Part shown: in pieces, positions 1-64,000 of the stretch
Layout: the number at the start of each line of letters is the position of its first letter
How positions within the stretch are numbered: the stretch's first letter is position 1
Assembly (NCBI GenBank): GCA_963802505.1
Contig: CAWDJB010000008.1
Span: forward strand, 134,112 to 198,111
Origin: an uncultured Acidimicrobiales bacterium
GTDB taxonomy: Bacteria; Actinomycetota; Acidimicrobiia; Acidimicrobiales; DATKAS01
DNA length: 64,000 bases
Reading direction: 5' to 3'
Notes under the pieces: model-generated
What the model saw: the letters and a program-made list of their open reading frames with translations, nothing else
What the model was told of the DNA's origin: nothing
Database searches by the model: none
Made by a program: the position numbers and the translations under genes

Positions 1-2
1 TC

Positions 3-932
3 GACAAGGCGATCTCATCGGGGGACTACGACGACGCGATCCGCGAGAAGGCCAAGGCGGGGCTGTCGGGGGAGGAGCTGTTCTTCGAACTCGCCATCGA
101 AGACCTGCAGCGCGCGGCTGACCTCTTCCTCCCGATCCACGAACGGACGCACGGCATCGACGGCTGGTGCTCGCTCGAGGTGTCGCCTGAGCTCGCCTAC
201 GACACCGAGAAGACGGTCGCCGCCGCGAAGGACCTCCACGAGCGGGCCGGGCGTCGCAACCTCTTCATCAAGATCCCCGGCACCGATGAGGGCCTCCCCG
301 CGATCGAAGAGGCGATTGCAGCCGGTGTGCCCGTGAACGTCACGCTCCTCTTCGACGAGGCGCACTACCGCGCCGCCGCCGATGCGTACATGAAGGGGAT
401 CGAGAGGCGCGTCGCCCACAACCAAGATCCGTTCGTCGGGTCGGTGGCCTCGGTGTTCATCTCCCGCTGGGACTCGTCCGTGAGCGAGAGCGTTCCCGAC
501 GATCTGAAGAACGACCTCGGCCTCGCGATCGGGCTCGACGTGTATCGCGCGTACAGAGAGCTGAAGGCCTCGGATCGCTGGCTGCGCCTCGAGAACAGAG
601 GGGCGAAGATGCAGCGGCTGCTCTGGGCGAGCACGGGCACCAAGGACCCGAACGCACCCGACACGCTCTACGTCCACGGCCTCGCCGCACCGTTCACCAT
701 CAACACGATGCCCGACAAGACGCTCGAGGCGTTCCACGACCACGGCGAGGCGGGCGCCCCGATGCCACCCGACGGCGGCGACTGCGACGCGCTGTTCGAG
801 CGATTCGAGGCCGCGGGGGTCGACCTGACCTCGTTGGCAGCGAAGCTGCAGTCCGATGGGGCTCGATCGTTCGTCGACGCGTGGACAGATCTCATGCAGG
901 CGATCGAGCAGAAGAGCGCGTCGGTGGCGTGA
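3..932 (+). CDS. tal: Transaldolase, actinobacterial type (5'-partial, runs off window start)
   Basis: The frame is open from the window edge. The translation ...[64 protein letters not shown]... is typical of transaldolase. GC3-rich codons. The stop overlaps the pgi ATG. Confidence 0.9.
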
Positions 933-2557
933 TGGCGACTGCACTGCGTGACCGTCCGGCGTGGAAGGCACTCGAGCAGCACCACGCCGAGATCGGCGGG
1001 ACGCACCTCCGCGACCTGTTCGCCAGCGATGCGGGCCGCGGTGAGCGCCTGACGGCCGAGGCCGTCGGGCTCTACCTCGACTACTCGAAGAACCGCGTCA
1101 CCGACGAGACGATGCGCCTGCTCCTCCAGCTCGCCGAGGAGTCGGGGCTCCGCGAGCACACCGAGAAGATGTTCACCGGCGAGCGGATCAACGTGTCCGA
1201 GAACCGCTCAGTGCTGCACGTCGCGCTCCGAATGCCGAAGGGCACGTCGCTCGTCGTGGACGGTGTCGACGTGGTCGCAGAGGTGCACGAGGTCCTCGAC
1301 CGGATGAGCGCGTTCTCCGACCGGGTGCGGTCAGGCGAGTGGAAAGGCCACACCGGCAAGCCCATCAAGCACGTCGTGAACGTCGGCATCGGTGGCTCCG
1401 ACCTCGGGCCGGTCATGGCCTACGAGGCACTGCGCCACTACTCCAAGCGCGACATGACCTTCCGCTTCGTCTCGAACGTCGACTCGACCGACTTCGCCGA
1501 AGCGACACGCGACTTGGCCGCGGACGAGACGCTCTTCATCATCTGCTCGAAGACGTTCACGACACTCGAGACCCTGACCAACGCGCACACCGCACGGGCA
1601 TGGGCGCTCGAGCAGCTCGGCGACGAGTCCGCCATCGCCAAGCACTTCGTCGCGGTCTCCACGAACGCGGAGAAGGTCGCCGAGTTCGGCATCGACACCG
1701 ACAACATGTTCGGCTTCTGGGACTGGGTCGGCGGCCGGTACTCGATGGACTCCGCGATCGGCCTCTCGACGATGCTCGCCGTCGGACCCGATGGGTTCAA
1801 GGAGATGCTCGCGGGCTTCCACGACATGGACACGCACTTCCGGACGGCGCCGCTCGCGCAGAACCTGCCCGTGATCATGGGTCTGCTCGCGCTCTGGTAC
1901 GGCGACTTCTTCGACGCGCAGACCGTCGGCGTGATGCCCTACGAGCAGTACTTGAAGCGCTTCCCCGCGTACCTGCAGCAGCTCACGATGGAGTCGAACG
2001 GCAAGCACGTCACGATCGAGGGGACGCACGTCGACTACCAGACCGGCGCGGTCTTCTGGGGCGAGCCCGGCACCAACGGGCAGCACAGCTTCTACCAGCT
2101 GATCCATCAGGGCACGAAGCTCATCCCTGTCGACCTCATCGGGTTCGGCAAGACGCTCAACCCGATCGGCGACCACCACGACATCCTGTCCTCGAACGTC
2201 TTCGCGCAGGCCGAGGCGCTCGGATTCGGGAAGACCGAGCAGGAGGTGCGCGCGGAAGGTACGGCCGAGGCCGTGGTGCCGCACCGCGTGATGGAAGGCA
2301 ACCGACCGACCAACGTCATCCTCGCCGAGGTGCTCACACCGCACGTGCTCGGCGCGCTCGTCGCCCTCTACGAACACAGCGTGTTCACCCAGGGCGTCAT
2401 CTGGAGCATCGATTCGTTCGACCAGTGGGGGGTCGAGCTCGGCAAGGTGCTCGCGGCCCGGATCATCCCGGAGCTCGAGAGCGCGCAAGAGCCTCCTCTG
2501 AACCACGACTCGTCGACGAACGCGCTGATCCGGAAGTACCGCGCGCTCAAGCGCTAG
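932..2557 (+). CDS. pgi: Glucose-6-phosphate isomerase
   Basis: Lies within ORF 881..2557. The ATG at 932 overlaps the tal stop (TGATG). PGI-like blocks include [24 protein letters not shown] and [12 protein letters not shown]. Confidence 0.92.
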
Positions 2558-3214
2558 TCAGACGTTTGGAGTGCTGATCTCCCGATGCTCGATCTCGTCG
2601 CCTCGGGCGACGATCACCGTCGCGACCATCGACGGTGGGAACAGCCCGTGCTCCACGACCCCCGGCGTCGACGCGAGCAGCAGCGCGAGCGCCTCGACGT
2701 CGGTGACGAGCCCGTGATAGTCGGCGATGACGCCGCCGTCAGGGCTTCGGGGCACATCGCGCAACCTGACGTCACCGAGCCGATGGACCGTCGCGGTGAG
2801 CCCGAACTCGAGCAGCTCGAGCGGTATCGGGCCGTGGATCGTCGGCACTGGCTTCGACGAGTCGGCGATGACGACGAAGCGATCGGCCGCTGCGGCGACG
2901 AGCTTCTCGCGGGTGTGCGCGGCGCCGCCTCCCTTCACGAGCCAGCCGTCGGGAGCGATCTGATCGGCGCCGTCGATCGTGATGTCGAAGCGGTCGATCT
3001 CGTCGAACGACTCGACCCGCAGCCCGAGCTCAGATGCCGCCTTCTCCGTACGCGGGGACGTTGCGACGCAGCGGATGTCGAGCTGGCGCCGGGCGAGCGC
3101 GGGCAGCAGGTACGCCACTGTCGAGCCCGTGCCGAGCCCGACGGTCATCCGGTCTTCCACGAGCTCCGCCGAGGCCTCGGCCGCGAGCCGCTTCTCTTCT
3201 TCCACGATCGCCAT
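2558..3214 (-). CDS. rpiA: Ribose-5-phosphate isomerase A
   Basis: 218-aa ORF with an ATG start. It carries the GLGTGST, DGADQI and KGGGAAHTREK blocks characteristic of RpiA. Confidence 0.9.
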   Translation of the reverse strand: MAIVEEEKRLAAEASAELVEDRMTVGLGTGSTVAYLLPALARRQLDIRCVATSPRTEKAASELGLRVESFDEIDRFDITIDGADQIAPDGWLVKGGGAAHTREKLVAAAADRFVVIADSSKPVPTIHGPIPLELLEFGLTATVHRLGDVRLRDVPRSPDGGVIADYHGLVTDVEALALLLASTPGVVEHGLFPPSMVATVIVARGDEIEHREISTPNV

Positions 3215-3251
3215 GACCGCGGGAACCTACCTGACAGATTGCGAGCGGACC

Positions 3252-4679
3252 ATGAAGCATGAGATCCCCGACGACCACGTCATCGTCCTCTTCGGAGCGA
3301 CCGGCGACCTCGCGAAGCGCAAGCTGCTTCCGGGCTTGTACCACCTCGCGTCGGCGGGGCTGCTGCCCAAGCGCTACCGGATCATCGGCACGTCACCTGC
3401 GAGCTTCGCGATCTCCCCGGCGCAGTTCCGGAAGCACGCCAAGGACTCGATCCGTGAGTTCGGCATCGTCAAGCCGTCGGGCGACACGTGGAAGACGTTC
3501 GAAGCCGCGCTCGACTTCGGCGCGGCCGATCCCGACAATCCCGCACCGCTCGTCGAGGCGGTTGCGAAGGCGAAGAAAGCGATCGGCGGGCAGCCGAGGC
3601 TCCTGCACCACCTCGCGGTCCCACCGGTCGCGTTCGGCTCGGTGGTGTCGATGCTCGGCGCGACCGGGCTCAACAAGGACGCGCACGTCATCATCGAGAA
3701 GCCGTTCGGCTACGACCTCGAGAGCGCTCGCGCCCTGAACGCGACCGTGCACGCCGTGTTTGACGAGTCGTGCATCTTCCGCATCGACCACTTCCTCGGG
3801 AAGGAGGCGATCGACAACATCCTGGCGTTTCGATTCGCGAACGGGCTGTTCGAGCCCATCTGGAATCGCAACCACGTGAGCTACGTGCAGATCGACGTGC
3901 CCGAGACGCTGTCCATCGAGGGACGGGCCGAGTTCTACGACAAGACCGGCGCGTACCGCGACATGATCGTGACCCACCTGTTGCAGGTGCTCGGCTTCGT
4001 CGCCATGGAGCCGCCGTCGTCGCTCAGCGCCAAGGCGCTGCGCGACGAGAAGGTGAAGGTCTTCGAATCGATGCGCCCGCTCGACGTGAGCCAAGTCGTG
4101 CGGGGGCAGTACAAGGGCTACCGGGACGAGCCAGGTGTGGCGAAGCGATCGCAAACCGAGACGTTCATCGCCGCGAAGGTTGTCGTCGACAACTGGCGGT
4201 GGCACGGCGTGCCGTTCTTCCTCCGAACGGGCAAGAGCCTCGCCCAGAGTCGCCAGGTCATCACGATCGGGTTCCACGGCCCGGCGCTCAAGATGTTTCC
4301 TGTGAATGTCGCCGCGACCCACGGGAGTCGTCGCAACGAGCTCGTGATCGACTTCAAGGACCCCGGCTCGATCACCGCGTGCTTCCTCATCAAGGAGCCG
4401 GGCGCGCAGATGCAGCTCGCCGAGGTCGACATGGCGTTCCGCTACACCGACTCGTGGGCCGCGGCGAACAACCTCGAGGGCTACGAGCGGCTCATCCTCA
4501 ACGCGATGCTCGGCGACCAGGCACTGTTCACGCGCTCCGACGGCATCGAGAGGTTGTGGGAGATCTCCATGCCGCTCCTGGACAACCCCCCGCCGGTGCA
4601 GCCGTACGCACCGGGGTCATGGGGCCCTGACTCGATCAAGCAGCTCATCGCACCGTTCCAATGGCGACTTCCGGAGTGA
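3252..4679 (+). CDS. zwf: Glucose-6-phosphate 1-dehydrogenase
   Basis: C-terminal 475 aa of ORF 2979..4679. The ATG at 3252 gives MKHEIPDDHVIVLFGATGDLAKRKLLPGLYHL (NADP-binding motif). The RIDHFLGKE active-site block is present. The upstream extension is antisense to rpiA and was trimmed. Confidence 0.92.
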   Translation: MKHEIPDDHVIVLFGATGDLAKRKLLPGLYHLASAGLLPKRYRIIGTSPASFAISPAQFRKHAKDSIREFGIVKPSGDTWKTFEAALDFGAADPDNPAPLVEAVAKAKKAIGGQPRLLHHLAVPPVAFGSVVSMLGATGLNKDAHVIIEKPFGYDLESARALNATVHAVFDESCIFRIDHFLGKEAIDNILAFRFANGLFEPIWNRNHVSYVQIDVPETLSIEGRAEFYDKTGAYRDMIVTHLLQVLGFVAMEPPSSLSAKALRDEKVKVFESMRPLDVSQVVRGQYKGYRDEPGVAKRSQTETFIAAKVVVDNWRWHGVPFFLRTGKSLAQSRQVITIGFHGPALKMFPVNVAATHGSRRNELVIDFKDPGSITACFLIKEPGAQMQLAEVDMAFRYTDSWAAANNLEGYERLILNAMLGDQALFTRSDGIERLWEISMPLLDNPPPVQPYAPGSWGPDSIKQLIAPFQWRLPE

Positions 4680-4680
4680 G

Positions 4681-5598
4681 GTGATCGTGATGAAGCTCGG
4701 CTACGACAAACCGCTCTACCTCATGGCCTTCGACCATCGGGGCTCGTTCGAGAAGGGCCTGTTCGGCTCGACCCCGCCGATCTCCGCCGAGGTGCATGCC
4801 GGCATCGTCGACGCGAAGCAGATCATCTACGAGGGCTTCCTCCGCGCGGTCGATCAGGGCGCGCCGCGCGTCGGTGCGGGCGTCCTCGTCGACGAGGAGT
4901 ACGGAGCCGGTGTTGCTCGCGCGGCGACGGCGGCCGGGTTCGCGTTGGCGATGCCGGTCGAACGATCGGGCCAAGAGGAGTTCGACTTCGAGTACGGCGA
5001 GGATTTCGGCGCGCACATCGAGGCGTTCGACCCGACGTTCGCCAAGGTCCTCGTTCGGTACAACCCGGAGGGAGACGCGGCGCTGAACGAGCGGCAGACC
5101 GAGCGGCTCCGACGCTTGAGCGACTGGCTGCACGAGCGGGACCGTCGGTTTCTCTTCGAGCTGCTCGTGCCGGCCACACCCGCGCAGATGACCGCGTGCG
5201 ATGGGGACGCGGGCCGCTATGACCGCGAGGTGAGGCCTCGGCTGTTGCTCGAGATCGTGGTGGCGATGCAGGCCGCCGGTGTCGAGCCCGACGTGTGGAA
5301 GATCGAAGGGCTCGATTCCCGCGCGGACTGCGAGAAGGTCGCCGACCTCGGCCGGTCAGGTGGGCGCGACGGCGTCGTGTGCGTGGTGCTCGGCCGCGGC
5401 GCCGACGAGCCGAAGGTGATCGAATGGCTGCAGGTCGCCGCTCCGGTGCGAGGCTTCGACGGATTCGCGGTGGGCCGCACGATGTGGCAAGACGCGCTCG
5501 AGAAGTTCCTGGCAGGAACCTTGACTCGTGACGGCGCGGTGGGGCAGATCGCCGACCGCTACCACGAGACCTCCGCCGCGTATGGAGCCGCCGCCTGA
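4681..5598 (+). CDS. Class I aldolase-like protein (LacD/DUF2090-type fold); exact activity unknown
   Basis: 305-aa ORF starting 1 nt after the zwf stop (GTG 4681 or ATG 4690). The blocks LMAFDHRGS and KVLVRYNPEGDAALNERQ...FLFELLVP resemble tagatose-bisphosphate or IolJ-like aldolases. The family call is from memory only. Confidence 0.55.
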   Translation: MIVMKLGYDKPLYLMAFDHRGSFEKGLFGSTPPISAEVHAGIVDAKQIIYEGFLRAVDQGAPRVGAGVLVDEEYGAGVARAATAAGFALAMPVERSGQEEFDFEYGEDFGAHIEAFDPTFAKVLVRYNPEGDAALNERQTERLRRLSDWLHERDRRFLFELLVPATPAQMTACDGDAGRYDREVRPRLLLEIVVAMQAAGVEPDVWKIEGLDSRADCEKVADLGRSGGRDGVVCVVLGRGADEPKVIEWLQVAAPVRGFDGFAVGRTMWQDALEKFLAGTLTRDGAVGQIADRYHETSAAYGAAA

Positions 5599-5614
5599 GT
5601 GCGACGATGGCAGC

Positions 5615-6598
5615 GTGCGCGTCGTCGCTGCGATCGACAAGTTCCGCGGCACGGCGACCGCGGCCGACGCAGCCGCGGCCGTGTGCCGCGGCGCGGCCAA
5701 GGCCGGCTGGGAGTGCGACGCGCGTCCCATGGCCGATGGCGGCGAGGGCACGCTCGACGCGCTGGGAGGTGCGAACCGCCGCACCACGGTGATGGATCCG
5801 CTCGGCGACGCGGTCGACGCCGAATGGCGGCTGGCGCGCCGCACAGCGGTGATCGAGATGGCGCGTGCGTCGGGGTTGGCACTCGTCGGCGGCGCGGAGG
5901 GCAACGATCCGATCGCGGCGTCGACCCATGGCACGGGCGAGCTCATCGCGGCCGCGCTCGAGGCGGGAGCGAGTCGAGTGATCGTCGGTGTCGGTGGCTC
6001 CGCGACGACCGACGGCGGGCTCGGGGCGCTCCGTGCGATCTTCCCGCCGGCGCGTCTTCGGGGTGTCGAGATGTTGGTCGCTTGCGACGTGCGCACGAAG
6101 TTCGTCGATGCGGCCGAGGTGTTCGGGCCGCAGAAGGGCGCGACACCCGCGCAGGTCGAGCTGCTGCGAAGGCGGCTCGAGCGGCTGGCGCAGATCTACA
6201 TCGAGGACTACGGCGTCGACGTCCGAGACATCGAGAGCAGTGGCGCCGCGGGTGGGCTCGCGGGAGGACTGGCGGCTATCGGCGCAAGCCTCGTCTCAGG
6301 GTTCGATCTCGTCGCGAGCGAGACCGAGCTGCTCGACGCGATCGAGGAGGCAGACCTCGTCATCACCGGGGAGGGCTTCGTCGACGCGCAGTCGTTCGAG
6401 GGCAAGGTCGTCGGGGGAGTGGCCGAGCTCGCAGCTTCTGTCGGCGTCCCCGTGCTGGTCGTGGCCGGCGAGGTGTTCGACGGTTGCGAAGCGAAGGTGC
6501 CGGCAGTGTCGCTCGTCGCGCGGTTCGGGCGAGAGCGCGCCATGGACGACACGCTCGCGTGCATCGAAGAAGCAGTCGCGGAGAAGCTGTCGAGCTAG
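5615..6598 (+). CDS. Glycerate kinase
   Basis: ORF 5528..6598 trimmed to the in-frame GTG at 5615, just after the upstream stop. VRVVAAIDKFRGTATAADAAAAV...PMADGGEGTLDAL...GVGGSATTDGG... is typical of the glycerate kinase family. Confidence 0.85.
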   Translation: MRVVAAIDKFRGTATAADAAAAVCRGAAKAGWECDARPMADGGEGTLDALGGANRRTTVMDPLGDAVDAEWRLARRTAVIEMARASGLALVGGAEGNDPIAASTHGTGELIAAALEAGASRVIVGVGGSATTDGGLGALRAIFPPARLRGVEMLVACDVRTKFVDAAEVFGPQKGATPAQVELLRRRLERLAQIYIEDYGVDVRDIESSGAAGGLAGGLAAIGASLVSGFDLVASETELLDAIEEADLVITGEGFVDAQSFEGKVVGGVAELAASVGVPVLVVAGEVFDGCEAKVPAVSLVARFGRERAMDDTLACIEEAVAEKLSS

Positions 6599-6623
6599 GC
6601 GACTCGGGCTAGCGACGCTCGGG

Positions 6624-6836
6624 CTAGCGACGCTCGCGGGGGCCCATGGCCAAGCGGACCGCGGCGTAGACGACGATGCCGATCAGCGCGAGCTTCACGC
6701 CGGTGAACAGAAGGCCGGTGACGAAGCGGAGCAGCCACAGCGCACCGAGCACCGCGAGGACGCCGATGACGATCGCTCCGGCGCCGATCGACGGCCTCTC
6801 TGGCTGTTGGGGCTTCCGGGGCTCGAGCTGACCCAC
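6624..6836 (-). CDS. Small hypothetical membrane protein (two predicted TM helices)
   Basis: 70-aa ORF with a GTG start, 21 nt downstream of gpgS on the same strand. It has two hydrophobic stretches (IGAGAIVIGVLAVLGALWLL and LALIGIVVYAAV). No homology call. Confidence 0.45.
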   Translation of the reverse strand: MGQLEPRKPQQPERPSIGAGAIVIGVLAVLGALWLLRFVTGLLFTGVKLALIGIVVYAAVRLAMGPRERR

Positions 6837-6857
6837 GGCGGCAGCGTATCGCCGGCG

Positions 6858-7799
6858 TCAGGCGCTGCGTCGGCGGTACTCGGCGAGCTCGATGAGCGGG
6901 GGCCGATCAGCGGTCTCGACCAGCACGGGCTCGCTGCCCGGGCGCACCAGGGGTCGGGGCAGTCCATGGGGGAGGGTGACGCCGGCGCGGCTGAGGACCG
7001 TCTGCATGATGGCCATGGCCTGGGGCGACAGCTCCTCGAGCGAACGGTTGCGGTGCACGCGGGTGCCGAGGTCGACCTGGGCGATCACGTCCATCCCGAA
7101 GTTCGCGCTGATGTCGATGAGGAGGGCGAGATCGACCCCGTAGCCAGTGGCGAAGGGCAGCTGCTCGAGGATCTCGCGGCGGCCCGCGTACTCGCCTCCG
7201 AGCGGTTGCACGATCGTCGAGAGGTGAGGGAAGAACAGCGACACGAGGGGTCGAGCGACGAGCTCGGTGACGCGGCCTCCCTCACCGTGGCGGCCGTCGA
7301 GCGGACGGTCGTAGTAGCCCTTCACGAACCCGACGTCGCTGCGCGTCAGCAGCGGACCGACGAGCCCGAGCACGAAGCGCGCGCCGAAGTTGCGGATGTC
7401 GGCGTCGCACCACACGATGATGTCGCCTTCGGCTGCGAACACCGATCGCCAGAGCGCGTCACCCTTCCCGCCGAGGTCGTCGAACGCGGGGAGGATCTCC
7501 TCGGTGCTCACGACGCGAGCGCCGGCATCGGCCGCACGCTTGGCGGTGCCGTCGACCGAGCGGTCGTCGATGACGAGGATCTCGTCGACCAGGCGCGTGC
7601 GCTCCACCAGCTCGCGCTGGACGAGATCGACGATCGCGCCGACCGTGTCCTCCTCGTCGCGGGCAGGAAGACAGAACGAGATCGTCGTGTCGTGCTTCGC
7701 TGCGACGAGGCGCGACAAGTCGAAATCGCAGAAGTGGAAGGCGCGTACCACGGGGGCTGGCACGGCGCCATGGTCCCTTGCCAACCGTGCTTCCCGCAA
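6858..7799 (-). CDS. gpgS: Glucosyl-3-phosphoglycerate synthase (GT81)
   Basis: It aligns along its length with my recollection of mycobacterial GpgS. Shared blocks include ISFCLPARDEEDTVG, GKGDALWRS, DADI, GGRVTELVARPL, LGGEYA, GYGVD and AQVDLG..HRNR. The start is uncertain: TTG 7799, TTG 7784 or GTG 7763. The ORF stays open to 7904 but would then run through the hairpin repeats. Confidence 0.85.
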   Translation of the reverse strand: MREARLARDHGAVPAPVVRAFHFCDFDLSRLVAAKHDTTISFCLPARDEEDTVGAIVDLVQRELVERTRLVDEILVIDDRSVDGTAKRAADAGARVVSTEEILPAFDDLGGKGDALWRSVFAAEGDIIVWCDADIRNFGARFVLGLVGPLLTRSDVGFVKGYYDRPLDGRHGEGGRVTELVARPLVSLFFPHLSTIVQPLGGEYAGRREILEQLPFATGYGVDLALLIDISANFGMDVIAQVDLGTRVHRNRSLEELSPQAMAIMQTVLSRAGVTLPHGLPRPLVRPGSEPVLVETADRPPLIELAEYRRRSA

Positions 7800-7811
7800 G
7801 GCGGCCCCGGT

Positions 7812-7825
7812 GGAGAGCGCTCTCC
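7812..7825. promoter_or_regulatory. Perfect 14-nt palindrome GGAGAGCGCTCTCC in the gpgS upstream region
   Basis: Read directly from the sequence. It lies just upstream of the candidate gpgS starts. Function unknown (operator or RNA stem). Confidence 0.4.
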
Positions 7826-7827
7826 GG

Positions 7828-7948
7828 CCAACTTGTACCCACGCGCGCCCGATCGGGCGTCTGCAGGTACGAGTGGTCACGTCCGATCGCATCCTTCGGC
7901 CCACTTGTACCTCTGGGTGCCCGTTCGGGCGTCTGCCGGTACAAGTGG
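7828..7948. repeat. Two tandem copies (period 72 nt) of a 49-nt self-complementary element
   Basis: Copy 1 (7828-7876) reads CCAACTTGTACCCACGCGCGCCCGATCGGGCGTCTGCAGGTACGAGTGG. Copy 2 (7900-7948) reads CCCACTTGTACCTCTGGGTGCCCGTTCGGGCGTCTGCCGGTACAAGTGG. Each has 9-11 bp outer arms (ACTTGTACC/GGTACAAGT) and an inner GCCCG..CGGGC stem. The two copies match at about 41 of 49 positions by eye. Confidence 0.8.
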
Positions 7949-8002
7949 ATCGGCTCCTGATCCTCTCGGGAATGTCACACCCTTTCGTACGCTCACACGT
8001 GC

Positions 8003-8944
8003 ATGGATGCAGCCGGCGCCGAGCGCGCTGTGGCTGCGCTCGCGGCCTCGCAGCACAGTGCTTTCGGCAGACGCCAGGCCGCCTCAGTCGGGATGTCCGC
8101 GAAGATGATCGCGGCGCGCATTCGGTCCGGGGTGCTGTCAGAACCGATTCCCGGGGTACTCGTGTTCACGGCGGCGCCGAAGACATGGCGGCAGCAGCTC
8201 GTCCTCCCGACGCTTAGTGCGTCAGGCGATGCAGTGGCGTCGTTCCGGGCCGCGGGCGCGTTGCACGAGCTCGATGGGGTCGAGGCTGGCTTGCTCGATG
8301 TGAGCGTCGGTCCGTCGCGACACCTTCGTGCGCCGGGCTACGTGGTCCACCGCGTGGCAGTGCTCGAGCGGTGCGACCTGACGAAGGTCGACGGGATCCC
8401 CTGCACGAACATCGCCCGCACCCTTTGCGATCTCGGCGCCGTCGTCTCGCAAGACAAGGTCGAGCAAGCTCTCGACGATGCCCTTCGGCGTGGAGTGAGC
8501 GAACGATGGATCCGCGAAACCCTGGCTCGGGTTGATCGTCCCGGCCCGAGCGGCACGGCGACGCTTCGGCGCATCTTTGAACTTCCCGACCGGTCAGGCG
8601 CGTTGCCTGACAGCTGGTTCGAACGGCTCGTCGAGCGCCTGCTTGCGAGCACAGTGCTTCCTCCACCGGTGCGGCAGCATCGAGTGGCCGAAACCGATGG
8701 CACCCGGGTCGCATACCTCGACCTCGCGTGGCCTGAGGTCGGTCTCGCCGTCGAGCCCTCGGGGGCGAAAGGCCACGCGGGTGATCGCAACCGGCGCCGA
8801 GATCATGCACGTGACTTCTGGCTCGCGACCGAGAGCTGGGAGGTGCTCTACGCGCTCTGGGCCGACCAACGAGATCCTGAGCGCTTCTGCCGCTCCGTCG
8901 AGAAGGTGTATCTCCGCCGCCTGCGAGCGCGGACCGTGGCATGA
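8003..8944 (+). CDS. Hypothetical protein with an AbiEi-antitoxin-like N-terminus and a DUF559/endonuclease-like C-terminus
   Basis: 313-aa ORF with an ATG start. The architecture resembles the common actinobacterial AbiEi_4 plus DUF559 proteins (...GIPCTNIARTLCDLG...YLDLAWPE...). The family call is from memory. Confidence 0.55.
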   Translation: MDAAGAERAVAALAASQHSAFGRRQAASVGMSAKMIAARIRSGVLSEPIPGVLVFTAAPKTWRQQLVLPTLSASGDAVASFRAAGALHELDGVEAGLLDVSVGPSRHLRAPGYVVHRVAVLERCDLTKVDGIPCTNIARTLCDLGAVVSQDKVEQALDDALRRGVSERWIRETLARVDRPGPSGTATLRRIFELPDRSGALPDSWFERLVERLLASTVLPPPVRQHRVAETDGTRVAYLDLAWPEVGLAVEPSGAKGHAGDRNRRRDHARDFWLATESWEVLYALWADQRDPERFCRSVEKVYLRRLRARTVA

Positions 8945-8998
8945 GCCCAGTGGAGAGTTGGAGGAGTCGTCGCGGGGGGCCGCTACGCTGCCCGACCG

Positions 8999-9274
8999 AT
9001 GAGCGTCACCGTGCGAGTCCCCACCACGTTGCGTCCCGCGACCGGCGGCGTCGCCGAGGTCAAGGTCGAGGGCGCAACCCTGTCCGAGGTGCTCGACAAC
9101 CTCGAGGCCGCGCATCCCGGCTTTCGCGATCGCATCTTCGACGGTGAGGGAAACCTGCGCCGGTTCGTGAACCTGTTCGTGGCCGATGACGACGTGCGGT
9201 TCCTGCAGGGCCTCGACACGCCGGTGCCCGACGGCGAGACGGTGTCGATCATCCCCGCGGTCGCGGGCGGCTAG
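8999..9274 (+). CDS. MoaD/ThiS-family sulfur-carrier protein (C-terminal GG)
   Basis: 91 aa. The sequence ends ...GETVSIIPAVAGG, the typical ubiquitin-like beta-grasp carrier terminus. Good codon bias. Confidence 0.8.
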   Translation: MSVTVRVPTTLRPATGGVAEVKVEGATLSEVLDNLEAAHPGFRDRIFDGEGNLRRFVNLFVADDDVRFLQGLDTPVPDGETVSIIPAVAGG

Positions 9275-9294
9275 CCGCCAACCGGCTAAGCCGC
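9267..9294. terminator. Imperfect hairpin spanning both stop codons of convergent genes
   Basis: GCGGCTAGCCG-CCAAC-CGGCTAAGCCGC forms about 11 bp with one bulge. It sits between the MoaD-like gene (+) and the FAD oxidoreductase (-). There is no U-tract. Confidence 0.4.
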
Positions 9295-10749
9295 GAGTCC
9301 CAACACCTCGAGCAGGTCTGGCCTCCCGGGCCCTAGCACCGGCTCGGGCGGCCGGCTCTCTCTGTCGTTCCACACGGCGAGCACACGGGCCCCGATGTCG
9401 GGATCGCTGATCAGCGTGTCGGGCGGCACCAGCAGGTTGAACGTGCGCACGAACGCGCGGAACACCTCGGGATCGGTGCGCATCGCAGGAGCGAGGCCCT
9501 CGCGCAGCACCGACCTCATGAACGCTCGGGGATCGTCGGGGTCGTCGATGTCTTCGCCCGCGAGCAGCGCGGCCGCGATGCGCCGGGATTCGGCGTCCTG
9601 GACGACCGACGACCGGTACCACGGCAGCAGGTGCTCCTCGGTGAGCGCGTGCAAGGCCAAGGCTTGCGCGGTCAGGTCGTCCGCGTGGTCGCGGACGACG
9701 CCCGCGAGCAGATGCGCGTGCCAGAACCCGGTGGAGCACCCCCGCCCGTACAGCGGGTTCGTGCAGACGCTCGCATCGCCGATCGCATGCACGCCGAGAG
9801 CCAGCGGCTTGCCGTCGACGACGAACGTACGCAGTCGGTTGAGCAGCCCCGCCATCAGGTGGACGCCCGTGATCGGCCGTGAGATCGCCGGATCCACCCA
9901 TGCCTGCGTCGCGGGGAGCAACGTGGCCGTCGCGTCGAACGCCTCGAGCGTGCTCAGCGCGGTGCGCAGGACGCCGTCTTCGGTCGGTGTCGCGAGCGTG
10001 ATCGAGAACGTGCCGTTGTCGCCTTGGAAGATCGCGTACTTCAGGTAGCCGAGGTCGCCGCCGATCGGCCCGTCGCGCGGCGGCGGCTCCGCTCCGGGCA
10101 AGAGCTCGTAGAAGCGGGAGTAGTAGACGATGCCGGTGTCCTCGACTTCCTCGGGGACCGGATCTGTCCCGATCGCCGCGAGCCAGTCGGGGAGCGTCGA
10201 CCGCCGGCCGCCCGCGACGATCGTGAGGTCGGCAGGGATCGTCCCCGCGCTCGTCACGACTCCGGTGACGACAGGCACTCCGTCGGCACCTGGCTCCGCG
10301 CGCAGCCCCTCGACGGCGACACCGTCGCGGATCGTGCAGCGGTCGCTTGCGAGCACCGAGCGCCTGAGCACCCACTCGAACGTGGTGCGCCGGCACGCGA
10401 GCATCACGAGCTCGTCGTCGTTCGCGCGTGGCGACCGGTCGGTCATGGTCGGCGGCAGGTTCTCGGTCATCCGGATCTCGGTCGCGCCGGCGTCGAGCAG
10501 ATCGGCCAGCACGTCGGGATACGAGCCGCGGAGCAGGCCGTAGAGCCGGGCGAGGAAGGCATGGCTGTGCCGGACCTGGGGGGCGCCCCGGCGGTCCCAC
10601 TCGAAGGCCGACATGGGATCGGGAGGCAATGGCGTCGCGTCTCGCTCGACCAGCGTGACCTCGTGACCGTCGCGACTCAGCGCGAGGGCGGCCCCCAAAC
10701 CCGACACCCCGGCACCCACCACCACGATCTTCTTGCTCTCGAACCCCAC
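9286..10749 (-). CDS. FAD-dependent oxidoreductase (Rossmann GxGxxG N-terminus); substrate unknown
   Basis: 487 aa with a GTG start. The N-terminus KKIVVVGAGVSGLGAALALSRDGHEVTLVERD is a dinucleotide-binding motif. Confidence 0.75.
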   Translation of the reverse strand: MGFESKKIVVVGAGVSGLGAALALSRDGHEVTLVERDATPLPPDPMSAFEWDRRGAPQVRHSHAFLARLYGLLRGSYPDVLADLLDAGATEIRMTENLPPTMTDRSPRANDDELVMLACRRTTFEWVLRRSVLASDRCTIRDGVAVEGLRAEPGADGVPVVTGVVTSAGTIPADLTIVAGGRRSTLPDWLAAIGTDPVPEEVEDTGIVYYSRFYELLPGAEPPPRDGPIGGDLGYLKYAIFQGDNGTFSITLATPTEDGVLRTALSTLEAFDATATLLPATQAWVDPAISRPITGVHLMAGLLNRLRTFVVDGKPLALGVHAIGDASVCTNPLYGRGCSTGFWHAHLLAGVVRDHADDLTAQALALHALTEEHLLPWYRSSVVQDAESRRIAAALLAGEDIDDPDDPRAFMRSVLREGLAPAMRTDPEVFRAFVRTFNLLVPPDTLISDPDIGARVLAVWNDRESRPPEPVLGPGRPDLLEVLGLAA

Positions 10750-10809
10750 GACGATTGAAGGTACATGGCCCGTGCGAGGTTGCAGGTCGGCTCCGACCGT
10801 GGTTTGCTG

Positions 10810-10836
10810 TTAGCACTCACGACCCGAGAGTGCTAA
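10810..10836. promoter_or_regulatory. CIRCE operator (HrcA binding site) upstream of groEL
   Basis: TTAGCACTC-ACGACCCGA-GAGTGCTAA is an exact match to the CIRCE consensus TTAGCACTC-N9-GAGTGCTAA. It lies about 65 nt upstream of the groEL ATG. Confidence 0.92.
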
Positions 10837-12531
<1,695 letters not shown>

Positions 12532-12542
12532 GCAATCCGAAG

Positions 12543-12585
12543 GAAGTCGGGTGGGTGTTCGCACTCACCCGACTTCTTCGATTTT
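12543..12585 (+). terminator. Intrinsic terminator after groEL
   Basis: GAAGTCGGGTGGGTG-TTCG-CACTCACCCGACTTC forms a stem of about 15 bp. It is followed by the T-rich run TTCGATTTTC. Confidence 0.75.
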
Positions 12586-12602
12586 CGGGCGATGATGGAC
12601 CG

Positions 12603-13067
12603 GTGGCAGACCTGCACCCGATGATCGAGCCGCTGGCGTTCTTGCTCGGCACGTGGTCGGGCCAGGGCGTGGGGGAGTACCCGACGATCGAGACGTTCCC
12701 GTATCTCGAGACCGTCACGTTCGACCACGTCGGCAAGCCGTACCTCTCCTATGTGCAGCGCACGACGCACCCCGATGGCACCCCGACGCACGGCGAGCTC
12801 GGGTTCTGGCGGTTGCCCTCCCCGAACAGCGTCGAGCTCGTCGCAATCCACCCGTTCGGTGCGACGGAGATGGCTGTCGGCTCGTTGTCGGGATCGACGA
12901 TCGACCTGCAGTCGATGTCGGTCGTGTCGACGCCTGCGGCGAAGGTCGTCACCGGCGTCGAACGCACTCTCACGGTCGACGGCGATGTCCTGCGCTACAC
13001 CGTGCGGATGGCTGCAGTCGGTCAACCGATGACCCACCACCTCTCCGCCGAGCTCCGCCGCGCCTGA
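12603..13067 (+). CDS. Nitrobindin-like heme-binding beta-barrel protein (FABP/DUF1794 family)
   Basis: ORF 12555..13067 trimmed to the GTG at 12603, because the longer start lies inside the groEL terminator. LLGTWSGQGVGEYPTIETFPYLETVTFDHVGKPYLSYVQRT...LRYTVRMAAVGQPMTHHLSAEL parallels the mycobacterial nitrobindin (Rv2717c-type) as I recall it. Confidence 0.75.
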   Translation: MADLHPMIEPLAFLLGTWSGQGVGEYPTIETFPYLETVTFDHVGKPYLSYVQRTTHPDGTPTHGELGFWRLPSPNSVELVAIHPFGATEMAVGSLSGSTIDLQSMSVVSTPAAKVVTGVERTLTVDGDVLRYTVRMAAVGQPMTHHLSAELRRA

Positions 13068-13073
13068 CTCGCG

Positions 13074-13661
13074 ATGCGCCGTGTCGACGTCACCACCTGG
13101 TCGCTGGAGATGCGCGACCGCTCGCTACTTCGCCCAGCGGGCGCGCCGAAGATCCCGATCGCGATCGAGCAGGCGGTCGAGCCCCAACCCGAGCTGAACC
13201 GGTTCCTCTACACGGCGGTCGGCGGCGACTGGTACTGGCTGGGGCGCCTGCCGTGGACCTACGAGCGGTGGACGATGTGGCTCGACCGTCCCGAGGTCGA
13301 GACCTGGGTGGCCCGCAGCGGAGGAAGCCCCGCCGGGTACTTCGAGCTCGAGCGCCAGGACGGCACCGAGGTCGAGATCGCGTACTTCGGCCTCATGCCC
13401 CAGTTCATCGGCCGGGGCGCCGGAGGGCACCTCCTCACCGTCGCGCTCGAGCGGGCATGGGCGATCCCCGAGGTCAGGAGGGTCTGGGTGCACACGTGCA
13501 GCCTCGATCACCCCTCCGCGCTGGCCAACTACCAAGCGCGCGGCCTCGAGATCTTCGCCGTCGAGATGGAGAGCCACGACCTGCCCGACCGGCCTCCGGG
13601 GCCCTGGCCTGGGGCCAATTCGGCCCCGCGCGATACCGGCACCTCGCGTTTCGACCGATAA
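13074..13661 (+). CDS. GNAT-family N-acetyltransferase
   Basis: 195 aa, 6 nt after the previous stop. It carries the acetyl-CoA binding-type block FIGRGAGGHLLTVALERAW. Confidence 0.75.
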   Translation: MRRVDVTTWSLEMRDRSLLRPAGAPKIPIAIEQAVEPQPELNRFLYTAVGGDWYWLGRLPWTYERWTMWLDRPEVETWVARSGGSPAGYFELERQDGTEVEIAYFGLMPQFIGRGAGGHLLTVALERAWAIPEVRRVWVHTCSLDHPSALANYQARGLEIFAVEMESHDLPDRPPGPWPGANSAPRDTGTSRFDR

Positions 13662-13667
13662 TGACGC

Positions 13668-14330
13668 ATGGCCATGGGGGTCCGGCGATTCGCGCTCGTG
13701 GCAGTCGTGGGCGCTGTCGCGGCCGCATCGACGTCCTGCGCGAGCTCGGGCTTCACGTACGTGAAGAACAGCGGCGAGGGCGCGTACTTCAAGGTCCCCG
13801 AGGACTGGAAGCTCTACAAGCTCGACCCCAACGCGCTTCCTGACGATCGGCCGTTCCCCGACGGCGCTGATCAGCAGCTCGCGGACGGGCCCTGGCGGGT
13901 CGTGTTCGACAGCGACGCGAAGCCCGACGTCACCCACTTCCAGGACGACATCCCCGAGGCCGTCGTCGGCCAGGCCGAGATCAGCCCGATCGGCCAGAGC
14001 GTCAGAGATCAGGTGTCGAACGTCGACCTCCGGGCGCTCGCGCTCGACGGCACCGCTGACCCGATCGCGCTGTACGAGCAGGGCAGCACCGACATCGAGA
14101 TCGTGAAGTACGAGCAGCTCACCACCGGCGAGGGCCTCCGCGGCAACCGCATCGTCCTCAACAAGCTGGTCAACGGCAGCTACGTGACGATCGATCAGAT
14201 CGCGCTTGTCGATCCGGGCACCACTACCTTGTACCGGTTCCTCGTCAAGTGCTCATCGAAGTGCTATCTGCAGCATCGGAGCGAGATCGACACTGTGGTC
14301 GACTCGTGGCAGATCAGGAAGAAGAGCTGA
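13668..14330 (+). CDS. Hypothetical secreted lipoprotein
   Basis: 220 aa. It has a signal peptide followed by Cys (VVGAVAAASTSCASS). No recognisable catalytic motif. It lies 6 nt after the GNAT gene and 1 nt before the FtsH-like gene. Confidence 0.6.
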   Translation: MAMGVRRFALVAVVGAVAAASTSCASSGFTYVKNSGEGAYFKVPEDWKLYKLDPNALPDDRPFPDGADQQLADGPWRVVFDSDAKPDVTHFQDDIPEAVVGQAEISPIGQSVRDQVSNVDLRALALDGTADPIALYEQGSTDIEIVKYEQLTTGEGLRGNRIVLNKLVNGSYVTIDQIALVDPGTTTLYRFLVKCSSKCYLQHRSEIDTVVDSWQIRKKS

Positions 14331-14331
14331 C

Positions 14332-16797
14332 ATGAGCATCGCCTGGCCCGATCCGTCGCCGCCTCCCCCTCCGCCTCCCCCGCCCGTCCACGTGCCGGTG
14401 CCAGCGGTCGAGGTGAAGCACACCCGCAAGAAGCTGGCGTTCTGGGACCGCTCGAAGATCCTGATCTTCATCGCGTTGCTGTTCGCGTTCCTCGTGTGGA
14501 ACGACATGGCGGACAACCCGATCATCCCGTTCCGCGACGCGCTGCGCGAGACGGCCCGGGCGAAGTGGTGGTTCTTCCTCGCCTTCGTGCTCGAGCTCGT
14601 TCGCCAGATCCACTACGTGATCTGCGAGCACTCCGCTCGTTACAACATGTTCTGGGAAGACAAGGTGTTCGGCCGCTGGAACAAGCGCGCCGACCGCATG
14701 AACCCCTGGACGCGCTTCCGCATCGCGCGGGCCTTCAAGTTCGTGTTCGTCAGCATCGTGCTCTGCGTGTTCTTCGCCGGCCGGTGGGACGTCACCCCGG
14801 TCGAGGCGTTCTTCCAGGCGCCGTCACGGATCTACGACATCCTCTTCTCGACCGCGCAGGGTCTTCCGTTCATCTTCCAGATCGTCATGCTGCTCGGCCT
14901 CGCCGTGGGGCAGTTCGTCGCGATCTTCTGGTTCCTCTCGCGCGGTGGCGTCGACACCTACTACCCCGACGACATCAAGACCCGGTTCTCGGATGTGTGG
15001 GGCCAGGATCCGGTGCTCGATCGTGTCAAAGAGAACGTCATGTTCCTCGAGGACCCCGAGAAGATCGAGAGCAAGGGCGGCCACGTGCCTTCGGGCATCT
15101 TGCTGTGGGGGCCTCCCGGCACCGGCAAGACGCTGATGGCGGAAGCGGTTGCCGGTGAGACCGGCCGGCCGTTCGTCTTCGTCGACCCGGGCGCGTTCAC
15201 GAACATGTTCTTCGGGGTCGGCATCCTCAAGGTGAAGTCGCTCTTCCGCAAGCTGCGCAAGCTCGCCCTGCGCTACGGCGGCGTGATCGTGTTCTTCGAC
15301 GAGGCCGACACCCTCGGCAACCGCGGTCAGCTCGCCCAGGGCGGCGGCGGCTGGAGCGACAGCAACCAGCTTCCGTTCAACACGTGCTGCAACTCGCTCG
15401 ACTACGTGTCCGAGCACACGCGGGCCGAGCTGTGGCGGTGGAACGCTCCGCTCGAGCCTGTCGCACCCGAGGTCGGGGGAATCCGCGGCTTCGTCATGGG
15501 CGCGGGGATGGGCGGCGGCGGCGGAGGCATGGGCACGCTGCAGGCCCTGTTGACCGAGCTGTCCGGCCTCAAGAAGCCGCGAGGGTTCTTCAACCGCTTC
15601 GTGCGCCGCCTGCTGTCGATGAAGCCGAAGCCCCCGCCGAAGTACCGCATCCTCGTGATGATGGCGACGAACATGCCGCAGGCTCTCGACGAGGCGCTGC
15701 TGCGCCCCGGCCGCATCGACCGCATTTACAAGGTCGGCTACCCCTACCTCGAAGGACGCACGCGCACCTTCCAGGGCTACCTCGACAGGGTGAAGCACTC
15801 GCTGACGCCCGAGGAAGTCGAGAAGCTCGCGCTGATGTCGCCGTACGCGACGGGCGCCACGATCAAGGACGTCGTGAACGAGGCCCTCATCGTCGCGATC
15901 CGCGACGGTCGCGACACGGTCGAGTACGCGGACGCGCTGAAGGCGAAGCACCTGAAGAACAACGGCCCCGCCGACGACTGGAAGTACGCCGACTGGGAGC
16001 GCCACGCGGTCGCCATCCACGAGGCCTCGCACGCCGTTGCGATGTACCGCCTGCAGAAGCGCGAGATGATCGACGTCGCGACGATCGAACGCCGCGGTGG
16101 CACCGGAGGCTTCGTGGCTCCCGTGCCCCTCGAAGAGCAGTTCGTCGACTGGAAGTCGGGCAAGGAGCGCGACGTCATCACGTTCGTCGCGTCGCTCGCC
16201 GGTGAGCGCCTCTTCTTCGAGGGCGACAACTCCGCGGGCGTGGGTGGCGACCTGCAGAACGCGACCGCGATCGTCGCTGGGATGGAGGCCTACGCAGGGA
16301 TGGGCTCGACGGTCGGATCGCGCGGCTACATGCCCGGCGCGGCGTCGGCCACGGGCAGCGTGATCACGGGCGAGGACCGCAACTTCCTCGAGACCGAGCT
16401 CGGCCGTCGGGTCGAGACGAGGCTGAAAGAGCTGCTCGAGCGCGCGCACGGCATGCTCGTCGAGGATCGCCGGTACGTGTTGGCGATCGCCCACGCCCTC
16501 GAGACGCACAAGACGATCACGGGCGAGGACATCGTCGCGATCTTCGAAGGCGGACGCGGTCCGACCCTCGACGGCGGCGTGTATCACACCGACGACTTCA
16601 TGATCTCCTACGAGGCGTACCACCTGAGTGTGGTCGCCGCGCACCAGAGCCAGGGCTCGCCCGAGAAGCCGCTGCCGGTCTTCCAAGCCGTCACGCAGAG
16701 CATCCTCGTGCCGATCGGGAACGGCAACGGAAACGGCAACGGGGCCAAGACCGAGGTCGAGCACTCCGAGCCGCTTCCTCCCCCGCAGGAGCGATGA
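14332..16797 (+). CDS. Atypical FtsH-family membrane AAA+ zinc metalloprotease
   Basis: The ATG at 14332 lies within ORF 14206..16797. Motifs present are Walker A GPPGTGKT, pore loop MFFG, Walker B FFDEAD, ATN...LLRPGRIDR, zinc site HEASH and a downstream GGDLQNAT. The N-terminus has a poly-Pro run and four hydrophobic helices. Confidence 0.85.
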   Translation: MSIAWPDPSPPPPPPPPPVHVPVPAVEVKHTRKKLAFWDRSKILIFIALLFAFLVWNDMADNPIIPFRDALRETARAKWWFFLAFVLELVRQIHYVICEHSARYNMFWEDKVFGRWNKRADRMNPWTRFRIARAFKFVFVSIVLCVFFAGRWDVTPVEAFFQAPSRIYDILFSTAQGLPFIFQIVMLLGLAVGQFVAIFWFLSRGGVDTYYPDDIKTRFSDVWGQDPVLDRVKENVMFLEDPEKIESKGGHVPSGILLWGPPGTGKTLMAEAVAGETGRPFVFVDPGAFTNMFFGVGILKVKSLFRKLRKLALRYGGVIVFFDEADTLGNRGQLAQGGGGWSDSNQLPFNTCCNSLDYVSEHTRAELWRWNAPLEPVAPEVGGIRGFVMGAGMGGGGGGMGTLQALLTELSGLKKPRGFFNRFVRRLLSMKPKPPPKYRILVMMATNMPQALDEALLRPGRIDRIYKVGYPYLEGRTRTFQGYLDRVKHSLTPEEVEKLALMSPYATGATIKDVVNEALIVAIRDGRDTVEYADALKAKHLKNNGPADDWKYADWERHAVAIHEASHAVAMYRLQKREMIDVATIERRGGTGGFVAPVPLEEQFVDWKSGKERDVITFVASLAGERLFFEGDNSAGVGGDLQNATAIVAGMEAYAGMGSTVGSRGYMPGAASATGSVITGEDRNFLETELGRRVETRLKELLERAHGMLVEDRRYVLAIAHALETHKTITGEDIVAIFEGGRGPTLDGGVYHTDDFMISYEAYHLSVVAAHQSQGSPEKPLPVFQAVTQSILVPIGNGNGNGNGAKTEVEHSEPLPPPQER

Positions 16798-17477
16798 GCG
16801 AACCACTCACGCCCACCGCAGGGTGGGGAGTGCTCCATCTGTTCTGCAAGGTCACCCCGGCGGCAGACGGTGGCGCGATCACTGCGGCGATGAAGCGCGC
16901 GTCAGAAGGCGATCACCAGGTGGTCACCGCGGTGCTGCTCGGGCACAAGGCCGACTTCGCCGTGATGGCCGTCGGGCCCGACTTCTGGCGGCTCCACGCC
17001 CTGCAGGCCGATCTGCAGGCCGCGGGCCTCACGATCGCCGACTCGTACGTGTCGCTCACCGAGATCAGCGAGTACGCGAAGGGTCTGCCTGAGGCGATGC
17101 TCGAAGCGCGGCTTCACCCGAAGCTGCCGCCCGAGGGGAAGCCCGCGTTCTGCTTCTATCCGATGTCGAAGCGTCGCAACGTCGGGCAGAACTGGTTCTC
17201 GCTGCCCTACGACGAGAGGCTCGAGCTGATGCACGGCCACGGCAAGACGGGCCGCACGTTCGCGGGGCGGGTGCTGCAGCTCATCACCGGGTCGACGGGG
17301 CTCGACGACTACGAGTGGGGCGTGACGCTCTTCGCGGTGCACCCCGACGATCTGAAGGATGTCGTGTACACGATGCGCTTCGACGAGGCGTCGGCGACCT
17401 ACGCCGAGTTCGGGCGCTTCTTCGTCGGGATGGTCTGCCCGATCGACGAGCTGACGACCCGCCTGAACCTGGGCTAG
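16794..17477 (+). CDS. chdC: Coproheme decarboxylase / hydrogen peroxide-dependent heme synthase (chlorite dismutase family)
   Basis: 227 aa. The ATG overlaps the upstream stop (ATGA). GWGVLHLFCKV...FCFYPMSKRR...NWFSLPYDERLELMHGHGKTGR...GLDDYEWGVTLF... is typical of HemQ/ChdC. Confidence 0.88.
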   Translation: MSEPLTPTAGWGVLHLFCKVTPAADGGAITAAMKRASEGDHQVVTAVLLGHKADFAVMAVGPDFWRLHALQADLQAAGLTIADSYVSLTEISEYAKGLPEAMLEARLHPKLPPEGKPAFCFYPMSKRRNVGQNWFSLPYDERLELMHGHGKTGRTFAGRVLQLITGSTGLDDYEWGVTLFAVHPDDLKDVVYTMRFDEASATYAEFGRFFVGMVCPIDELTTRLNLG

Positions 17478-18763
17478 GGGCCGACCTGGATCTGACGCTC
17501 GGTGGTGTCGGTGCCGTCGGGGTTGTAGACGAACACGTCGTAGGTGCCGCGGCTGGGGTCGCCGATGTCGGTGAAGTCGAGCGGGCCCGAGGCGCCCTCG
17601 TAGTCGATGTTGCGACCGAGGTCGAGCAGGCGCTTGCAGCTCTCGTAGGTGCGGCACGGGACACCGCCGCGGGTGACGTTGACGATCTCGTCTCTGATCA
17701 ACGTGCCGTCGTCGGACCGGGTCGCCTGCGCTGCCAGAGCGAGGATCACCGCGCAGTCGTAGGCGTAGGACGCGAAGGTCGAGGGTGAGCCCGGCGCGAA
17801 GGCGGCGAACTCGTCGCCGAACGTGCTCCCGAACGTCGTCGGCGCCGTCGCGACTGCGGTGCCGCGGATGCCCGCGGTCGCGTCCGGACGAGCCGAGTCG
17901 ACCTGCTGATACAGGTTCGGCACGCGGAGGCCGTCGGTCACGAACGTGGGCAGGTGGTCCGGTCCTGCGCCGAGGTCGATCAGCTTGCGAAGCACGAGAC
18001 CTGCGGTGTCGGGCAGACCGATGACTGCGATCGCCTCAGGGTCGGTCTCGAGCACGCGCCGGACGTCGGGAGCGAAGTTGGTGCCGTTCGGGTCGTACGC
18101 ATAGTTGATGGTCACGCGGATGCCGTTCACCCGCAGCTGGTCGACGAGCACGTCGGACAGGCCTCTGCCGTAGTCGTCGTTCGGGCTCATCAGCGCGACC
18201 GTCTGATAGCCACCTTCGGCGATGACCTCCGCGAGCGCGACACCCTGCAAGCGGTCGGACGGTGCGGAGCGCACGTAGTACCCGTCGTCAGGGAATTGTT
18301 CGAGCGCGAGGGCTGTGTTCGAAGGTGAGCATGTGAGGACCCCGCCCGCGGACGTGCGGCCGAGCACGCTCAACGCGGTCGTCGATGATGCCGGGCCGAT
18401 CAGCACGTCGATCTTCTCGCTGTTGAGGAGGCGATCGACCGTCACGCCGGCGACGGACGGGTCGTCGCCCTCGTCGCCGCCGACGAGCGTCAGCGCCTCG
18501 CCGTTCACGCCACCCGCCGCGTTGATGTCGCGGACGGCCATCTCGATGCCCTTGATCATGGGGGGACCGACGCTCGCCGACTGGCCCGACACGGGCAAGA
18601 GGTAGCCGACGCGCAGCACTCCGTCGACGTTGCCGCGGTCGGGGATCGTCGGTACTGGCGCTTCGCTCGAGGTCGGGGACGCGCCGGTCCCGTCGTCGCT
18701 GCATCCTGCAGCGATCAGGCCGAGCGCGACCACGAACGCTGTGAGGGCCCGGCTCGCGCTCAC
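17474..18763 (-). CDS. ABC transporter substrate-binding lipoprotein (branched-chain amino acid / LivJ-like family)
   Basis: 429 aa with a GTG start. It has a lipobox (LIAAGCS) and the type I periplasmic binding fold blocks LRVGYLLPVSGQSASVG...AVRDINAAGGVNG. It is the last gene of the liv-type operon. Confidence 0.85.
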   Translation of the reverse strand: MSASRALTAFVVALGLIAAGCSDDGTGASPTSSEAPVPTIPDRGNVDGVLRVGYLLPVSGQSASVGPPMIKGIEMAVRDINAAGGVNGEALTLVGGDEGDDPSVAGVTVDRLLNSEKIDVLIGPASSTTALSVLGRTSAGGVLTCSPSNTALALEQFPDDGYYVRSAPSDRLQGVALAEVIAEGGYQTVALMSPNDDYGRGLSDVLVDQLRVNGIRVTINYAYDPNGTNFAPDVRRVLETDPEAIAVIGLPDTAGLVLRKLIDLGAGPDHLPTFVTDGLRVPNLYQQVDSARPDATAGIRGTAVATAPTTFGSTFGDEFAAFAPGSPSTFASYAYDCAVILALAAQATRSDDGTLIRDEIVNVTRGGVPCRTYESCKRLLDLGRNIDYEGASGPLDFTDIGDPSRGTYDVFVYNPDGTDTTERQIQVGP

Positions 18764-18779
18764 CCGCGGGTTCCGGTCG

Positions 18780-19494
<715 letters not shown>

Positions 19495-19505
<11 letters not shown>

Positions 19506-20268
19506 TGGGAGCTCCAAGGTACGCCTCGATGACCGCGGGGTTCTCGCGGACCTCCGCGGGCGAGCCGCCGGCGATGAGCTTGCCGAAGTCGAGGACGTTG
19601 ATGCGGTCGGAGATGCCCATGACGAGGCTCATGTCGTGCTCGATGAGCAGCACGGTGTAGCCCTCGTCGCGAATTCGCAGGATCAGGTCCATCAGCTCGC
19701 GCTTCTCGGCGGGGTTGAAGCCCGCCGCCGGCTCGTCGAGCAGCAGCAGCGTCGGCTTCGTGGCCATCGCCCGGGCGATCTCGAGCCGGCGTTGATCGCC
19801 GTAAGGGAGGTTGCGAGCGGCCTCACCCGCCCTCCGGGCGATGCCCATGAACTCGAGCAGCTGCATGCCCCGGTCGTAGCCGTCGGCCTCTTCGCGACGG
19901 TGCTTGCCGAAGCGGACGACAGCGCCGATCACGCTGGTCGCGTGGTGGGCGTCGGCGCCGACCATGACGTTCTCGAGCGCGGTCATCTCGCGGAAGAGCC
20001 GGATGTTCTGGAACGTCCGGGCGATGCCGAGGCGAGTGATCTCGTTCCGGCTGAGGCCCGCGATCGACCTCCCCGAGAAGCGCACGTTGCCATACGTCGG
20101 TTGGAAGACGCCGGTGACGACGTTGAAGACCGTTGTCTTCCCCGCGCCGTTCGGTCCGATCAGCCCGAAGATCTCGCCGCGATCGACGTGAAGGTCGACG
20201 GAGTCGAGGGCAGTCACGCCACCGAAGCGCATCGTCAACCCGGCGAGATCGAGCAGCGTCTCAGCCAT
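19495..20268 (-). CDS. livG: Branched-chain amino acid ABC transporter ATP-binding protein (LivG type)
   Basis: 257 aa. Walker [22 protein letters not shown] and [10 protein letters not shown] are present, along with the LivG-specific insertion. Confidence 0.9.
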
Positions 20269-21430
20269 CGTGGCGACCCTCCAGCTCGTGTGCGGGAAGG
20301 CTGACCTCTTCGAGTTCGTCTTCGACGTGCTCTATGTCGACCTCGGTCACTGCAGCAAGGGTCTCACCAGATTCGGGGTCGGCCAGCTCGGCGGCCCGGC
20401 GCCGGCTCGGGAAGATGCCCTGAGGACGGAAGATCATCATCAGCACGAGCGCGATGCCGTACCAGAACACACGCGTCGAGCCCAGGCCTCGGAACCGCTC
20501 CGGGAGGTACGCGACGAGGAACGCGCCGAGGATCACGCCGGGGATGTTGCCGGCGCCGCCGAGCACGACCGCGGCGAGGAACAGGATCGAGAACTGGAGC
20601 GTGAAGTTGTTCGGCGTGATGACGGTTTGGTAGCTCGCGAACAGCGCCCCCGAAAGCCCCCCGACCGCCGCACCCATCGCGAACGCCCAGAGCTTGAACT
20701 TGAACGTCGGCACGCCCATGAGCTCGGCCGCGTCTTCGTCTTCCCGGATGGCCGTCCATGCGCGGCCGACGCGGCTGTGCTCGAGGGCCCGCACCATGAG
20801 GATCACGAGGATGATGAATGTCAGGCCGACGTAGTAGTACGGCTTCGCGTTCAGGCCCTCGAAGTGCAACGGCCCGATGTCGGCGGGCCGAGGGATGTTC
20901 GTGATGCCTCGCGGGCCGCCGAGCCACTCGGTGTTGTTCGCGGTGATGCGGATGATCTCCCCGAACCCGAGCGTGACGATTGCGAGGTAGTCGCCACGGA
21001 GGCGGAGCGTCGGCGTGCCGAGGACCAGGCCCGCGAGCATCGCCGCGAGGATCGCGAATGGCAGCGCGGCCCAGAACCCCAGGCTCCCGTGGGCGGACGT
21101 CAGCACGCCGATCGTGTACGCACCGATGGCGAAGAAGGCGACGTAGCCGAGGTCGAGCAGTCCCGCGTATCCGACGACGATGTTGAGGCCGATCGCCACG
21201 AGGACGTACAGAACGATGGGTGAGAAGAGCGCGCTCGCCCAAGGAGTCGGTGTGTCGACGAACGGGATCGTGAGGCTCGGAAGGAGGTAGAAGAACGCGA
21301 TCGCCGCGAACAGGACCAGCGCGCGACCCCAGCGCGGCAGCTTCTCCCACCACGCCCCGACGTTGTCCCGGAGGTTGTACTGCGGCACCTTGCCGCGCAC
21401 CGTGCGGCGGAAGTCGGTCCAGGCGCTCAT
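20261..21430 (-). CDS. livM: Branched-chain amino acid ABC transporter permease (LivM type)
   Basis: 389 aa and polytopic. The ATG overlaps the livH stop (ATGA), and its own stop overlaps the livG start. Confidence 0.88.
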   Translation of the reverse strand: MSAWTDFRRTVRGKVPQYNLRDNVGAWWEKLPRWGRALVLFAAIAFFYLLPSLTIPFVDTPTPWASALFSPIVLYVLVAIGLNIVVGYAGLLDLGYVAFFAIGAYTIGVLTSAHGSLGFWAALPFAILAAMLAGLVLGTPTLRLRGDYLAIVTLGFGEIIRITANNTEWLGGPRGITNIPRPADIGPLHFEGLNAKPYYYVGLTFIILVILMVRALEHSRVGRAWTAIREDEDAAELMGVPTFKFKLWAFAMGAAVGGLSGALFASYQTVITPNNFTLQFSILFLAAVVLGGAGNIPGVILGAFLVAYLPERFRGLGSTRVFWYGIALVLMMIFRPQGIFPSRRRAAELADPESGETLAAVTEVDIEHVEDELEEVSLPAHELEGRHDG

Positions 21431-22410
21431 GCGCGCGCCTTTCCGAGGGCCTCACCGAGCAGACCGGTGGGCCTGATCATGAGCACGAGCACCAGCACCA
21501 CGAAGGCGATCGGGTCTTTCCACTCGGTGCCCCACAACGCGGAGCCGTAGGTCTCGATGAGGCCGAGCATGAGGCCACCGAGCAAAGCCCCGCGCAGGTT
21601 GCCGATGCCGCCGAGCACGGCGGCGGTGAACGCCTTGATGCCGATAATGAAGCCGATGTTGTACTTCGTGACCTCGAAGAAGAAGATGAAGAGGAGGCCG
21701 GCCGCGCCCGCCATGATCCCGCCGAGCAGGAACGTGAGCATCACGACGCGGTCGATGTTGACCCCCATGAGCGTCGCGGTCTCCGAGTCCTGTGAGACCG
21801 CTCGGACGCCGCGCCCGAGGCGGGTGCGGTTCACGAACTGGTCGAGTGCCACCATCATGACCAGCGCCGCGACGATCACGAACACCTGGTCGGTGCGGAT
21901 GTCAGCGCCGAAGAAGGTGAACAGCACGTCGCGGTTGGCCAGCCGGGGGAACGCCTCGAGGTCGCGTCCTCTGCGGAACGCCACGAACTCGGAGATCGCG
22001 AACGACGCACCGATGGCCGAGATCAGCGCGGCGAGGCGAGTCGCGCCACGCTTGCGGAGCGGGCGGTACGCCACGCGCTCGAGCACCACCGCGGACGCCC
22101 CCGAGAAGACCATGGCAGCGGCCAGGCAGACCAGCATCACGGCGACGAGGGTGATGCCGGTCTGGACCGAGTCGCCGCCGGGCTCGATGCCCATCCACTT
22201 CGTCGCGAAGAGAGCGCCGAACGTGCCGAGCATGAAGATCTCGGAGTTCGCGAAGTTGATCAGGCGGAGGACTCCGTAGACCATCGTGTATCCGAGCGCC
22301 ACGAGGGCGTAGATCGAGCCCGCGGTGAGGCCACCGACCGTCAGCGCCCAGAACTGGTCGCGCAGGAGCCCCCAGTCAGGGTGCAACAGACTCGTTGCGA
22401 GCACGCCCAC
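21427..22410 (-). CDS. livH: Branched-chain amino acid ABC transporter permease (LivH type)
   Basis: 327 aa and polytopic. It carries the typical block GSIYALVALGYTMVYGVLRLINFA. Confidence 0.88.
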   Translation of the reverse strand: MGVLATSLLHPDWGLLRDQFWALTVGGLTAGSIYALVALGYTMVYGVLRLINFANSEIFMLGTFGALFATKWMGIEPGGDSVQTGITLVAVMLVCLAAAMVFSGASAVVLERVAYRPLRKRGATRLAALISAIGASFAISEFVAFRRGRDLEAFPRLANRDVLFTFFGADIRTDQVFVIVAALVMMVALDQFVNRTRLGRGVRAVSQDSETATLMGVNIDRVVMLTFLLGGIMAGAAGLLFIFFFEVTKYNIGFIIGIKAFTAAVLGGIGNLRGALLGGLMLGLIETYGSALWGTEWKDPIAFVVLVLVLMIRPTGLLGEALGKARA

Positions 22411-22439
22411 ACCTACCCCCGAAGGTGCCTCAACGCGCG

Positions 22440-22470
22440 AAACCGGGAGCGAACGAGTCGCTCCCGGTTT
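22440..22470 (-). terminator. Strong intercistronic hairpin between the first binding-protein gene and livH (attenuator or partial terminator)
   Basis: AAACCGGGAGCGA-ACGAG-TCGCTCCCGGTTT forms a perfect 13-bp stem. Only a TTT run, inside the stem, follows it on the transcribed strand. Confidence 0.5.
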
Positions 22471-22503
22471 CGGCTACAGCGGTTCTGTATGAATTCGGCG
22501 AGC

Positions 22504-23721
22504 CTATTGGATCAGGCCGACCGAAACGATCTTGCCGTCCTTGACGGTGGAGGCGTAGATCGCGACGTCGGAGACCTCTCCTTGCTCGTCGAACTTCAGG
22601 GTCTTGGTGATGCCGGCGAACGACTCGGTGCTGACATACGTGTTGAGCGAGTCGCGGTCCTGGGCGCCGGAGGCGATGCCCGCAAGGAAGAAGTTGGCCG
22701 AGTCATAGGCCTCGGCCGAGTAGGTGCCGGCGTCGGCGCCGAACGCATCCTTGTAGGCGGAGGCGAAGTCCGCGCCACCCTCGATCTTGTCGATCGGAGC
22801 GCACGGGCAGGTGATGATGGCGCCCTCAGTGGCGTCGCCACCGGCCTCGATGTAGCCGGGGTCGAGCACGCCGTCGCCGAAGACGAGGATCGCGGTCACC
22901 CCAGCGTCACGGAGCTGCTTGGAGAGCAGACCGGCCGCGGCGTAGTAGCCACCGAAGAACACTGCGTCAGGCGCCGCATCCTTGACCTTCGTCACCGTGG
23001 CCGAGAAGTCGGTCGCGGCCGGGTCGATGGTGTCGGTGCCCACGACCTTGGCGCCGAGTGCCTCGTTGACCTGATCGGCGAGGCCCTTGCCGTACTCGCT
23101 CGCGTCGTCGATCACGAAGACCTTCTCGGCCTTGACGGTCGTGTCGATGTAGAGCGCGGCGCCCGGACCCTGCGCGGCGTCGTTGCCGAGGGCACGGTGG
23201 AAGATCTTCCAGCCCTGCTCGGCGAGTGTCGGCGCGGTGGCCGACGGCGTGATGATGGACAGGCCAGCCTCGTCGAAGAGCGGGTTCGCGACCTTCGACT
23301 CACCCGAGAACGCGGGGCCGACGATGCCGACGACCGAGCTGTCGTCGATGGCCTGCTTGGCCAGGGCCGGCGCCTGGTCGGGGCTGCCTTGGCTGTCGAA
23401 CTTCTTCATCTCGATCTGGCAGTCCGGGTTGTTGGCGTTGAACTGATCGACGGCCAGCTCGGCGCCCTGCTCGATGTTCACACCGAGGTTGGCTGCATCG
23501 CCGGTGAGCGCACCGAAGAAGCCGATCGAGAGGCCATCGCACTTCGCACCTCCGGCTGCTTCCCCACCGCCGCCGGTCGTGGCAGCGCCGCCGCCAGTCG
23601 TGGCAGCGCCGCCACCGGTCGTTGCCGAGCTGCTGCTGTCGCTGTCGTCGCCACACGCCGCGGCGAACAGACTCAGCGAGAGCAGCAGCGCGCCAGCGCC
23701 GAAGAGTTTTCCTGCTCGCAT
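22504..23721 (-). CDS. ABC transporter substrate-binding lipoprotein (LivJ-like), first gene of the operon
   Basis: ORF 22504..23823 trimmed to the ATG at 23721 (MRAGKLFGAGALLLSLSLFAAACG, lipobox). A GGAAGGTAGGGA RBS-like stretch lies upstream. A Gly/Thr/Ala linker is followed by the type I binding-protein fold. Confidence 0.88.
   Translation of the reverse strand: MRAGKLFGAGALLLSLSLFAAACGDDSDSSSSATTGGGAATTGGGAATTGGGGEAAGGAKCDGLSIGFFGALTGDAANLGVNIEQGAELAVDQFNANNPDCQIEMKKFDSQGSPDQAPALAKQAIDDSSVVGIVGPAFSGESKVANPLFDEAGLSIITPSATAPTLAEQGWKIFHRALGNDAAQGPGAALYIDTTVKAEKVFVIDDASEYGKGLADQVNEALGAKVVGTDTIDPAATDFSATVTKVKDAAPDAVFFGGYYAAAGLLSKQLRDAGVTAILVFGDGVLDPGYIEAGGDATEGAIITCPCAPIDKIEGGADFASAYKDAFGADAGTYSAEAYDSANFFLAGIASGAQDRDSLNTYVSTESFAGITKTLKFDEQGEVSDVAIYASTVKDGKIVSVGLIQ
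23567..23629. repeat. 3 x 21-nt in-frame tandem repeat inside the livJ-like linker (encodes ATTGGGA x3)
   Basis: The three units are CCGCCGCCGGTCGTGGCAGCG, CCGCCGCCAGTCGTGGCAGCG and CCGCCACCGGTCGTTGCCGAG, read directly from the sequence. Confidence 0.7.
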
Positions 23722-23840
23722 GTCCCTACCTTCCATGGCCGGCTGTTCGCCGGGTCCGTTCAAGTTAGGGCGCGAGCATAGGGGCTGGTCACCGGGCACT
23801 CGACTCCTGTCACGGTTCCGCAACAGGGTTGGAACGGGGC

Positions 23841-24596
23841 ATGATCGGGGCGATGGATCCAGCCGAGGATGGCGCGCACGGCACCGAGCCGCTCTACCTG
23901 CGTGACGCCTACCTGGTTTCGTTCACCGGCACAGTGGTCGGTGTGGATAACCAGGCGATCGCACTCGATCGCACCGCGTTCTATCCGACTGGCGGTGGAC
24001 AGCCCCACGACACGGGCACCCTCGATGGACTCCAGGTCACCGACGTCCACAAGGCCGGCGGACTCGTGTGGCACACCGTCGACGGAACGCCTCCATCGGT
24101 CGGCACCGCGGTCGGCGGCGAGGTCGACTGGGAGCGTAGGCATGCGCTGATGCGCACCCACACCGCGCTGCACGTGCTGTGCGGGGTCATCTGGAACGAA
24201 TGGCGGGTGCCGGTGACCGGCGGGAACATGGAGCCTCTGTCGGCGCGGATGGACTTCGAGTTCGATCCGCTGCCGGAGGGCTTCGGCCCGCGTGTCGAGG
24301 AGCTCGTCAACGCCGAGCTGGCGGCCGACCGTGCGATCGAGGTGTTCTTCCTGCCGCGCGCTGATGCGGTACTTGACGACGACCTCATCCGCACGAAGAT
24401 CAGCCTCGTTCCCGAGTCGGTGCCCGAGATCCGCGTCGTCGACATCGTCGGGCTCGACAAGCAGGCCGACGGCGGCACGCACGTGCGCTCGACGGCCGAG
24501 GTGGGCCGCATCCGCGTGACGAAGACCGAGTCGAAGGGCAAGGGGAACAAGCGAATCCGCCTCCAGGTGGTCGATGACGGAGCCGTCGATGGGTGA
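23841..24596 (+). CDS. Alanyl-tRNA editing protein (AlaX-M-like, tRNA synthetase second additional domain)
   Basis: ...FYPTGGGQPHDTG...MRTHTALHVLCGVIW...DKQADGGTHV... contains the HxxxH/CxxxH-type editing-site blocks of AlaX. The start is ATG 23841 or ATG 23853. Confidence 0.8.
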   Translation: MIGAMDPAEDGAHGTEPLYLRDAYLVSFTGTVVGVDNQAIALDRTAFYPTGGGQPHDTGTLDGLQVTDVHKAGGLVWHTVDGTPPSVGTAVGGEVDWERRHALMRTHTALHVLCGVIWNEWRVPVTGGNMEPLSARMDFEFDPLPEGFGPRVEELVNAELAADRAIEVFFLPRADAVLDDDLIRTKISLVPESVPEIRVVDIVGLDKQADGGTHVRSTAEVGRIRVTKTESKGKGNKRIRLQVVDDGAVDG

Positions 24597-25378
24597 CCTC
24601 GAGCGCCTCGAGTCCGAGCTGCGCGCGCTCGGTCCGGTCGTCGTCGCATTCTCCGGTGGTGCGGACTCTGCGTTCCTTGCATCGATCGCCACGCGCACGT
24701 TGGGCACCGAGCGTGTCCATTGCGTCACTGCGGTCTCGGAGTCGCTGGCGACGTCGGAACGTGCCGACTGCGCGGCGCTCGCGACGCGAATGGAGCCTGC
24801 GCTGGAGCGAGGTCGAGACCGACGAGCTGTCGCACGATGACTACGTCGCGAACGACGGCGAGCGGTGCTTCTGGTGCAAGACGTCATTGATGGACGCGCT
24901 CGATCCGATCGCGACCGTCGAGCAGGCGACCGTCGTGCTGGGCGTCAACCTCGACGACCTGGGGGACCATCGTCCCGGCCAGCGAGCAGCGGCCGAGCGG
25001 GGCGCACGGTTCCCGTTGGTCGACGCGGGGTTCTCCAAGGCCGACGTGCGCGCCGCGTCACGAGAGCTCGGCCTGCGCACCTGGGACAAGCCTGCGGCCG
25101 CGTGCCTTGCGTCGCGCGTGCCCTACGGCACGCCCGTCACGATCGCGGTGCTGGGCAGAGTCGAGCGCGCCGAGGCGGCACTGCGCGCGCTCGGCTTCCC
25201 CGAGCTTCGCGTCCGTCACTACGACAAGGTCGCTCGCATCGAGCTGCCGGTCGAGGCTCTGGCGCGCGCCGTCGAGCAACGTGTCGAGATCATCGAGGCG
25301 GTGAAGGGCGCGGGCTACTCGTGGGTGACCCTCGATCTCGAGGGCCTGCGCTCCGGAAACCTGAACGCGCTGCTCTGA
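24574..25378 (+). pseudogene. LarE-like PP-loop ATP pyrophosphatase (TIGR00268-type), reading frame interrupted by a +1 shift
   Basis: The N-terminal part is in frame 1 (24574..24840) and has the PP-loop VVVAFSGGADSAFLA. The C-terminal part is in frame 2 (to 25378) and reads ...SEVETDELSHDDYVANDGERCFWCKTSL...PAAACLASRVPYGTPVT...VRHYDKVARIELP...VTLDLEGLRSG. Homology places the junction near 24770-24795. Confidence 0.7.
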
Positions 25379-25824
25379 TGGAAGGGCCGGCCGAGACGCT
25401 GGCCGCCGCGATCGAAGACGCCCTTCCGGGCTGGGTCGTGCGCTCGGTGGTGAACGTCGCGACCGCAGCGGGACGCGAAGTGGACGACAGCTTGCGCTCA
25501 GCCGCCGAGGATGCGGGCGAGCGAGCACGGGCCGACGTCGGAGCCGCCGTGCGCACGTTGCTCGCGACCGACATCGACGCGCAGCGCACGAATCCCCTGT
25601 CGCTGCTGCGCGGCGCGGTGCGCTACCCGACCGCTGTGTTGCGTGATGCGGGGGTCCCTCCGACCGGCCATCGAGACGAGTTCGCAGTGCGCGCGTTTCC
25701 CGACGACGTCTACGACCTGGCCCCGGCCACCTGGACCGATGTCGACGAATCGCTACAGGAGCCCGGCATCACGTGGGGCGCGTGGAAGGCCTACACGCAC
25801 CTCAGTCGTCGTCGGGATCGGTGA
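25378..25824 (+). CDS. Hypothetical protein
   Basis: 148 aa. The ATG overlaps the LarE-like stop (TGATG). Codon bias is good. No motif recognised. Confidence 0.55.
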   Translation: MEGPAETLAAAIEDALPGWVVRSVVNVATAAGREVDDSLRSAAEDAGERARADVGAAVRTLLATDIDAQRTNPLSLLRGAVRYPTAVLRDAGVPPTGHRDEFAVRAFPDDVYDLAPATWTDVDESLQEPGITWGAWKAYTHLSRRRDR

Positions 25825-25993
25825 CCGTCCACCCGACCGACATGCCCGCACGAGGCTCGAAGAACAGGCATCCGTCGGGGCAGCCGAACGGGGCGTCGTC
25901 GTTCACCGAGAGGCGGCACTTCTCGACGCGATCGCCGGTGGCCAGCGACCGAGTGGAGTAGTGGCGGCAATCGTCGCGTACGGCCATCACCAC
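25802..25993 (-). CDS. Small Cys-rich hypothetical protein (4 Cys)
   Basis: 63 aa (ATG at 25987 or GTG at 25993). ...RDDCRHYSTRS...VEKCRLSVNDDAPFGCPDGCLFFEPR. Codon bias is coding-like. It sits divergently, 26 nt from the oxidoreductase gene. Confidence 0.45.
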   Translation of the reverse strand: MVMAVRDDCRHYSTRSLATGDRVEKCRLSVNDDAPFGCPDGCLFFEPRAGMSVGWTVTDPDDD

Positions 25994-26019
25994 ATGTTCG
26001 CACCCCTATCCTGCGCCAG

Positions 26020-27354
26020 GTGGCCGAACGCCTGGTGATCATCGGGGGAGATGCGGGCGGGATGGCCGCGGTCTCGCAGGTGCGCCGCACGCGTCCCGAC
26101 ATGGAGATCGTCGCGTTCGAGCGTGGCCACTACACGTCGTACTCGGCATGCGGCATCCCCTACCTCGTCGGCGGCGAGATCGCGGAGCTCGGCGATCTCG
26201 TCGCACGGTCGCCGCAGGAGTTCCGCGACGGGTTCCGCGTCGACGTCAGGATGCGCCACGAGGTCATCGGGCTCGACGTCGACGCCCGCGAGGTCGAGGT
26301 ACGCGCGATCGAGCAGGACCGCACCTTCCGCCTCGGGTTCGACCAAGCGCTGGTCGCGACGGGAGGCGTTCCGATCCGTCCTGACCTCCCCGGCATCGAC
26401 GACGACCACGTGCACGGCGTGCAGACGCTCGACGACGCCAAGCACCTCCTGAACCACGTCAATTCGGAGTCGTTGAAGCACGTCGTCGTCGTGGGCGGCG
26501 GCTATATCGGGCTCGAGATGGCCGAGGCCTTCGCGCGTCGTGGTGCGAAGGTCACGCTCCTGGAGGCGGGATCTCAGGTGATGCGCACGCTCGACCCCGA
26601 CATGGCCACGCTGGTCGCTGCCGCGCTGCGGCGGCACGGGGTCGACGTTCGCCTCGGCGAGGGCGCGAAGGCGTTCGAGCCGAAGCGCGTCGTCACCGAC
26701 CAAGGCGCAATCGAAGCCGACCTCGTCGTCCTCGGCATCGGCGTGCAGCCCAACTCGAGCCTTGCGAAGGACGCCGGTCTCGACGTCGGAGTGCGCGAAG
26801 CCGTGAGCGTGAGCCGCAGGCAGGAGACCTCGGTCAGCGGCGTCTGGGCAGCGGGCGACTGCTGCGAGAGCACGCACCTCGTGAGCGGGAGGAAGGTCCA
26901 CATCCCTCTCGGAACGATCGCCAACAAGCAGTCGCGTGTCGCCGGGATCAACATCGGAGGTGGGTACTCGACGTTCAAGGGCGTAGTCGGCACTGCGATC
27001 ACACGTGTGTGCGACACCGAGATCGCGCGTACCGGTCTGTCGGAAGCCGAGGCGACCGAGGCCGGGTTCGCGTTCACGAGCACCGTCATCGAGGGGAGCA
27101 CGCGGGCGGGCTATCTCCCCGGGAAGAAGAACACGACGGTGAAGCTCGTCACCGAGCAGCGCACCGGCCGGCTGCTCGGCGGGCAGATCGTCGGCGAGGA
27201 GGGTGCGGCGAAGCGCATCGACGTGCTCGCAACCGCGTTGACCGCACGCATGAACGTCGAGGAGATGATCGACCTCGATCTCGGCTACGCGCCGCCGTTC
27301 TCGCCCATCTGGGACCCGGTGCTCGTGGCCGCCCGCGTGGCGAGCCGCACGTGA
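26020..27354 (+). CDS. Pyridine nucleotide-disulfide oxidoreductase (CoA-disulfide reductase / NADH oxidase family)
   Basis: 444 aa. It has FAD motif VIIGGDAGG, a single redox Cys in SYSACGIPY and NAD motif VVVGGGYIGLEMAE. Confidence 0.8.
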   Translation: MAERLVIIGGDAGGMAAVSQVRRTRPDMEIVAFERGHYTSYSACGIPYLVGGEIAELGDLVARSPQEFRDGFRVDVRMRHEVIGLDVDAREVEVRAIEQDRTFRLGFDQALVATGGVPIRPDLPGIDDDHVHGVQTLDDAKHLLNHVNSESLKHVVVVGGGYIGLEMAEAFARRGAKVTLLEAGSQVMRTLDPDMATLVAAALRRHGVDVRLGEGAKAFEPKRVVTDQGAIEADLVVLGIGVQPNSSLAKDAGLDVGVREAVSVSRRQETSVSGVWAAGDCCESTHLVSGRKVHIPLGTIANKQSRVAGINIGGGYSTFKGVVGTAITRVCDTEIARTGLSEAEATEAGFAFTSTVIEGSTRAGYLPGKKNTTVKLVTEQRTGRLLGGQIVGEEGAAKRIDVLATALTARMNVEEMIDLDLGYAPPFSPIWDPVLVAARVASRT

Positions 27355-27375
27355 GACGGCGTTAGCCTCGCCCCG

Positions 27376-28089
27376 GTGTCAGACGGCCCCGCGACTCCCG
27401 CGACTCCCCAAGACTTCACGCTCGAGCTGCTGCGTTGGAGTGAAGCGCTCGCGGGCATCGCGCGCACTGGCCTCGGCTTCACGCAGAGCCTGTACGAGCG
27501 TGAGCGGTTCGAAGAGGTGCTGAAGGTGGCGTCCGACATGCGGGCGGCAGCCGAGGAAGACCTCGAGGTCAGGCGCGAGGCGGGCCACTTCCTCCAAGAG
27601 TGGCTCGACACTGTCGGCGAGGGCGTGCCCGGGTATGTCACGCCCAAGGTCGCCGTGGGCGCCGTTGTCGGCAACGACACGGGCCAGATCCTGCTCGTGC
27701 AGCGGGCCGACTCGGGCATCTGGCTGTACCCGACGGGTTGGGCCGACGTCGGCTACTCGCCCGCCGAGGTCGCCGTGAAGGAGGTGCTCGAGGAGACCGG
27801 CATCGAGTGTGAGGTGCTGCGGCTCATCGCCGTCATCGACGGACTGCGCATGGGGTTCACGCGGGTGCCGCTCTACTCGCTCGTGTTCCACTGCCGCGCC
27901 ACCGGTGGCGCGTTGCAGCGCCATCCACTCGAGACCGCGGACGTCGGGTGGTTCAGCCCCGACGCCATGCCGTTCCCCGTCGTGGGGCTCGATCGGTGGG
28001 GACCCGCGGCGTTCGCCGCGATCCGTGGTGAGCCGGTCGAGGTGCAGTTCGACAAGCCCCGCGCTCCCGTGTGGCGCGGCGACGAGTAA
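27376..28089 (+). CDS. NUDIX hydrolase with N-terminal helical domain
   Basis: 237 aa. The Nudix box GWADVGYSPAEVAVKEVLEETG is present. The N-terminal LLRWSEALAGIARTGLGFTQSLYERERF is typical of the Nudix_N_2-type domain. Confidence 0.8.
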   Translation: MSDGPATPATPQDFTLELLRWSEALAGIARTGLGFTQSLYERERFEEVLKVASDMRAAAEEDLEVRREAGHFLQEWLDTVGEGVPGYVTPKVAVGAVVGNDTGQILLVQRADSGIWLYPTGWADVGYSPAEVAVKEVLEETGIECEVLRLIAVIDGLRMGFTRVPLYSLVFHCRATGGALQRHPLETADVGWFSPDAMPFPVVGLDRWGPAAFAAIRGEPVEVQFDKPRAPVWRGDE

Positions 28090-28090
28090 C

Positions 28091-28558
28091 TCAGCGCGAG
28101 AGCTGGTTGAGCAGCGCGTCGACGATCGACACGTTGCCGTGGCTCATCTCCCACGCGTCGCCGATGCGGTCGTGGTCGACGAGGCCGGAACCGTCGGGCG
28201 CGATGCCGAGCGCTTCGGTCACTGCCGCGGCGAGCGGCGCGGGCTCGATCTCGTTGCCGTCGGTGGGGAACGCTTCGAGCCCATCCCACAGCTGATCGAG
28301 CGCGGCGGGCGCCGCCTCGCCATTGGCGAGCGCGAGCGCGGTGACCGCGAACAGCTCGTGGGTGTCGACATCGCGCGGTCGTTTGAATCCGGCAGTCGGA
28401 TGGAGCCGCCACTCGAGTGTCGCGCCACCGGGCCCGTCGTCGCGGATCCAGACCTGTGAGCCGTTCACGTACGCGTCGACCGGTTCGCCGAAGCGGTCGT
28501 CGAGCGCCACGATCAGCGCGGGCGTCGCGCGCCACACGCAGCTCGGCACGAGCGCCAC
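28091..28558 (-). CDS. Hypothetical protein
   Basis: 155 aa with a GTG start, 1 nt after the PAC2 stop. Codon bias is coding-like. No family recognised. Confidence 0.5.
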   Translation of the reverse strand: MALVPSCVWRATPALIVALDDRFGEPVDAYVNGSQVWIRDDGPGGATLEWRLHPTAGFKRPRDVDTHELFAVTALALANGEAAPAALDQLWDGLEAFPTDGNEIEPAPLAAAVTEALGIAPDGSGLVDHDRIGDAWEMSHGNVSIVDALLNQLSR

Positions 28559-28559
28559 G

Positions 28560-29447
28560 TCAGTCTCCGTGTTGGTCGCGCAAGTACCGCTCGAGCTCCT
28601 CGACGAGGTCGTCGACGTTGTCGTCGGCGGTCAGGTCTTCGTCGTCCTCGTCGTCGTCACCGAAAGGCTGGCCGCTGTCGACCATGTCCTCGAGCCGGCG
28701 CACGTAGCCGGTGAGGTCGTCGTCGTTCGTCACGACCTCGTCGACCTCGCGCTCGTACGCGGCAGCCGCGATCTCGAGGGCGGTCGTCGGGACCATGAGG
28801 CCCAGCACGTCGCCGACGCGCTCGACGAGCGCCAGCGCCGCCTTGGGCGAGGGCGCCCCCTGCACGTAGGCGGGTACGGCGGCCCACAGCGAGAGCGAGG
28901 GGATGCCTGCGGTGGTGCACGCGTCGTGCAGCGCTCCCACGATGCCCGTCGGTCCCTCGTAGCGGGACCGCTGCAGGCCGTATTGATCGATGAGCGTGGG
29001 GTCGGCCGCCGTGCCGATGACCGAGACGGGGCGGGAGTGAGGCACCTCGGCGAGAAGTGCGCCGAGGGTGATCAGCATCCGAGCGTTGATCTCGGTGGCG
29101 ACTCCGATCATCTCGGCGCAGAACGTTCGCCACTTCAGCTGCGGCTCGGTGCCGAGCACCAGCACGACGTCGAGGTCAGCACCGAGCACCGAGGACGCCG
29201 AGAACTCGTTCGACGGCCACACGATCTCGCGGTGCACGCCGTCGACGAGCCGCACTTGCGGTCGCGTCGCGCTGAAGTCGTAGAAATCTTCCGCGTCGAG
29301 CGTGGCGAATGGTCGCGTCGCCCACACGTCAGCGAGGTGCCGGCCGGCGCTGGAGGCCGCCTCGCCCGCATCGTTCCAACCCGCGAACGCCGCGATGACG
29401 ACGGGCGTACGCAGACGGGGTCGCGACGACCACCGCACGTGCTCCAT
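28560..29447 (-). CDS. PAC2 (proteasome assembly chaperone 2-like) family protein
   Basis: 295 aa. ...VVIAAFAGWNDAGEAAS...FYDFSATRPQV...GTEPQLKWRTF...YEGPTGIVGAL... followed by an acidic C-terminal tail, as in actinobacterial PAC2 proteins. Confidence 0.85.
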   Translation of the reverse strand: MEHVRWSSRPRLRTPVVIAAFAGWNDAGEAASSAGRHLADVWATRPFATLDAEDFYDFSATRPQVRLVDGVHREIVWPSNEFSASSVLGADLDVVLVLGTEPQLKWRTFCAEMIGVATEINARMLITLGALLAEVPHSRPVSVIGTAADPTLIDQYGLQRSRYEGPTGIVGALHDACTTAGIPSLSLWAAVPAYVQGAPSPKAALALVERVGDVLGLMVPTTALEIAAAAYEREVDEVVTNDDDLTGYVRRLEDMVDSGQPFGDDDEDDEDLTADDNVDDLVEELERYLRDQHGD

Positions 29448-29481
29448 GGCCGATCACCCTACCGGCCGTTATCGTCAACTC

Positions 29482-30558
29482 ATGATCGTCGAAGAGCTCT
29501 CCGTCGCGGCCGAAGACGTCGCGGCCCGCACCGGTTGGGAGGCCAAACCAGAGGGGCTTTGCAAGGGTGACGTCTGCGTACCGCTGCCCGGCGGGACGCC
29601 GCCCGACGGGCGGCTTTCGGTCGAGATGCTGGCCGAACGCTTGCGCATGCCGCTCGTGCACGACGAGGAACATCACCTGTGGGCGCTCGGGCCCGAGAGC
29701 GGCGGTCGCGCGCTCACGACCGCCGTCGTGCCGGACATCACGCTGCCCGACCGCAACGGTGCACCGTTCGCGTTGTCGTCGCTTGGCGGCCAGAAGGTGT
29801 TGCTCGTCGCGTGGGCGAGCTGGTGAGGGTGCCGCACGAGCCTGCCCGGGTGGCAGGCACTGCGCGCTGAGCTCTTCCCGAAGCTCGAAGTCGTCACCGT
29901 CGCGCTCGACGTCGACCCGACGTTCGCGTACCCGTTCATCGACATCGCTGCGCCTGACCATCCTTCGCTCATCGATTCGCGCCACCTGCTCGACGAGGTG
30001 CTCGGCTTTTGGAACGTCCCGATGGCCGTGTGGATCGACGAGGACGGCGTGCTGGTGCGACCGCCCGAGGGTGCATCGGTAGAAGACTCGCCGCTGCGCA
30101 CGATGGACATCTCCGGCTTCCCCGACGGCATCCGCGAAGTCATGAAAGAGGTGCAGAAGATCCCTGGCGATCCTGTCGCGTACCGCGCCGCGATCGTCGA
30201 CTGGGCGAACAACGGTGCCGCGAGTCGCTACGCGCTCACTCCCGACGAGGTGATCGAGCGATCACAGCCGCGGCCGATGGACCACGCCAGCGCGGCCGCG
30301 TGCTTCGAGCTCGGGCAGGAGCTCTGGCGGCGCGGGTTGAAGGATGCCGCCGTGCCCTGGTGGCGCGAGGCGCATCGCCTGCATCCGGAGAACTGGACGT
30401 ACAAGCGCCAGGCCTGGACGTTCGTCACGACCGAGCCGGGCCAACCGCCCGACCTCCTGCAACCGCCGAACGACGTCTACGAGGGCAGCTGGTACGCCGA
30501 TGTCGTTCGTCTCGGAGGCGGCGAGAAGTACGTCAATGCGCCCGACCTCGAGGCTTAG
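29482..30558 (+). CDS. ResA/TlpA-like thioredoxin-fold protein with in-frame UGA (putative selenocysteine) in a W-A-S-W-U-G-C motif
   Basis: ORFs 29302..29826 and 29998..30558 share one frame and are separated by a single stop, TGA 29824-29826. The 57 intervening codons are stop-free and GC3-rich. The TGA replaces the first Cys of the expected CxxC box (GQKVLLVAWASW*GCRTSLPGW). The thioredoxin fold continues downstream (VPMAVWIDEDGVLV). The start is ATG 29482 or ATG 29446. Confidence 0.7.
29831..29867 (+). other. SECIS-like stem-loop immediately downstream of the in-frame UGA
   Basis: The upper stem is GCCUGCC / GGCAGGC (7 bp, 29840-46 with 29852-58) with apical loop CGGGU. The lower stem can extend, with bulges, to 29831/29867. 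The loop G residues lie about 25 nt from the U of UGA. Confidence 0.45.
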
Positions 30559-31472
30559 ACGCCGGGGTCTCGTTCGCTCGCGCGGGCGAGGTCGGCCGCG
30601 CCGGCGCTGAGGTAGCCGCCCTGCGCGCGCATCTGCTCGCCCCAGGGGCCCAACAGCGCGAAGAGCTCGTCGGCATCGTCGCCGATCGCGTCGATCGTCG
30701 GCGCCATCGAGAGGTCCGTCGAGATCTCGATGCTCTCGCGCAGCTCGCGTCCGCCATCGGTGAAGCCCGTACCGTCGGCATCGACGAGGTCGCGTGCCTG
30801 GAGGCGCTCGACCGCCGCGTCGAGCTCCTCGTCGCTCCACGCACGCGTGCGGATGTAGCTGCGCATCGGCAGGCCGATGAAGAGTTCGGTGAGGAGGCCG
30901 ATCTCGGTCGCGTCGAGACCGAGCGCCACCCATGCAGCGGTGTGTGAGTCGCCACGGAACTCGCGGAGGTAGTCGCCGAGCCGCCAGAAGTCGCCCATCG
31001 GTGAGCCGGGAAGGCCGAGGCTGAGCAAGCCCGCGTACAACGGTCGGCCCTCGGGGCGCAGCGGATCAGTGGCGCGGCCCAGGATCTCGGTCGCGCGATC
31101 GAGGCCTTCGGGCCCAGGCCCGAGGATGCGCTCGAGCTGAGCGACCGCGCCTTCGGTGCGGGCGGTTGCGATCGTCTTCGCGTCGGTGAGCGTCCAGCCG
31201 TACGAGACGCTCGGCACGACCGCGGCGGGGTTGAACACGGCGAACGCCGAGGCGACGAGCTCGCCGGGCACCTGCCCGAGGCAGGACCCGCGGCTCGTGA
31301 AGTACGCGGGGCCGTCGGGCAGCTGCACGCCGCCGGCCTTGCCGGGGCTCGGTCCGAAGCCGAGCGCCGCGTAACGCTCATGGCACTCGGGAGCGAAGTA
31401 GACCGACCCGACGATCGGCTCGAGATAGCCCGCGAGCTGGCGGGCGGTCGTGTGGAGCCTCGCGTCGCTCAT
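30555..31472 (-). CDS. Hypothetical protein (SCO6745-like family, from memory), paralog 1
   Basis: ORF trimmed to the ATG at 31472, which overlaps the upstream paralog's stop (ATGA). The blocks VYFAPE, YFTSRGSCLGQVPGE, FAVFNP, GLLSLGLPGSPMGDFWR, REFRGDSH and MRSYIRTRAWS are shared with the neighbouring gene. Confidence 0.6.
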   Translation of the reverse strand: MSDARLHTTARQLAGYLEPIVGSVYFAPECHERYAALGFGPSPGKAGGVQLPDGPAYFTSRGSCLGQVPGELVASAFAVFNPAAVVPSVSYGWTLTDAKTIATARTEGAVAQLERILGPGPEGLDRATEILGRATDPLRPEGRPLYAGLLSLGLPGSPMGDFWRLGDYLREFRGDSHTAAWVALGLDATEIGLLTELFIGLPMRSYIRTRAWSDEELDAAVERLQARDLVDADGTGFTDGGRELRESIEISTDLSMAPTIDAIGDDADELFALLGPWGEQMRAQGGYLSAGAADLARASERDPGV

Positions 31473-32322
31473 GGCCGCGTCATCAGCGTCGGGTCGACGG
31501 GGTATGCCCCGCCGGCGACGAGCTTGTCTTTCATGGGCGTGAGAATCATGCACAGCTCCTCGAAGTCATCGGCCAGCGTCTTGACGATCGATCGTTCCTG
31601 CAGGTCGGTGCACAGCTCGATCTCAGCGCGGAGCTCTTCGCCCTGCTCGGTGAACTCGTCGCCGTCCATGAGCCCGCGGTCGCGCAGGTCGTCGACGGCG
31701 GCATCGATCTGCTCTTCGGACCATCCACGCGTGCGTACGTAGGACCGCAGCGGGAGGTGCCACCACAGCTCCGTGCTGAGGTTCGCCTGGATCGGGTCGA
31801 GGCCGTGCGACACCCAAGCGATGATGTGCGAGTCGCCGCGGTGCTCGCGCACGAGATCGGCGGCCCGCCAGAAGTCGCCCATCGGCGTGCCCGGGAAGCC
31901 GAGAGACAGCAGACCGGAGTACAGGCCGCGTCCTTCGCCCGTCGCTTCCAATCCCGCGCGGGTCAAGACCTCGGTGGCGCGGGCGAGCCCGTCGGGCGCC
32001 GGACCGAGAAGGCGGGTCAGCCCGTCGACGGCGCCCTTCTCGCGGGCGGCCAGGATCGTGTCGCGGTCGGTCTTCGACCATGCCTCGTCCACTGCGGGGA
32101 TCACCGTCACTGGGTTGAACACACCGAACGCCGCGGTGATGACCTCCCCCGGCACCTGACCCATGCACGCGCCACGGCTCGCGAAGTACGGCGGACCGAA
32201 CTCGGGCAAGCCGAGCTCCTTGTACGCGGCGTGTGCCTCCGGCAGGAAGTAGACGCTCGCCGCGACCACCTCGACCAGGTCGCGGAGCTTTCGGGCTTTC
32301 GCCCGTATTTCTTCGTCGCGCA
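31469..32322 (-). CDS. Hypothetical protein (SCO6745-like family), paralog 2
   Basis: ORF trimmed to the ATG at 32322 (MRDEEIRAKARKLRDL...). It is collinear with paralog 1 along its full length, at roughly half identity by eye. Confidence 0.6.
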
Positions 32323-32376
32323 TGCTTCCCCCTGAGCACGTAGGTCGCGGGAGTGTAGGCGTAAGTTTCCAGCGCG

Positions 32377-32808
32377 ATGACCGTGTCGGTGAGCGTGTGC
32401 GAGGTCGTGAATCCCGAGATCGTCGAGGCGATCGCGCGGTTGCTTCCGCAGCTCTCACGCTCCGCCCCGCCGCCCACGGTCGAACAGCTCGAGGACATCG
32501 CGACGTCACCAGCGAGTCATCTGCTCGTCGCACGAGTCGACGACGAGATCGTCGGCGCACTCACGCTCGTCGTGTTCCGCATCCCGACCGGCATGCGCGC
32601 GTGGATCGAAGACGTCGTCGTCGACGAGGCCGCGCGCGGACATGGAGTCGGCGAGGCGCTGAACCGCGAGGCCCTGCGTCTCGCGAAGGAGCGCGGTGCC
32701 ATCACGGTCGACCTCACATCGCGTCCTTCGCGTGAGGCGGCCAACCGGTTGTACCAGCGGCTGGGGTTCACCCAGCGCGAGACGAACGTCTACCGCTACG
32801 ACCTCTGA
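32377..32808 (+). CDS. GNAT-family N-acetyltransferase
   Basis: 143 aa. The acetyl-CoA binding block is VDEAARGHGVGEALNREALRLAKERG. Confidence 0.8.
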   Translation: MTVSVSVCEVVNPEIVEAIARLLPQLSRSAPPPTVEQLEDIATSPASHLLVARVDDEIVGALTLVVFRIPTGMRAWIEDVVVDEAARGHGVGEALNREALRLAKERGAITVDLTSRPSREAANRLYQRLGFTQRETNVYRYDL

Positions 32809-33506
32809 GCGCGAAACCCGACGGTCTCGTACGCAACGGTGAAGCCGAGGCTCTCGTAGAGCGCGGCGGCGGGGTGGTTCGTGATGTCGTGCTCCACGAT
32901 CGCGGCTTCCATCCCAGCGGCGCGCATGCAGTGCATCCCCTCGGTCATGACCGCCCGCGCGAGGCCTCGTCGCCGGAGGCGCTCCTCGGTCTCGACCGGT
33001 TCGAACAGGCCCACGAGGTTCACCTCGTCGAACCAGATGGTCGCGCGGGCGGCGGTGCCGTCCTCCGAGAGCGAGCAGCCGTCGGGGAGCGTGCGCTCGG
33101 GGAGCTCGCCGAGGTCGCGCATGCGGATGTGATCCCACGCGCGGTACTGCTCGAAGCCAGCGGCGTGGAGCGCGGAGATCCGGGTCGCATCAGAACTGAA
33201 GGCGTCGGTCTCGTCACCTCTAGTGGCCGCAGCGCGAAGCATCTCGACCTCGGCGTCGGTGCCGCGCAGGTCAGGACGAGCGAAGACGTCGAACACGCGG
33301 CCGAAGCGCTCGGCGATCTCGATTCCGGCAACGCCGCGCTCGTCGAGCCACAGAAAGGCGGGCCGCTCGGTTTCGCCCTCGAGGTAAATGCGGTGCTCGA
33401 CGTCACCCGGGTGGCAGTAGCCACACCGGCCTGCATCGTGCACCCAGGTGGCGACCGCGGTCGTCATGGTGTTCAGGTCGTCGCGGTGCGTAGGCCGGAT
33501 CTCCAA
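32796..33506 (-). CDS. GNAT-family N-acetyltransferase
   Basis: 236 aa with a TTG start. The C-terminal block RRRGLARAVMTEGMHCMRAAG...ALYESLGF is GNAT-like. Confidence 0.7.
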   Translation of the reverse strand: MEIRPTHRDDLNTMTTAVATWVHDAGRCGYCHPGDVEHRIYLEGETERPAFLWLDERGVAGIEIAERFGRVFDVFARPDLRGTDAEVEMLRAAATRGDETDAFSSDATRISALHAAGFEQYRAWDHIRMRDLGELPERTLPDGCSLSEDGTAARATIWFDEVNLVGLFEPVETEERLRRRGLARAVMTEGMHCMRAAGMEAAIVEHDITNHPAAALYESLGFTVAYETVGFRAQRS

Positions 33507-33531
33507 CGAGACGCGACGTTACGCTCGCCAG

Positions 33532-33903
33532 ATGCTCGATCACCTCTCGATTCAGTGCCGCGACCCTGCCGCCAGCATCGCGTTCTACGACACGGCGCTC
33601 GCGCCGCTCGGAGGGGAGCAGGTGATGCGCTTCGGCGACGTCGTCGGCTACGGCCGCCCCGGCCGTCCGACGTTCTGGATCGGCCCGCTCGCCGACGAGG
33701 TGCCGAACCGCGAGATCCACGTCGCGTTCCAGGCCGACGACCGGGCGAGGGTGCGCGCGTTCTTCGAGGCGGCGGTGGGCGCCGGCGCCGAGGTACTGCA
33801 CGAGCCGCGGGTCTGGCCCGAGTACCACCCGACCTACTACGGCGCGTTCGTCCGCGATCCCGACGGCAACAACGTCGAAGCCGTCTGCCACTCGCCCGAG
33901 TAG
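33532..33903 (+). CDS. VOC/glyoxalase-family protein
   Basis: The ATG at 33532 gives MLDHLSIQCRD...HVAFQADDRARV...YYGAFVRDPDGNNVEAV, the typical glyoxalase/bleomycin-resistance fold. Confidence 0.8.
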   Translation: MLDHLSIQCRDPAASIAFYDTALAPLGGEQVMRFGDVVGYGRPGRPTFWIGPLADEVPNREIHVAFQADDRARVRAFFEAAVGAGAEVLHEPRVWPEYHPTYYGAFVRDPDGNNVEAVCHSPE

Positions 33904-33923
33904 CGGCCCGCCTCGGTTCCGAT

Positions 33924-33957
33924 GCGAATAACCGGCCGTTCCTGGCCGGTTATTCGC
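33924..33957. terminator. Bidirectional hairpin between convergent genes
   Basis: GCGAATAACCGGCC-GTTCCT-GGCCGGTTATTCGC forms a perfect 14-bp stem. Confidence 0.6.
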
Positions 33958-33978
33958 GCGAGAACGGCACGGCCTGCG

Positions 33979-34905
33979 TCAGCCGGGTTCGGCGGCGGTG
34001 CTCGCGGCGTCGGTGGCGGGCACCGGCGTCGGCTCCTCGTAGCCGACGGGCAGATGGAAGCTGCCGGCAGCTGAGGCGTAGAAGACCTCCCACGCGTGAT
34101 AGCCGAGGTACGCACGCTCGTCGGCGGCCATGTTCGCGGCGTACGCCTTGACCGCGTCGAGGTAGCGCGTGTCTCGGTTGTAGCGAAGGATCGCGCGGTC
34201 CATGTTCTCGGGCGCACCCGACCGCTGCAGGTAGACCGCCGCCCCGACGATCGAGTCGTGCGGGTCCTCGATGTCGCCCGTGCAGCACTCGGCCCACGTC
34301 GTCGGCAAGAACTGCATCGGTCCTTGCGCGCCCGCGGTCGACAGCCCGTCGATGCGACCCATCCGCGTCTCGATGAGATTGATCGCCGCGACGTAGTACC
34401 AAGGCACGCCGGTCGTCGCCTCGGCTTCGTGGTAGTAGCCGAGCAGCTCTGCCGCCGGCCGTGGAGGCACGATGCGCCAAGCCGGCAGATTCTCCGGAGC
34501 GGGCCCATGTGGCGGACGCTGGAAGGCGCGGAACGCGGCGAGGTTGTTCGCGGCTGCGGGCGCGACATCCGCGCCGACTGCAGCCATGAACGGTGCGTCC
34601 CACTCCGGATGCGAGGACAAACGGCGATACGCGAGCTGTTGGAACACGCCGATCTGCTCGGCGTCCTCGGGGACGGTCGCCGGATCGCGGAGGGTGCGTT
34701 CCGCATCGGTCACCTGCGCAGCGAGAGCGACGGGATCGTCGGCGACGATCAGCACGGTCGTCGTGGTCGGCGGCACAGTCGTGGTCGTCGAGACCGCTGC
34801 GCTGGTGGTCGGAGCTGCGGTCACGGTGGTGCTCGCGGCGTCGTCTCCCGACGAGGCGCAGCCCGCAACGATGATCGCGGCCAAGATGGGGACGACGCGT
34901 CGCAC
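33979..34905 (-). CDS. Lytic transglycosylase-domain lipoprotein
   Basis: 308 aa with a lipobox (IIVAGCASS). It has a Thr/Ala-rich linker and the SLT-type block AINLIETRMGR...GAQGPMQFLPTTW. Confidence 0.8.
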   Translation of the reverse strand: MRRVVPILAAIIVAGCASSGDDAASTTVTAAPTTSAAVSTTTTVPPTTTTVLIVADDPVALAAQVTDAERTLRDPATVPEDAEQIGVFQQLAYRRLSSHPEWDAPFMAAVGADVAPAAANNLAAFRAFQRPPHGPAPENLPAWRIVPPRPAAELLGYYHEAEATTGVPWYYVAAINLIETRMGRIDGLSTAGAQGPMQFLPTTWAECCTGDIEDPHDSIVGAAVYLQRSGAPENMDRAILRYNRDTRYLDAVKAYAANMAADERAYLGYHAWEVFYASAAGSFHLPVGYEEPTPVPATDAASTAAEPG

Positions 34906-34929
34906 GAGATGAGACTAAGAGGGGGACGG

Positions 34930-35709
34930 GTGTACGAAGACCTCACCTACCAAGAGCAGGGCCACGTCGGTGTGATCACGCTGCGGCGTCCCGAGGCGCG
35001 CAACGCGCTGACGTTCAAGACGTACGCGGAGCTCGAAGATGCGGTGCGCACCACCACCGCTCGTTGCCTCGTCATCACCGGCGCCGACCCGGCCTTCTGC
35101 TCAGGCGACGACGTCAAGGTGGTGATGGGCGGAGGCGAGCGACCGCCCGACGTCAGCAGCTCGCTGGCGCGCACGCCCAGGCTCACGCCGGCCGCGGACG
35201 CGCTGCTCCACACCGACGTCCCGGTGGTCGCCGCGGTCAACGGCGCGGCGGTCGGGTGGGGCATGGAGCTGTCGCTCATGGCCGACTTCAGAGTCGCGTC
35301 CGAGAAGGCGAGGTTCGGCGAGCTGTTCGTGTTGCGCGGGCTCGTGAGCGATGCGCCGGGGCTCGGTCGTCTCGCGCAGCTGGTCGGTCGTGAGAAGGCC
35401 GCCGAGATGTTGATGACCGGCGAGGTCATCGACGCGCCGGAGGCGTTGCGCATCGGGCTCGTGGGTCGAGTGGTTCCTCACGACGAGCTGCTGCCCACTG
35501 CGCTCGGGCTCGCGGAGCGCATCGCCGCGAACCCGCCGCTCGCCGTGCAAGCGATCAAGCGTGGCCTTCGGCGCGCACTCGATCCCGACTGGAACGAGGT
35601 CGGTGTGTACGTGTCGTCGACCCTGGCCGACCTCTTCCAGACCGAGGATCACCGCGAGGGCGTGCGCTCGTTCCTCGAGAAGCGCCCGCCGAAATTTCAC
35701 GGGCGCTGA
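34930..35709 (+). CDS. Enoyl-CoA hydratase/isomerase family protein
   Basis: The GTG at 34930 follows an AAGAGGGGGA RBS. GVITLRRPEARNALT...FCSGDDV...AVNGAAVGWGMELSLMADFRVAS... is the crotonase fold. Confidence 0.85.
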   Translation: MYEDLTYQEQGHVGVITLRRPEARNALTFKTYAELEDAVRTTTARCLVITGADPAFCSGDDVKVVMGGGERPPDVSSSLARTPRLTPAADALLHTDVPVVAAVNGAAVGWGMELSLMADFRVASEKARFGELFVLRGLVSDAPGLGRLAQLVGREKAAEMLMTGEVIDAPEALRIGLVGRVVPHDELLPTALGLAERIAANPPLAVQAIKRGLRRALDPDWNEVGVYVSSTLADLFQTEDHREGVRSFLEKRPPKFHGR

Positions 35710-35715
35710 CGGCCC

Positions 35716-36888
35716 CTAGCCGGTCTTGGCGGGCGGCGGGTCGAGGCGCGAGACGCTGCCGTCGAACGCGAGCACGTAGAGCTCGCCCTTCGCGTCCTCA
35801 CCGAACGACACGATCGGCTGCGGGTCTGCCTTCACCTGTGCGATCTCCTTGCCCACACCGTTCTCGAGGCTGAGCACGCGGATCGTGTTGTTGCAGTAGT
35901 CGGCGAACATGTACGCGCCCACCATGTTCGACATCGCGGCGCCCCGGTAGCGGTAGCCGCCGGTGACGCTGCAGCCTTCGGAGTGCGTGTACTCGAAGAC
36001 CGGGAAGACGAACCCCGCGTGGTCGCCGCCTCCGTCGAAGTCATGGTTGCCCTCGAAGCGGTTCCATCCGAAGTTGGTTCCTCGAGCGGCGTTGCGTCCC
36101 TTGGCGTCGGAGGCGGCGAAGTTGATCTCCTCGAACTTGCCTTGGCCGACGTCCGCGATCCACAGATCACCGGTGTCCTTGTCGAAGGTGAAGCGCCACG
36201 GGTTGCGTAGCCCGTACGACCAGATCTCGGGAAGCCCTCCGCCCGTCGTGAACGGGTTGTCGGCCGGGATGCCGTACGCCTTTCCGTCCGACGGCTTGCT
36301 CGGATCGATGCGCAGGATCTTCCCGAGGAACGTGTTCAGGTTCTGCCCGTTGCCTTGCGGGTCGCCGCCGCTGCCGCCGTCGCCGAGGCCGACATACAGG
36401 TAGCCGTCGGGCCCGAACGCGAGCTGGCCGCCGTTGTGGTTCGGGAACGGCTGCTTCTGGAACAGGATCGGCCGCTGTGAGCCGGGCGACGCTTGCCCAT
36501 TGGCGCCCATCGTGAACTCGTCGACGTGCGAGTCGCCGTTGAGGTCGGTGTAGTCCAGGTAGAGCTTCGTGCCGTCGGGCGAGAAGGCCAACCCGAGCAG
36601 ACCGCGCTCACCCTCGGCGCGCGTGAGGCGTGAGATGTCGAGCACCGGCGTGGGGTCGACTGCGCCGTTGCGGATGGCGCGCACGTGCCCGTCCCACTCG
36701 GCGATGTACATCGCGTCGTCGCCCGCCCGAATCGCCATCGCAATCGGCTGGTTCAGCTTGGCGATCGTGGTCAGCGCGAACGCAGGGTTCCCGGGCTTCG
36801 GCGGAGGACTGCATTTCGCCAAGGCGACGATCACGAGACCGATCGCCATTCCTGCGACCGCGAAGAGCTTCACGGGAGCGGACATCAT
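35716..36888 (-). CDS. PQQ-dependent sugar dehydrogenase (soluble glucose/sorbosone dehydrogenase family)
   Basis: Trimmed to the ATG at 36888 (MMSAPVKLF..., TM anchor), with a GAGGTGAAG RBS. The blocks GLLGLAFSPD, HNGGQLAFGPDGYLYVGLGDGG, GKILRIDP, GLRNPWRF and DVGQ are present. Confidence 0.85.
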   Translation of the reverse strand: MMSAPVKLFAVAGMAIGLVIVALAKCSPPPKPGNPAFALTTIAKLNQPIAMAIRAGDDAMYIAEWDGHVRAIRNGAVDPTPVLDISRLTRAEGERGLLGLAFSPDGTKLYLDYTDLNGDSHVDEFTMGANGQASPGSQRPILFQKQPFPNHNGGQLAFGPDGYLYVGLGDGGSGGDPQGNGQNLNTFLGKILRIDPSKPSDGKAYGIPADNPFTTGGGLPEIWSYGLRNPWRFTFDKDTGDLWIADVGQGKFEEINFAASDAKGRNAARGTNFGWNRFEGNHDFDGGGDHAGFVFPVFEYTHSEGCSVTGGYRYRGAAMSNMVGAYMFADYCNNTIRVLSLENGVGKEIAQVKADPQPIVSFGEDAKGELYVLAFDGSVSRLDPPPAKTG

Positions 36889-36890
36889 CT

Positions 36891-37775
36891 TCACCTCACT
36901 GATCGGATGAGGCCTTCTTGCACGACCGTGATCGCAAGGGCTCCCTCGCTCGTGAAGATGAACCCGTACGCAAGGCCGCGACTGCCCGACGTCGTCGGCG
37001 TTCCCTGGTCGTACAGCAGCCACTCGTCGGCGCGGAACGGTCGGTGGAACCACATGGCGTGGTCGAGGCTCGCCATCATCAGCCCCTCGTCGGGCCAGTG
37101 CACGCCGTGGGGGAGGAGCGTCGTGTCGAGGAGCGTCATGTCCGACGCGTACGTGACGATGCACGCGTGCAGCACGGGGTCGTCGGGCAGTCGCCCATCG
37201 GCGCGGAGCCAGACACGCTGGAACGGCAACGCGGGCTCGGCGCGATCGAGCCGGCCGCCGTCCGCATACCGCAGGTCGATGGGGCGGGGACGGTCGTAGT
37301 ACTCGCCGAGCGCGTCCTTGTACGGCTCCATGCGAGTCCTGAAGTCAGGAAGCTCATCCGGACTCGGCACGCCCTGGGGCATCGGGATCTGGTGGTCGTA
37401 CCCGTCCTCGTGCACGTGGAAGCTCGCCTGCAGGTTGAAGATCGCTTTCCCGTGTTGGATCGCGACGACGCGTCGGGTGGTGAACGACTTGCCGTCGCGG
37501 ATGCGGTCCACCTCGTAGAGGATCGGCGCGTTCGGGTCGCCGGGTCGCAGGAAGTACGCGTGGAGCGAGTGGACGTAGCGCGGCGGCCCGACCTCGGGAT
37601 CGTGGTCGACAGTGCGAGCGGCAGCGACGAGTGCTTGTCCGGCGACCTGTCCCCCGAACACGCGCTGGCGCTTCTCGTCGGGTGAGTGCCCTCGGAAGAT
37701 GTTGACCTCGATCGGCTCGAGATCGAGGAGGTCGATCAGGTCGTCGAGCGGGCTCGTCGCACCCTCGGTCGTCAC
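36891..37775 (-). CDS. tesB: Acyl-CoA thioesterase II
   Basis: C-terminal 294 aa of the artefactual 720-aa ORF, starting at the GTG at 37775. LLDLEPIEVNIFRG...VFGGQVAGQAL...HSLHAYFLRPGD...YEVDRIRDGKSFTTRRV... matches TesB. Confidence 0.88.
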   Translation of the reverse strand: MTTEGATSPLDDLIDLLDLEPIEVNIFRGHSPDEKRQRVFGGQVAGQALVAAARTVDHDPEVGPPRYVHSLHAYFLRPGDPNAPILYEVDRIRDGKSFTTRRVVAIQHGKAIFNLQASFHVHEDGYDHQIPMPQGVPSPDELPDFRTRMEPYKDALGEYYDRPRPIDLRYADGGRLDRAEPALPFQRVWLRADGRLPDDPVLHACIVTYASDMTLLDTTLLPHGVHWPDEGLMMASLDHAMWFHRPFRADEWLLYDQGTPTTSGSRGLAYGFIFTSEGALAITVVQEGLIRSVR

Positions 37776-37805
37776 TCGGTCATGTTGACAGGTACCGTGC
37801 CGCGA

Positions 37806-39008
37806 ATGACGACGCGCACCTTTCCCGAAGGCTTCCGCTGGGGCACGGCAACGGCTGCGCATCAAGTGGAGGGCGGCAACTGGAACAACGACTGGTGGGA
37901 GTGGGAGCACACGCCCGGTTCGGGCTGCGTCGCGCCGAGCGGTGACGCGTGCGAGCACTACACCCGCTATCCCGATGACCTTCGTCTGCTCGCCGGGCTC
38001 GGCTTCAACTCGTACCGGTTCTCTGTCGAGTGGAGTCGCATCGAACCCGAGGACGGTGAGTTCTCGAAGGCTGAGCTCGACCACTACAAGCGCATGTGCG
38101 CGACGTGCCTCGAGAACGGCCTTGACGCGACGGTGACGCTGCACCACTTCACGACACCGCGATGGGTCGCTCGCATGGGTGGGTGGATCGAGCCCGCGAC
38201 CGCCGATCTGTTCGCGCGCTACGCGGAGCGCGTCGCGAAGCACCTTGGTGACGTCGCCACACGGTGGTGCACGTTCAACGAGCCGAACATGGTGGCGACG
38301 ATCGGCTATCTCGCCGGTCGCTTCCCGCCGGGCGGCCAAGGCGATCGGGCTAACCGGCGCAAGGCGAACGACGTGTTCGTCGACGCGCACCACAAGACGA
38401 TCGACGTCTTGAAGAGCGCGAGCTCCGACGTTCCCGCAGGGCTCACGCTCGCGATGCAGCAGATGTGGCCGGTCGGCGACACGAACGAGGAGCAGGAAGC
38501 CGCGGCCGCGCGGGCGGCACGCATCCTGGACGGCCTCGAGGACGTGTATCTGCACGCTGCCGAGAACGACGACTACATCGGAGTGCAGACCTACAGCCGC
38601 CAGCGCGTCGGGCCGCAGGGCGATCTCGGCCCGGAAGAGGGCGTCGAGACCACGATCATGGGCTACGAGTTCTGGCCCGAGGCGCTCGAGGCGACGATCC
38701 GCCGGGCTTGGGACATGACGCAGCACACCCCGATCCTCGTGACCGAGAACGGAATCGCGGCGATCGACGACACGCGACGGGTCGAGTACGTGCGTCGCGC
38801 GCTGCAGGGCGTGCTCGCCTGCCTCGACGATGGCATCGACGTGCGCGGGTACACGTACTGGAGCCTCCTCGACAACTTCGAGTGGTCCTACGGGTACGGC
38901 CCGACGTTCGGTCTGATCGGGGTGGAACGGGACACGCAGGAGCGCGTCGTCAAGCCGAGCGCCCGCTGGCTGGGCGCGATCGCGCGCGCGAACGCGATCG
39001 ACCTGTAG
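37806..39008 (+). CDS. GH1 beta-glucosidase
   Basis: The ATG at 37806 gives MTTRTFPEGFRWGTATAAHQVEGG. The acid/base TFNEP and nucleophile VTENG motifs are present. Confidence 0.88.
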   Translation: MTTRTFPEGFRWGTATAAHQVEGGNWNNDWWEWEHTPGSGCVAPSGDACEHYTRYPDDLRLLAGLGFNSYRFSVEWSRIEPEDGEFSKAELDHYKRMCATCLENGLDATVTLHHFTTPRWVARMGGWIEPATADLFARYAERVAKHLGDVATRWCTFNEPNMVATIGYLAGRFPPGGQGDRANRRKANDVFVDAHHKTIDVLKSASSDVPAGLTLAMQQMWPVGDTNEEQEAAAARAARILDGLEDVYLHAAENDDYIGVQTYSRQRVGPQGDLGPEEGVETTIMGYEFWPEALEATIRRAWDMTQHTPILVTENGIAAIDDTRRVEYVRRALQGVLACLDDGIDVRGYTYWSLLDNFEWSYGYGPTFGLIGVERDTQERVVKPSARWLGAIARANAIDL

Positions 39009-39027
39009 GCCGTACTCTGGGACGTCT

Positions 39028-39465
39028 ATGGATCTGAGGCCGCGCGCCGTCATTCAACGGTTCCGCGGCAAGGCGCTCCGGTACGTGACGGTGTCGCTGC
39101 TCGGCACGATCACCACTCAGATCCTTCTCTGGTTCACGCACGCGAAGCTCGACTGGAGCGGCGTCGCGTCGAACGTCTTCTCGGTGACGGTCACCTCCAT
39201 CCCGTCGTACTTCCTCAGCCGGTACTGGATCTGGGGGAAAAACGACAAGAACCGGTTCTGGAGCGAGGTCGTGCCGTTCTGGGGTCTGGCCTTCGCGGGC
39301 CTGATCCTGTCGACGGTGTTCGTGGCCGTTGCGTCTCAGTGGTCTGACTCGACGATCGTCGTGAGCTTGGCGAACTTGGCGGGGTTCGGTGTGCTCTGGG
39401 TTGCGAAGTTCCTCATCCTCGACGAGGTGCTCTTCAAGACCCAAGCCCCCGCCGAAGCCCACTGA
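39028..39465 (+). CDS. GtrA-family membrane protein
   Basis: 145 aa with four hydrophobic helices. The GtrA-like block is YVTVSLLGTITTQILLW...RYWIWG. Confidence 0.8.
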   Translation: MDLRPRAVIQRFRGKALRYVTVSLLGTITTQILLWFTHAKLDWSGVASNVFSVTVTSIPSYFLSRYWIWGKNDKNRFWSEVVPFWGLAFAGLILSTVFVAVASQWSDSTIVVSLANLAGFGVLWVAKFLILDEVLFKTQAPAEAH

Positions 39466-39466
39466 C

Positions 39467-40102
39467 GTGGACGCCCGGCTGCGGGCGATCGCCGAAGCGG
39501 CGAGGGGCTTCATGCCCGTCGACGAAGGGCTTGCGCTTCACGACGCCGCGGTCGAAGCCGCGCGCGCCCACCCTGGCCTCCCGCTGCTCGAGGTCGGCAC
39601 GTACTGCGGCAAGTCGGCCGTGTATCTCGGAGCTGCATGTCTCGAGCTCGATCCGCCCGCAGTGCTCTTCACGGTCGATCACCATCGCGGCTCCGAGGAG
39701 AACCAGGCGGGGTGGGAGCACCACGACTCGTCGCTCGTCGACCCCGCGACCGGCAAGCTCAACACGCTGCCGATGTTCATCCGCACGATCCACGAGGCCG
39801 ATCTCGAGGGCACCGTCGTCGGCGTGGTGGGAGTGTCGCCGGTCGTCGCGTCCCACTGGCACACGCCGCTGGCCTTCCTCTTCATCGATGGCGGGCACGG
39901 CGTCGAGCCGGCGCGCACCGACTACGAGTGCTGGACACCGAAGGTGACGGTCGGCGGCACGCTCGCCATCCACGACGTGTTCCCCGATCCTGCCGACGGC
40001 GGTCGTCCCCCGTACGAGCAGATCTACCTGCCAGCGCTCGAGTCGGGCCAGTTCGAGGAGATCGGCGCGACAGGCAGCCTGCGCGTGCTTCGGAGGGTGT
40101 AA
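39467..40102 (+). CDS. Class I SAM-dependent methyltransferase (O-methyltransferase / Methyltransf_24-like)
   Basis: The GTG at 39467 lies 1 nt after the gtrA-like stop. LLEVGTYCGKSAVYL...FLFIDGGH...GGTLAIHDV are present. Confidence 0.7.
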   Translation: MDARLRAIAEAARGFMPVDEGLALHDAAVEAARAHPGLPLLEVGTYCGKSAVYLGAACLELDPPAVLFTVDHHRGSEENQAGWEHHDSSLVDPATGKLNTLPMFIRTIHEADLEGTVVGVVGVSPVVASHWHTPLAFLFIDGGHGVEPARTDYECWTPKVTVGGTLAIHDVFPDPADGGRPPYEQIYLPALESGQFEEIGATGSLRVLRRV

Positions 40103-40123
40103 CCAACCCCGGTCCCGCTCATG

Positions 40124-40216
40124 GGCGGCGCAGTGCGCCGCCGGGTGCGCGAAGCACGGCTTGTCGAGCGGAGCGAGCAGGAGCCGATCGAAGCGAAGCG
40201 GCGAGCGGCGACGAGG
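40124..40216 (+). repeat. Intergenic repeat, copy A (hairpin GGCGGCGCA-G-TGCGCCGCC plus a conserved GGGTGCGCGAAGC flank)
   Basis: The 32-nt core at 40124-40155 is nearly identical to 58485-58517. Relative to copy B, copy A carries an extra segment of about 43 nt bounded by a GCGAAGC direct repeat. Confidence 0.65.
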
Positions 40217-40217
40217 A

Positions 40218-40580
40218 TCAAACGGGTTGCATCAGCTCGAGGCGGTTGCCGAAGGGATCGTCGACGTAGACGCGGTGGTAGCCATCGAGCGGCTCGTCGT
40301 CGCGGGGCACGAAGCCGGCGGCGGTCAACGTCGCGATCAGGGCATCGAGGTCGTCGACGATGAGCGCAGCGTGCGCTTTGCGAGCAGGCCGGAAGTCGGC
40401 GTCGACGCCAAGGTGGACCTTCACTGCGTCGGTCTCGAACCAGCAGCCGCCCCGTCCCGCGAGATGCGGCGGCTTCGACAGCTGCGGGATGCCGAGCAGG
40501 CCTTCGTAGAAGGCGACGGCTTCAGCTTCGCGACCTGCCGGCATCGCGAGCTGCACGTGGTCCAGTCGAACGACTGACAT
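40218..40580 (-). CDS. VOC/glyoxalase-family protein
   Basis: The ATG at 40580 gives MSVVRLDHVQLAMPAG...AFYEGLLG...HLGVD...HAALIVDD...VYVDDPFGNRLEL. Confidence 0.75.
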   Translation of the reverse strand: MSVVRLDHVQLAMPAGREAEAVAFYEGLLGIPQLSKPPHLAGRGGCWFETDAVKVHLGVDADFRPARKAHAALIVDDLDALIATLTAAGFVPRDDEPLDGYHRVYVDDPFGNRLELMQPV

Positions 40581-40598
40581 ACAAGTACAATACAAGTG
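40580..40598. promoter_or_regulatory. Direct repeat of an AT-rich TACAAGT motif at the VOC gene start (candidate operator)
   Basis: TACAAGTA-CAA-TACAAGTG has a spacing of 11 nt. The same CACTTGTA/TACAAGTG word forms the outer arms of the hairpin repeats at 7828-7948. Confidence 0.35.
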
Positions 40599-40680
40599 TT
40601 ACGGCTTCTGCGTCGCGTCAGCCGACAGACATGACGGTCAGCGCGACCGAGAACGGACGGACGGGGGCAGACCGCAGGGG

Positions 40681-41736
40681 TCAGTCGGTGACGGGGTCGC
40701 TCGTGTCGATGAAGGCGGGCACGTCTTCACCGCGGAAGAGGCCCGACGCATCGGTGGTCCGGCTGAGCGCATCGGCGGCGAGCACGACAGCGGCCGCCGT
40801 GTAGGAGGTGCGCTCGGCGTCGGGGAAGCTCGTGCCCTCGGGGTGGACGATGCCGGTCAGGTAGGCGCCGTCGTCGAGCCGATGGGCTTGGGCCCACGTG
40901 AAGAGCTCGAGCGCCGCGGCCTCGTTCCCGGCGACGAGCTGGGCCATGGCCGTCTCGCAGGTCTCGGCGGCAGTGATCCAGGGGCGGTCGGCGACACAGC
41001 GCACACCGAGGCCCTCCATCACGAAGGTCGACGTGCGCTCGGCGAGCCGAGCTGTCGCGGCGGCGCCGGTGACGACGCCGGCGAGCACCGGGTAGTACCA
41101 GTCCATCGCCCAGCGGTCCTTCGGCTCGAACGCGTCACGCACGTGCGCGATGACGTGGGCCAGGTTCGCGGTGGCGAGCTCCCAGTCGGGTCGTTCCTCG
41201 CCGACGGTCTCGGCGATCGCCACCGCGCACCGCAGGCTGTGGCAGATCGAGGACGAACCCGTGAGCAACGCGTACGACCAGGGCGTGCCGTCGGTGTGGC
41301 GAGCCCAGATGATCTCGCCGCGCGCGGTCTGCATCGAGAGCACGAAGTCGACGGCCCGCTCGACCACTGGCCACATCGTGTCGACGAAGCCGCGGTCGCG
41401 CGTGAGGAGGTAGTGGTGCCACACGCCGGCCGCGACGTAGGCACAGACGTTGGTGTCGAGCTTGAGGTCTTCGATTCCGTCGGCGAGGTAGTAGTTGTGC
41501 CACGCGCCGTTCTCGAGCTGATGGGACACGAGCCACTCGTACGCCCGCTCGGCGTCGGAGAGACGCCCGCCGACCGCGAGCGCCATCGCCGCCTCGACGT
41601 GGTTCCACGGATCGGAGTGCCCGCCGGGATACCAGAGGACGAGGCCGCTGGGCATCTGCTCCGCGGCAATCGCGTCGACCGTCGTGCTGAGCTCGGCCGC
41701 GCTCAAGACACCAGCGACCTCGGGGAGGCGCGTCAC
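40681..41736 (-). CDS. Prenyltransferase / squalene-hopene-cyclase-repeat-like (alpha/alpha toroid) protein
   Basis: 351 aa. The GTG start overlaps the methyltransferase stop (GTGA). Repeated aromatic-rich blocks (QLENGAWHNYY, MQTARGEIIWA, RLDDGAYLTG) resemble terpenoid cyclase or prenyltransferase repeats. Confidence 0.65.
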   Translation of the reverse strand: MTRLPEVAGVLSAAELSTTVDAIAAEQMPSGLVLWYPGGHSDPWNHVEAAMALAVGGRLSDAERAYEWLVSHQLENGAWHNYYLADGIEDLKLDTNVCAYVAAGVWHHYLLTRDRGFVDTMWPVVERAVDFVLSMQTARGEIIWARHTDGTPWSYALLTGSSSICHSLRCAVAIAETVGEERPDWELATANLAHVIAHVRDAFEPKDRWAMDWYYPVLAGVVTGAAATARLAERTSTFVMEGLGVRCVADRPWITAAETCETAMAQLVAGNEAAALELFTWAQAHRLDDGAYLTGIVHPEGTSFPDAERTSYTAAAVVLAADALSRTTDASGLFRGEDVPAFIDTSDPVTD

Positions 41737-42458
41737 AGGATCACCGGCTTGCGGGCGTACACCACGAGGCTCTTCCCGAGGACCGGGTTCAAGACGCGGT
41801 CAGCGACGCGTGTCGACGCCGGCGTCTTCGTGATGTCCCACTCGAGGAGCTTGCGGTAGGCGACGACGGCCTTGTTCGTGTCGTTCGTCGGGCCGACCGC
41901 GCAGCGCAGCCACCAGTAGGGGCTGTGCAGCGAATGCGCGCGATGCGACGCGCCGGGCACGAGGCCCGCCTCGCGCATGCGAGCGCGCAGCGCATCGGCC
42001 GTGTAGATGCGCACGTGCCCGCCCTCGACGAACGGCGCGTGATACTCGTCGCTCAGCCACCAGCAGACCTTCTCGGGCAGCCACGCGGGCACCGTCACCG
42101 CGATCGTGCCCCCCGCCCGCAGCACGCGCGCCAGCTCGCTCATCGCGCCGGCGTCGTCGGGGATGTGCTCCATCACCTCGGACGCGATCACCCGATCGAA
42201 GGCATCGTCGGCAAAGGGCAGGTGCACGGCGTCGCCGTTGACCGCTCCGGTGCAGCCCTCCTCCTCGACCTCGCCCGCTTCAGCCATCGCTCCGAAGGTC
42301 GCGCGCACCTCCTTGAGCTCGGCGTCGCTCATGTCGCACGCGACGACGCGAGCGCCGTGGCGGGCGGCCTCGAAGGCGTGGCGGCCGAACCCGCATCCGA
42401 GGTCGAGCAGCCGGTCGCCCGCGCGCACGCCCAGCTTGGCGTAGTCGACCGTGAGCAT
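41733..42458 (-). CDS. Class I SAM-dependent methyltransferase
   Basis: C-terminal 241 aa of the artefactual 894-aa ORF. The ATG at 42458 gives MLTVDYAKLGVRAGDRLLDLGCGFGRHAFEAARHGARVVACDMS (SAM motif I). Confidence 0.85.
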   Translation of the reverse strand: MLTVDYAKLGVRAGDRLLDLGCGFGRHAFEAARHGARVVACDMSDAELKEVRATFGAMAEAGEVEEEGCTGAVNGDAVHLPFADDAFDRVIASEVMEHIPDDAGAMSELARVLRAGGTIAVTVPAWLPEKVCWWLSDEYHAPFVEGGHVRIYTADALRARMREAGLVPGASHRAHSLHSPYWWLRCAVGPTNDTNKAVVAYRKLLEWDITKTPASTRVADRVLNPVLGKSLVVYARKPVIL

Positions 42459-43765
42459 CAGCCTTTGCGTCCCTGCCCTGCGCTCGCACGCATCTCGAGG
42501 AGCTCGCGGTACTGCTCGACGGTCGCCTTGGCTGTGTGGGCCCAGCTCCACCGGCTGATGACTCGTTCGCGGCCCGCTGCGCCGACCTTGGCTCGCAGCG
42601 CCGGATCGTCGAGTCCCCGGCGGATCGTCGCGACCAGCGCGTCGGCGTCGGCCGGCGGGCACGACAGCACGGTCTCGCCGTCCGCCCCCGTGACCTCCGG
42701 GAGCGCGCCGCCGGTCGTCGCGACGAGCGCGATGCCCGTCGCCATCGCCTCGGCCGCGGGCAACGAGAAGCCTTCGTACAGCGAAGGCACGACCGCGAGC
42801 TCGGCCTCGGCGTAGAGCTCGACGATGCGCTCGTCGGACACGCCGCTCACGAACGTCACCACATCGGTGAGGCCGAGCCGCTCGATCGTCTCCGCGCTGC
42901 GACCGCCGGGCTTCGGACGGCCGATGACAGTCAGGGTGACGTCGCGCTCGGTGCGCAGCTTCGCGAGCGCCTCGAGCAGGTACGACAGACCCTTCAGCGC
43001 GACGTCGGCGCTCGCGGTGGTGATCAGCCGCCCGGGCACACGCTCGACGTGGGGCATCGGCTTGAAGAGCTCGGGGTCGACACCGACCGGGACGAGCCGC
43101 ATGTTCTCGCGCGGTACCCCGAAGTCCGTGTGGATGTCGTTGATCGAGTTCTCCGAGACGACCACGACCCGCGGCAGGTGCCGAGCGACCCGGGCCTGCA
43201 TCTTCACGAACCCGTACCACCGGTTGACCGAGCGGCGCTTGCGCGCGTTCGGCGCGTGTGCGACCTCGAGCGCCCGATCCTTCGTGATCGGGTGGTGCAG
43301 CGTCTCGAGCACCGGCAGGAACCGGTCGATGGCCAAGATGCCGTAGCCCAGGCACTGGTTGTCGTGGACGAGGTCGAACTCGAGCTTGCGACCGTCGAGG
43401 TAGCGCCAGGCTCGCAGGCTGAAGGCGAGCGGCTCGCTGAACTTGCCGGTCGAGAACTGGGCGATCTCGACGAGGTCCTGCCAGTGCTTGATCTCCCAGT
43501 ACGCGGGGAAACGGCCCGGGTAGGTGTCGTTGAAGATGTCGAGGCTCGGCAGCTTGACGAGCGGCACCCGGGGGTCGAGGACCGGGTACGGCTGGCCGCC
43601 GAGCACCTCGACGTGATGACCGAGGTCGACGAGCGCCTTGGTCAGGTGCCGGGTGTAGACGCCCTGCCCACCGACGTGCGGCTTCCCCCGGTAGGAGAGA
43701 TAGGCGATGCGCAGGGCTTCGTCGGGGCGCAAAGGCCCGACATGCCCGCTGCTGGGGGGAGGCAT
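42458..43765 (-). CDS. Glycosyltransferase family 4
   Basis: 435 aa. The N-terminus has HVGGQGVYTRHLTKALVDLGHHV. The C-terminal EGFSLPAAEAMATGIALVAT is the GT-B / GT4 EX7E region. Confidence 0.88.
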   Translation of the reverse strand: MPPPSSGHVGPLRPDEALRIAYLSYRGKPHVGGQGVYTRHLTKALVDLGHHVEVLGGQPYPVLDPRVPLVKLPSLDIFNDTYPGRFPAYWEIKHWQDLVEIAQFSTGKFSEPLAFSLRAWRYLDGRKLEFDLVHDNQCLGYGILAIDRFLPVLETLHHPITKDRALEVAHAPNARKRRSVNRWYGFVKMQARVARHLPRVVVVSENSINDIHTDFGVPRENMRLVPVGVDPELFKPMPHVERVPGRLITTASADVALKGLSYLLEALAKLRTERDVTLTVIGRPKPGGRSAETIERLGLTDVVTFVSGVSDERIVELYAEAELAVVPSLYEGFSLPAAEAMATGIALVATTGGALPEVTGADGETVLSCPPADADALVATIRRGLDDPALRAKVGAAGRERVISRWSWAHTAKATVEQYRELLEMRASAGQGRKG

Positions 43766-43798
43766 CGGCGCACTCTATCGGTCGCCTTGACCAGGCGG

Positions 43799-44588
43799 TC
43801 AGGGGGCAGAGCGGCTGAAAACCAGCCTCATCTCGGCGACGAGGGGCTCGCCCGGGTCCACGACCTGCGGTTTCATGTTGAACTCGTTCGGCGGGCCGGT
43901 CTGGGGCTCGACGCAGAGCGCGTGATCGGGCTGGGTGAAGATCACCCAGTGGTCGCAGGTCGACGAGATCGTCGCGGTCACGCCGTCCGGCCACCGCAGG
44001 CTCGGCGGACCGGCCAGGCCGGTGAACGTGTCGTCCCACGGGCCGGGGGGCGGATCGACGAGGCGCCCGGTCGGGATGTCCTCGTCGTCCCTCTCGTACA
44101 TCTTCGCGGCGGTGAACGAGAGGTCGACGGGCTTGCGGTACCACGGGTGCCATCCGGCCATCGCGGGCATCGGGCGATCGGCCGCGTGCACCTCGAGCCG
44201 GAACGTCGCCGTGTTGCCCTCCACCGACCCGTGATGGATCGCGTGGCCCCCGAACGGCCACGGATCGGCCAGGTCGAGCCGCATCGTGTTCGCATCGAGC
44301 GCCGACCATTCGGACGTGTAGGCGATGCCGTGCATCGCGTGCGGCGGGTGGTTGATCGGCATCTCGTAGTCCACGCCGTCGAAGGTGAACTTGCCGTGCT
44401 GGATGCGGCCGGCCCATGGGATCATGGGGAACGCTCCCCAGCTGCTCGGTCTGGGCACCGGGTCACCAAGCGGGGGCCTGACGAGCCGCTCCTCGCCGAA
44501 CGCGACGATCGACGCGATCCGTCCGCCCTGCACCGGGTCGAGCATCACGATCAGGTCGTCACCGGTCAGCGTCAGCACGACGCACACC
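43799..44588 (-). CDS. Aldose 1-epimerase-family (galactose mutarotase-like) protein
   Basis: ...[23 protein letters not shown]...[11 protein letters not shown]...[11 protein letters not shown]...HAMHG...[10 protein letters not shown]. The start is uncertain (GTG 44588, GTG 44579 or the internal ATG). Confidence 0.7.
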
Positions 44589-44603
44589 GTAGGGTCCGCC
44601 CTC

Positions 44604-45050
44604 GTGCGCGCGCTGGTGCAGCGGGTCTCGCGAGCCAAGGTCACCGTTGACGGTGAGATCGTCGGCGAGATCGGCGCGGGGCTCTGTGTGCTCGTCGGCG
44701 TCACTCATTCCGACGACGACGCAACCGCTCGCAAGGTGGCCGAGCGCATCGTCAACCTGCGCGTGCTCGCCGACGAAGACGGCGTGATGAACCGATCGGT
44801 GGCCGACGTTGGCGCCGAGGTGCTCGTCGTGAGCCAGTTCACGCTCTACGGCGACACGAGCAAGGGCCGTCGCCCGTCGTGGCTCGCCGCCGCGCCCCCC
44901 GAGGTCGCCGAGCCGCTCATCGATGCGGTTGTCGCCGCGCTTCGCGAGCTCGGGACCACGGTCGCCACCGGGCGCTTTCGCACCACGATGGCGGTCGAGC
45001 TCGTCAATGACGGGCCGGTGACCGTCTTGCTCGAGCTCGATCCCCGATGA
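44604..45050 (+). CDS. dtd: D-aminoacyl-tRNA deacylase
   Basis: The GTG at 44604 gives [33 protein letters not shown]...[17 protein letters not shown], the typical Dtd pattern. Confidence 0.88.
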
Positions 45051-46512
45051 GGCCGATCGCGACGAGCAGCAGCGCGACGAGGACGATCGGGCGGTCGCCC
45101 CAACGCACGTAGATCGTCTCGCCCGCGCGTTTGCGGACATCCATCTGCAGCACTTTGCGCTCGCTGATCGCGGTGCGCGCTTTCAAGTGCCCGGTGTCGT
45201 CGACGAAGGCGGTGAAGCCGGTCGGTGCCACCTGCCCCACCCACCGGCCGGTCTCGAGCGCGCGAAGCCGAGACGCGTTGATCTGCTGCGTCTGCAGCAA
45301 CGTGCCCGTGTACGACGCGCCGTTCGTCGGGTTGAGGAGGACCTCGCCGCCGTGGCCGATGGCGTCGCGGGCGCGACCGCCGAAGAAGACCTCCCACGAG
45401 ATGACGACGCCGATGCGACCTTCGGGCGTGTCGAGCACCGCAGGCCCGTGTCCGGCGATGGCGTCGCGCGGTACCTCGTCGGTCGGCGCGCCGATCGCGT
45501 GGAGGATCCGGCGGAACGGCATGTACTCGCCGAACGGGACACGACGCACCTTCTCGTAGCGCGCGATCTCGGCGCCCGTGGCATCCCAGGCGATCTGCGA
45601 GTTGCGGAAGTGGTGCTCGCCCGCGCCCTCGATCACGCCGGCGGTGAGAGGGGCGCCCAGGCTCCGCGCCAGCGCGGCGAGGTCGGCGCCTTCGGGCGTG
45701 TCGCCGACAGGCCCTTCGACGTGCACTGTGTTCTCGGGCCACACCACGAGATCGACGGGGGTCTTCACGTCGTTGGACGCGGCGAGGTGGCGTTCGAAGA
45801 CGAGGCGCTCGTCGGTCGCGCTCGCGTGTGTCCCTTGCGGGCCGCCGCCCTGCACGAGAGCGATGTTCATGGGACCGATGTCGTGACCGCGGGGTGCGAC
45901 GGCTGCGAACCCGACCACGAGCGCGATCGCGGCGGCACCGACGGCCACCGCCATCCAGGCGCGTTCCCACGCGGCCGAGATGGTGACGCCGATGATCACC
46001 ACGAGCATGACGAGCAGCGGCGCGCCGCCGACCCGCACGACGAACGCGACGGGCGAGACCGCTTGGCTGATCGCGAACGATGCGAGCGGCACCCCGCCGA
46101 ACGGCCATGACCACCTGAGGATCTCGGCCAGCACGATCGAACCGGGGAGCACGACCCATCGCCAGCGGCTCGCGGGAGCGATCGCGCAGGCGACGCCGAA
46201 CCAGACGGAGGAGATCAGTGAAGCGACCACCCAGCCGGGCGCGGTGAGGAACACCATCCAGCCCATGCCCGGGAAGAGCCACGCCGCGGCGACCGCCCAT
46301 CCGCGCCAGAACCGGCTGCGCGCCGGTCGGCCCGCCAGAAGGCGGTCGAGGAAGACCACGCCCACGATCAGCAGCGGCCACCATCCCCAAGGGGGAAGCG
46401 AGAGCGCCATGAGCGCGCCCGTGCCGAGGCACGCCGCGATCGTGACGAGCCGCGGTGGGATGCGTGCGCGCGTGCGCGCCGAATCTCCCACAGGGGCCTC
46501 GGTGTCGACCAT
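45004..46512 (-). CDS. lnt: Apolipoprotein N-acyltransferase
   Basis: Trimmed to the ATG at 46512, which overlaps the sortase stop. It has a polytopic N-terminus followed by a CN-hydrolase domain (VVWPENT...[13 protein letters not shown]...ISWEVFF). Confidence 0.85.
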
Positions 46513-47204
46513 CAGACCGCGGCGGAGTTGACGTAGGTCAGGTGCACCACGAAGCGAAAGCGCGCTGACCCAGGCGGATGGCACGCGAAGAGCGTCGCCG
46601 TCTTGCCCGCCGATTGGTTGACGATGTACATCGCGTCGGGCTTCACGATCTCGTTGCTCACGAACGTGTACGTGTGCTGTCCGCTGCCGATCGTGAAGAT
46701 CACCTGATCGCCCGGCCCGAGCTGATCGATGTAGCGGAAGGGGCGACTGTGGGTGACCCGGTGGCCCGCGACCACCACGTTGCCTGTCTGGCTCGGCAGC
46801 GCGGTGCCGGGCCAGTGACCCGGACCCTTGTTCAGCGTCGTGAGCGTGACGCCCTCGAACAGCACCGCGTTGATGCCGAGCCTCGGGATGGCGATCGTGC
46901 CGATCCGGTTCTCGGGCTCGGGCGCGAGCGCGTTCTTCGGGGACGGAGCCGGAGTGGGAAGCGGCGTTGCGGTCACCGCTGGGGCCGGCGCTGCAGTCGT
47001 CGCTGGCAGCGTGCTCGGTGGAAGCGTGGTCGCTGCCGTGGTCGGCGCCGAGGTCGTCGCGGTCGAGGCGGGAGCGTCAGTGGCGGGTGCATCGGCGAGA
47101 CCGGGATCGTCGTCGACGGAGCTCTTCCCGCCGCATGCCGCGACGACGAGCGCCCCGGCGCCCGCAACGAGGAAGGTCCGCCGATCCATCCGCCCCATTT
47201 TCAC
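46512..47204 (-). CDS. Sortase-family transpeptidase (class E/F-like)
   Basis: 230 aa with an N-terminal signal or anchor and a Thr/Ala/Pro linker. The catalytic His (VVAGHR), Cys (TLFACHP) and Arg (RFRFVV) are present. Confidence 0.75.
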   Translation of the reverse strand: MKMGRMDRRTFLVAGAGALVVAACGGKSSVDDDPGLADAPATDAPASTATTSAPTTAATTLPPSTLPATTAAPAPAVTATPLPTPAPSPKNALAPEPENRIGTIAIPRLGINAVLFEGVTLTTLNKGPGHWPGTALPSQTGNVVVAGHRVTHSRPFRYIDQLGPGDQVIFTIGSGQHTYTFVSNEIVKPDAMYIVNQSAGKTATLFACHPPGSARFRFVVHLTYVNSAAV

Positions 47205-48616
47205 GCGCGCGCGGTGCCCGCGCGTAGTCGGGTCGTGAGGATGCGTGCCGCCGTCTGGCCCTGCCGGATGCAGGCGGGTATGCCGAGGCCGCGGTAGGCG
47301 GCGCCGGCGAGGACGACGGTCGGGGCGTGGGCCGCCAGGTGACGGACCGCCTCGTCGACGCGCTCGAGGTGACCGGGTCTGTACTGGGGAAATGACCGGG
47401 GCCAGCGGCTCACTCTCACTTCAGTCGGCGCGCCGCGCAGATCCATGAGGCGGCCGAGGTCGCTGAGCATCTCGCCGACCAGGTCTTCGTCGGTGAGCCC
47501 GACGGCGTGGTCGTCGCCGTCTCGACCTGCGGAGGCGCGCACGATGGCCTGACCAGGGGTGCGCCAGTGCGCCCACTTCGTCGACGCCCACGACGCCGCC
47601 GTGACGGTCCGCTGGGTGGGCTTGGGTACGAGCAGGCCGGTCGCGTCGAGCGGGCGGCCGATCGCGGCGTCGTCGAACGCGAAGGTGACGAGGGCGACCG
47701 ACGCGTAGTCGATGCCGAGGAGAGTGGCCGCGACCTCGGGGACGGCGTCGACGAGCAAGCGGGCCGATGCGTGAGCCGGACATGCCAAGACCACCGCGTC
47801 GGCGTCGATTCGGCGTGGATTCGCCGCCGATGCGCCCGTCGTGACCTGCACGGCTCCGCGTTCGTCGATCTCGACGGACTCCACGGGGGCGTCCAGCTCG
47901 ATGGTCGCGGGCGGCTCGGCGACGGCCAGTGACGCCGCGAGCGCGTCGATCAGGCCGCCCATCCCGCCGCGGAGTGTGAAGAAGACGGGCGCTGTCGGAT
48001 CGGGCGGGTGTGCCCGCCGGTCGGCGCGCAGCCCGAGCAGCAATGACCGGGATCGCTCGGCGACCCCTGCCACCTGCGGCGCCACCGCCAGCGCGCTCAG
48101 CCGGTCGGCGTCGCCGGCGTTGATCCCCCCGATGAGCGGATCGACGAGCCGCTCGAGCACCTCTCGCCCGAACCGCGACGAGACGAGCGGACCGAGGGCG
48201 TCGGGCGGCGTCGACCGCCGCGGCAGCAACGGTTCGAGCGCGGCCCGCGCCATCCCGCCCACGCCGAGGATCCCCGATCGCGCGACGGGGAGGATCTCTC
48301 CGGGAACGCCCAACGCGAGGCCGGCAGGCAGCCGGCGCAGTCGTCCCCGCGCCCACACGTAGGCACCCGCGTTCGACGGCGACACGAGCTGGTCGCCGAG
48401 CCCGAGCCGCTGGCACAGCGCGACGGCTTCGGGTACCCGCGCGAGAAACGCATCGGCCGCCTCGTCGACCTCGAGCCCTGCGAACCGGGACGTGCGGATG
48501 TTGCCGCCCAAGCGGGACGCGGCTTCCAACACGGTCACCTCGACACCGGACTCGACGAGCTCGAGGGCGCACGCGAGGCCGGTGATGCCTCCGCCGACGA
48601 CGACGACGCGGGTCAC
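47201..48616 (-). CDS. hemY: Protoporphyrinogen/coproporphyrinogen III oxidase (HemY/CgoX type, FAD-dependent)
   Basis: The GTG at 48616 overlaps the hemE stop (GTGA). The N-terminus is VTRVVVVGGGITGLACALEL...LEAASRLGGNI. Confidence 0.85.
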   Translation of the reverse strand: MTRVVVVGGGITGLACALELVESGVEVTVLEAASRLGGNIRTSRFAGLEVDEAADAFLARVPEAVALCQRLGLGDQLVSPSNAGAYVWARGRLRRLPAGLALGVPGEILPVARSGILGVGGMARAALEPLLPRRSTPPDALGPLVSSRFGREVLERLVDPLIGGINAGDADRLSALAVAPQVAGVAERSRSLLLGLRADRRAHPPDPTAPVFFTLRGGMGGLIDALAASLAVAEPPATIELDAPVESVEIDERGAVQVTTGASAANPRRIDADAVVLACPAHASARLLVDAVPEVAATLLGIDYASVALVTFAFDDAAIGRPLDATGLLVPKPTQRTVTAASWASTKWAHWRTPGQAIVRASAGRDGDDHAVGLTDEDLVGEMLSDLGRLMDLRGAPTEVRVSRWPRSFPQYRPGHLERVDEAVRHLAAHAPTVVLAGAAYRGLGIPACIRQGQTAARILTTRLRAGTARA

Positions 48617-49623
48617 GTGCTGTGAACCAGCTCGACCAGCCGAGCGAGGACACCCGGATCGGTCTGGGGGAGCACGCCGTGGCCCAAGTTGAAGATGTGG
48701 CGCGGACCCGTCCCCGCGCGGGCGATGACGTCGAGCGCGCGCTGCTCCACCACCGGCCACTCGCCCAGGCAGACCGCGGGATCGAGGTTGCCTTGCAACG
48801 TCACGTCACCGCCGACGCGAGCGCGCGCCACGTCGAGCGGCACCCGCCAGTCGACACCGAGCACGTCGGTTCCGGCAGCCACCATCAGCTCGAGCAGCTC
48901 GCCGGTGCCGACCCCGAAGTGGATACGCGGGACGCCCAGGTCGGCAACGCCCTCGAAGACCTTGCGGCTCGCGGGCAGCACGAGCGACTCGTAGTCGGGC
49001 GCGCTCAGGTCACCCACCCAGCTGTCGAACACCTGCACTGCTCGAGCCCCCGCACCCACCTGCGCGCGCAGCGCGGCGATCGCGAGGTCGGCCAAGCGGT
49101 CGAGCAATTCTCGCCACAGCTCGGGGTCGCCGTACATCAACGCCTTCGTGCGCTCGTACGTCCGCGACGGCCGTCCCTCGATGAGGTAGCTCGCGATCGT
49201 GAACGGCGCGCCGGCAAAGCCGATCACGGGCACGTCGAGCTCCGCGCAGAGGATCTTGATGGTCTCGATCACGTAGGGGATGTCGAGCTCGGCTTCGAGC
49301 GGTCGGATGCGGCCGAGATCGGCGCGAGATCGGAATGGCTGCTCGGTCACTGGACCTGTTCCCGGCGCGACATCGACACCGAAGCCGATCGCCGCGATCG
49401 GCACGACGATGTCGCTGTAGACGATGGCGGCGTCGACGCCGTACCGCCGCACTGGTTGCATCGTGATCTCAGCCGCCACCTCGGGCTTGTGGATCGCGTC
49501 GAGGATGCTGCCCTCACCTCGGATCGCGAGGTACTCCGGCAGTGAGCGGCCCGCCTGGCGCATGAACCAGACCGGCCGCTGTTCGTGCGGCTCACCGCGG
49601 CACGCAGCCAGGAACGCACTCAT
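48613..49623 (-). CDS. hemE: Uroporphyrinogen decarboxylase
   Basis: The ATG at 49623 gives MSAFLAACRGEPHEQRPVWFMRQAGRSLPEY, the hallmark HemE N-terminus. It overlaps the patatin-like stop (ATGA). Confidence 0.92.
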   Translation of the reverse strand: MSAFLAACRGEPHEQRPVWFMRQAGRSLPEYLAIRGEGSILDAIHKPEVAAEITMQPVRRYGVDAAIVYSDIVVPIAAIGFGVDVAPGTGPVTEQPFRSRADLGRIRPLEAELDIPYVIETIKILCAELDVPVIGFAGAPFTIASYLIEGRPSRTYERTKALMYGDPELWRELLDRLADLAIAALRAQVGAGARAVQVFDSWVGDLSAPDYESLVLPASRKVFEGVADLGVPRIHFGVGTGELLELMVAAGTDVLGVDWRVPLDVARARVGGDVTLQGNLDPAVCLGEWPVVEQRALDVIARAGTGPRHIFNLGHGVLPQTDPGVLARLVELVHST

Positions 49624-50615
49624 GCCGCCCCCTTCAACAGCTCCACCGCGGGCGCTGATGCGACATGTGCGAGATGTGCACGCGCCGATCGCTGCGCTTG
49701 CCCGACCACCGAGACCATCCGTGACGAATCCATCGCGTTGATCCCCATGACGCGTGTGTCGACCGTCGTCGGCTCGAAGCACAGGATCGTCGTGCCCGAA
49801 CCGAACGCGCCGAGCTCACGACGCAACGTGCCGCGATGGAAGCCGCGTGTCGCAGCGCGCATGTTGAACAGCAGCGCATCGGTGCGCGCCGACATCGGCG
49901 ACACGACGACGACGAGGTCGAGACCGATGCCGGCGACGAGGTCTGCGTTGGTCGGGGAGTGCGTGCCACCGTCGACGTAACGCTCGCCGTCGATCACGAC
50001 CGGAGCGAAGTAGCCCGGGATGGCCGACGACGCCTCGACCGCCGTGCCGACGTCGGGCTCAGGTGACGCGTCGCGCCCGAAGACGACCCGCGCCCCATCG
50101 CTCAGCCGGAGCGCGCAGATCCAGAGCGGCTCTTCCGGCCAGCGAGTGCGATGGAGCCGACGCATGCGGTCACCCATCCCGGTCGTGGGCACGCGGCCCT
50201 CGGGCGCCAGGGCGGCAAGCGCGCGGCCGGGGCGGAACCGCCACGGGGTCATCAGATCGCGCGCCAGCAACATCGGCGCCTCAGGCAGCGGCATCCGCGC
50301 AGCGACCTGCGGCTGCATGCGCGGCGGTTGCAGGCGCTCCATCCCCTTCAGCAGCGCCGCGCCCTCGGCTGAGAGCGGTTCGCCGGTGATGCGGGCCGCG
50401 AAATCGGGCGCGGCGAGGCCGGCTCGCAACGTCGCGCCGACGCCTGACCCGGCCGAGGTGCCCACGATCACGGCGGCGCGACGCGGGTCCCAGCCGGTGA
50501 CCTCAGCGATCGTGGCGAGCGTGCCTGCGTGGTAGGCGTGACCCACCACGCCACCGGCTCCGAGCACCAGGCCGACGGATGTCACCGGCACATGGTTCCA
50601 CGCAGCCCCGTTCAC
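49620..50615 (-). CDS. Patatin-like phospholipase
   Basis: The oxyanion GxGxxG (LGAGGVVG), the GxSxG serine (GTSAGS) and the DG(G) Asp (VDGGTHSPTN) are present. The start is uncertain (GTG 50615, 50591 or 50660). Confidence 0.8.
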   Translation of the reverse strand: MNGAAWNHVPVTSVGLVLGAGGVVGHAYHAGTLATIAEVTGWDPRRAAVIVGTSAGSGVGATLRAGLAAPDFAARITGEPLSAEGAALLKGMERLQPPRMQPQVAARMPLPEAPMLLARDLMTPWRFRPGRALAALAPEGRVPTTGMGDRMRRLHRTRWPEEPLWICALRLSDGARVVFGRDASPEPDVGTAVEASSAIPGYFAPVVIDGERYVDGGTHSPTNADLVAGIGLDLVVVVSPMSARTDALLFNMRAATRGFHRGTLRRELGAFGSGTTILCFEPTTVDTRVMGINAMDSSRMVSVVGQAQRSARAHLAHVASAPAVELLKGAA

Positions 50616-50638
50616 TCTGAACTCGGCTGCGTGGGAGC

Positions 50639-51868
50639 ATGCGTTCGATGTCGACGCCACAGGTGTTCTTCAACCCGCTCGATCCCGACGTGCGAGCGAA
50701 CCCTTATCCCCACTACGCGGAGCTGCGGGCCGTCGATCCCGTGCACCGCAGCCCGTTCGGGCTTGTCGTGCTGACGCGCTACGACGACTGCGCCAAGGTG
50801 CTGCGCGACGCCCGCTTCAGTGCTGACATCGCGGCGAACGCGAACGTCGAAGGCGTGGGTCTCTTCGGCAATCAGGACGAGTCCCAGGCCGGCGACGAGG
50901 GATTCAACGAGTCGCTTCTCAACCTCGACCCGCCGAAGCACACCCGTGTGCGAGGGCTCGCGGCGCGAGCGTTCACGCCGAAAGCCATCGAGGCGTGGCG
51001 ACCCCGCGTCGTCGAGATGGTCGACGAGATCCTCGACAAGGTTGCGGCCGACGGCGGATGCGACCTTGTGAGCACGCTCGCGTTTCCACTGCCGTTTCAG
51101 GTGATCTCCGAGCTGCTCGGCATGCCGACCGATCGGCGTGACGAGCTCCGGGCGTGGTCGCAGGCGATCACGCTCACCCTCGAGCCGTTGATCTCCGCGG
51201 AGGAGCGCGCGGCGGCAACCGAAGCGGCAGAGCACATGCGCGAGTTCGTCGAGGCGGTGATCGCGGAGCGCCGCAAGGCGCCGCGCGAGAACGATCTGCT
51301 CTCGGCGCTCATCGCCGCGGAGGAGGAAGGCGAGCGCCTCTCGACCACCGAGCTCGTGAGCATGGTGCTGCTGCTGTTCGTCGCGGGGCACGAGACGACG
51401 GTGAACCTGATCGGCAACGGCACCCGGCTGCTCATGGAGCATCCCGACGTGTTGGCCCGGTTCCGCGCCGATCCCGCTGTTGACGCGACCGCGGTCGACG
51501 AGCTGCTGCGCATGGACGGGCCCGTGCAGTTCACGGCCCGCGCGGTGCTCGAGGCCGTCGAGTTCGGCGACGACGTGGTCGAGAAGGGCTCGGTCGTCAT
51601 GCCCGTGCTCGGCGCCGCGAACCACGACCCCGCGCACTTCGCCGACCCCGACGCTCTGCTGATCGATCGCGCGAATGCCGCCTCGCACCTCGCGCTCGGG
51701 TCTGGCATCCACTTCTGCCTCGGAGCGTCGCTCGCTCGGCTCGAGGCACAAGTTGCCATCGGAAGATTTCTCCGGCGGTTCCCGACGGTCGAGTACGCCG
51801 GCGAACCCGAGTGGGCTCCGCGCATCTCGCTGCGGGGCATGGCCAAGCTGCCGCTCGAGGTCGCGTGA
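50639..51868 (+). CDS. Cytochrome P450
   Basis: 409 aa. It has I-helix FVAGHETT, ExxR (ELLR) and the heme loop GSGIHFCLGASLAR. Confidence 0.92.
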   Translation: MRSMSTPQVFFNPLDPDVRANPYPHYAELRAVDPVHRSPFGLVVLTRYDDCAKVLRDARFSADIAANANVEGVGLFGNQDESQAGDEGFNESLLNLDPPKHTRVRGLAARAFTPKAIEAWRPRVVEMVDEILDKVAADGGCDLVSTLAFPLPFQVISELLGMPTDRRDELRAWSQAITLTLEPLISAEERAAATEAAEHMREFVEAVIAERRKAPRENDLLSALIAAEEEGERLSTTELVSMVLLLFVAGHETTVNLIGNGTRLLMEHPDVLARFRADPAVDATAVDELLRMDGPVQFTARAVLEAVEFGDDVVEKGSVVMPVLGAANHDPAHFADPDALLIDRANAASHLALGSGIHFCLGASLARLEAQVAIGRFLRRFPTVEYAGEPEWAPRISLRGMAKLPLEVA

Positions 51869-52710
51869 AGCCCCCGCCGTTCGTCTACGTCGCCCCGACC
51901 TCGCTCGACGAGGCCGTCACCGCGCTGGCCGAGCACGGCGAGGACGCGAAGGTGCTGGCCGGGGGGCAGAGCCTCATCCCGCTGATGTCGTTGCGGCTTG
52001 CTCGGCCCACAGCCCTCGTCGACCTCAACGGCGTCGCCGAGCTGTCGTCGATTGCGGTCAACGGGATGACCTCCATCGGAGCGATGACTCGTCACCGAGC
52101 GGTCGAGCGCTCGGCCGACGTCGCGAAGCAGGTTCCCCTGCTCGCGGCCGCCGTTCCCTACATCGGGCACGTCGCGATCCGCACTCGGGGCACGATCGGC
52201 GGCAGCCTGGCTCACGCCGATCCCGCCGCCGAGCTCCCTGCCATCGCGCTCGCCCTCGACGCGACCTTCGAGGCCACGAGCACCCGTGGCACCCGCACGA
52301 TCAGCGCGGCCGACTTCTTCGTCGGGTACTTCACGACCGCCCTCGAGGCGGACGAGATCCTGACGAAGGTCACGTTCCCGAACGCCGCTCCGGGCACCGG
52401 TGTGTCGGTGCAGGAGATGGCGCGTCGCCACGGCGACTTCGCGATGGTGGCTGCCGCGGCTTCGGTCGCGCCGGGCGGCGACGTGCGCATCGCGCTCATC
52501 AACGTCTCCGACCGGCCGGTCAGAGCGGTCGAGGCCGAGGCCGCGATGAGGCAAGGAGCGCAGATCGACGAGGTTGCCGCGCTTGCCGCGCGCGATCTCG
52601 AACCGACCGCCGACCTGCACGCGAGCGCCGCGTATCGCCGCTCGGTCGCGCAGGTGCTGGTCCGTCGAGCACTGACCGAAGCCGCAGCACGAGCGAAGGA
52701 CGCCTCATGA
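51865..52710 (+). CDS. Xanthine dehydrogenase-family FAD-binding (medium, CoxM-like) subunit
   Basis: The GTG at 51865 overlaps the P450 stop (GTGA). VLAGGQSLIPLMSLRLARP...IRTRGTIGGSLAH... is the FAD-binding PCMH-type domain. Confidence 0.88.
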   Translation: MKPPPFVYVAPTSLDEAVTALAEHGEDAKVLAGGQSLIPLMSLRLARPTALVDLNGVAELSSIAVNGMTSIGAMTRHRAVERSADVAKQVPLLAAAVPYIGHVAIRTRGTIGGSLAHADPAAELPAIALALDATFEATSTRGTRTISAADFFVGYFTTALEADEILTKVTFPNAAPGTGVSVQEMARRHGDFAMVAAAASVAPGGDVRIALINVSDRPVRAVEAEAAMRQGAQIDEVAALAARDLEPTADLHASAAYRRSVAQVLVRRALTEAAARAKDAS

Positions 52711-53186
52711 CCGACACTCTTTCGATCTCTTTCGAGGTGAACGGCCAGCGCCGGCAAGGCGAGGCCGAGCCGCGCAAGACCCTCGCCGACTTCCTCCGGG
52801 AGGATCTCGAGCTGACGGGCACGCACCTCGGCTGCGAGCACGGCGTGTGCGGCGCGTGCACCGTCCTGCTCGACGGCGAACCGGTGCGCTCGTGCCTGAT
52901 GCTCGCGGTGCAAGCGCGTGGCGCGAGCGTCACGACGATCGAGGGCCTCGCTTCCGGTGACGTGATGAACCCGCTGCAGGAGGCGCTTCGTGACGAGCAC
53001 TCGTTCCAATGCGGCTTCTGCACTCCCGGCTTCCTCATGCAGATGACCGCGTTGCTCGGTGAGAACCCGACGCCGACCGAAGCCGAGATCCGCGAGTCGC
53101 TGTCGGGGAACATCTGCCGCTGCACGGGCTACGAGACGATCATCAACGGCGTGCTCGCAGCAGCCGGGATAGGAGCGGAGCGATGA
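52707..53186 (+). CDS. (2Fe-2S)-binding small (CoxS-like) subunit
   Basis: 159 aa with an ATGA overlap to coxM-like. Both Cys clusters are present (GCEHGVCGACTV and CGFCTPGF...CRCTGY). Confidence 0.92.
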   Translation: MTDTLSISFEVNGQRRQGEAEPRKTLADFLREDLELTGTHLGCEHGVCGACTVLLDGEPVRSCLMLAVQARGASVTTIEGLASGDVMNPLQEALRDEHSFQCGFCTPGFLMQMTALLGENPTPTEAEIRESLSGNICRCTGYETIINGVLAAAGIGAER

Positions 53187-55504
53187 CCACAGTGCTGCCC
53201 GCGCAGCGGTTCGTCGGGTCGAGCGTCCTGCGCTCGGAGGATCGCCGCATCCTCACGGGTTCCGGTCGCTACGTCGACGACGTCCAGCTCCCCGGGATGC
53301 TCCACGCGACGTTCGTGCGCAGCCCGGTCGCCCACGCGCTCATCACGTCGGTCGACGTCAGCGAAGCGCGCGCCCTTCCAGGAGTCGTGGCGGTCTACAC
53401 CGGCGCCGACATCCAGGCACTCCTCGCTCCCGGTGCACCACCGCTCACGCTGTTCCCCGGGCTGCCGGCATCGCCGTTCACGATCCTCGCGACCGACAAG
53501 GTGCGCCTCGTCGGCGATCCGATCGCCCTCGTGATCGCCGAGACGAAGTACGTGGCGGAAGACGGCGCCGAGCTGGTCGAGATCGACTACGACGATCTGC
53601 GACCGGTCGCTTCGTCCGCCGATGCCCTCGACCCGACCAGCACGCCGATCTTCGAAGACGCGGGCAGCAACGTCCTCGTGAACGGGCGCACCTCGAGCTA
53701 CGGCGACCTCGACGCGGTGTTCGAGAAGGCCGACCGGGTCGTCTCCGCCAAGATCGATCAGCACCGCCATCAGAACGTGCCGATGGAGTGCCGCGGCAGC
53801 ATCTCGAGCTTCGATCCCGAGACCGGGATGCTGACGGTCCATGGATCGAACCAGGGTGTGCACCTCGCGAAGATGACGCTCTGCGGGCAGCTCGGCATCG
53901 CGCCCGACAAGGTGCGCGTGCTCTGCGGCGACATCGGGGGGTCGTTCGGTCTGAAGATCGGCACGTCGCGTGAGGACCTCGCATGCGCCGCCGCGTCACG
54001 CGACCTCGGCCGCCCGGTGAAGTGGATCGAGGATCGCCGCGAGCACCTGATGGCCTCGGGCCAGGCGCGCGAGGAGAGCATGATCGCCGAGGCTGCCGTG
54101 ACCAACGAGGGCAACGTGCTCGGCTTGAAGGTCGACATGACCGTCGACACCGGCGCTTACCCCGGCATGGGCGCCATGATCAGCGGGCTCATCGAGTCGA
54201 TGCTGCCGGGCCCCTACAAGATGGAAGCGCTCGGCTTCACCTTCAGCGCGACCGTCACGAACAAGGCGCAGTACGTCGCGTACCGGGGTCCGTGGGCCGC
54301 GGAGACCTTCACGCGCGAGCGCCTGCTCGACATCGTCGCCCACGAGGTCGGCATCGAGCCCCTCGATCTCCGACTGCGCAACGTCGTGACCCGCGGCGAG
54401 CCGCCGCTCCAGATGATCACGGGCCGCAGCCTCGTCGGCGTCACGACCCGCGAGTCACTCGAGCGCATGGCCGAGATCATCGACCTGCCGGCGTTCCGCG
54501 CTCGTCAGGCCGCGGCGCGCGCCGAGGGTCGCCATCTCGGGCTCGGCGTGGCCACCTTCATCGAGGCCGCACCGGGCCCTCGCGAGGAAGGCGGCGGAGG
54601 CGGGATGATGGGCCCGGAGCAGATGCGGATGCGGCTCGAATCCGACGGCATGGTCTCGGTGTTCACGTCGCAGATGCCGCACGGCCAGGGGCACGAGACG
54701 ACGTTCGCTCAGATCGCGGCGGATGAGGTCGGCGTGCCGTTCGAGCAGGTCAGAGTCGTCGCCGGCGACAGCGACAGCGCGCCGATGGGCTTCGGCACCG
54801 GCGGCAGCCGCGCCGCGACGATGGCCGGGGGAGCGACGTTGCACACCGCGCGTGCGCTTCGCGATCGCATCCTCGAGACATCGGCCGATCTGCTCGAAGC
54901 GAGTGCAGGCGACCTCGAGCTCATCGAGGGCAAGGTCTCGGTACGAGGGGTGCCCGTCAGCGCGATCACGCTTGCGGATGTCGCGGCGGGCGCGCCCGAG
55001 CCGCTCGAAGCGACCCGTGCGTTCGACGGCGGCGAAGGCGGCTGGTCGAGCGGCACCCACTGCGCGATCGTCGAGGTCGACGTCGAGACCGGTCAGGTGA
55101 CGATCGAGCGCTACATCGTCGTCGAGGACTGCGGCGCGCTCATCAACCCTGCGATCGTCGAGGGACAGGTGCGCGGCGGAGTCGCGCAAGGCATCGGTGC
55201 TGTCCTGCTCGAGCGCTCCGCGTACGACGACAACGCGCAGTTCCTCGCGGGCACGTTCATGGACTACCTGCTGCCGACCGCGACCGAGATCCCGCGCATC
55301 GAGATCCACCATCTCGAGACGGTGCCCCTCGACCCGGACGTCAACTTCCGCGGCGTGGGCGAGGGCGGGATGATCGTGTCGCCGCCGACCTTGTGCAACG
55401 CGATCGAAGACGCGTTGGCGCCGTTCGGTGTCACGATCACCGAGCAGCACCTGCCTCCGGCGCGCATCCTCGAGCTGATCGGCGCGATCCAGCCGGATCA
55501 GTAG
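53183..55504 (+). CDS. Xanthine dehydrogenase-family molybdopterin-binding large (CoxL-like) subunit; not a bona fide CO dehydrogenase
   Basis: 773 aa with an ATGA overlap to coxS-like. Aldehyde oxidase/XDH hammerhead and MoCo-binding blocks are present. The active-site-loop region reads YVAYRGPWAAE rather than the CODH AYRCSFR motif. Confidence 0.9.
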   Translation: MTTVLPAQRFVGSSVLRSEDRRILTGSGRYVDDVQLPGMLHATFVRSPVAHALITSVDVSEARALPGVVAVYTGADIQALLAPGAPPLTLFPGLPASPFTILATDKVRLVGDPIALVIAETKYVAEDGAELVEIDYDDLRPVASSADALDPTSTPIFEDAGSNVLVNGRTSSYGDLDAVFEKADRVVSAKIDQHRHQNVPMECRGSISSFDPETGMLTVHGSNQGVHLAKMTLCGQLGIAPDKVRVLCGDIGGSFGLKIGTSREDLACAAASRDLGRPVKWIEDRREHLMASGQAREESMIAEAAVTNEGNVLGLKVDMTVDTGAYPGMGAMISGLIESMLPGPYKMEALGFTFSATVTNKAQYVAYRGPWAAETFTRERLLDIVAHEVGIEPLDLRLRNVVTRGEPPLQMITGRSLVGVTTRESLERMAEIIDLPAFRARQAAARAEGRHLGLGVATFIEAAPGPREEGGGGGMMGPEQMRMRLESDGMVSVFTSQMPHGQGHETTFAQIAADEVGVPFEQVRVVAGDSDSAPMGFGTGGSRAATMAGGATLHTARALRDRILETSADLLEASAGDLELIEGKVSVRGVPVSAITLADVAAGAPEPLEATRAFDGGEGGWSSGTHCAIVEVDVETGQVTIERYIVVEDCGALINPAIVEGQVRGGVAQGIGAVLLERSAYDDNAQFLAGTFMDYLLPTATEIPRIEIHHLETVPLDPDVNFRGVGEGGMIVSPPTLCNAIEDALAPFGVTITEQHLPPARILELIGAIQPDQ

Positions 55505-56322
55505 CGCAGCTCCGCGACGACGCCGTAGTGGTCCGACGGCACCACGCCGTCGATCGCGTCGCGACCGATCACTTCCGCTCGCACCACATGGCCGCGGCCG
55601 CCTTCCTTGGGCCAGCCCGCGAACACGTAGTCGATGCGGCGCGCCGGCTCGAGGTCGAGCGCCGCATACGGGTTGTCGTTCGACCACGTCATCCCAGCGC
55701 CGTCGCCGGCCACCTCCCACGCGTCGTGGAAGACGAGCTTGGGAGCCGCGACAGCCATGCGACCGGTGAGGATCCGGATCTCGTCGCTGTCGGGCGCTGC
55801 GTTCATGTCGCCGGTGAGGATCGGCGGGTAGTCGCGGGGCCGGCATTCGTCGACGAAGGCACCGACGAGCCGCACCTGCTCTTGGCGCACCTCACTGTGG
55901 TCGAACCGCCAGTTGAGGTGTGTGCAGAAGACTTGGATCGCGCCGCGCGGGCCGTCGATCTCCGCGAACAGGACGGTGCGCCGCTCGTCCGGCGCGCCAC
56001 CGGCCGGGAGTGGACGCCACGACGTCCTCAAGATCGGCCAGCGGCTGACGATCGCGTTGCCCGAATGCACCGGCCCGTCGTCGTTGCACGAGTGCACGTG
56101 ATGGAACCCGAGCCGCTCCCCGACGAGCGCGGCCATGCTGCTCTCCGGCGCGCTCCACGCCTCCTGCAGGCAAGCGACGTCGGGGTCGAGCGCGGCGATC
56201 GTCGCCAGGATCGCGGGCTGACGTGCCTCCCACGGCCCGAACCGCCCCCACAAATTCCACGAGAGCACGCGCACCCGGCTTTCCACCAGTGGGCCGTACG
56301 CACTCACGAGCTCTCCAGACAT
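55498..56322 (-). CDS. Endonuclease/exonuclease/phosphatase (EEP) family protein
   Basis: 274 aa. VLSWNLWG...DVACLQEAW...FCTHLNW...GDMNA...PSDHYGV is the EEP catalytic signature. Confidence 0.8.
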   Translation of the reverse strand: MSGELVSAYGPLVESRVRVLSWNLWGRFGPWEARQPAILATIAALDPDVACLQEAWSAPESSMAALVGERLGFHHVHSCNDDGPVHSGNAIVSRWPILRTSWRPLPAGGAPDERRTVLFAEIDGPRGAIQVFCTHLNWRFDHSEVRQEQVRLVGAFVDECRPRDYPPILTGDMNAAPDSDEIRILTGRMAVAAPKLVFHDAWEVAGDGAGMTWSNDNPYAALDLEPARRIDYVFAGWPKEGGRGHVVRAEVIGRDAIDGVVPSDHYGVVAELRY

Positions 56323-56414
56323 CTCGCGATGGTGCCGTAGTTCTGTGAGGAGGCGCAGGTACGATTGCTCTTCCCCTTTTGTGGCTCACACCCTGAACCC
56401 TGCCGGGACGGTCG

Positions 56415-58475
56415 ATGTCGCAACATCCCGAGCTCGTCGAAGAGCAGGCCTACATCGAGCACGCGTACGAGTGCCTCGACCGGGCCCGTGACCAGGCAAT
56501 TCGCCTTCGGGGTTTGACCGAGGTCGGCCGGGGCGGCACGCACCAAGCCCGCTACGAGCGTGACGTGATCGAAGAGACCGTCCGCAACCGGCTCGCCCAC
56601 CTCGAGATCGGCGATGCCGCGCTGGTCTTCGGCCGGATCGACCGCGACACGGGCGAGGCCTTCCACATCGGCCGTCTGGCCGTCGCGGACGAACGCCAGG
56701 AGCCCGTCGTCGTCGACTGGCGCGCGCCGGTGGCCGAGCCCTTCTACCGCGCCACGGGTCGCGCCCCGATGGGCCTCACGCGGCGCCGGCACTTCGCGTT
56801 GAAGGGCCGTGCCCTCGTGGGCATCGAGGACGAGGTCTTCGACGGCAACATGAACGGTGACGGCAACGGCCTCGTCGGCCCCGGTGCGCTCATCGCCGCG
56901 CTCGAGCAGTCGCGCACCGGCCAGCTCGGCGACATCGTCGCGACGATCCAGGCCGAGCAGGACGAGATCATCCGGTCGCCCCTCCCCGGCGTGCTCGTCG
57001 TGCAGGGCGGTCCGGGCACAGGCAAGACCGTCGTCGCGCTGCACCGCGCGGCCTACCTGCTCTACACGTATCGGTTCCCGCTCGAAGACCAGGGTGTGCT
57101 CGTCGTCGGTCCGAACCGCGTGTTTCTGCGCTACATCCACCGAGTCCTTCCCTCGCTCGGCGAGACGGGTGTCGAGCAGGTGGTGCTCGCCGATCTCGTG
57201 CCGGCGGTGAAGGTGCACGCGACCGAGGCGACCGCGGTCGCTCGGATCAAGGGCGACGTGCGCATGGCGACCCTCCTCGCGAACGCGGTCCGCGATCGGC
57301 AGCGGCCGCTCACGCGTGACCTCGTCGTGCCGTTCGGGCTCACCCGGCTCCGGATCGACGTGGAGACGTCACGTCGCATCGTGCGCGGTGCGAGCCGGCG
57401 CGCGCACACGCACAACGCGGGCCGCAAGTTCGTCGAGCAGTCCCTGTTCGACGCGCTCGCGGCCAGCAGCCGCGACCAGATCGACGCCCGAACGGTGCGC
57501 GAGCGCACGCGGTCGACCGACGAGGTGCGCGCCGCGCTCGAGGCGATGTGGCCGGTGCTCACGCCGGCGCAGCTCTTGCACGACTTGTTCGGCTCTGCGG
57601 CACTCGTACGACTCGCGTCGCGCCGCGCCTTCGACGAGGGTGAGGCCGAGCTGCTCGTGCGACCCCGGTCTGAGCATGTCGACGATGTCCGGTGGACCGA
57701 CGCGGACATCCCGCTCCTCGACGAAGCGCTCGCTCTGCTCGGCCCGCGTCCCTCGCGCAATGGCTCGGAGCCCGAGGAGATGCGCACGTACGGGCACATC
57801 GTCGTCGACGAGGCACAGGACCTCACGCCGATGGCCCTGCGGATGCTGACCCGCCGTTCGCTCAGCGGCTCGATGACTGTCGTCGGCGACCTCGCGCAAG
57901 CGACGGGCGCGCTCGCTCCGAACAGCTGGGACGACGTGCTCGCACACCTACCCTCTCGCAAGCCCGCTCGCGTGCACGAGCTCACCATCGGCTACCGCAT
58001 CCCTGCGCAGTCGATGGCCCTCGCGGCCCGCGTGCTGTCGGTCGCCGCTCCTGGCCTTCAGCCGCCGCGATCGGTTCGCGACGGCGAGGTCGCGCCGCTG
58101 ATCCGCCGCACTGCTCCGGGCGAGCTCGGCAGCGAGGTCGCCTCGATGGTCGAGTCGCTCCTCGCCGACCTCGGCGACGGGTCGGTCGCAGTCGTCACGC
58201 CGGGGTCGCAAGCCGACGCGGTCGCCGGCGCGCTCGAGGCTCGCGGCATCACGATCGGTCGGGCGGCGCGTCAGGCGCTCGACGCACAGGTGACGGTGGT
58301 CCCGGTCGGTCTGGTGAAGGGTCTCGAGCTCGACGGCGTGGTCGTCGTCGAGCCCGCCCGCATCGTCACCGAGGAGCAGCAGGGGCTGCGTGCCCTCTAC
58401 GTCGCGCTCACGCGTGCGACCAAGCGGCTGGTGATCGTCCACGCCGAGCCGCTGCCCGACGCGCTCGCGGAGTGA
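56415..58475 (+). CDS. helD: HelD-family (helicase IV-like, UvrD superfamily 1) RNA polymerase-associated ATPase
   Basis: 686 aa. The N-terminal region (...YIGRL-like HIGRLAV...VVDWRAPVAEPFYRAT) is followed by Walker A VQGGPGTGKTVVALHRAAYLLY, then HIVVDEAQD and the C-terminal YVALTRATKRL. Confidence 0.85.
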   Translation: MSQHPELVEEQAYIEHAYECLDRARDQAIRLRGLTEVGRGGTHQARYERDVIEETVRNRLAHLEIGDAALVFGRIDRDTGEAFHIGRLAVADERQEPVVVDWRAPVAEPFYRATGRAPMGLTRRRHFALKGRALVGIEDEVFDGNMNGDGNGLVGPGALIAALEQSRTGQLGDIVATIQAEQDEIIRSPLPGVLVVQGGPGTGKTVVALHRAAYLLYTYRFPLEDQGVLVVGPNRVFLRYIHRVLPSLGETGVEQVVLADLVPAVKVHATEATAVARIKGDVRMATLLANAVRDRQRPLTRDLVVPFGLTRLRIDVETSRRIVRGASRRAHTHNAGRKFVEQSLFDALAASSRDQIDARTVRERTRSTDEVRAALEAMWPVLTPAQLLHDLFGSAALVRLASRRAFDEGEAELLVRPRSEHVDDVRWTDADIPLLDEALALLGPRPSRNGSEPEEMRTYGHIVVDEAQDLTPMALRMLTRRSLSGSMTVVGDLAQATGALAPNSWDDVLAHLPSRKPARVHELTIGYRIPAQSMALAARVLSVAAPGLQPPRSVRDGEVAPLIRRTAPGELGSEVASMVESLLADLGDGSVAVVTPGSQADAVAGALEARGITIGRAARQALDAQVTVVPVGLVKGLELDGVVVVEPARIVTEEQQGLRALYVALTRATKRLVIVHAEPLPDALAE

Positions 58476-58484
58476 CGCTCAATC

Positions 58485-58534
58485 GGCGGCGCAGTGCGCC
58501 GTCGGGGTGCGCGAAGCGGACGACGGCGACGCAG
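58485..58534 (+). repeat. Intergenic repeat, copy B (see 40124-40216)
   Basis: GGCGGCGCAGTGCGCCGTCGGGGTGCGCGAAGC followed by GGACGACGGCGACGCAG. It lies 10 nt after the helD stop and abuts the 3' end of the DtxR-family gene. Confidence 0.65.
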
Positions 58535-58535
58535 A

Positions 58536-59186
58536 CTACGCGGTGACGAGGATGCGATCGCTCGCGAAGGCACCGACGCCGACCGAGTGACCCTCGATCT
58601 CGACGGTCACCGTGCCGTCGGGCGACGCGGCGGTGATCGTGCCGATGCGCCCGGGAGTGATCGCGCTCTCCTCGAGGAAGTCGAGCAGCCCGGGCGTGAA
58701 CTCGAGCTCCTCGGGGATGCGGCTCACCGTGAACGAAGCGCCGACCGACAGCGCCGACAGCGGGTGAGCGTCGGGCGCCGCGTAGCTCGAACCGGGGATC
58801 GGGTTGCCGTGAGGACAGGTCGTCGGCGCACCGAGCACGCGGTTGATCGCGCTCTCGACCGATTCGGAGATCACGTGCTCCCATTTGCCGGCCTCGTGGT
58901 GCGCATCGGCCCATGACAGCTGCAGGATGTCGGTGAGGAAGCGCTCCGCGAGCCGATGTCGCCGCACGACTTGTTCCGCGAGCGCACGGCCCTGCTTCGT
59001 GAGGCGGATCTTGCCGTCGATGTCGACGAGCCCTTCGTGCTCGAGCCGCTTGATCATCTCGGACACCGCGGGACGCGAGATCCCCATGCGCTCGGCGATG
59101 CGCGCCTGAATGACCTCGACGTCATCCTCCGCGAGCTCGTAGATCGTCTCGCAGTACTCCTCGAACGCCGGGTGCCACTCGGTCAT
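58536..59186 (-). CDS. DtxR/IdeR/MntR-family metal-dependent transcriptional repressor with C-terminal SH3/FeoA-like domain
   Basis: 216 aa. EEYCETIYEL...ARIAERMGISRPAVSEMIKRLEHEGLV...RRHRLAERFL...AHHEAGKWEHV... Metal specificity cannot be assigned from sequence alone. Confidence 0.88.
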   Translation of the reverse strand: MTEWHPAFEEYCETIYELAEDDVEVIQARIAERMGISRPAVSEMIKRLEHEGLVDIDGKIRLTKQGRALAEQVVRRHRLAERFLTDILQLSWADAHHEAGKWEHVISESVESAINRVLGAPTTCPHGNPIPGSSYAAPDAHPLSALSVGASFTVSRIPEELEFTPGLLDFLEESAITPGRIGTITAASPDGTVTVEIEGHSVGVGAFASDRILVTA

Positions 59187-59210
59187 GGTCGGGAGTCTAC
59201 GACTGCCGGG

Positions 59211-60182
59211 TCAGATGAGTCCGTGGTCTTCGAGCCAGGTCTTCGCGGCCTGGTCGGGCTGCTCGCCGGCGAGCGAAACCGTGTAGTTCAGTGCGCGCAG
59301 CTCGCGGGTCGTCATCGCCGCCGACACCTTGTTGAGCGCCTCGGCCAGCTGGGGGTACTGGTCGAGGACATCTTGACGGACGACAGGAGTGACGTTGTCC
59401 GCCGGATACATCCCTTTGTCGTCATCGAGCAGGACCAGTGTGAACGGCGAGATGCTCGCATCCGTGGTGAACACGAGGGCGGCGCCGACCTCGCCACGCA
59501 GGAGTGAAGAAGCCGTCTGAACCCCAGGCTCGAGGGGGACGAAACTCTTGAACGTGATGCCGTACGTCGTCTCCAGCCCGGGGATGCACAACGGCCGCTG
59601 TGGGCACTCCGCAGGACCGCCCAGGGTCAGCGTGGGGGCGATCGCGGCGAAGTCGCTCATCGTGCGCACTTGCGAGCTCGTCGCAGTGTCGAGGGTGACG
59701 GCGATCGCGTTGCGGTTCACCGCGTCCGCCGAGTCGAGGACCGCGACTCCCTTGTCCTTCATGAGGTCGGCGAGCTCGTCGTGGGTCTTGTCGGCGTCGG
59801 AGGTCGCCTCACCACCCAGCGCGACCACCGCAGTGCCCGAGTATTCGGGGACGACGCCCAGCTCGCCATCGAAGAGCATCGGGTACACGACCTCGCGAGG
59901 GCCCACGTTCGGCATGACCTCGGAAGGAACGCCCGCCGCGGTCGCGGCCTGCGCGTAGATGTTCGCCAAGACGGTGCTCTCGGTGAAGTTGAAGGCTCCG
60001 AAGACGACCTTGCCGCTCGACTCGCCGCCAGTGGCGAGAGTCGATGCTGCTCCTCGTGTCGAGTCGGCGGGAGCGGTCGAGCCCGATGAGCCGGAGTCAT
60101 CGCCCGTGCACGCCGACGCGCACAACGCGATCGCCAGCGTGATCGCCGTGAGCCACGGCCCCCTGACCCTCACGCGGCCCAC
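59211..60182 (-). CDS. Glycine betaine/osmoprotectant-type ABC substrate-binding lipoprotein (OpuAC family), orphan
   Basis: 323 aa with a lipobox (ALCASAC). FGAFNFTESTVLANIYA...VVPEYSGT... is typical of the OpuAC fold. There are no adjacent permease or ATPase genes. Confidence 0.8.
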   Translation of the reverse strand: MGRVRVRGPWLTAITLAIALCASACTGDDSGSSGSTAPADSTRGAASTLATGGESSGKVVFGAFNFTESTVLANIYAQAATAAGVPSEVMPNVGPREVVYPMLFDGELGVVPEYSGTAVVALGGEATSDADKTHDELADLMKDKGVAVLDSADAVNRNAIAVTLDTATSSQVRTMSDFAAIAPTLTLGGPAECPQRPLCIPGLETTYGITFKSFVPLEPGVQTASSLLRGEVGAALVFTTDASISPFTLVLLDDDKGMYPADNVTPVVRQDVLDQYPQLAEALNKVSAAMTTRELRALNYTVSLAGEQPDQAAKTWLEDHGLI

Positions 60183-60226
60183 GGTAGGTGCTCGCCGCGC
60201 CTCGTGGGGTGGCTACGGTTGGGTTC

Positions 60227-62176
60227 ATGTCGAACCGGCGGCGGTGCTGGGTCGGAGTCGGGCTGGTCGCAGCCATCGCCGCGGCGAGTGCAGTCGCCGT
60301 CGGAGGATCGACCGCCGGCGCTGCCCAGCCGGGGTGGACGGTGCTCGTCTACGTCGCCGCCGACAACAACCTCGAGCCGTTCGCGATCCCGAACCTCATG
60401 CAGATGGCGAGTGTGGGTAGTGGACCAGGTCTCGACATCGAGGCGTTCATCGATCGGTCACCGGGGTACTCCGACGAGCCGGTCGCGAATCTGGGGAATT
60501 GGTCTGGTGCGAAGGTCGTGCAGGTCCAGAAGGGTTCATTCGCGGAGGAGGAGAACCTCGGCAACGTCGACAGCGGCGACCCCGCGACGCTCTCGAACTT
60601 CATCTCCACTGCGGCGAAGCGGCATCCCTCCGACAAGCTCGCGCTCATCATCTGGGACCATGGTTCGGGATGGTTCGGCGCGGGGCTCGACGAGCAGACG
60701 AACCACATGATCGACCTCGCGGGCTTGGAGAGTGCGATGCAGGCGGGGCTTGCCGGAGCCGGAAAGCCGAAGTTCGAGATGCTTGGCTTCGACGCGTGCC
60801 TCATGGGCAACACGGAGGTGCTCGGCACCCTCGCTCCGCTCGCGAACTGGATCACGGCCTCCGCGGAGCTCGAGCCGGGGCACGGATGGGACTACTCGGC
60901 GCTGGCATCGGTCGCGGGTGGTGGCGGCTCCGGCGCTGACCTCGGCAAGGCGATCGCCGACTCCTATCAGCGTTACGCCACGGCCTCGAACACGAACAGC
61001 ATGATCTCCCTCGCAGTGGTGAATGCCGCGGCTGTTCCCGCGTTCGTAGACGCAGTCAACGCCGCTGGCAACAAGCTCACAGGCGCGGGTGCATCGGTCG
61101 CGCCGACCGTTGCCGGTGCCCGCGCTGCGGTCCTCAGCTACGGCCGCAACCCCGATCCGAAGCTCGACTTCCAACTGGTGGACGCCGGCCTGTTGGCCGC
61201 GTCGTTGAATGATCCTGCACAGCTTGCTCCGGTCCTCGCCGCCGTGAACGCCGCGGTCGCGTACAAGGTCGTCGGCCCGGGTCTGTCCGGCGGCACGGGA
61301 GTGTCGCTCTACTTCCCGCCGGATTCGAGTACGTACCGGACGTCCTACGGCAACCTCGCCGTCACCACGGGGTGGAACAAGTTCCTCAACTCGTACTACG
61401 CGAACGGCGCCGCCGCCGGAGGCGCAAGCCGAGCGTTCTTCGGCACCGAGGGCACGACGCAGACGACCGCCGACTCCGAGCTCACCGAGCAAGGCGTGTT
61501 CCTCACCGTGCCCTTCCGAGTGGACGACCCGAGCACACTCACGGGTGTGCGCATCCGCTATGGCGTCCAGGGAGACGACGGCGCGCCTGTGCTGACCGGC
61601 GAGGACACGGGCGCGTTCACCCAGTTGTCCGAAGGAGTCGCGGGCGGAGCCTGGGATCTCAGCGAGCTCGTCGTCAGCGATGGCGCCGTCAGCATGCCCG
61701 TCTACAGGAAGGTGGTCGTCGATCCGGTCGCGAACCAGCTCACCTTCACCGCGCCGTTCGCGTACTACCCGGACAAGGACGACCAGTCGCAGGTGACGAC
61801 AGTCATGGGCAATGTGACTGTCGACCTCGAGTCCGGGAAGGCGCAACGCGCGTACTTCGAGATCAAGCAGGATCCGACCGAGATCGTCAGCGATGGCAAC
61901 GGCGCCGAGCTCGCGACATCGGGAGTCGTCCTCAACCCGGACGGTGCGCTCGTGCCGCTCGTGGCGCGGATCGATCCTGCCGGTGCGCTCCAGTTCGTGA
62001 AGATCACCGACACGTCATTGATGCCGGCCGGGGGAGGCATCTTGAAGGCCGACCCGAGCGCGTTGACCTTTCGGATCCGCCCTGTGACCAGCGGCACGCC
62101 GATCTATGCGGACCTCGCCATCGCGCAGCTCGGCGGATTCCTGTCGACCGCGTCGATGACGGACCGAGTGCCGTAG
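60227..62176 (+). CDS. Secreted clostripain-like cysteine peptidase (C11 family) with a large C-terminal extension
   Basis: The ATG at 60227 precedes a signal peptide. WTVLVYVAADNNLE, the catalytic His block LIIWDHGSGW and the Cys block LGFDACLMG are present. Confidence 0.8.
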   Translation: MSNRRRCWVGVGLVAAIAAASAVAVGGSTAGAAQPGWTVLVYVAADNNLEPFAIPNLMQMASVGSGPGLDIEAFIDRSPGYSDEPVANLGNWSGAKVVQVQKGSFAEEENLGNVDSGDPATLSNFISTAAKRHPSDKLALIIWDHGSGWFGAGLDEQTNHMIDLAGLESAMQAGLAGAGKPKFEMLGFDACLMGNTEVLGTLAPLANWITASAELEPGHGWDYSALASVAGGGGSGADLGKAIADSYQRYATASNTNSMISLAVVNAAAVPAFVDAVNAAGNKLTGAGASVAPTVAGARAAVLSYGRNPDPKLDFQLVDAGLLAASLNDPAQLAPVLAAVNAAVAYKVVGPGLSGGTGVSLYFPPDSSTYRTSYGNLAVTTGWNKFLNSYYANGAAAGGASRAFFGTEGTTQTTADSELTEQGVFLTVPFRVDDPSTLTGVRIRYGVQGDDGAPVLTGEDTGAFTQLSEGVAGGAWDLSELVVSDGAVSMPVYRKVVVDPVANQLTFTAPFAYYPDKDDQSQVTTVMGNVTVDLESGKAQRAYFEIKQDPTEIVSDGNGAELATSGVVLNPDGALVPLVARIDPAGALQFVKITDTSLMPAGGGILKADPSALTFRIRPVTSGTPIYADLAIAQLGGFLSTASMTDRVP

Positions 62177-62186
62177 CCTCGACTGG

Positions 62187-64000
62187 GTGACCCTGGCGAG
62201 CTTTTCGCCCGCGGTGCGGGCGTGGTTCGAGTCCTCGTTCGCGGAGCCGACCCCTGCTCAGGCGCAGGGTTGGGGGCCGATCTCGAACGGCGAGCACACG
62301 CTGATCCTCGCCCCGACGGGCTCGGGCAAGACCCTCGCGGCCTTCCTCTGGGGCATCGATCGCCTGGTGACCTCACCGGTGCCGGAGCGGGCGGGCCGCA
62401 CGCGGCTCCTCTACATCTCCCCGTTGCGGGCCCTCGCGTTCGACGTCGAGAAGAACCTTCGCGCGCCCCTCGCGGGCATCCGGCTCGCGGCCGAGCGGCT
62501 CGAAGTGCCGTTCACCGAGCCGGTCGTCGGCATGCGCACGGGTGACACGAGCAGCCGGGACCGCAGCGCGCTCATCCGCCATCCCCCTGACCTCCTCATC
62601 ACCACGCCCGAGTCGCTGTTCTTGATGCTCACGTCGTCCGCGCGCGACACGCTCCGCGGGGTCGAGGCCGTGATCGTGGACGAGATCCACGCGCTCGCGC
62701 CGACCAAGCGGGGCGCGCACCTCGCGCTGTCGCTCGAGCGGCTCGAGGAGATCACCGAGCGACCGTTCCAGCGCATCGGGCTGTCCGCGACGCAGCGACC
62801 GCTCGACGAGATCGCTCGCTTCCTCGGCGGAAGCACCGCACAGGGGCCGCGGCCCGTGACGATCGTCGATGCGGGCATCCGCAAGCCGCTCGACGTCGAG
62901 GTCGTCGTCCCCGTCGAAGACATGGGCGCACTCGGCGAGGTGATCGAGGAGCCGATGAGCGGCCCCGCAGCCGCCGGCCCGCTGCGTCGCAGCATCTGGC
63001 CCGCGATGCATCCGCGCCTGCTGCAGCTCATCCTCGAGCACCGCACGACGATCGTGTTCTGCAACGCCCGTCGGTCGGCCGAGCGACTCGCGGCGCGCCT
63101 CAACGAGCTCGCGCTCCAAGAGGGCGTGATCGAGGAGGGTGGCGAGGATCTCGTCAAGGCGCATCACGGCTCTCTCGCGCGAGAGCAGCGCGTCATCGTC
63201 GAAGACCAGCTCAAATCCGGTGCGCTCAGAGCCATCGTCGCGACGAGCAGTCTCGAGCTCGGCATCGACATGGGCACCGTCGACCTCGTGATCCAGGTCG
63301 AGTCGCCCGGCGCGGTGTCGCGCGGGCTGCAGCGCATCGGGCGTGCGGGTCATCAGGTGGGCGAGCCAAGCCGCGGCAAGGTGTTCCCGAAGCACCGCGG
63401 CGATCTCCTCGAGGCCGCCGTGGTCGTCGATCGGATGCGGCGGGGCCTCATCGAGGAGACGAGGTACCTGCGCAACCCACTCGACGTGCTCGCGCAGCAG
63501 ATCGTCGCCCACTGCGCGATGGCTGACAGCACGGTCGACGGGGTCGCGGCGCTCGTGCGGCGCGCGGCGCCGTTCGCCGAGCTCTCCGACGAGGTGCTCG
63601 TGTCGGTGCTCGAGCTGCTCTCGGGCCGCTACCCCTCCGAGGAGTTCCGCGAGCTGCGGCCGCGCCTGGTTTGGGATCGCGTCGACGGCGTGCTGCGCGC
63701 GCGTGACGGCGCGCGGCGGCTCGCCGTGACCAACGGCGGCACGATCCCCGATCGCGGGCTCTTCGGGGTCTTCCTGCCCGACGGCAAGCGTGTCGGTGAG
63801 CTCGACGAGGAGATGGTGTACGAGAGCCGCTCCGGCGAGGTGTTCGTCCTGGGCGCGTCGTCGTGGCGGATCGAGGACATCACGTTCGAGCGCGTCGTCG
63901 TCACGCCGGCGCCGGGGCAACCGGGGAAGATGCCGTTCTGGCACGGTGATCGGCCGGGGCGGCCCCTCGAGCTCGGGCAGGCGCTTGGCGCCTTCGTGCG
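62187..64000 (+). CDS. lhr: ATP-dependent helicase Lhr (3'-partial, runs off window end)
   Basis: This ORF is not in the track because no stop is reached. The GTG at 62187 gives VTLASFSPAVRAWFESSFAEPTPAQAQGW...LILAPTGSGKTLAAF (motif I), VIVDEIHAL (DEIH) and ...GKMPFWHGDRPGRPLELG, as in Lhr. Confidence 0.9.
   Translation, partial: MTLASFSPAVRAWFESSFAEPTPAQAQGWGPISNGEHTLILAPTGSGKTLAAFLWGIDRLVTSPVPERAGRTRLLYISPLRALAFDVEKNLRAPLAGIRLAAERLEVPFTEPVVGMRTGDTSSRDRSALIRHPPDLLITTPESLFLMLTSSARDTLRGVEAVIVDEIHALAPTKRGAHLALSLERLEEITERPFQRIGLSATQRPLDEIARFLGGSTAQGPRPVTIVDAGIRKPLDVEVVVPVEDMGALGEVIEEPMSGPAAAGPLRRSIWPAMHPRLLQLILEHRTTIVFCNARRSAERLAARLNELALQEGVIEEGGEDLVKAHHGSLAREQRVIVEDQLKSGALRAIVATSSLELGIDMGTVDLVIQVESPGAVSRGLQRIGRAGHQVGEPSRGKVFPKHRGDLLEAAVVVDRMRRGLIEETRYLRNPLDVLAQQIVAHCAMADSTVDGVAALVRRAAPFAELSDEVLVSVLELLSGRYPSEEFRELRPRLVWDRVDGVLRARDGARRLAVTNGGTIPDRGLFGVFLPDGKRVGELDEEMVYESRSGEVFVLGASSWRIEDITFERVVVTPAPGQPGKMPFWHGDRPGRPLELGQALGAFV

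Follow-up and report, generated by a model that had tools for sequence, protein, structure and literature searches.

The five genes at positions 12603-17477 of the 64,000-nucleotide stretch of Acidimicrobiales DNA analyzed here (hereafter, the window) are real and tightly packed, yet they do not make up a dedicated heme module. The explanation that we favor, with a probability of about 0.7, is that of a lineage-specific composite operon, assembled from three layers that differ in age. The first layer would be a groEL...chdC backbone found throughout the order, in which the two genes flank a variable slot, located after the groEL terminator and filled with 0 to 6 kb of assorted genes. The second would be a cassette of a lipoprotein gene and an atypical ftsH paralogue, sitting, in roughly one Acidimicrobiales family in four, at the chdC-proximal end of the slot, and the third would consist of late additions upstream of the cassette, namely nitrobindin in a few lineages and a GNAT acetyltransferase in the source genus only. 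In such an operon, the lipoprotein probably supplies in trans the extracytoplasmic domain that the paralogue is missing, chdC would, judging by the spacing, be expressed as the last gene in the source genus, and the adjacency of the protease gene and chdC would be an inheritance of long standing, by which chdC is carried along in transcription. This adjacency is no good evidence for a protease acting on heme synthesis, and we consider it improbable that heme synthesis and proteolysis are functionally linked. The relevant features are as follows:

10903-12531, plus strand: groEL (GroEL2-type), 542-aa ORF
12538-12580, plus strand: intrinsic terminator-like hairpin 3' of groEL, found by folding
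12603-13067, plus strand: nitrobindin-like heme-binding β-barrel (predicted; PF08768, 164.9 bits)
13074-13661, plus strand: GNAT acetyltransferase (PF00583, 5.9e-10)
13668-14330, plus strand: lipoprotein with predicted PsbP/Mog1p-type fold (lipobox, AF2 model, Foldseek)
14332-16797, plus strand: atypical FtsH paralogue (AAA and Peptidase_M41 domains, the latter with HEASH)
16794-17477, plus strand: chdC (hemQ), predicted coproheme decarboxylase of clade-1 type (PF06778, 156.9 bits; Chlor_dismutase/ChdC, 6e-46)
47201-49782, minus strand, maximal ORFs: hemY (CgoX-like; 47201-48760; Amino_oxidase, 2.9e-55) and hemE (UroD; 48613-49782; URO-D, 7.4e-119)

The packing of the five same-strand genes described in the earlier note is reproduced exactly from the ORF list, the first four genes being separated by 6, 6 and 1 nt and the last two overlapping by 4 nt at ATGA (-4). 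The gene identities proposed there are also right, as judged by Pfam and NCBIfam profile searches; the third protein has no match in Pfam, NCBIfam or PADLOC, but its lipobox is present. The groEL terminator, likewise claimed from the letters alone, is real: the hairpin has a G+C-rich stem of 14+5 bp, a UUCG loop and an AUUUUC tail, with an energy of -35.4 kcal/mol (z = -3.95), and none of 200 shuffled sequences folds equally well. A simple consensus scan did not pick up this hairpin, nor did consensus scanning find a sigma-70-type promoter at the locus. Long G+C hairpins of a similar kind are found 3' of groEL in most relatives. There is no groES upstream of the window's groEL. The spacing and the upstream terminator are compatible with an operon, and the five genes probably form one transcript in the source genus, starting just 3' of the terminator.

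The first gene starts with GTG at 12603, although an in-frame ATG at 12621 is equally plausible. Its product is a predicted nitrobindin-like heme-binding β-barrel (THAP4_heme-bd/nitrobindin, 1.8e-48), scoring 199 bits with NF045819, under the cut-off of 225. The closest solved structure is that of M. tuberculosis Rv2717c (142 bits), and the C-terminal proximal His is conserved, with QPMTHHL aligned to QPLQDHL of Rv2717c. Nitrobindin is sporadic in the groEL...chdC slot, where it occurs in only three lineages (the source genus, G051/L146 and L121), and GNAT is specific to the source genus, with tblastn matches at same-genus loci only (L030, L031, L081 and L089).

The lipoprotein has the lipobox AASTS-C, with Cys24 followed by the conserved motif GSGYxYVxNSxxxxYFKVPxxW. 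Its AF2 model (pLDDT 93.8, pTM 0.90) indicates a PsbP/Mog1p-type fold: Foldseek matches it to CyanoP, PsbP, LpqN, Mtc28, DcrB and Eag, with a best E-value of about 2e-6 and others up to 1e-3, at TM-scores of 0.45-0.70.

The protein encoded by the next gene is, by its sequence, an FtsH paralogue and not the housekeeping enzyme. It is the second M41 gene of the genome, the canonical ftsH being located on contig C3, and it misses the equivalog level (252 bits with TIGR01241 versus a cut-off of 600, and 164 versus 1008 with PRK10733). A Pro-rich N-terminus precedes four hydrophobic segments connected by short loops in a hydropathy scan, and the FtsH_ext domain is absent in the Pfam search. The AAA module retains GPPGTGKT, FFDEAD, MFFGVG, ATN and RPGRIDR, and the peptidase domain spans residues 555-736 (PF01434, 68.6 bits versus a cut-off of 29.9). 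Conservation across 98 family members is 96% or higher for Walker A and B, the pore-1 loop, the sensor-1 Asn, RPGRIDR and HExxH, and the zinc site, HEASH in this protein, conforms to HE[A][CS]H in 97 of the 98. With none of the ATPase and zinc-protease motifs disrupted, the protein is most likely active as a membrane-bound AAA+ protease. At the position of the pore-2 loop, the stretch from Walker B to sensor 1 is longer by about 93 residues, which include a Gly/Met-rich tract and a conserved CxGxxY motif; the distance from Walker B to sensor 1 has a median of 118 aa in the family.

The lipoprotein gene and the four-TM FtsH paralogue are a conserved two-gene unit across distant lineages. The former lies directly 5' of the latter in 75 of 77 named loci from Acidimicrobiia and Actinomycetes, in every informative Acidimicrobiales locus, and in at least 16 of the 20 non-Acidimicrobiales genomes. 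At least 551 relatives are found in GTDB Actinomycetota species genomes, including those of Microbispora, Actinoplanes, Cryptosporangium and Nonomuraea. Downstream of the protease, other lineages have unrelated genes, such as those for a CysS/MshC-like ligase, response regulators or a PP2C phosphatase. The protease tracks the lipoprotein and not chdC.

The fifth gene, chdC, is a single housekeeping copy, with no second Chlor_dismutase gene in the genome of 4.41 Mb. The chlorite-dismutase-fold domain scores far above its PF06778 cut-off of 25, and the closest solved relative is G. stearothermophilus HemQ (154 bits). In the alignment with 1T0T, the segments CFYPMSKRR, HGHGKTGR and QLITGS are in register, so that Tyr and Lys of YPMSK, the proximal His and Gln of QLITGS are all kept; their roles are presumably those of the catalytic Tyr/Lys, proximal His and distal Gln in the S. 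aureus and L. monocytogenes enzymes. Scores under the NCBIfam equivalog cut-offs (216.8 versus 253 bits with PRK12276, and 45 versus 235 with HemQ_actino, NF042928) are near misses of a divergent lineage, and the window's chdC is of the Firmicutes/Thermus type and not the actinobacterial type. The context of the coproporphyrin-dependent pathway (UroD, CgoX and CpfC) is present, with hemE and hemY in the window and a ferrochelatase gene at C3:709306-710211. It had been remarked earlier that hemE-hemY here have no adjoining chdC, and this is the case: the next gene downstream is a sortase gene (46512-47204), and chdC is found some 30 kb from there, behind groEL. This placement of chdC is a property of the whole order Acidimicrobiales and not of this genome alone.

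Indeed, the groEL...chdC same-strand backbone is order-wide. All Acidimicrobiales loci examined have, upstream of chdC, a groEL 82-96% identical to that of the window, and the 23 Acidimicrobiales genomes in which the site lacks the paralogue (20 of 20 from other families without the paralogue, and three from families with the paralogue elsewhere) all carry chdC downstream of groEL on the same strand, at a distance of 19-6010 nt (258 nt or less in 9 of the 23). In the latter three families, the paralogue and chdC are on different contigs, and chdC is still found beside groEL. We conclude that chdC tracks groEL and not the protease.

The order of the paralogue followed by chdC is observed in about 10 of the 14 paralogue-bearing Acidimicrobiales families. 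Adjacency is not limited to close relatives, as it is found in about nine families other than that of the window, at 50-60% protein identity. The junction measures from -8 to +58 nt in 9 of the 10 families, making co-transcription of the two genes likely wherever they are adjacent. An ORF intervenes between them only in G035, and other insertions into the slot (FdhD, a Mo-oxidoreductase) are always upstream of the lipoprotein gene. Since tight adjacency has outlasted what neutral synteny needs, selection may to some extent have kept the three genes together on a common transcript. Of the module envisaged in the earlier note, then, the adjacency of protease and chdC stands across the order, and the five-gene set, with its sporadic nitrobindin and genus-specific GNAT, does not. 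A chance juxtaposition confined to the source genus, with neither operon nor history behind it, could account for the GNAT gene and the exact five-gene order, seen only in that genus; it is contradicted, however, by the recurrence of the lipoprotein-FtsH-chdC order in about nine other families and by the order-wide groEL...chdC arrangement, and fits poorly with the near-zero gaps, so that we give it hardly any credence.

Outside Acidimicrobiales, chdC was near the paralogue in none of 20 genomes, though 19 of these encode it elsewhere. Among 67 named loci, chdC is downstream of the paralogue in nine, all labelled Acidimicrobiia or Acidimicrobiales, and independent recurrence of the adjacency in distant genomes was not found, all cases being restricted to one slot of one order. 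For this reason, it is best to treat them as a single historical arrangement and not as repeated, independent evidence. On the phylogenetic tree of the paralogue, the chdC-adjacent copies span almost the full depth, and the chdC-adjacent label undergoes 13 changes for 15 rows, at least four of which are forced by well-supported branches alone. Taken at face value, this could mean that the cassette was inserted beside chdC several times independently under selection, which, if true, would be strong evidence for a functional link. Such a scenario is very improbable: all adjacent cases occupy one and the same groEL...chdC slot of one order, precise repeats with junctions of 0-20 nt are mechanistically unlikely, and clades from other classes, in which the cassette is not next to chdC, branch from within the Acidimicrobiales copies, as would fit a two-gene cassette that was exported or relocated. 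Moreover, the backbone of the tree is poorly resolved, with many unresolved forks and an uncertain root, placed on a very long outgroup branch; ancestral placement of the cassette, followed by repeated separation, is therefore a parsimonious reading, not a demonstrated one.

It has to be asked whether the lipoprotein, the FtsH paralogue and ChdC nevertheless form a functional unit in Acidimicrobiales, with the protease as a scaffold or regulator of the final step in heme synthesis. Its targets for degradation might be ChdC itself or apoproteins lacking heme, or it might link the release of heme b with the insertion of membrane cytochromes; nitrobindin would serve as an accessory heme or reactive-nitrogen buffer. 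The breadth of the adjacency and its tight junctions, the avoidance of the protease-chdC junction by insertions and the scatter of adjacent copies over the tree would all agree with this proposal, and there is a precedent in M. tuberculosis ChdC, reported as a Clp substrate (PMC12962153). The same proposal does not account for the constant association of chdC with groEL where the paralogue is absent from the site, for the three families in which the two genes are on different contigs, for the lack of linkage and the unrelated downstream partners of the paralogue in other lineages, or for the sporadic occurrence of nitrobindin and GNAT, and the adjacent cases, being all in one slot of one order, amount to one event. 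Nor did we find a link in the literature. We consider the functional unit doubtful, and the heme theme that was read into the cluster from its first and last products is not upheld: chdC follows groEL, and the protease follows the lipoprotein.

A heme module, if true, would tie cofactor synthesis to membrane proteolysis. What the comparative data reveal instead is how an order-wide synteny backbone can give a mobile cassette of two genes the appearance of a functional tie to the gene next to it. Three findings keep their value: the position of the one chdC of Acidimicrobiales immediately after the groEL terminator, the assignment of the window's chdC to the Firmicutes/Thermus type and not the actinobacterial one, and a clean definition of a widespread, uncharacterized pair of a PsbP-fold lipoprotein and an FtsH paralogue in Actinomycetota, found in cultivable genera (Microbispora, Actinoplanes) and hence open to ordinary genetics. 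A more speculative idea, to which we assign a low likelihood, is that in Acidimicrobiales the paralogue recruits or proteolytically tunes ChdC at the membrane, and that, more widely, the pair is an undescribed two-component envelope protease system, present in at least 551 actinobacterial species. New heme b might then pass on to cytochromes of the membrane, or ChdC be cleared in response to peroxide or heme stress, with the lipoprotein as an extracytoplasmic sensor or adaptor.

Comparison with known systems gives each component a familiar relative. The lipoprotein model is an α/β sandwich like CyanoP (2LNJ, 2XB3), M. tuberculosis LpqN (6E5D) and Mtc28 (4PWS), Salmonella DcrB (6E8A) and Eag chaperones (6XRF); several proteins of this fold are lipoproteins or partners of membrane complexes, but sequence identity to them is just 9-14%. 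We know of no description of a gene partnership with an FtsH paralogue for any of them. Like canonical FtsH (E. coli; A. aeolicus 6GCN, T. maritima 2CE7, T. thermophilus 2DHR), the paralogue is anchored in the membrane at its N-terminus and combines an AAA+ module with a C-terminal M41 zinc protease, and shares the aromatic pore-1 loop (MF[MF]G[VI]G) and the arginine fingers of RPGRIDR. It differs in having four hydrophobic segments, and not two TM helices around FtsH_ext, as well as in the extra residues between Walker B and sensor 1 and in the pairing with a PsbP-fold lipoprotein gene.

The nitrobindin-like protein aligns over its full length with Rv2717c, a nitrobindin/peroxynitrite isomerase (PDB 2FR2, 6R3W), down to the C-terminal His, but stays under the NCBIfam equivalog cut-off and occupies its post-groEL position in few lineages. 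ChdC resembles clade-1 enzymes (G. stearothermophilus HemQ, 1T0T/5T2K; L. monocytogenes ChdC, 5LOQ/6FXJ) at 143-154 bits, with the Tyr and Lys of YPMxK, the proximal His and the Gln of QxITGS in common, and is only distantly similar (26 bits) to the actinobacterial-type ChdC of C. diphtheriae, despite the actinobacterial class of its host. The M. tuberculosis cluster Rv2678c-Rv2676c, whose full order we take to be hemE-hemY-chdC, encodes the same three coproporphyrin-pathway enzymes, whereas in the window hemE-hemY are followed by the sortase gene and chdC stands apart, behind groEL. Rv2676c, the chdC of M. tuberculosis, belongs to a predicted operon with UroD (PMC12962153).

The five same-strand genes that end at chdC (hemQ, the coproheme decarboxylase gene) were taken in the earlier note for a heme-flavoured module at 12603-17477. 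The genes are packed as described there, with intergenic gaps of 6, 6 and 1 nt and a 4-nt ATGA overlap at the last junction reproduced by the ORF list, and their names are supported by Pfam and NCBIfam; the run is, however, a composite of a groEL...chdC backbone shared across the order, a two-gene cassette (lipoprotein and FtsH paralogue) spread across the phylum, and lineage-specific nitrobindin and GNAT genes. The features are:

10903-12531, plus strand: groEL (ORF list)
12603-13067, plus strand: nitrobindin (PF08768, 1.8e-48)
13074-13661, plus strand: GNAT (PF00583, 5.9e-10)
13668-14330, plus strand: lipoprotein, with a lipobox and no family in Pfam or NCBIfam
14332-16797, plus strand: FtsH paralogue, AAA and M41 domains with HEASH site, AAA match split (256-332, then from 439)
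16794-17477, plus strand: ChdC (PF06778, 6e-46)
17474-18763, minus strand: ABC substrate-binding-protein gene, convergent to chdC
47201-49782, minus strand: hemE and hemY, sortase gene next

The groEL terminator, also named in that note, is evident from direct folding as a 14+5 bp G+C-rich hairpin with an AUUUUC tail at 12538-12580 (-35.4 kcal/mol, z = -3.95), though a scan of the locus for consensus promoters and terminators missed it and found no promoter. Only about 22 nt separate it from the GTG at 12603, and an in-frame ATG at 12621 offers an alternative nitrobindin start. As a speculation, the GATGAT hexamer at 12591-12596 might be a candidate -10 box for a leaderless transcript from 12603. 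At the other end, chdC is the last gene of the same-strand run: its stop and that of the convergent ABC substrate-binding-protein gene share 4 nt (17474-17477), an overlap that leaves no space for a terminator between the transcripts. Judged by spacing alone, the five genes are probably one operon in the window's genus. In several same-genus MAGs (loci L030, L031 and L089; genomes G001, G003 and G007-G010) the nitrobindin, lipoprotein, FtsH-like and chdC genes are broken by frameshifts or in-frame TGA codons, which looks like assembly error of long-read MAGs, not pseudogenisation.

When window proteins are mapped onto the fetched loci by tblastn, all 20 genomes of other families without the paralogue have chdC 3' of groEL in the same orientation, and chdC is still behind groEL in three families that have the paralogue elsewhere. 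Since chdC stands behind groEL with or without the paralogue, the groEL terminator and chdC mark an order-wide backbone with a variable slot inside. In the 23 genomes without the paralogue at this slot (loci L026-L028 and L032-L051), the sole chdC always shares the groEL strand. The groEL-chdC gap ranges from 19 to 6010 nt and is at most 258 nt in nine; most of these genomes have a long G+C hairpin 3' of groEL. Where the two genes are closest, fewer than 100 nt lie between the groEL stop and the chdC start, and one may ask if read-through of the chaperonin terminator drives chdC expression. The slot contains FdhD and molybdopterin oxidoreductase, among other genes, in other families; nitrobindin occupies it only in the window's genus, in G051/L146 and in L121, and GNAT only in the window's genus.

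The FtsH-like protein and ChdC served as queries against 60 relatives, 10 of the same genus and 50 from other families of the order. Besides the genus itself, 13 other families have orthologues of the paralogue (>50% identity, >700 bits), and ChdC is found in 58 of 61 genomes. The chdC gene is directly 3' of the paralogue in G011, G018, G020, G026, G029 (at a contig end), G035, G046, G051 and G052, and is not downstream of it in G014, G024 and G042; in G054 the paralogue locus is broken by a contig end. At the ORF level the junctions are -4, +4, -4/+23, -8, +9, -4/+17, +19 and +58 nt, the exception being G035, with +486 nt and a 144-aa ORF in between. This recurrence in other families, with mostly tight junctions, indicates a pair conserved within the order and not confined to close relatives, a restriction that the earlier note would have held against its own reading. 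Within the order the pair is probably co-transcribed.

The conserved partner of the paralogue is the lipoprotein. All informative Acidimicrobiales loci have its gene directly 5' of the paralogue, in G046 only as a divergent copy. Of 400 genomes sampled across the phylum, 25 have the paralogue, and families of other classes are among them. In 20 of these 25, all from outside the order, neither chdC nor groEL lies within ~7 kb of the paralogue, chdC being encoded elsewhere in 19 of the 20, and the lipoprotein gene lies upstream in at least 16 of the 20. Families f72 and f96 share a same-strand order of Lrp/AsnC-like regulator, lipoprotein, paralogue and CysS/MshC-like ligase (463 aa; loci L066, L068-L070 and L074-L079, from another class of the phylum); in other lineages outside the order the genes 3' of the paralogue are diverse and often on the opposite strand. 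When the N-terminal membrane domain specific to the paralogue was aligned (A1) and scanned against named GTDB species genomes, at least 551 relatives emerged, with cultured carriers in Microbispora, Actinoplanes, Paractinoplanes, Cryptosporangium, Nonomuraea and Spirillospora; the window's closest relatives are MAGs labelled 'uncultured Acidimicrobiales bacterium'. In the best 80 of these at least 551 loci, 75 of the 77 informative cases have the lipoprotein gene 5' of the paralogue, and 9 of 67 have chdC 3' of it; those nine all carry an Acidimicrobiales or Acidimicrobiia label. The pair also appears at ~50% identity on contigs labelled Gemmatimonadales and Acidobacteria (L084, L127), which could be due to mis-binning or horizontal transfer.

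In a maximum-likelihood tree of 98 paralogues, rooted on the genome's canonical FtsH, the chdC-adjacent label requires 13 changes for 15 rows, at least 4 of them forced by well-supported branches, which argues against a single clade of chdC-adjacent copies. Such copies are found at the base of the tree and at unresolved positions among Acidimicrobiales lineages, and the Actinomycetes, f72 and f59 clades are nested inside them. Repeated, independent insertion of the cassette at this exact site would, if true, be strong evidence of a functional link; we consider it very improbable. All adjacent cases occupy one groEL...chdC slot in one order, which argues for a single old placement. We take the scatter to reflect a paraphyletic ancestral condition rather than several gains: the cassette would have been placed once, long ago, 5' of chdC, and afterwards repeatedly lost, relocated or exported. 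Single placement is the parsimonious inference, drawn from a tree with a very long root branch and many unresolved forks.

The 4.41-Mb genome of the window has one Chlor_dismutase gene, this chdC. A second chdC or a pseudogene beside hemE-hemY is ruled out by this single genome-wide match and by the sortase gene that follows hemY, and hemE-hemY thus stand without chdC, as had been noted. A ferrochelatase gene is present on another contig (C3, 709306-710211, plus strand). With hemE, hemY and ferrochelatase present, the coproporphyrin-dependent pathway is complete and the sole chdC serves it as the housekeeping copy. The canonical ftsH (C3, 718761-720170, minus strand) lies ~8.5 kb from the ferrochelatase gene, probably by coincidence. 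M. tuberculosis ChdC has been reported as a Clp protease substrate (PMC12962153), so regulated proteolysis of ChdC has precedent, via a different protease; the literature searched gave no link of ChdC/HemQ to FtsH or to groEL synteny. A functional tie of the protease to heme completion seems unlikely; the comparison of genomes speaks rather for a synteny that is inherited and goes with a common transcript. Of greater interest is the uncharacterised pair formed by the PsbP-fold lipoprotein and the FtsH paralogue.

The FtsH-like gene is the second M41 gene of the genome. Walker A, Walker B, the pore-1 loop, the sensor-1 Asn, RPGRIDR and HExxH are at least 96% conserved among 98 relatives, and the first 215 residues include four hydrophobic segments joined by short loops, together with a conserved RQxHY...FW segment on the cytoplasmic side. 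Because these ATPase and protease motifs are kept and membrane segments are present, the sequence most likely encodes an active membrane AAA+ zinc protease. An anti-phage role was rejected, as PADLOC returned only generic AAA-domain matches (IetA, TRIP13) for the paralogue; it gave no match for the other four proteins of the run. A Pfam search detects no FtsH_ext domain in the paralogue, and the lipoprotein is a putative source of this missing extracytoplasmic module. In the latter, the lipobox Cys is followed by the motif GSGYxYVxNSxxxxYFKVPxxW, and a confident structure model (pLDDT 93.8, pTM 0.90, from a 53-sequence alignment) has the PsbP/Mog1p-type fold.

Compared with A. aeolicus FtsH, the paralogue aligns as two blocks, 215-346 and 440-739, with ~93 residues instead of ~18 between Walker B and sensor 1, at the position of the pore-2 loop; the median spacing in the 98 relatives is 118 residues. 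The insert (residues 347-439, window 15360-15650) bears a Gly/Met-rich tract and a CxGxxY motif (Cys in 87 and Tyr in 81 of 98). The best solved matches of the lipoprotein model are CyanoP/PsbP, LpqN and Mtc28 of M. tuberculosis, DcrB and Eag chaperones (E ~2e-6, TM 0.5-0.7), and the nitrobindin is closest to Rv2717c, with the proximal His aligned. In M. tuberculosis chdC is Rv2676c, with UroD as predicted operon partner (PMC12962153). ChdC of the window retains both catalytic residues (Tyr and Lys) as well as the proximal His and distal Gln; it scores 154 bits against G. stearothermophilus HemQ, 26 bits against C. diphtheriae ChdC, and only 45 bits against NCBIfam HemQ_actino, where the cut-off is 235. 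By sequence, ChdC of this actinobacterial class is thus assigned to the clade-1 (Firmicutes/Thermus) type.

Follow-up and report, generated by a model that had tools for sequence, protein, structure and literature searches.

A gene of thioredoxin-fold type in a 64-kb stretch of Acidimicrobiales DNA (analyzed as a whole and herein called the window) is interrupted by an in-frame TGA, raising the question of whether this codon ends a gene, disables one, or specifies selenocysteine (Sec). Our results argue with high confidence that positions 29482..30558 (plus strand) are one gene, whose product is a soluble selenoprotein of 358 residues from a known family, "ResA-like WAxxUGC"; Sec would be inserted at the UGA with the help of a hairpin. 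The locus should be annotated as a single selenoprotein of this length, with 29824-29826 marked as a translation exception, rather than as two hypothetical ORFs or a pseudogene, and the same fix is needed for many MAGs of Acidimicrobiia and many metagenome contigs, in which this gene is routinely called as two pieces.

One reading frame with a single internal TGA

The complete coding sequence starts at ATG 29482, which matches the family N-terminus in the alignment (MI..., with I2 nearly invariant), and closes with a TAG stop at 30556-30558. When translated, this interval comprises 359 codons in a single frame with one internal stop, the TGA at 29824-29826, around which the peptide reads LLVAWASW-(stop)-GCRTSLPGWQ; this confirms the original prediction of one gene split by a single TGA without a change of frame. 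In the ORF list, the gene appears as two same-frame entries, 29302..29826 and 29998..30558. The 57 codons between these calls (29827-29997), which had been described as stop-free and GC3-rich, are indeed open, and GC3 is 0.92 upstream of the TGA and 0.84 downstream.

The TGA is codon 115 of the gene (Sec115; 29824..29826, plus strand) and aligns to the invariant first Cys of C-G-C in 117 full-length homologues, in agreement with its predicted placement at the first-Cys position of a redox motif. That motif, W-A-S-W-U-G-C, runs from Trp111 to Cys117 (29812..29832, plus strand; defined by translation and by alignment of homologues), and an alignment of 118 sequences shows no variation at W111, C115, G116, or C117.

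Could the locus instead hold two genes, the first coding for a short N-terminal protein that stops at the TGA and the second for an independent protein further downstream? ORF callers do report the two parts separately, and C-terminal fragments have been deposited as "proteins" (P0001, P0067, and P0104). However, these fragments start at differing, arbitrary internal start codons, and the 117 full-length homologues carry Cys at this position within one continuous polypeptide. The 57 codons separating the ORF calls are conserved as coding sequence, and the thioredoxin fold spans the TGA, with a strand (residues 105-111) before it and a helix (116-134) after it. Further, the two halves were never seen as separate conserved genes, and the curated family model covers both. 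We assign the two-gene reading a vanishingly small probability.

Five further TGA junctions in the window, each joining segments of one frame, were considered as selenoprotein candidates and rejected: each marks the normal end of one gene ahead of the next and lacks a redox motif.

Membership in a curated selenoprotein family

The single-gene product matches NCBIfam NF041054 (WAxxUGC_long, an equivalog model) with 502.1 bits against a cutoff of 300 (E = 9.5e-151), in an alignment that covers residues 1-353 of 358 and model positions 1-351 of 354. Both features of that family, the WASW-[TGA]-GC motif and the three-part long architecture, are present. Hence, the NCBI label "ResA-like WAxxUGC motif", which the original prediction had mentioned, is real and applies here. 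Three traits had been singled out as unusual, namely the U-G-C spacing, the N-terminal domain, and the C-terminal extension; all three exist, but they are not peculiar to this gene and instead form a conserved, family-wide architecture.

The family has been in the literature for some time. The UGC-motif family was published as "Prx-like (UGC-containing)" in Table 2 of the 2008 GOS study (PMC2398784), and reads in its Dataset S1, for example, GWTLKPEGLCQDDTCVLVP...FSSWUGC...LPGWQ, have the same architecture as the window protein. Cys homologues are numerous, and the GOS family was reported to be more abundant in non-marine samples (PMC2398784); it is also listed in a 2026 review (PMC13188914). 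We equate the GOS family with NF041054 on the basis of the motif and architecture of the supplementary sequences. The window protein and the NF041054/GOS family have in common a motif whose U position is a UGA codon, as well as all three domains (the N-terminal one with GW..KP.G.C....C.P, the thioredoxin fold, and the TPR-like one). There is no substantive difference from NF041054, and the window copy is at most ~66% identical to any species-representative genome found. Thus, publications and curated annotation already cover the family, including its UGC motif and its status as a selenoprotein, and the locus does not represent a new kind of biology. Our literature search, in which "WAxxUGC" as a term gave no papers and older names did, returned no experimental paper on the NF041054 family. 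The comparative set assembled herein, with closely related natural Sec and Cys forms and a SECIS consensus, could be a starting point for such study.

Sec and Cys forms among orthologues

Codon 115 is TGA in each of the 145 distinct orthologous sequences of Sec type, which were drawn from the window, 80 species genomes, 68 metagenome contigs, and another 3 contigs. Specifically, the best 80 species genomes (Acidimicrobiia MAGs, 55-66% identical) all carry it (80/80), as do 68 of the 80 metagenome contigs that a Cys-form query recovered and, at the same codon, the 3 further contigs (L001-L003). Cys forms at this codon comprised 12 at the DNA level (TGC or TGT) and 117 full-length Cys proteins. 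The alternation between UGA and Cys that the original prediction proposed to look for among orthologues is therefore observed. In every one of the 145 Sec forms, no stop codon interrupts the frame within 199 codons past the TGA, and the stretch NWTYKRQAW in this downstream segment is largely invariant, so that the segment is conserved rather than decaying.

These observations bear directly on the possibility of a nonsense pseudogene, in which a recent TGC-to-TGA mutation would have killed a Cys-type oxidoreductase gene whose downstream part is now decaying. Such a mutation is a single-base change, and gene callers do cut the gene in two. Nevertheless, the TGA is common to the 145 distinct orthologous sequences, down to ~55% protein identity, each with its long open frame downstream, and the window protein retains invariant residues past the TGA and matches NF041054 end to end; a pseudogene is exceedingly improbable. 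Even less credit, close to none, is due to a sequencing or assembly error that would have turned the Cys codon of a normal gene into a false TGA. Here too, a single base separates the two states, but an independent JGI assembly (L166) contains the same gene and the same TGA at 98.3% identity over 1077 nt, and the same TGA recurs in a Logan contig (L001, 91% protein identity) and in relatives from unrelated projects.

A predicted SECIS hairpin written in conserved codons

If the TGA encodes Sec, a SECIS element is expected close to it. A bacterial SECIS hairpin is predicted at 29840..29858 (plus strand), with a 5' arm GCCUGCC (29840-29846), a loop CGGGU (29847-29851), and a 3' arm GGCAGGC (29852-29858), encoded by the Ser-Leu-Pro-Gly-Trp-Gln-Ala codons. 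The UGA-to-loop spacing is 20 nt (29827-29846), the stem has 7 bp in the window (of which 6 bp are conserved in the family), the apical loop has 5 nt, and the MFE is -12.7 kcal/mol, with values of -7.5 or lower in 143 of the 145 Sec forms. The bacterial SECIS (bSECIS) consensus model of Zhang and Gladyshev, with E. coli fdhF as its prototype, is summarized in Fig. 2 of PMC13188914, which calls for an apical loop of 3-9 nt, an upper stem of 4-16 bp, and a G at loop position 1, 2, or both, after which G or U is usual. The window hairpin agrees with this published model in all four of its bSECIS features, bearing out the earlier claim of SECIS-compatible geometry. As in the bacterial model, the hairpin lies within the coding sequence just past the UGA, and its loop, stem, spacing, and MFE fall within the published ranges. 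Relative to the E. coli SECIS element, its sequence is unrelated, and a conserved lower stem or bulged U was not detected here. The stem of the window SECIS derives almost wholly from codons of the conserved peptide Leu-Pro-(Gly/Val)-Trp-Gln.

Of the stem-loop originally described, the 7-bp upper stem and the CGGGU loop stand, but the extendable lower stem said to begin 5 nt past the UGA is not conserved. We rejected this long lower stem, as it occurs only in the window sequence's own MFE fold, the 71-nt fold does not outperform shuffled sequences (z = -0.36), and RNAalifold retained the 6-bp upper stem alone. No Rfam family matched anywhere in the window at gathering thresholds, the hairpin included; this is weak evidence because Rfam has few bacterial SECIS models.

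Several lines of comparison show that the hairpin itself is under constraint. The six core pairs are paired in 95-100% of the 145 Sec forms, and none of 500 shuffles was as good as the observed hairpin. Compensatory changes occur at three pairs (C-G to U-G to U-A, and G-C to C-G), with five compensatory cells among 84 sequences; direct covariation is modest because the hairpin is largely invariant and built from codons of the conserved L-P-x-W-Q. The hairpin Leu codon is CTG in 134 Sec forms and TTG in 11 (outside the hairpin, the same genes use 39% CTG and 45% CTC), and the hairpin Pro codon is CCC in 134, CCA in 7, and CCG in 2, compared with 45% CCG elsewhere. All five CAA Gln codons pair with TTG. 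The loop codon is GTG, GGG, or GGT in 142/145 Sec forms, and the loops are CGUGU (72 sequences), CGGGU (63), AGGUU (7), GGUCU (2), and AGGAU (1). By contrast, invariant residues beside the hairpin freely use two to six synonymous codons. The resulting SECIS consensus is CUGCC-CG[G/U]GU-GGCAG, 14 nt past the UGA.

The hairpin is also specific to Sec forms: it is absent in 10 of the 12 Cys forms, where its codons are relaxed, and 150 of the 152 occurrences of the hairpin motif in 1.6 Mb of loci lie directly past the family TGA. Hence, the check for covariation proposed at the outset yielded both compensatory changes and synonymous-site constraint, and the hairpin is kept by frozen synonymous codons together with some compensatory changes.

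That the hairpin is written in the codons of Leu-Pro-(Gly/Val)-Trp-Gln raises the possibility that the RNA element dictates amino acids. In Sec forms, the loop codon is limited to Gly or Val, while Cys forms drift to LPLWQ, NPIWA, and GVLWA. Two propositions taken jointly, that Sec rather than Cys is the usual form of this family in Acidimicrobiia and in related Actinomycetota of soil and freshwater and that the SECIS RNA dictates the amino acids of the hairpin, seem to us evenly poised between true and false. Sec forms would be hidden in protein databases because gene callers truncate them. If the Sec form is the normal state, Sec decoding would be widespread and largely unreported in Acidimicrobiales, just as it was in Actinomarinales until a 2026 report.

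Decoding of the UGA and the Sec machinery

The anatomy of the gene, read against bacterial Sec biology, suggests how decoding would proceed. With the UGA (29824-29826) in the ribosomal A site, SelB carrying Sec-tRNA(Sec) would bind the hairpin (29840-29858), whose apical loop CGGGU begins 20 nt past the UGA, and would insert Sec in place of termination. As for any bacterial selenoprotein, such decoding requires selA, selB, selC (tRNA-Sec), and selD in the same genome.

As the original prediction stated, none of the four genes was found in the window: ARAGORN reported no tRNA in its 64 kb, and tblastn with E. coli SelA, SelB, and SelD queries gave no match in the window or in ~1.2 Mb of related loci. 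Further, ARAGORN found no tRNA-Sec in the flanks of L001-L083. The Sec machinery is thus not linked to this gene within the window and the flanks of related loci, and we assume that it is encoded in the source genome. As a side observation, the ARAGORN output included over-long tRNA calls of 93-102 nt in L008, L017, and L058, with anticodons other than UCA.

The lack of Sec machinery in the window and related-locus flanks is what one might expect were the UGA read through without Sec, whether by near-cognate Trp or Cys decoding, by SelB-delivered Cys from an unusual tRNA, or by a general reassignment of UGA; unusual tRNAs do recode Sec codons to Cys in some bacteria. Yet TGA is the most frequent ordinary stop codon in the window (26/41), and we therefore see no general UGA reassignment. 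The hairpin also agrees with the SelB-type bSECIS model on all four criteria, and NCBI curators and the literature treat the family as a selenoprotein. Finally, complete Sec machinery exists in a sister order of the same class, as Actinomarinales, another order of Acidimicrobiia, have selA/B/C/D in 84/84 complete genomes (bioRxiv 10.64898/2026.04.03.716425). Read-through without Sec is, in our judgment, very unlikely, and general UGA reassignment, along with a pseudogene, two genes, and an assembly error, we regard as excluded, leaving Sec insertion as the preferred reading. All of the refuting checks set out with the original prediction that could be carried out favored a selenoprotein.

Domain architecture and predicted activity

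The selenoprotein comprises three parts. First, the N-terminal domain (approximately residues 1-75; 29482..29706, plus strand) is marked by the nearly invariant T17-G18-W19...P23.G25.C27....C32-V33-P34, with codons for Cys27 at 29560-29562 and for Cys32 at 29575-29577. It is without a sequence relative in Pfam, NCBIfam domains, or PDB. Structure was examined in an AlphaFold2 model (pLDDT 92.8) of P0003, a Cys homologue 60% identical to the window protein rather than the window protein itself, in which the N-terminal domain consists of beta-hairpins and helices predicted with high confidence.

Second, a thioredoxin-fold domain of the ResA/TlpA type occupies approximately residues 78-200 (29713..30081, plus strand), as identified by Pfam, by a profile search against PDB, and by Foldseek. 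The Pfam matches at residues 82-193 are to AhpC-TSA (31.2 bits) and Redoxin (29.4 bits), and the profile matched ResA, TlpA, and DsbE at positions 78-200. Foldseek aligned the P0003 model to ResA (2f9s) with E = 6.6e-9, a TM score (target) of 0.76, and an rmsd of 1.9 A. Among solved structures, ResA and TlpA come closest. Third, the core of a C-terminal helical domain (30292..30417, plus strand; from Pfam, profile, and conservation) contains one TPR-like motif (271-308) and the stretch N304-W-T-Y-K-R-Q-A-W312. Pfam matches to TPR_2 and TPR_14 at residues 271-307 are weak, profile positions 274-308 match consensus TPR proteins in PDB, and within N304-W312, six of the nine residues are invariant and the other three are conserved at 90% or more (alignments A1 and A4).

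No transmembrane or signal segment was found (the maximum 19-residue Kyte-Doolittle mean is 1.18, and the first such window scores 0.46), and the N-terminus, MIVEELSVAAEDVAARTGWE, is acidic. In the P0003 model, position 115 lies between strand 105-111 and helix 116-134, which would place Sec115 at the N-terminus of helix 1 in the ResA/TlpA-type fold. The attacking cysteine of CxxC oxidoreductases occupies this same position. Cys117 is likely the resolving partner of Sec115, with which it would form a selenenylsulfide, as fold and motif suggest. With Sec115 at the attacking-Cys position and Cys117 as its partner, cytoplasmic thiol-disulfide (or sulfenate/peroxide) exchange is therefore the most likely activity, judging again from fold and motif. 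The margin over the gathering score of PF00578 (AhpC/TSA) is marginal (31.2 bits against 26). On inspection, the peroxidatic PxxxT/SxxC(U) motif is absent, as the residues ahead of Sec are V-A-W-A-S-W, with neither Pro at -7 nor Thr/Ser at -3. Recognition of partners or substrates is the probable role of the two flanking domains, the conserved two-Cys one at the N-terminus and the TPR-like one at the C-terminus.

Relation to other redox proteins

ResA of Bacillus subtilis, TlpA of Bradyrhizobium, and CcmG/DsbE are extracytoplasmic thiol-disulfide oxidoreductases of cytochrome c or cytochrome oxidase maturation. Relative to these, the window protein shares the thioredoxin-fold subtype (in the model of P0003), with the nucleophile at the start of helix 1, but it departs from them in several respects. 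First, U-G-C (C-G-C in Cys forms) has one spacer residue, whereas their CxxC has two, and the one-residue spacing is invariant in 118 sequences. Second, the window protein lacks a membrane anchor or signal peptide. Third, it carries extra N- and C-terminal domains. Scores against the curated families were all below cutoffs (TlpA NF047696, 35.8 against 230; ResA NF002854, 28.4 against 170; DsbE, 17.2 against 359), and no cytochrome-maturation genes occur in the gene context. The window protein thus has the ResA/TlpA fold and is not a member of those families.

A single residue between Sec and Cys is also seen in eukaryotic Sep15/SELENOF, in the form CxU. Other selenoproteins with one-residue spacers include DUF1573 (UGC), thioredoxin-like Sec.2 (UxC), and the SO_0444 transporter (UxC), and CxU occurs in UshA-like and ferredoxin-thioredoxin reductase selenoproteins (PMC13188914). 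The likeness to all of these is confined to this spacing; they are unrelated families with other folds or contexts, and no homology is implied. Such a spacing predicts a strained selenenylsulfide ring. Woycechowsky and Raines are said to have described CxC motifs, in 2003, as oxidizing, isomerase-like redox centers.

The gene neighborhood was rejected as a functional clue, given partial synteny among relatives and divergent and convergent flanking genes. Because it is flanked in this way, the gene lies outside any operon, and a functional partner cannot be inferred. Neighbors among the related loci included PAC2 (41 loci), HTH_67 (32 and 31 loci), GNAT (31), and NUDIX (22).

Gene identity and family membership

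The gene at 29482..30558 (+) is an ordinary member of a selenoprotein family that has already been described and curated. Its 359-codon translation has one internal stop, the TGA at 29824-29826 (+), within ...KVLLVAWASW*GCRTSLPGWQ..., and the two ORFs into which a mechanical ORF list divides the region (29302..29826 and 29998..30558) are, as originally predicted, a single frame parted by this TGA alone. GC3 is 0.92 just upstream of the TGA and 0.84 just downstream, such that both sides look like coding sequence, and the N-termini of homologues line up with the ATG at 29482. With Cys substituted for the TGA codon, residues 1-353 score 502 bits on the NCBIfam equivalog NF041054.1 (“ResA-like WAxxUGC motif-containing protein”, WAxxUGC_long), whose curated cutoff is 300; the family label given in the original prediction is therefore real. 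Against the same protein, the ResA, TlpA, and DsbE models scored far under their cutoffs, the Pfam families AhpC-TSA and Redoxin were marginal (residues 82-193), and a Pfam TPR match was weak (residues 271-307). The U-G-C spacing, the N-terminal domain, and the C-terminal extension, which had been flagged as unusual, are all present, but they are defining features of the family.

That family is already known. One UxC ‘Prx-like’ sequence was already in a 2005 Sargasso Sea paper, and Zhang & Gladyshev 2008 described “Prx-like (UGC-containing)” (pfam00578, motif UGC) from 46 selenoprotein reads and 855 Cys homologues, commoner in non-marine samples (PMC2398784). The GOS reads of their Dataset S1 (GWTLKPEGLCQDDTCVLVP...FSSWUGCGYELPGWQ and ...TWASWUGCRLDVPVWQ...) have a layout like that of the window protein (PMC2398784). 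No experimental study of the WAxxUGC family was found in the literature.

The UGA codon across relatives

A protein search returned 2660 relatives, and among the best 120, the 117 that are full-length all carry Cys at the UGA column (W-A-S-W-C-G-C). The other three are C-terminal fragments that start just past that column, and in each of their contigs (91%, 69%, and 68% identical) that codon is an in-frame TGA. A species-level genome scan (GTDB, one genome per species) gave 588 relatives, the best 80 of which, all Acidimicrobiia, Acidimicrobiales or Ilumatobacteraceae MAGs at 55-66% identity (L004-L083), have TGA at the codon homologous to 29824-29826 without exception. Further, when metagenomes were scanned from a seed alignment built exclusively of Cys forms, 68 of 80 contigs (L086-L165) were still TGA forms and 12 were Cys forms. 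Across the sampled genomes and metagenomes, Sec forms thus outnumber Cys forms, which is a modest point beyond the cited sources. This dominance is hidden in protein databases, where the top matches are nearly all Cys forms because gene callers cut Sec forms into lower-scoring fragments.

These comparisons also bear on other explanations for the TGA. The TGA is common to the orthologues, all 145 distinct Sec-type sequences (pooled) run on past it without a stop for at least 199 of the 230 codons examined, and the downstream stretch N304-W-T-Y-K-R-Q-A-W312 is invariant or nearly so family-wide. A pseudogene is therefore excluded, and the same data, with full-length Cys homologues and the open frame, exclude two separate genes. 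General reassignment of UGA is out, since most ORFs in the window (26/41) end normally at TGA. So is an assembly error, since the same gene in an independent JGI metagenome assembly (L166) is 98.3% identical over all 1077 nt and likewise has the TGA. Public gene calls on L166 split it into 723-1259 (-) and 1455-1835 (-), with products of 178 and 126 residues, a real-life example of selenoprotein mis-annotation. The proposed alternation between TGA and Cys is borne out by the 145 Sec forms set against Cys at the same column in homologues. Taken as a whole, the original observation is confirmed and its selenoprotein interpretation is supported.

A conserved hairpin written into the peptide

The candidate SECIS hairpin at 29840-29858 (+) has a 7-bp stem (GCCUGCC/GGCAGGC), a CGGGU loop, and a folding energy of -12.7 kcal/mol. 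The only structure that RNAalifold retained for 84 and then 145 Sec forms is a stem of 6 bp capped by a 5-nt loop. The upper stem and loop of the original prediction are thus conserved; its extendable lower stem appears when the window sequence is folded by itself but lacks conservation, and the 71-nt fold as a whole does not outperform shuffled sequences. Pairing at the six core positions is intact in 95-100% of the Sec forms. Changes there include C-G to U-G (6) to U-A (5), with a double swap of G-C to C-G in locus L039, and compensatory changes at three pairs (84 sequences) gave values reached in 0/500 column shuffles. Published bacterial SECIS elements have a loop of 3-9 nt, a stem of 4-16 bp, a G within the first two loop positions, a UGA-to-loop distance of 16-37 nt, and an MFE <= -7.5 kcal/mol (PMC13188914 Fig. 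2). The anticipated SECIS-compatible geometry holds on all four counts (loop 5 nt, stem 6-7 bp; CG[G/U]GU; 20 nt; -12.7 kcal/mol). The motif occurs 152 times in the 1.6 Mb of fetched loci, 150 of them directly 3' of the family's TGA.

Because the stem (29842-29856 and homologous positions) is built from the codons of Leu-Pro-x-Trp-Gln, synonymous sites provide the stronger evidence. In Sec forms, the hairpin Leu is CTG in 134 and TTG in 11 and never CTC, while the rest of the same genes use 39% CTG and 45% CTC; the Pro is CCC (134), CCA (7), or CCG (2), with CCG at 45% elsewhere; and the Gln is CAG (139) or CAA (5), with TTG as the partner of all five CAA. The x residue, encoded by the loop codon, is almost only Gly or Val (GTG 72, GGG 63, GGT 7). 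Invariant residues flanking the hairpin, by comparison, are free in their synonymous codons (four for Gly116, six for Arg118, six for the next Leu; Cys117 is TGC in 99 and TGT in 46).

The 12 Cys forms differ. Their hairpin codons are relaxed (CTC, CCG, CAA), x is Leu, Ile, or His, the peptide often drifts (LPLWQ, NPIWA, GVLWA, GPIWS), and a stable hairpin is found in only two. A close pair of groups, usable for studying Sec/Cys switching, is equally near the Cys reference protein P0021 (78-89% identical): the Cys loci L086-L088 have LPLWQ, codons CTC/CCG/CAA, and a broken hairpin, and the Sec loci L089-L090 have LPVWQ and CTG/CCC/CAG. The stem-loop is encoded by the codons of a conserved peptide whose amino acids it seems to restrict, a second modest point beyond the cited sources.

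Predicted fold and chemistry

An AlphaFold2 model of P0003, the closest full-length Cys homologue (60% identical), built with a 117-sequence alignment, was confident (pLDDT 92.8, pTM 0.91). Position 115 comes after strand 105-111 and just before helix 116-134, where the attacking cysteine of thioredoxin-fold oxidoreductases is found. B. subtilis ResA (2f9s; TM 0.76, rmsd 1.9 A), TlpA, and DsbE all superimpose on the central domain; residues 274-308 resemble one TPR motif, and no solved structure matched residues 1-75. Unlike ResA/TlpA, the window protein is soluble, with no hydrophobic anchor, and presumably cytoplasmic. Sec115 would be the nucleophile toward a disulfide, sulfenate, or peroxide, with Cys117 resolving the intermediate as a selenenylsulfide. 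The single-residue spacer predicts a strained, relatively oxidising centre, as CxC motifs are. The nearly invariant Cys27 and Cys32 of the N-terminal domain could form an additional redox site or be joined in a structural disulfide.

Selenocysteine machinery and gene neighbourhood

As originally stated, the window holds no selA, selB, selC, or selD: it contains no tRNA, and E. coli SelA, SelB, and SelD found no homologue there or in the flanks of L001-L083 (the fragment contigs and species genomes). The machinery genes are unlinked to the selenoprotein gene. Their presence elsewhere in the source genome, which Sec insertion would require, has indirect support from Actinomarinales, a different order within class Acidimicrobiia, where all four genes are reported in 84/84 complete genomes (2026 preprint, bioRxiv 10.64898/2026.04.03.716425). 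ARAGORN called over-long tRNAs (93-102 nt) in L008 (15535-15636), L017 (4199-4291), and L058 (19031-19126); these calls (Pro-tgg, Asp-atc, and Arg-tcg) all lack the UCA anticodon that tRNA-Sec has, and they may be spurious or contain introns.

The selenoprotein gene is monocistronic. A divergent PAC2-family gene (28560-29447, -), whose start codon is 34 nt from the selenoprotein ATG, is the most often conserved neighbour (41/83 related loci), with no evident functional link. Downstream lie two convergent HTH_67 genes, 30555-31553 (-), overlapping the selenoprotein stop codon by 4 nt, and its tandem paralogue 31469-32560 (-) (Pfam scores 254 and 273 bits); homologues of both adjoin the gene in about 31-32 of 83 related loci. 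Two kb upstream, a 444-aa pyridine nucleotide-disulfide oxidoreductase (26020-27354, +; Pyr_redox_2 and dimerisation domain) could act as the reductase of a thiol-disulfide protein; its type is a neighbour in only 7/83 loci. Synteny is only partial, so context gives no substrate clue. Elsewhere in the window, a 507-codon ORF at 9286-10809 (-) has a strong coding signature (GC3 0.88) with no NCBIfam match at E <= 1e-10, and the 869-residue AAA/FtsH-like protein at 14188-16797 (+), which scores 252 bits in two separate stretches against an FtsH equivalog cutoff of 600, may be an atypical FtsH relative.
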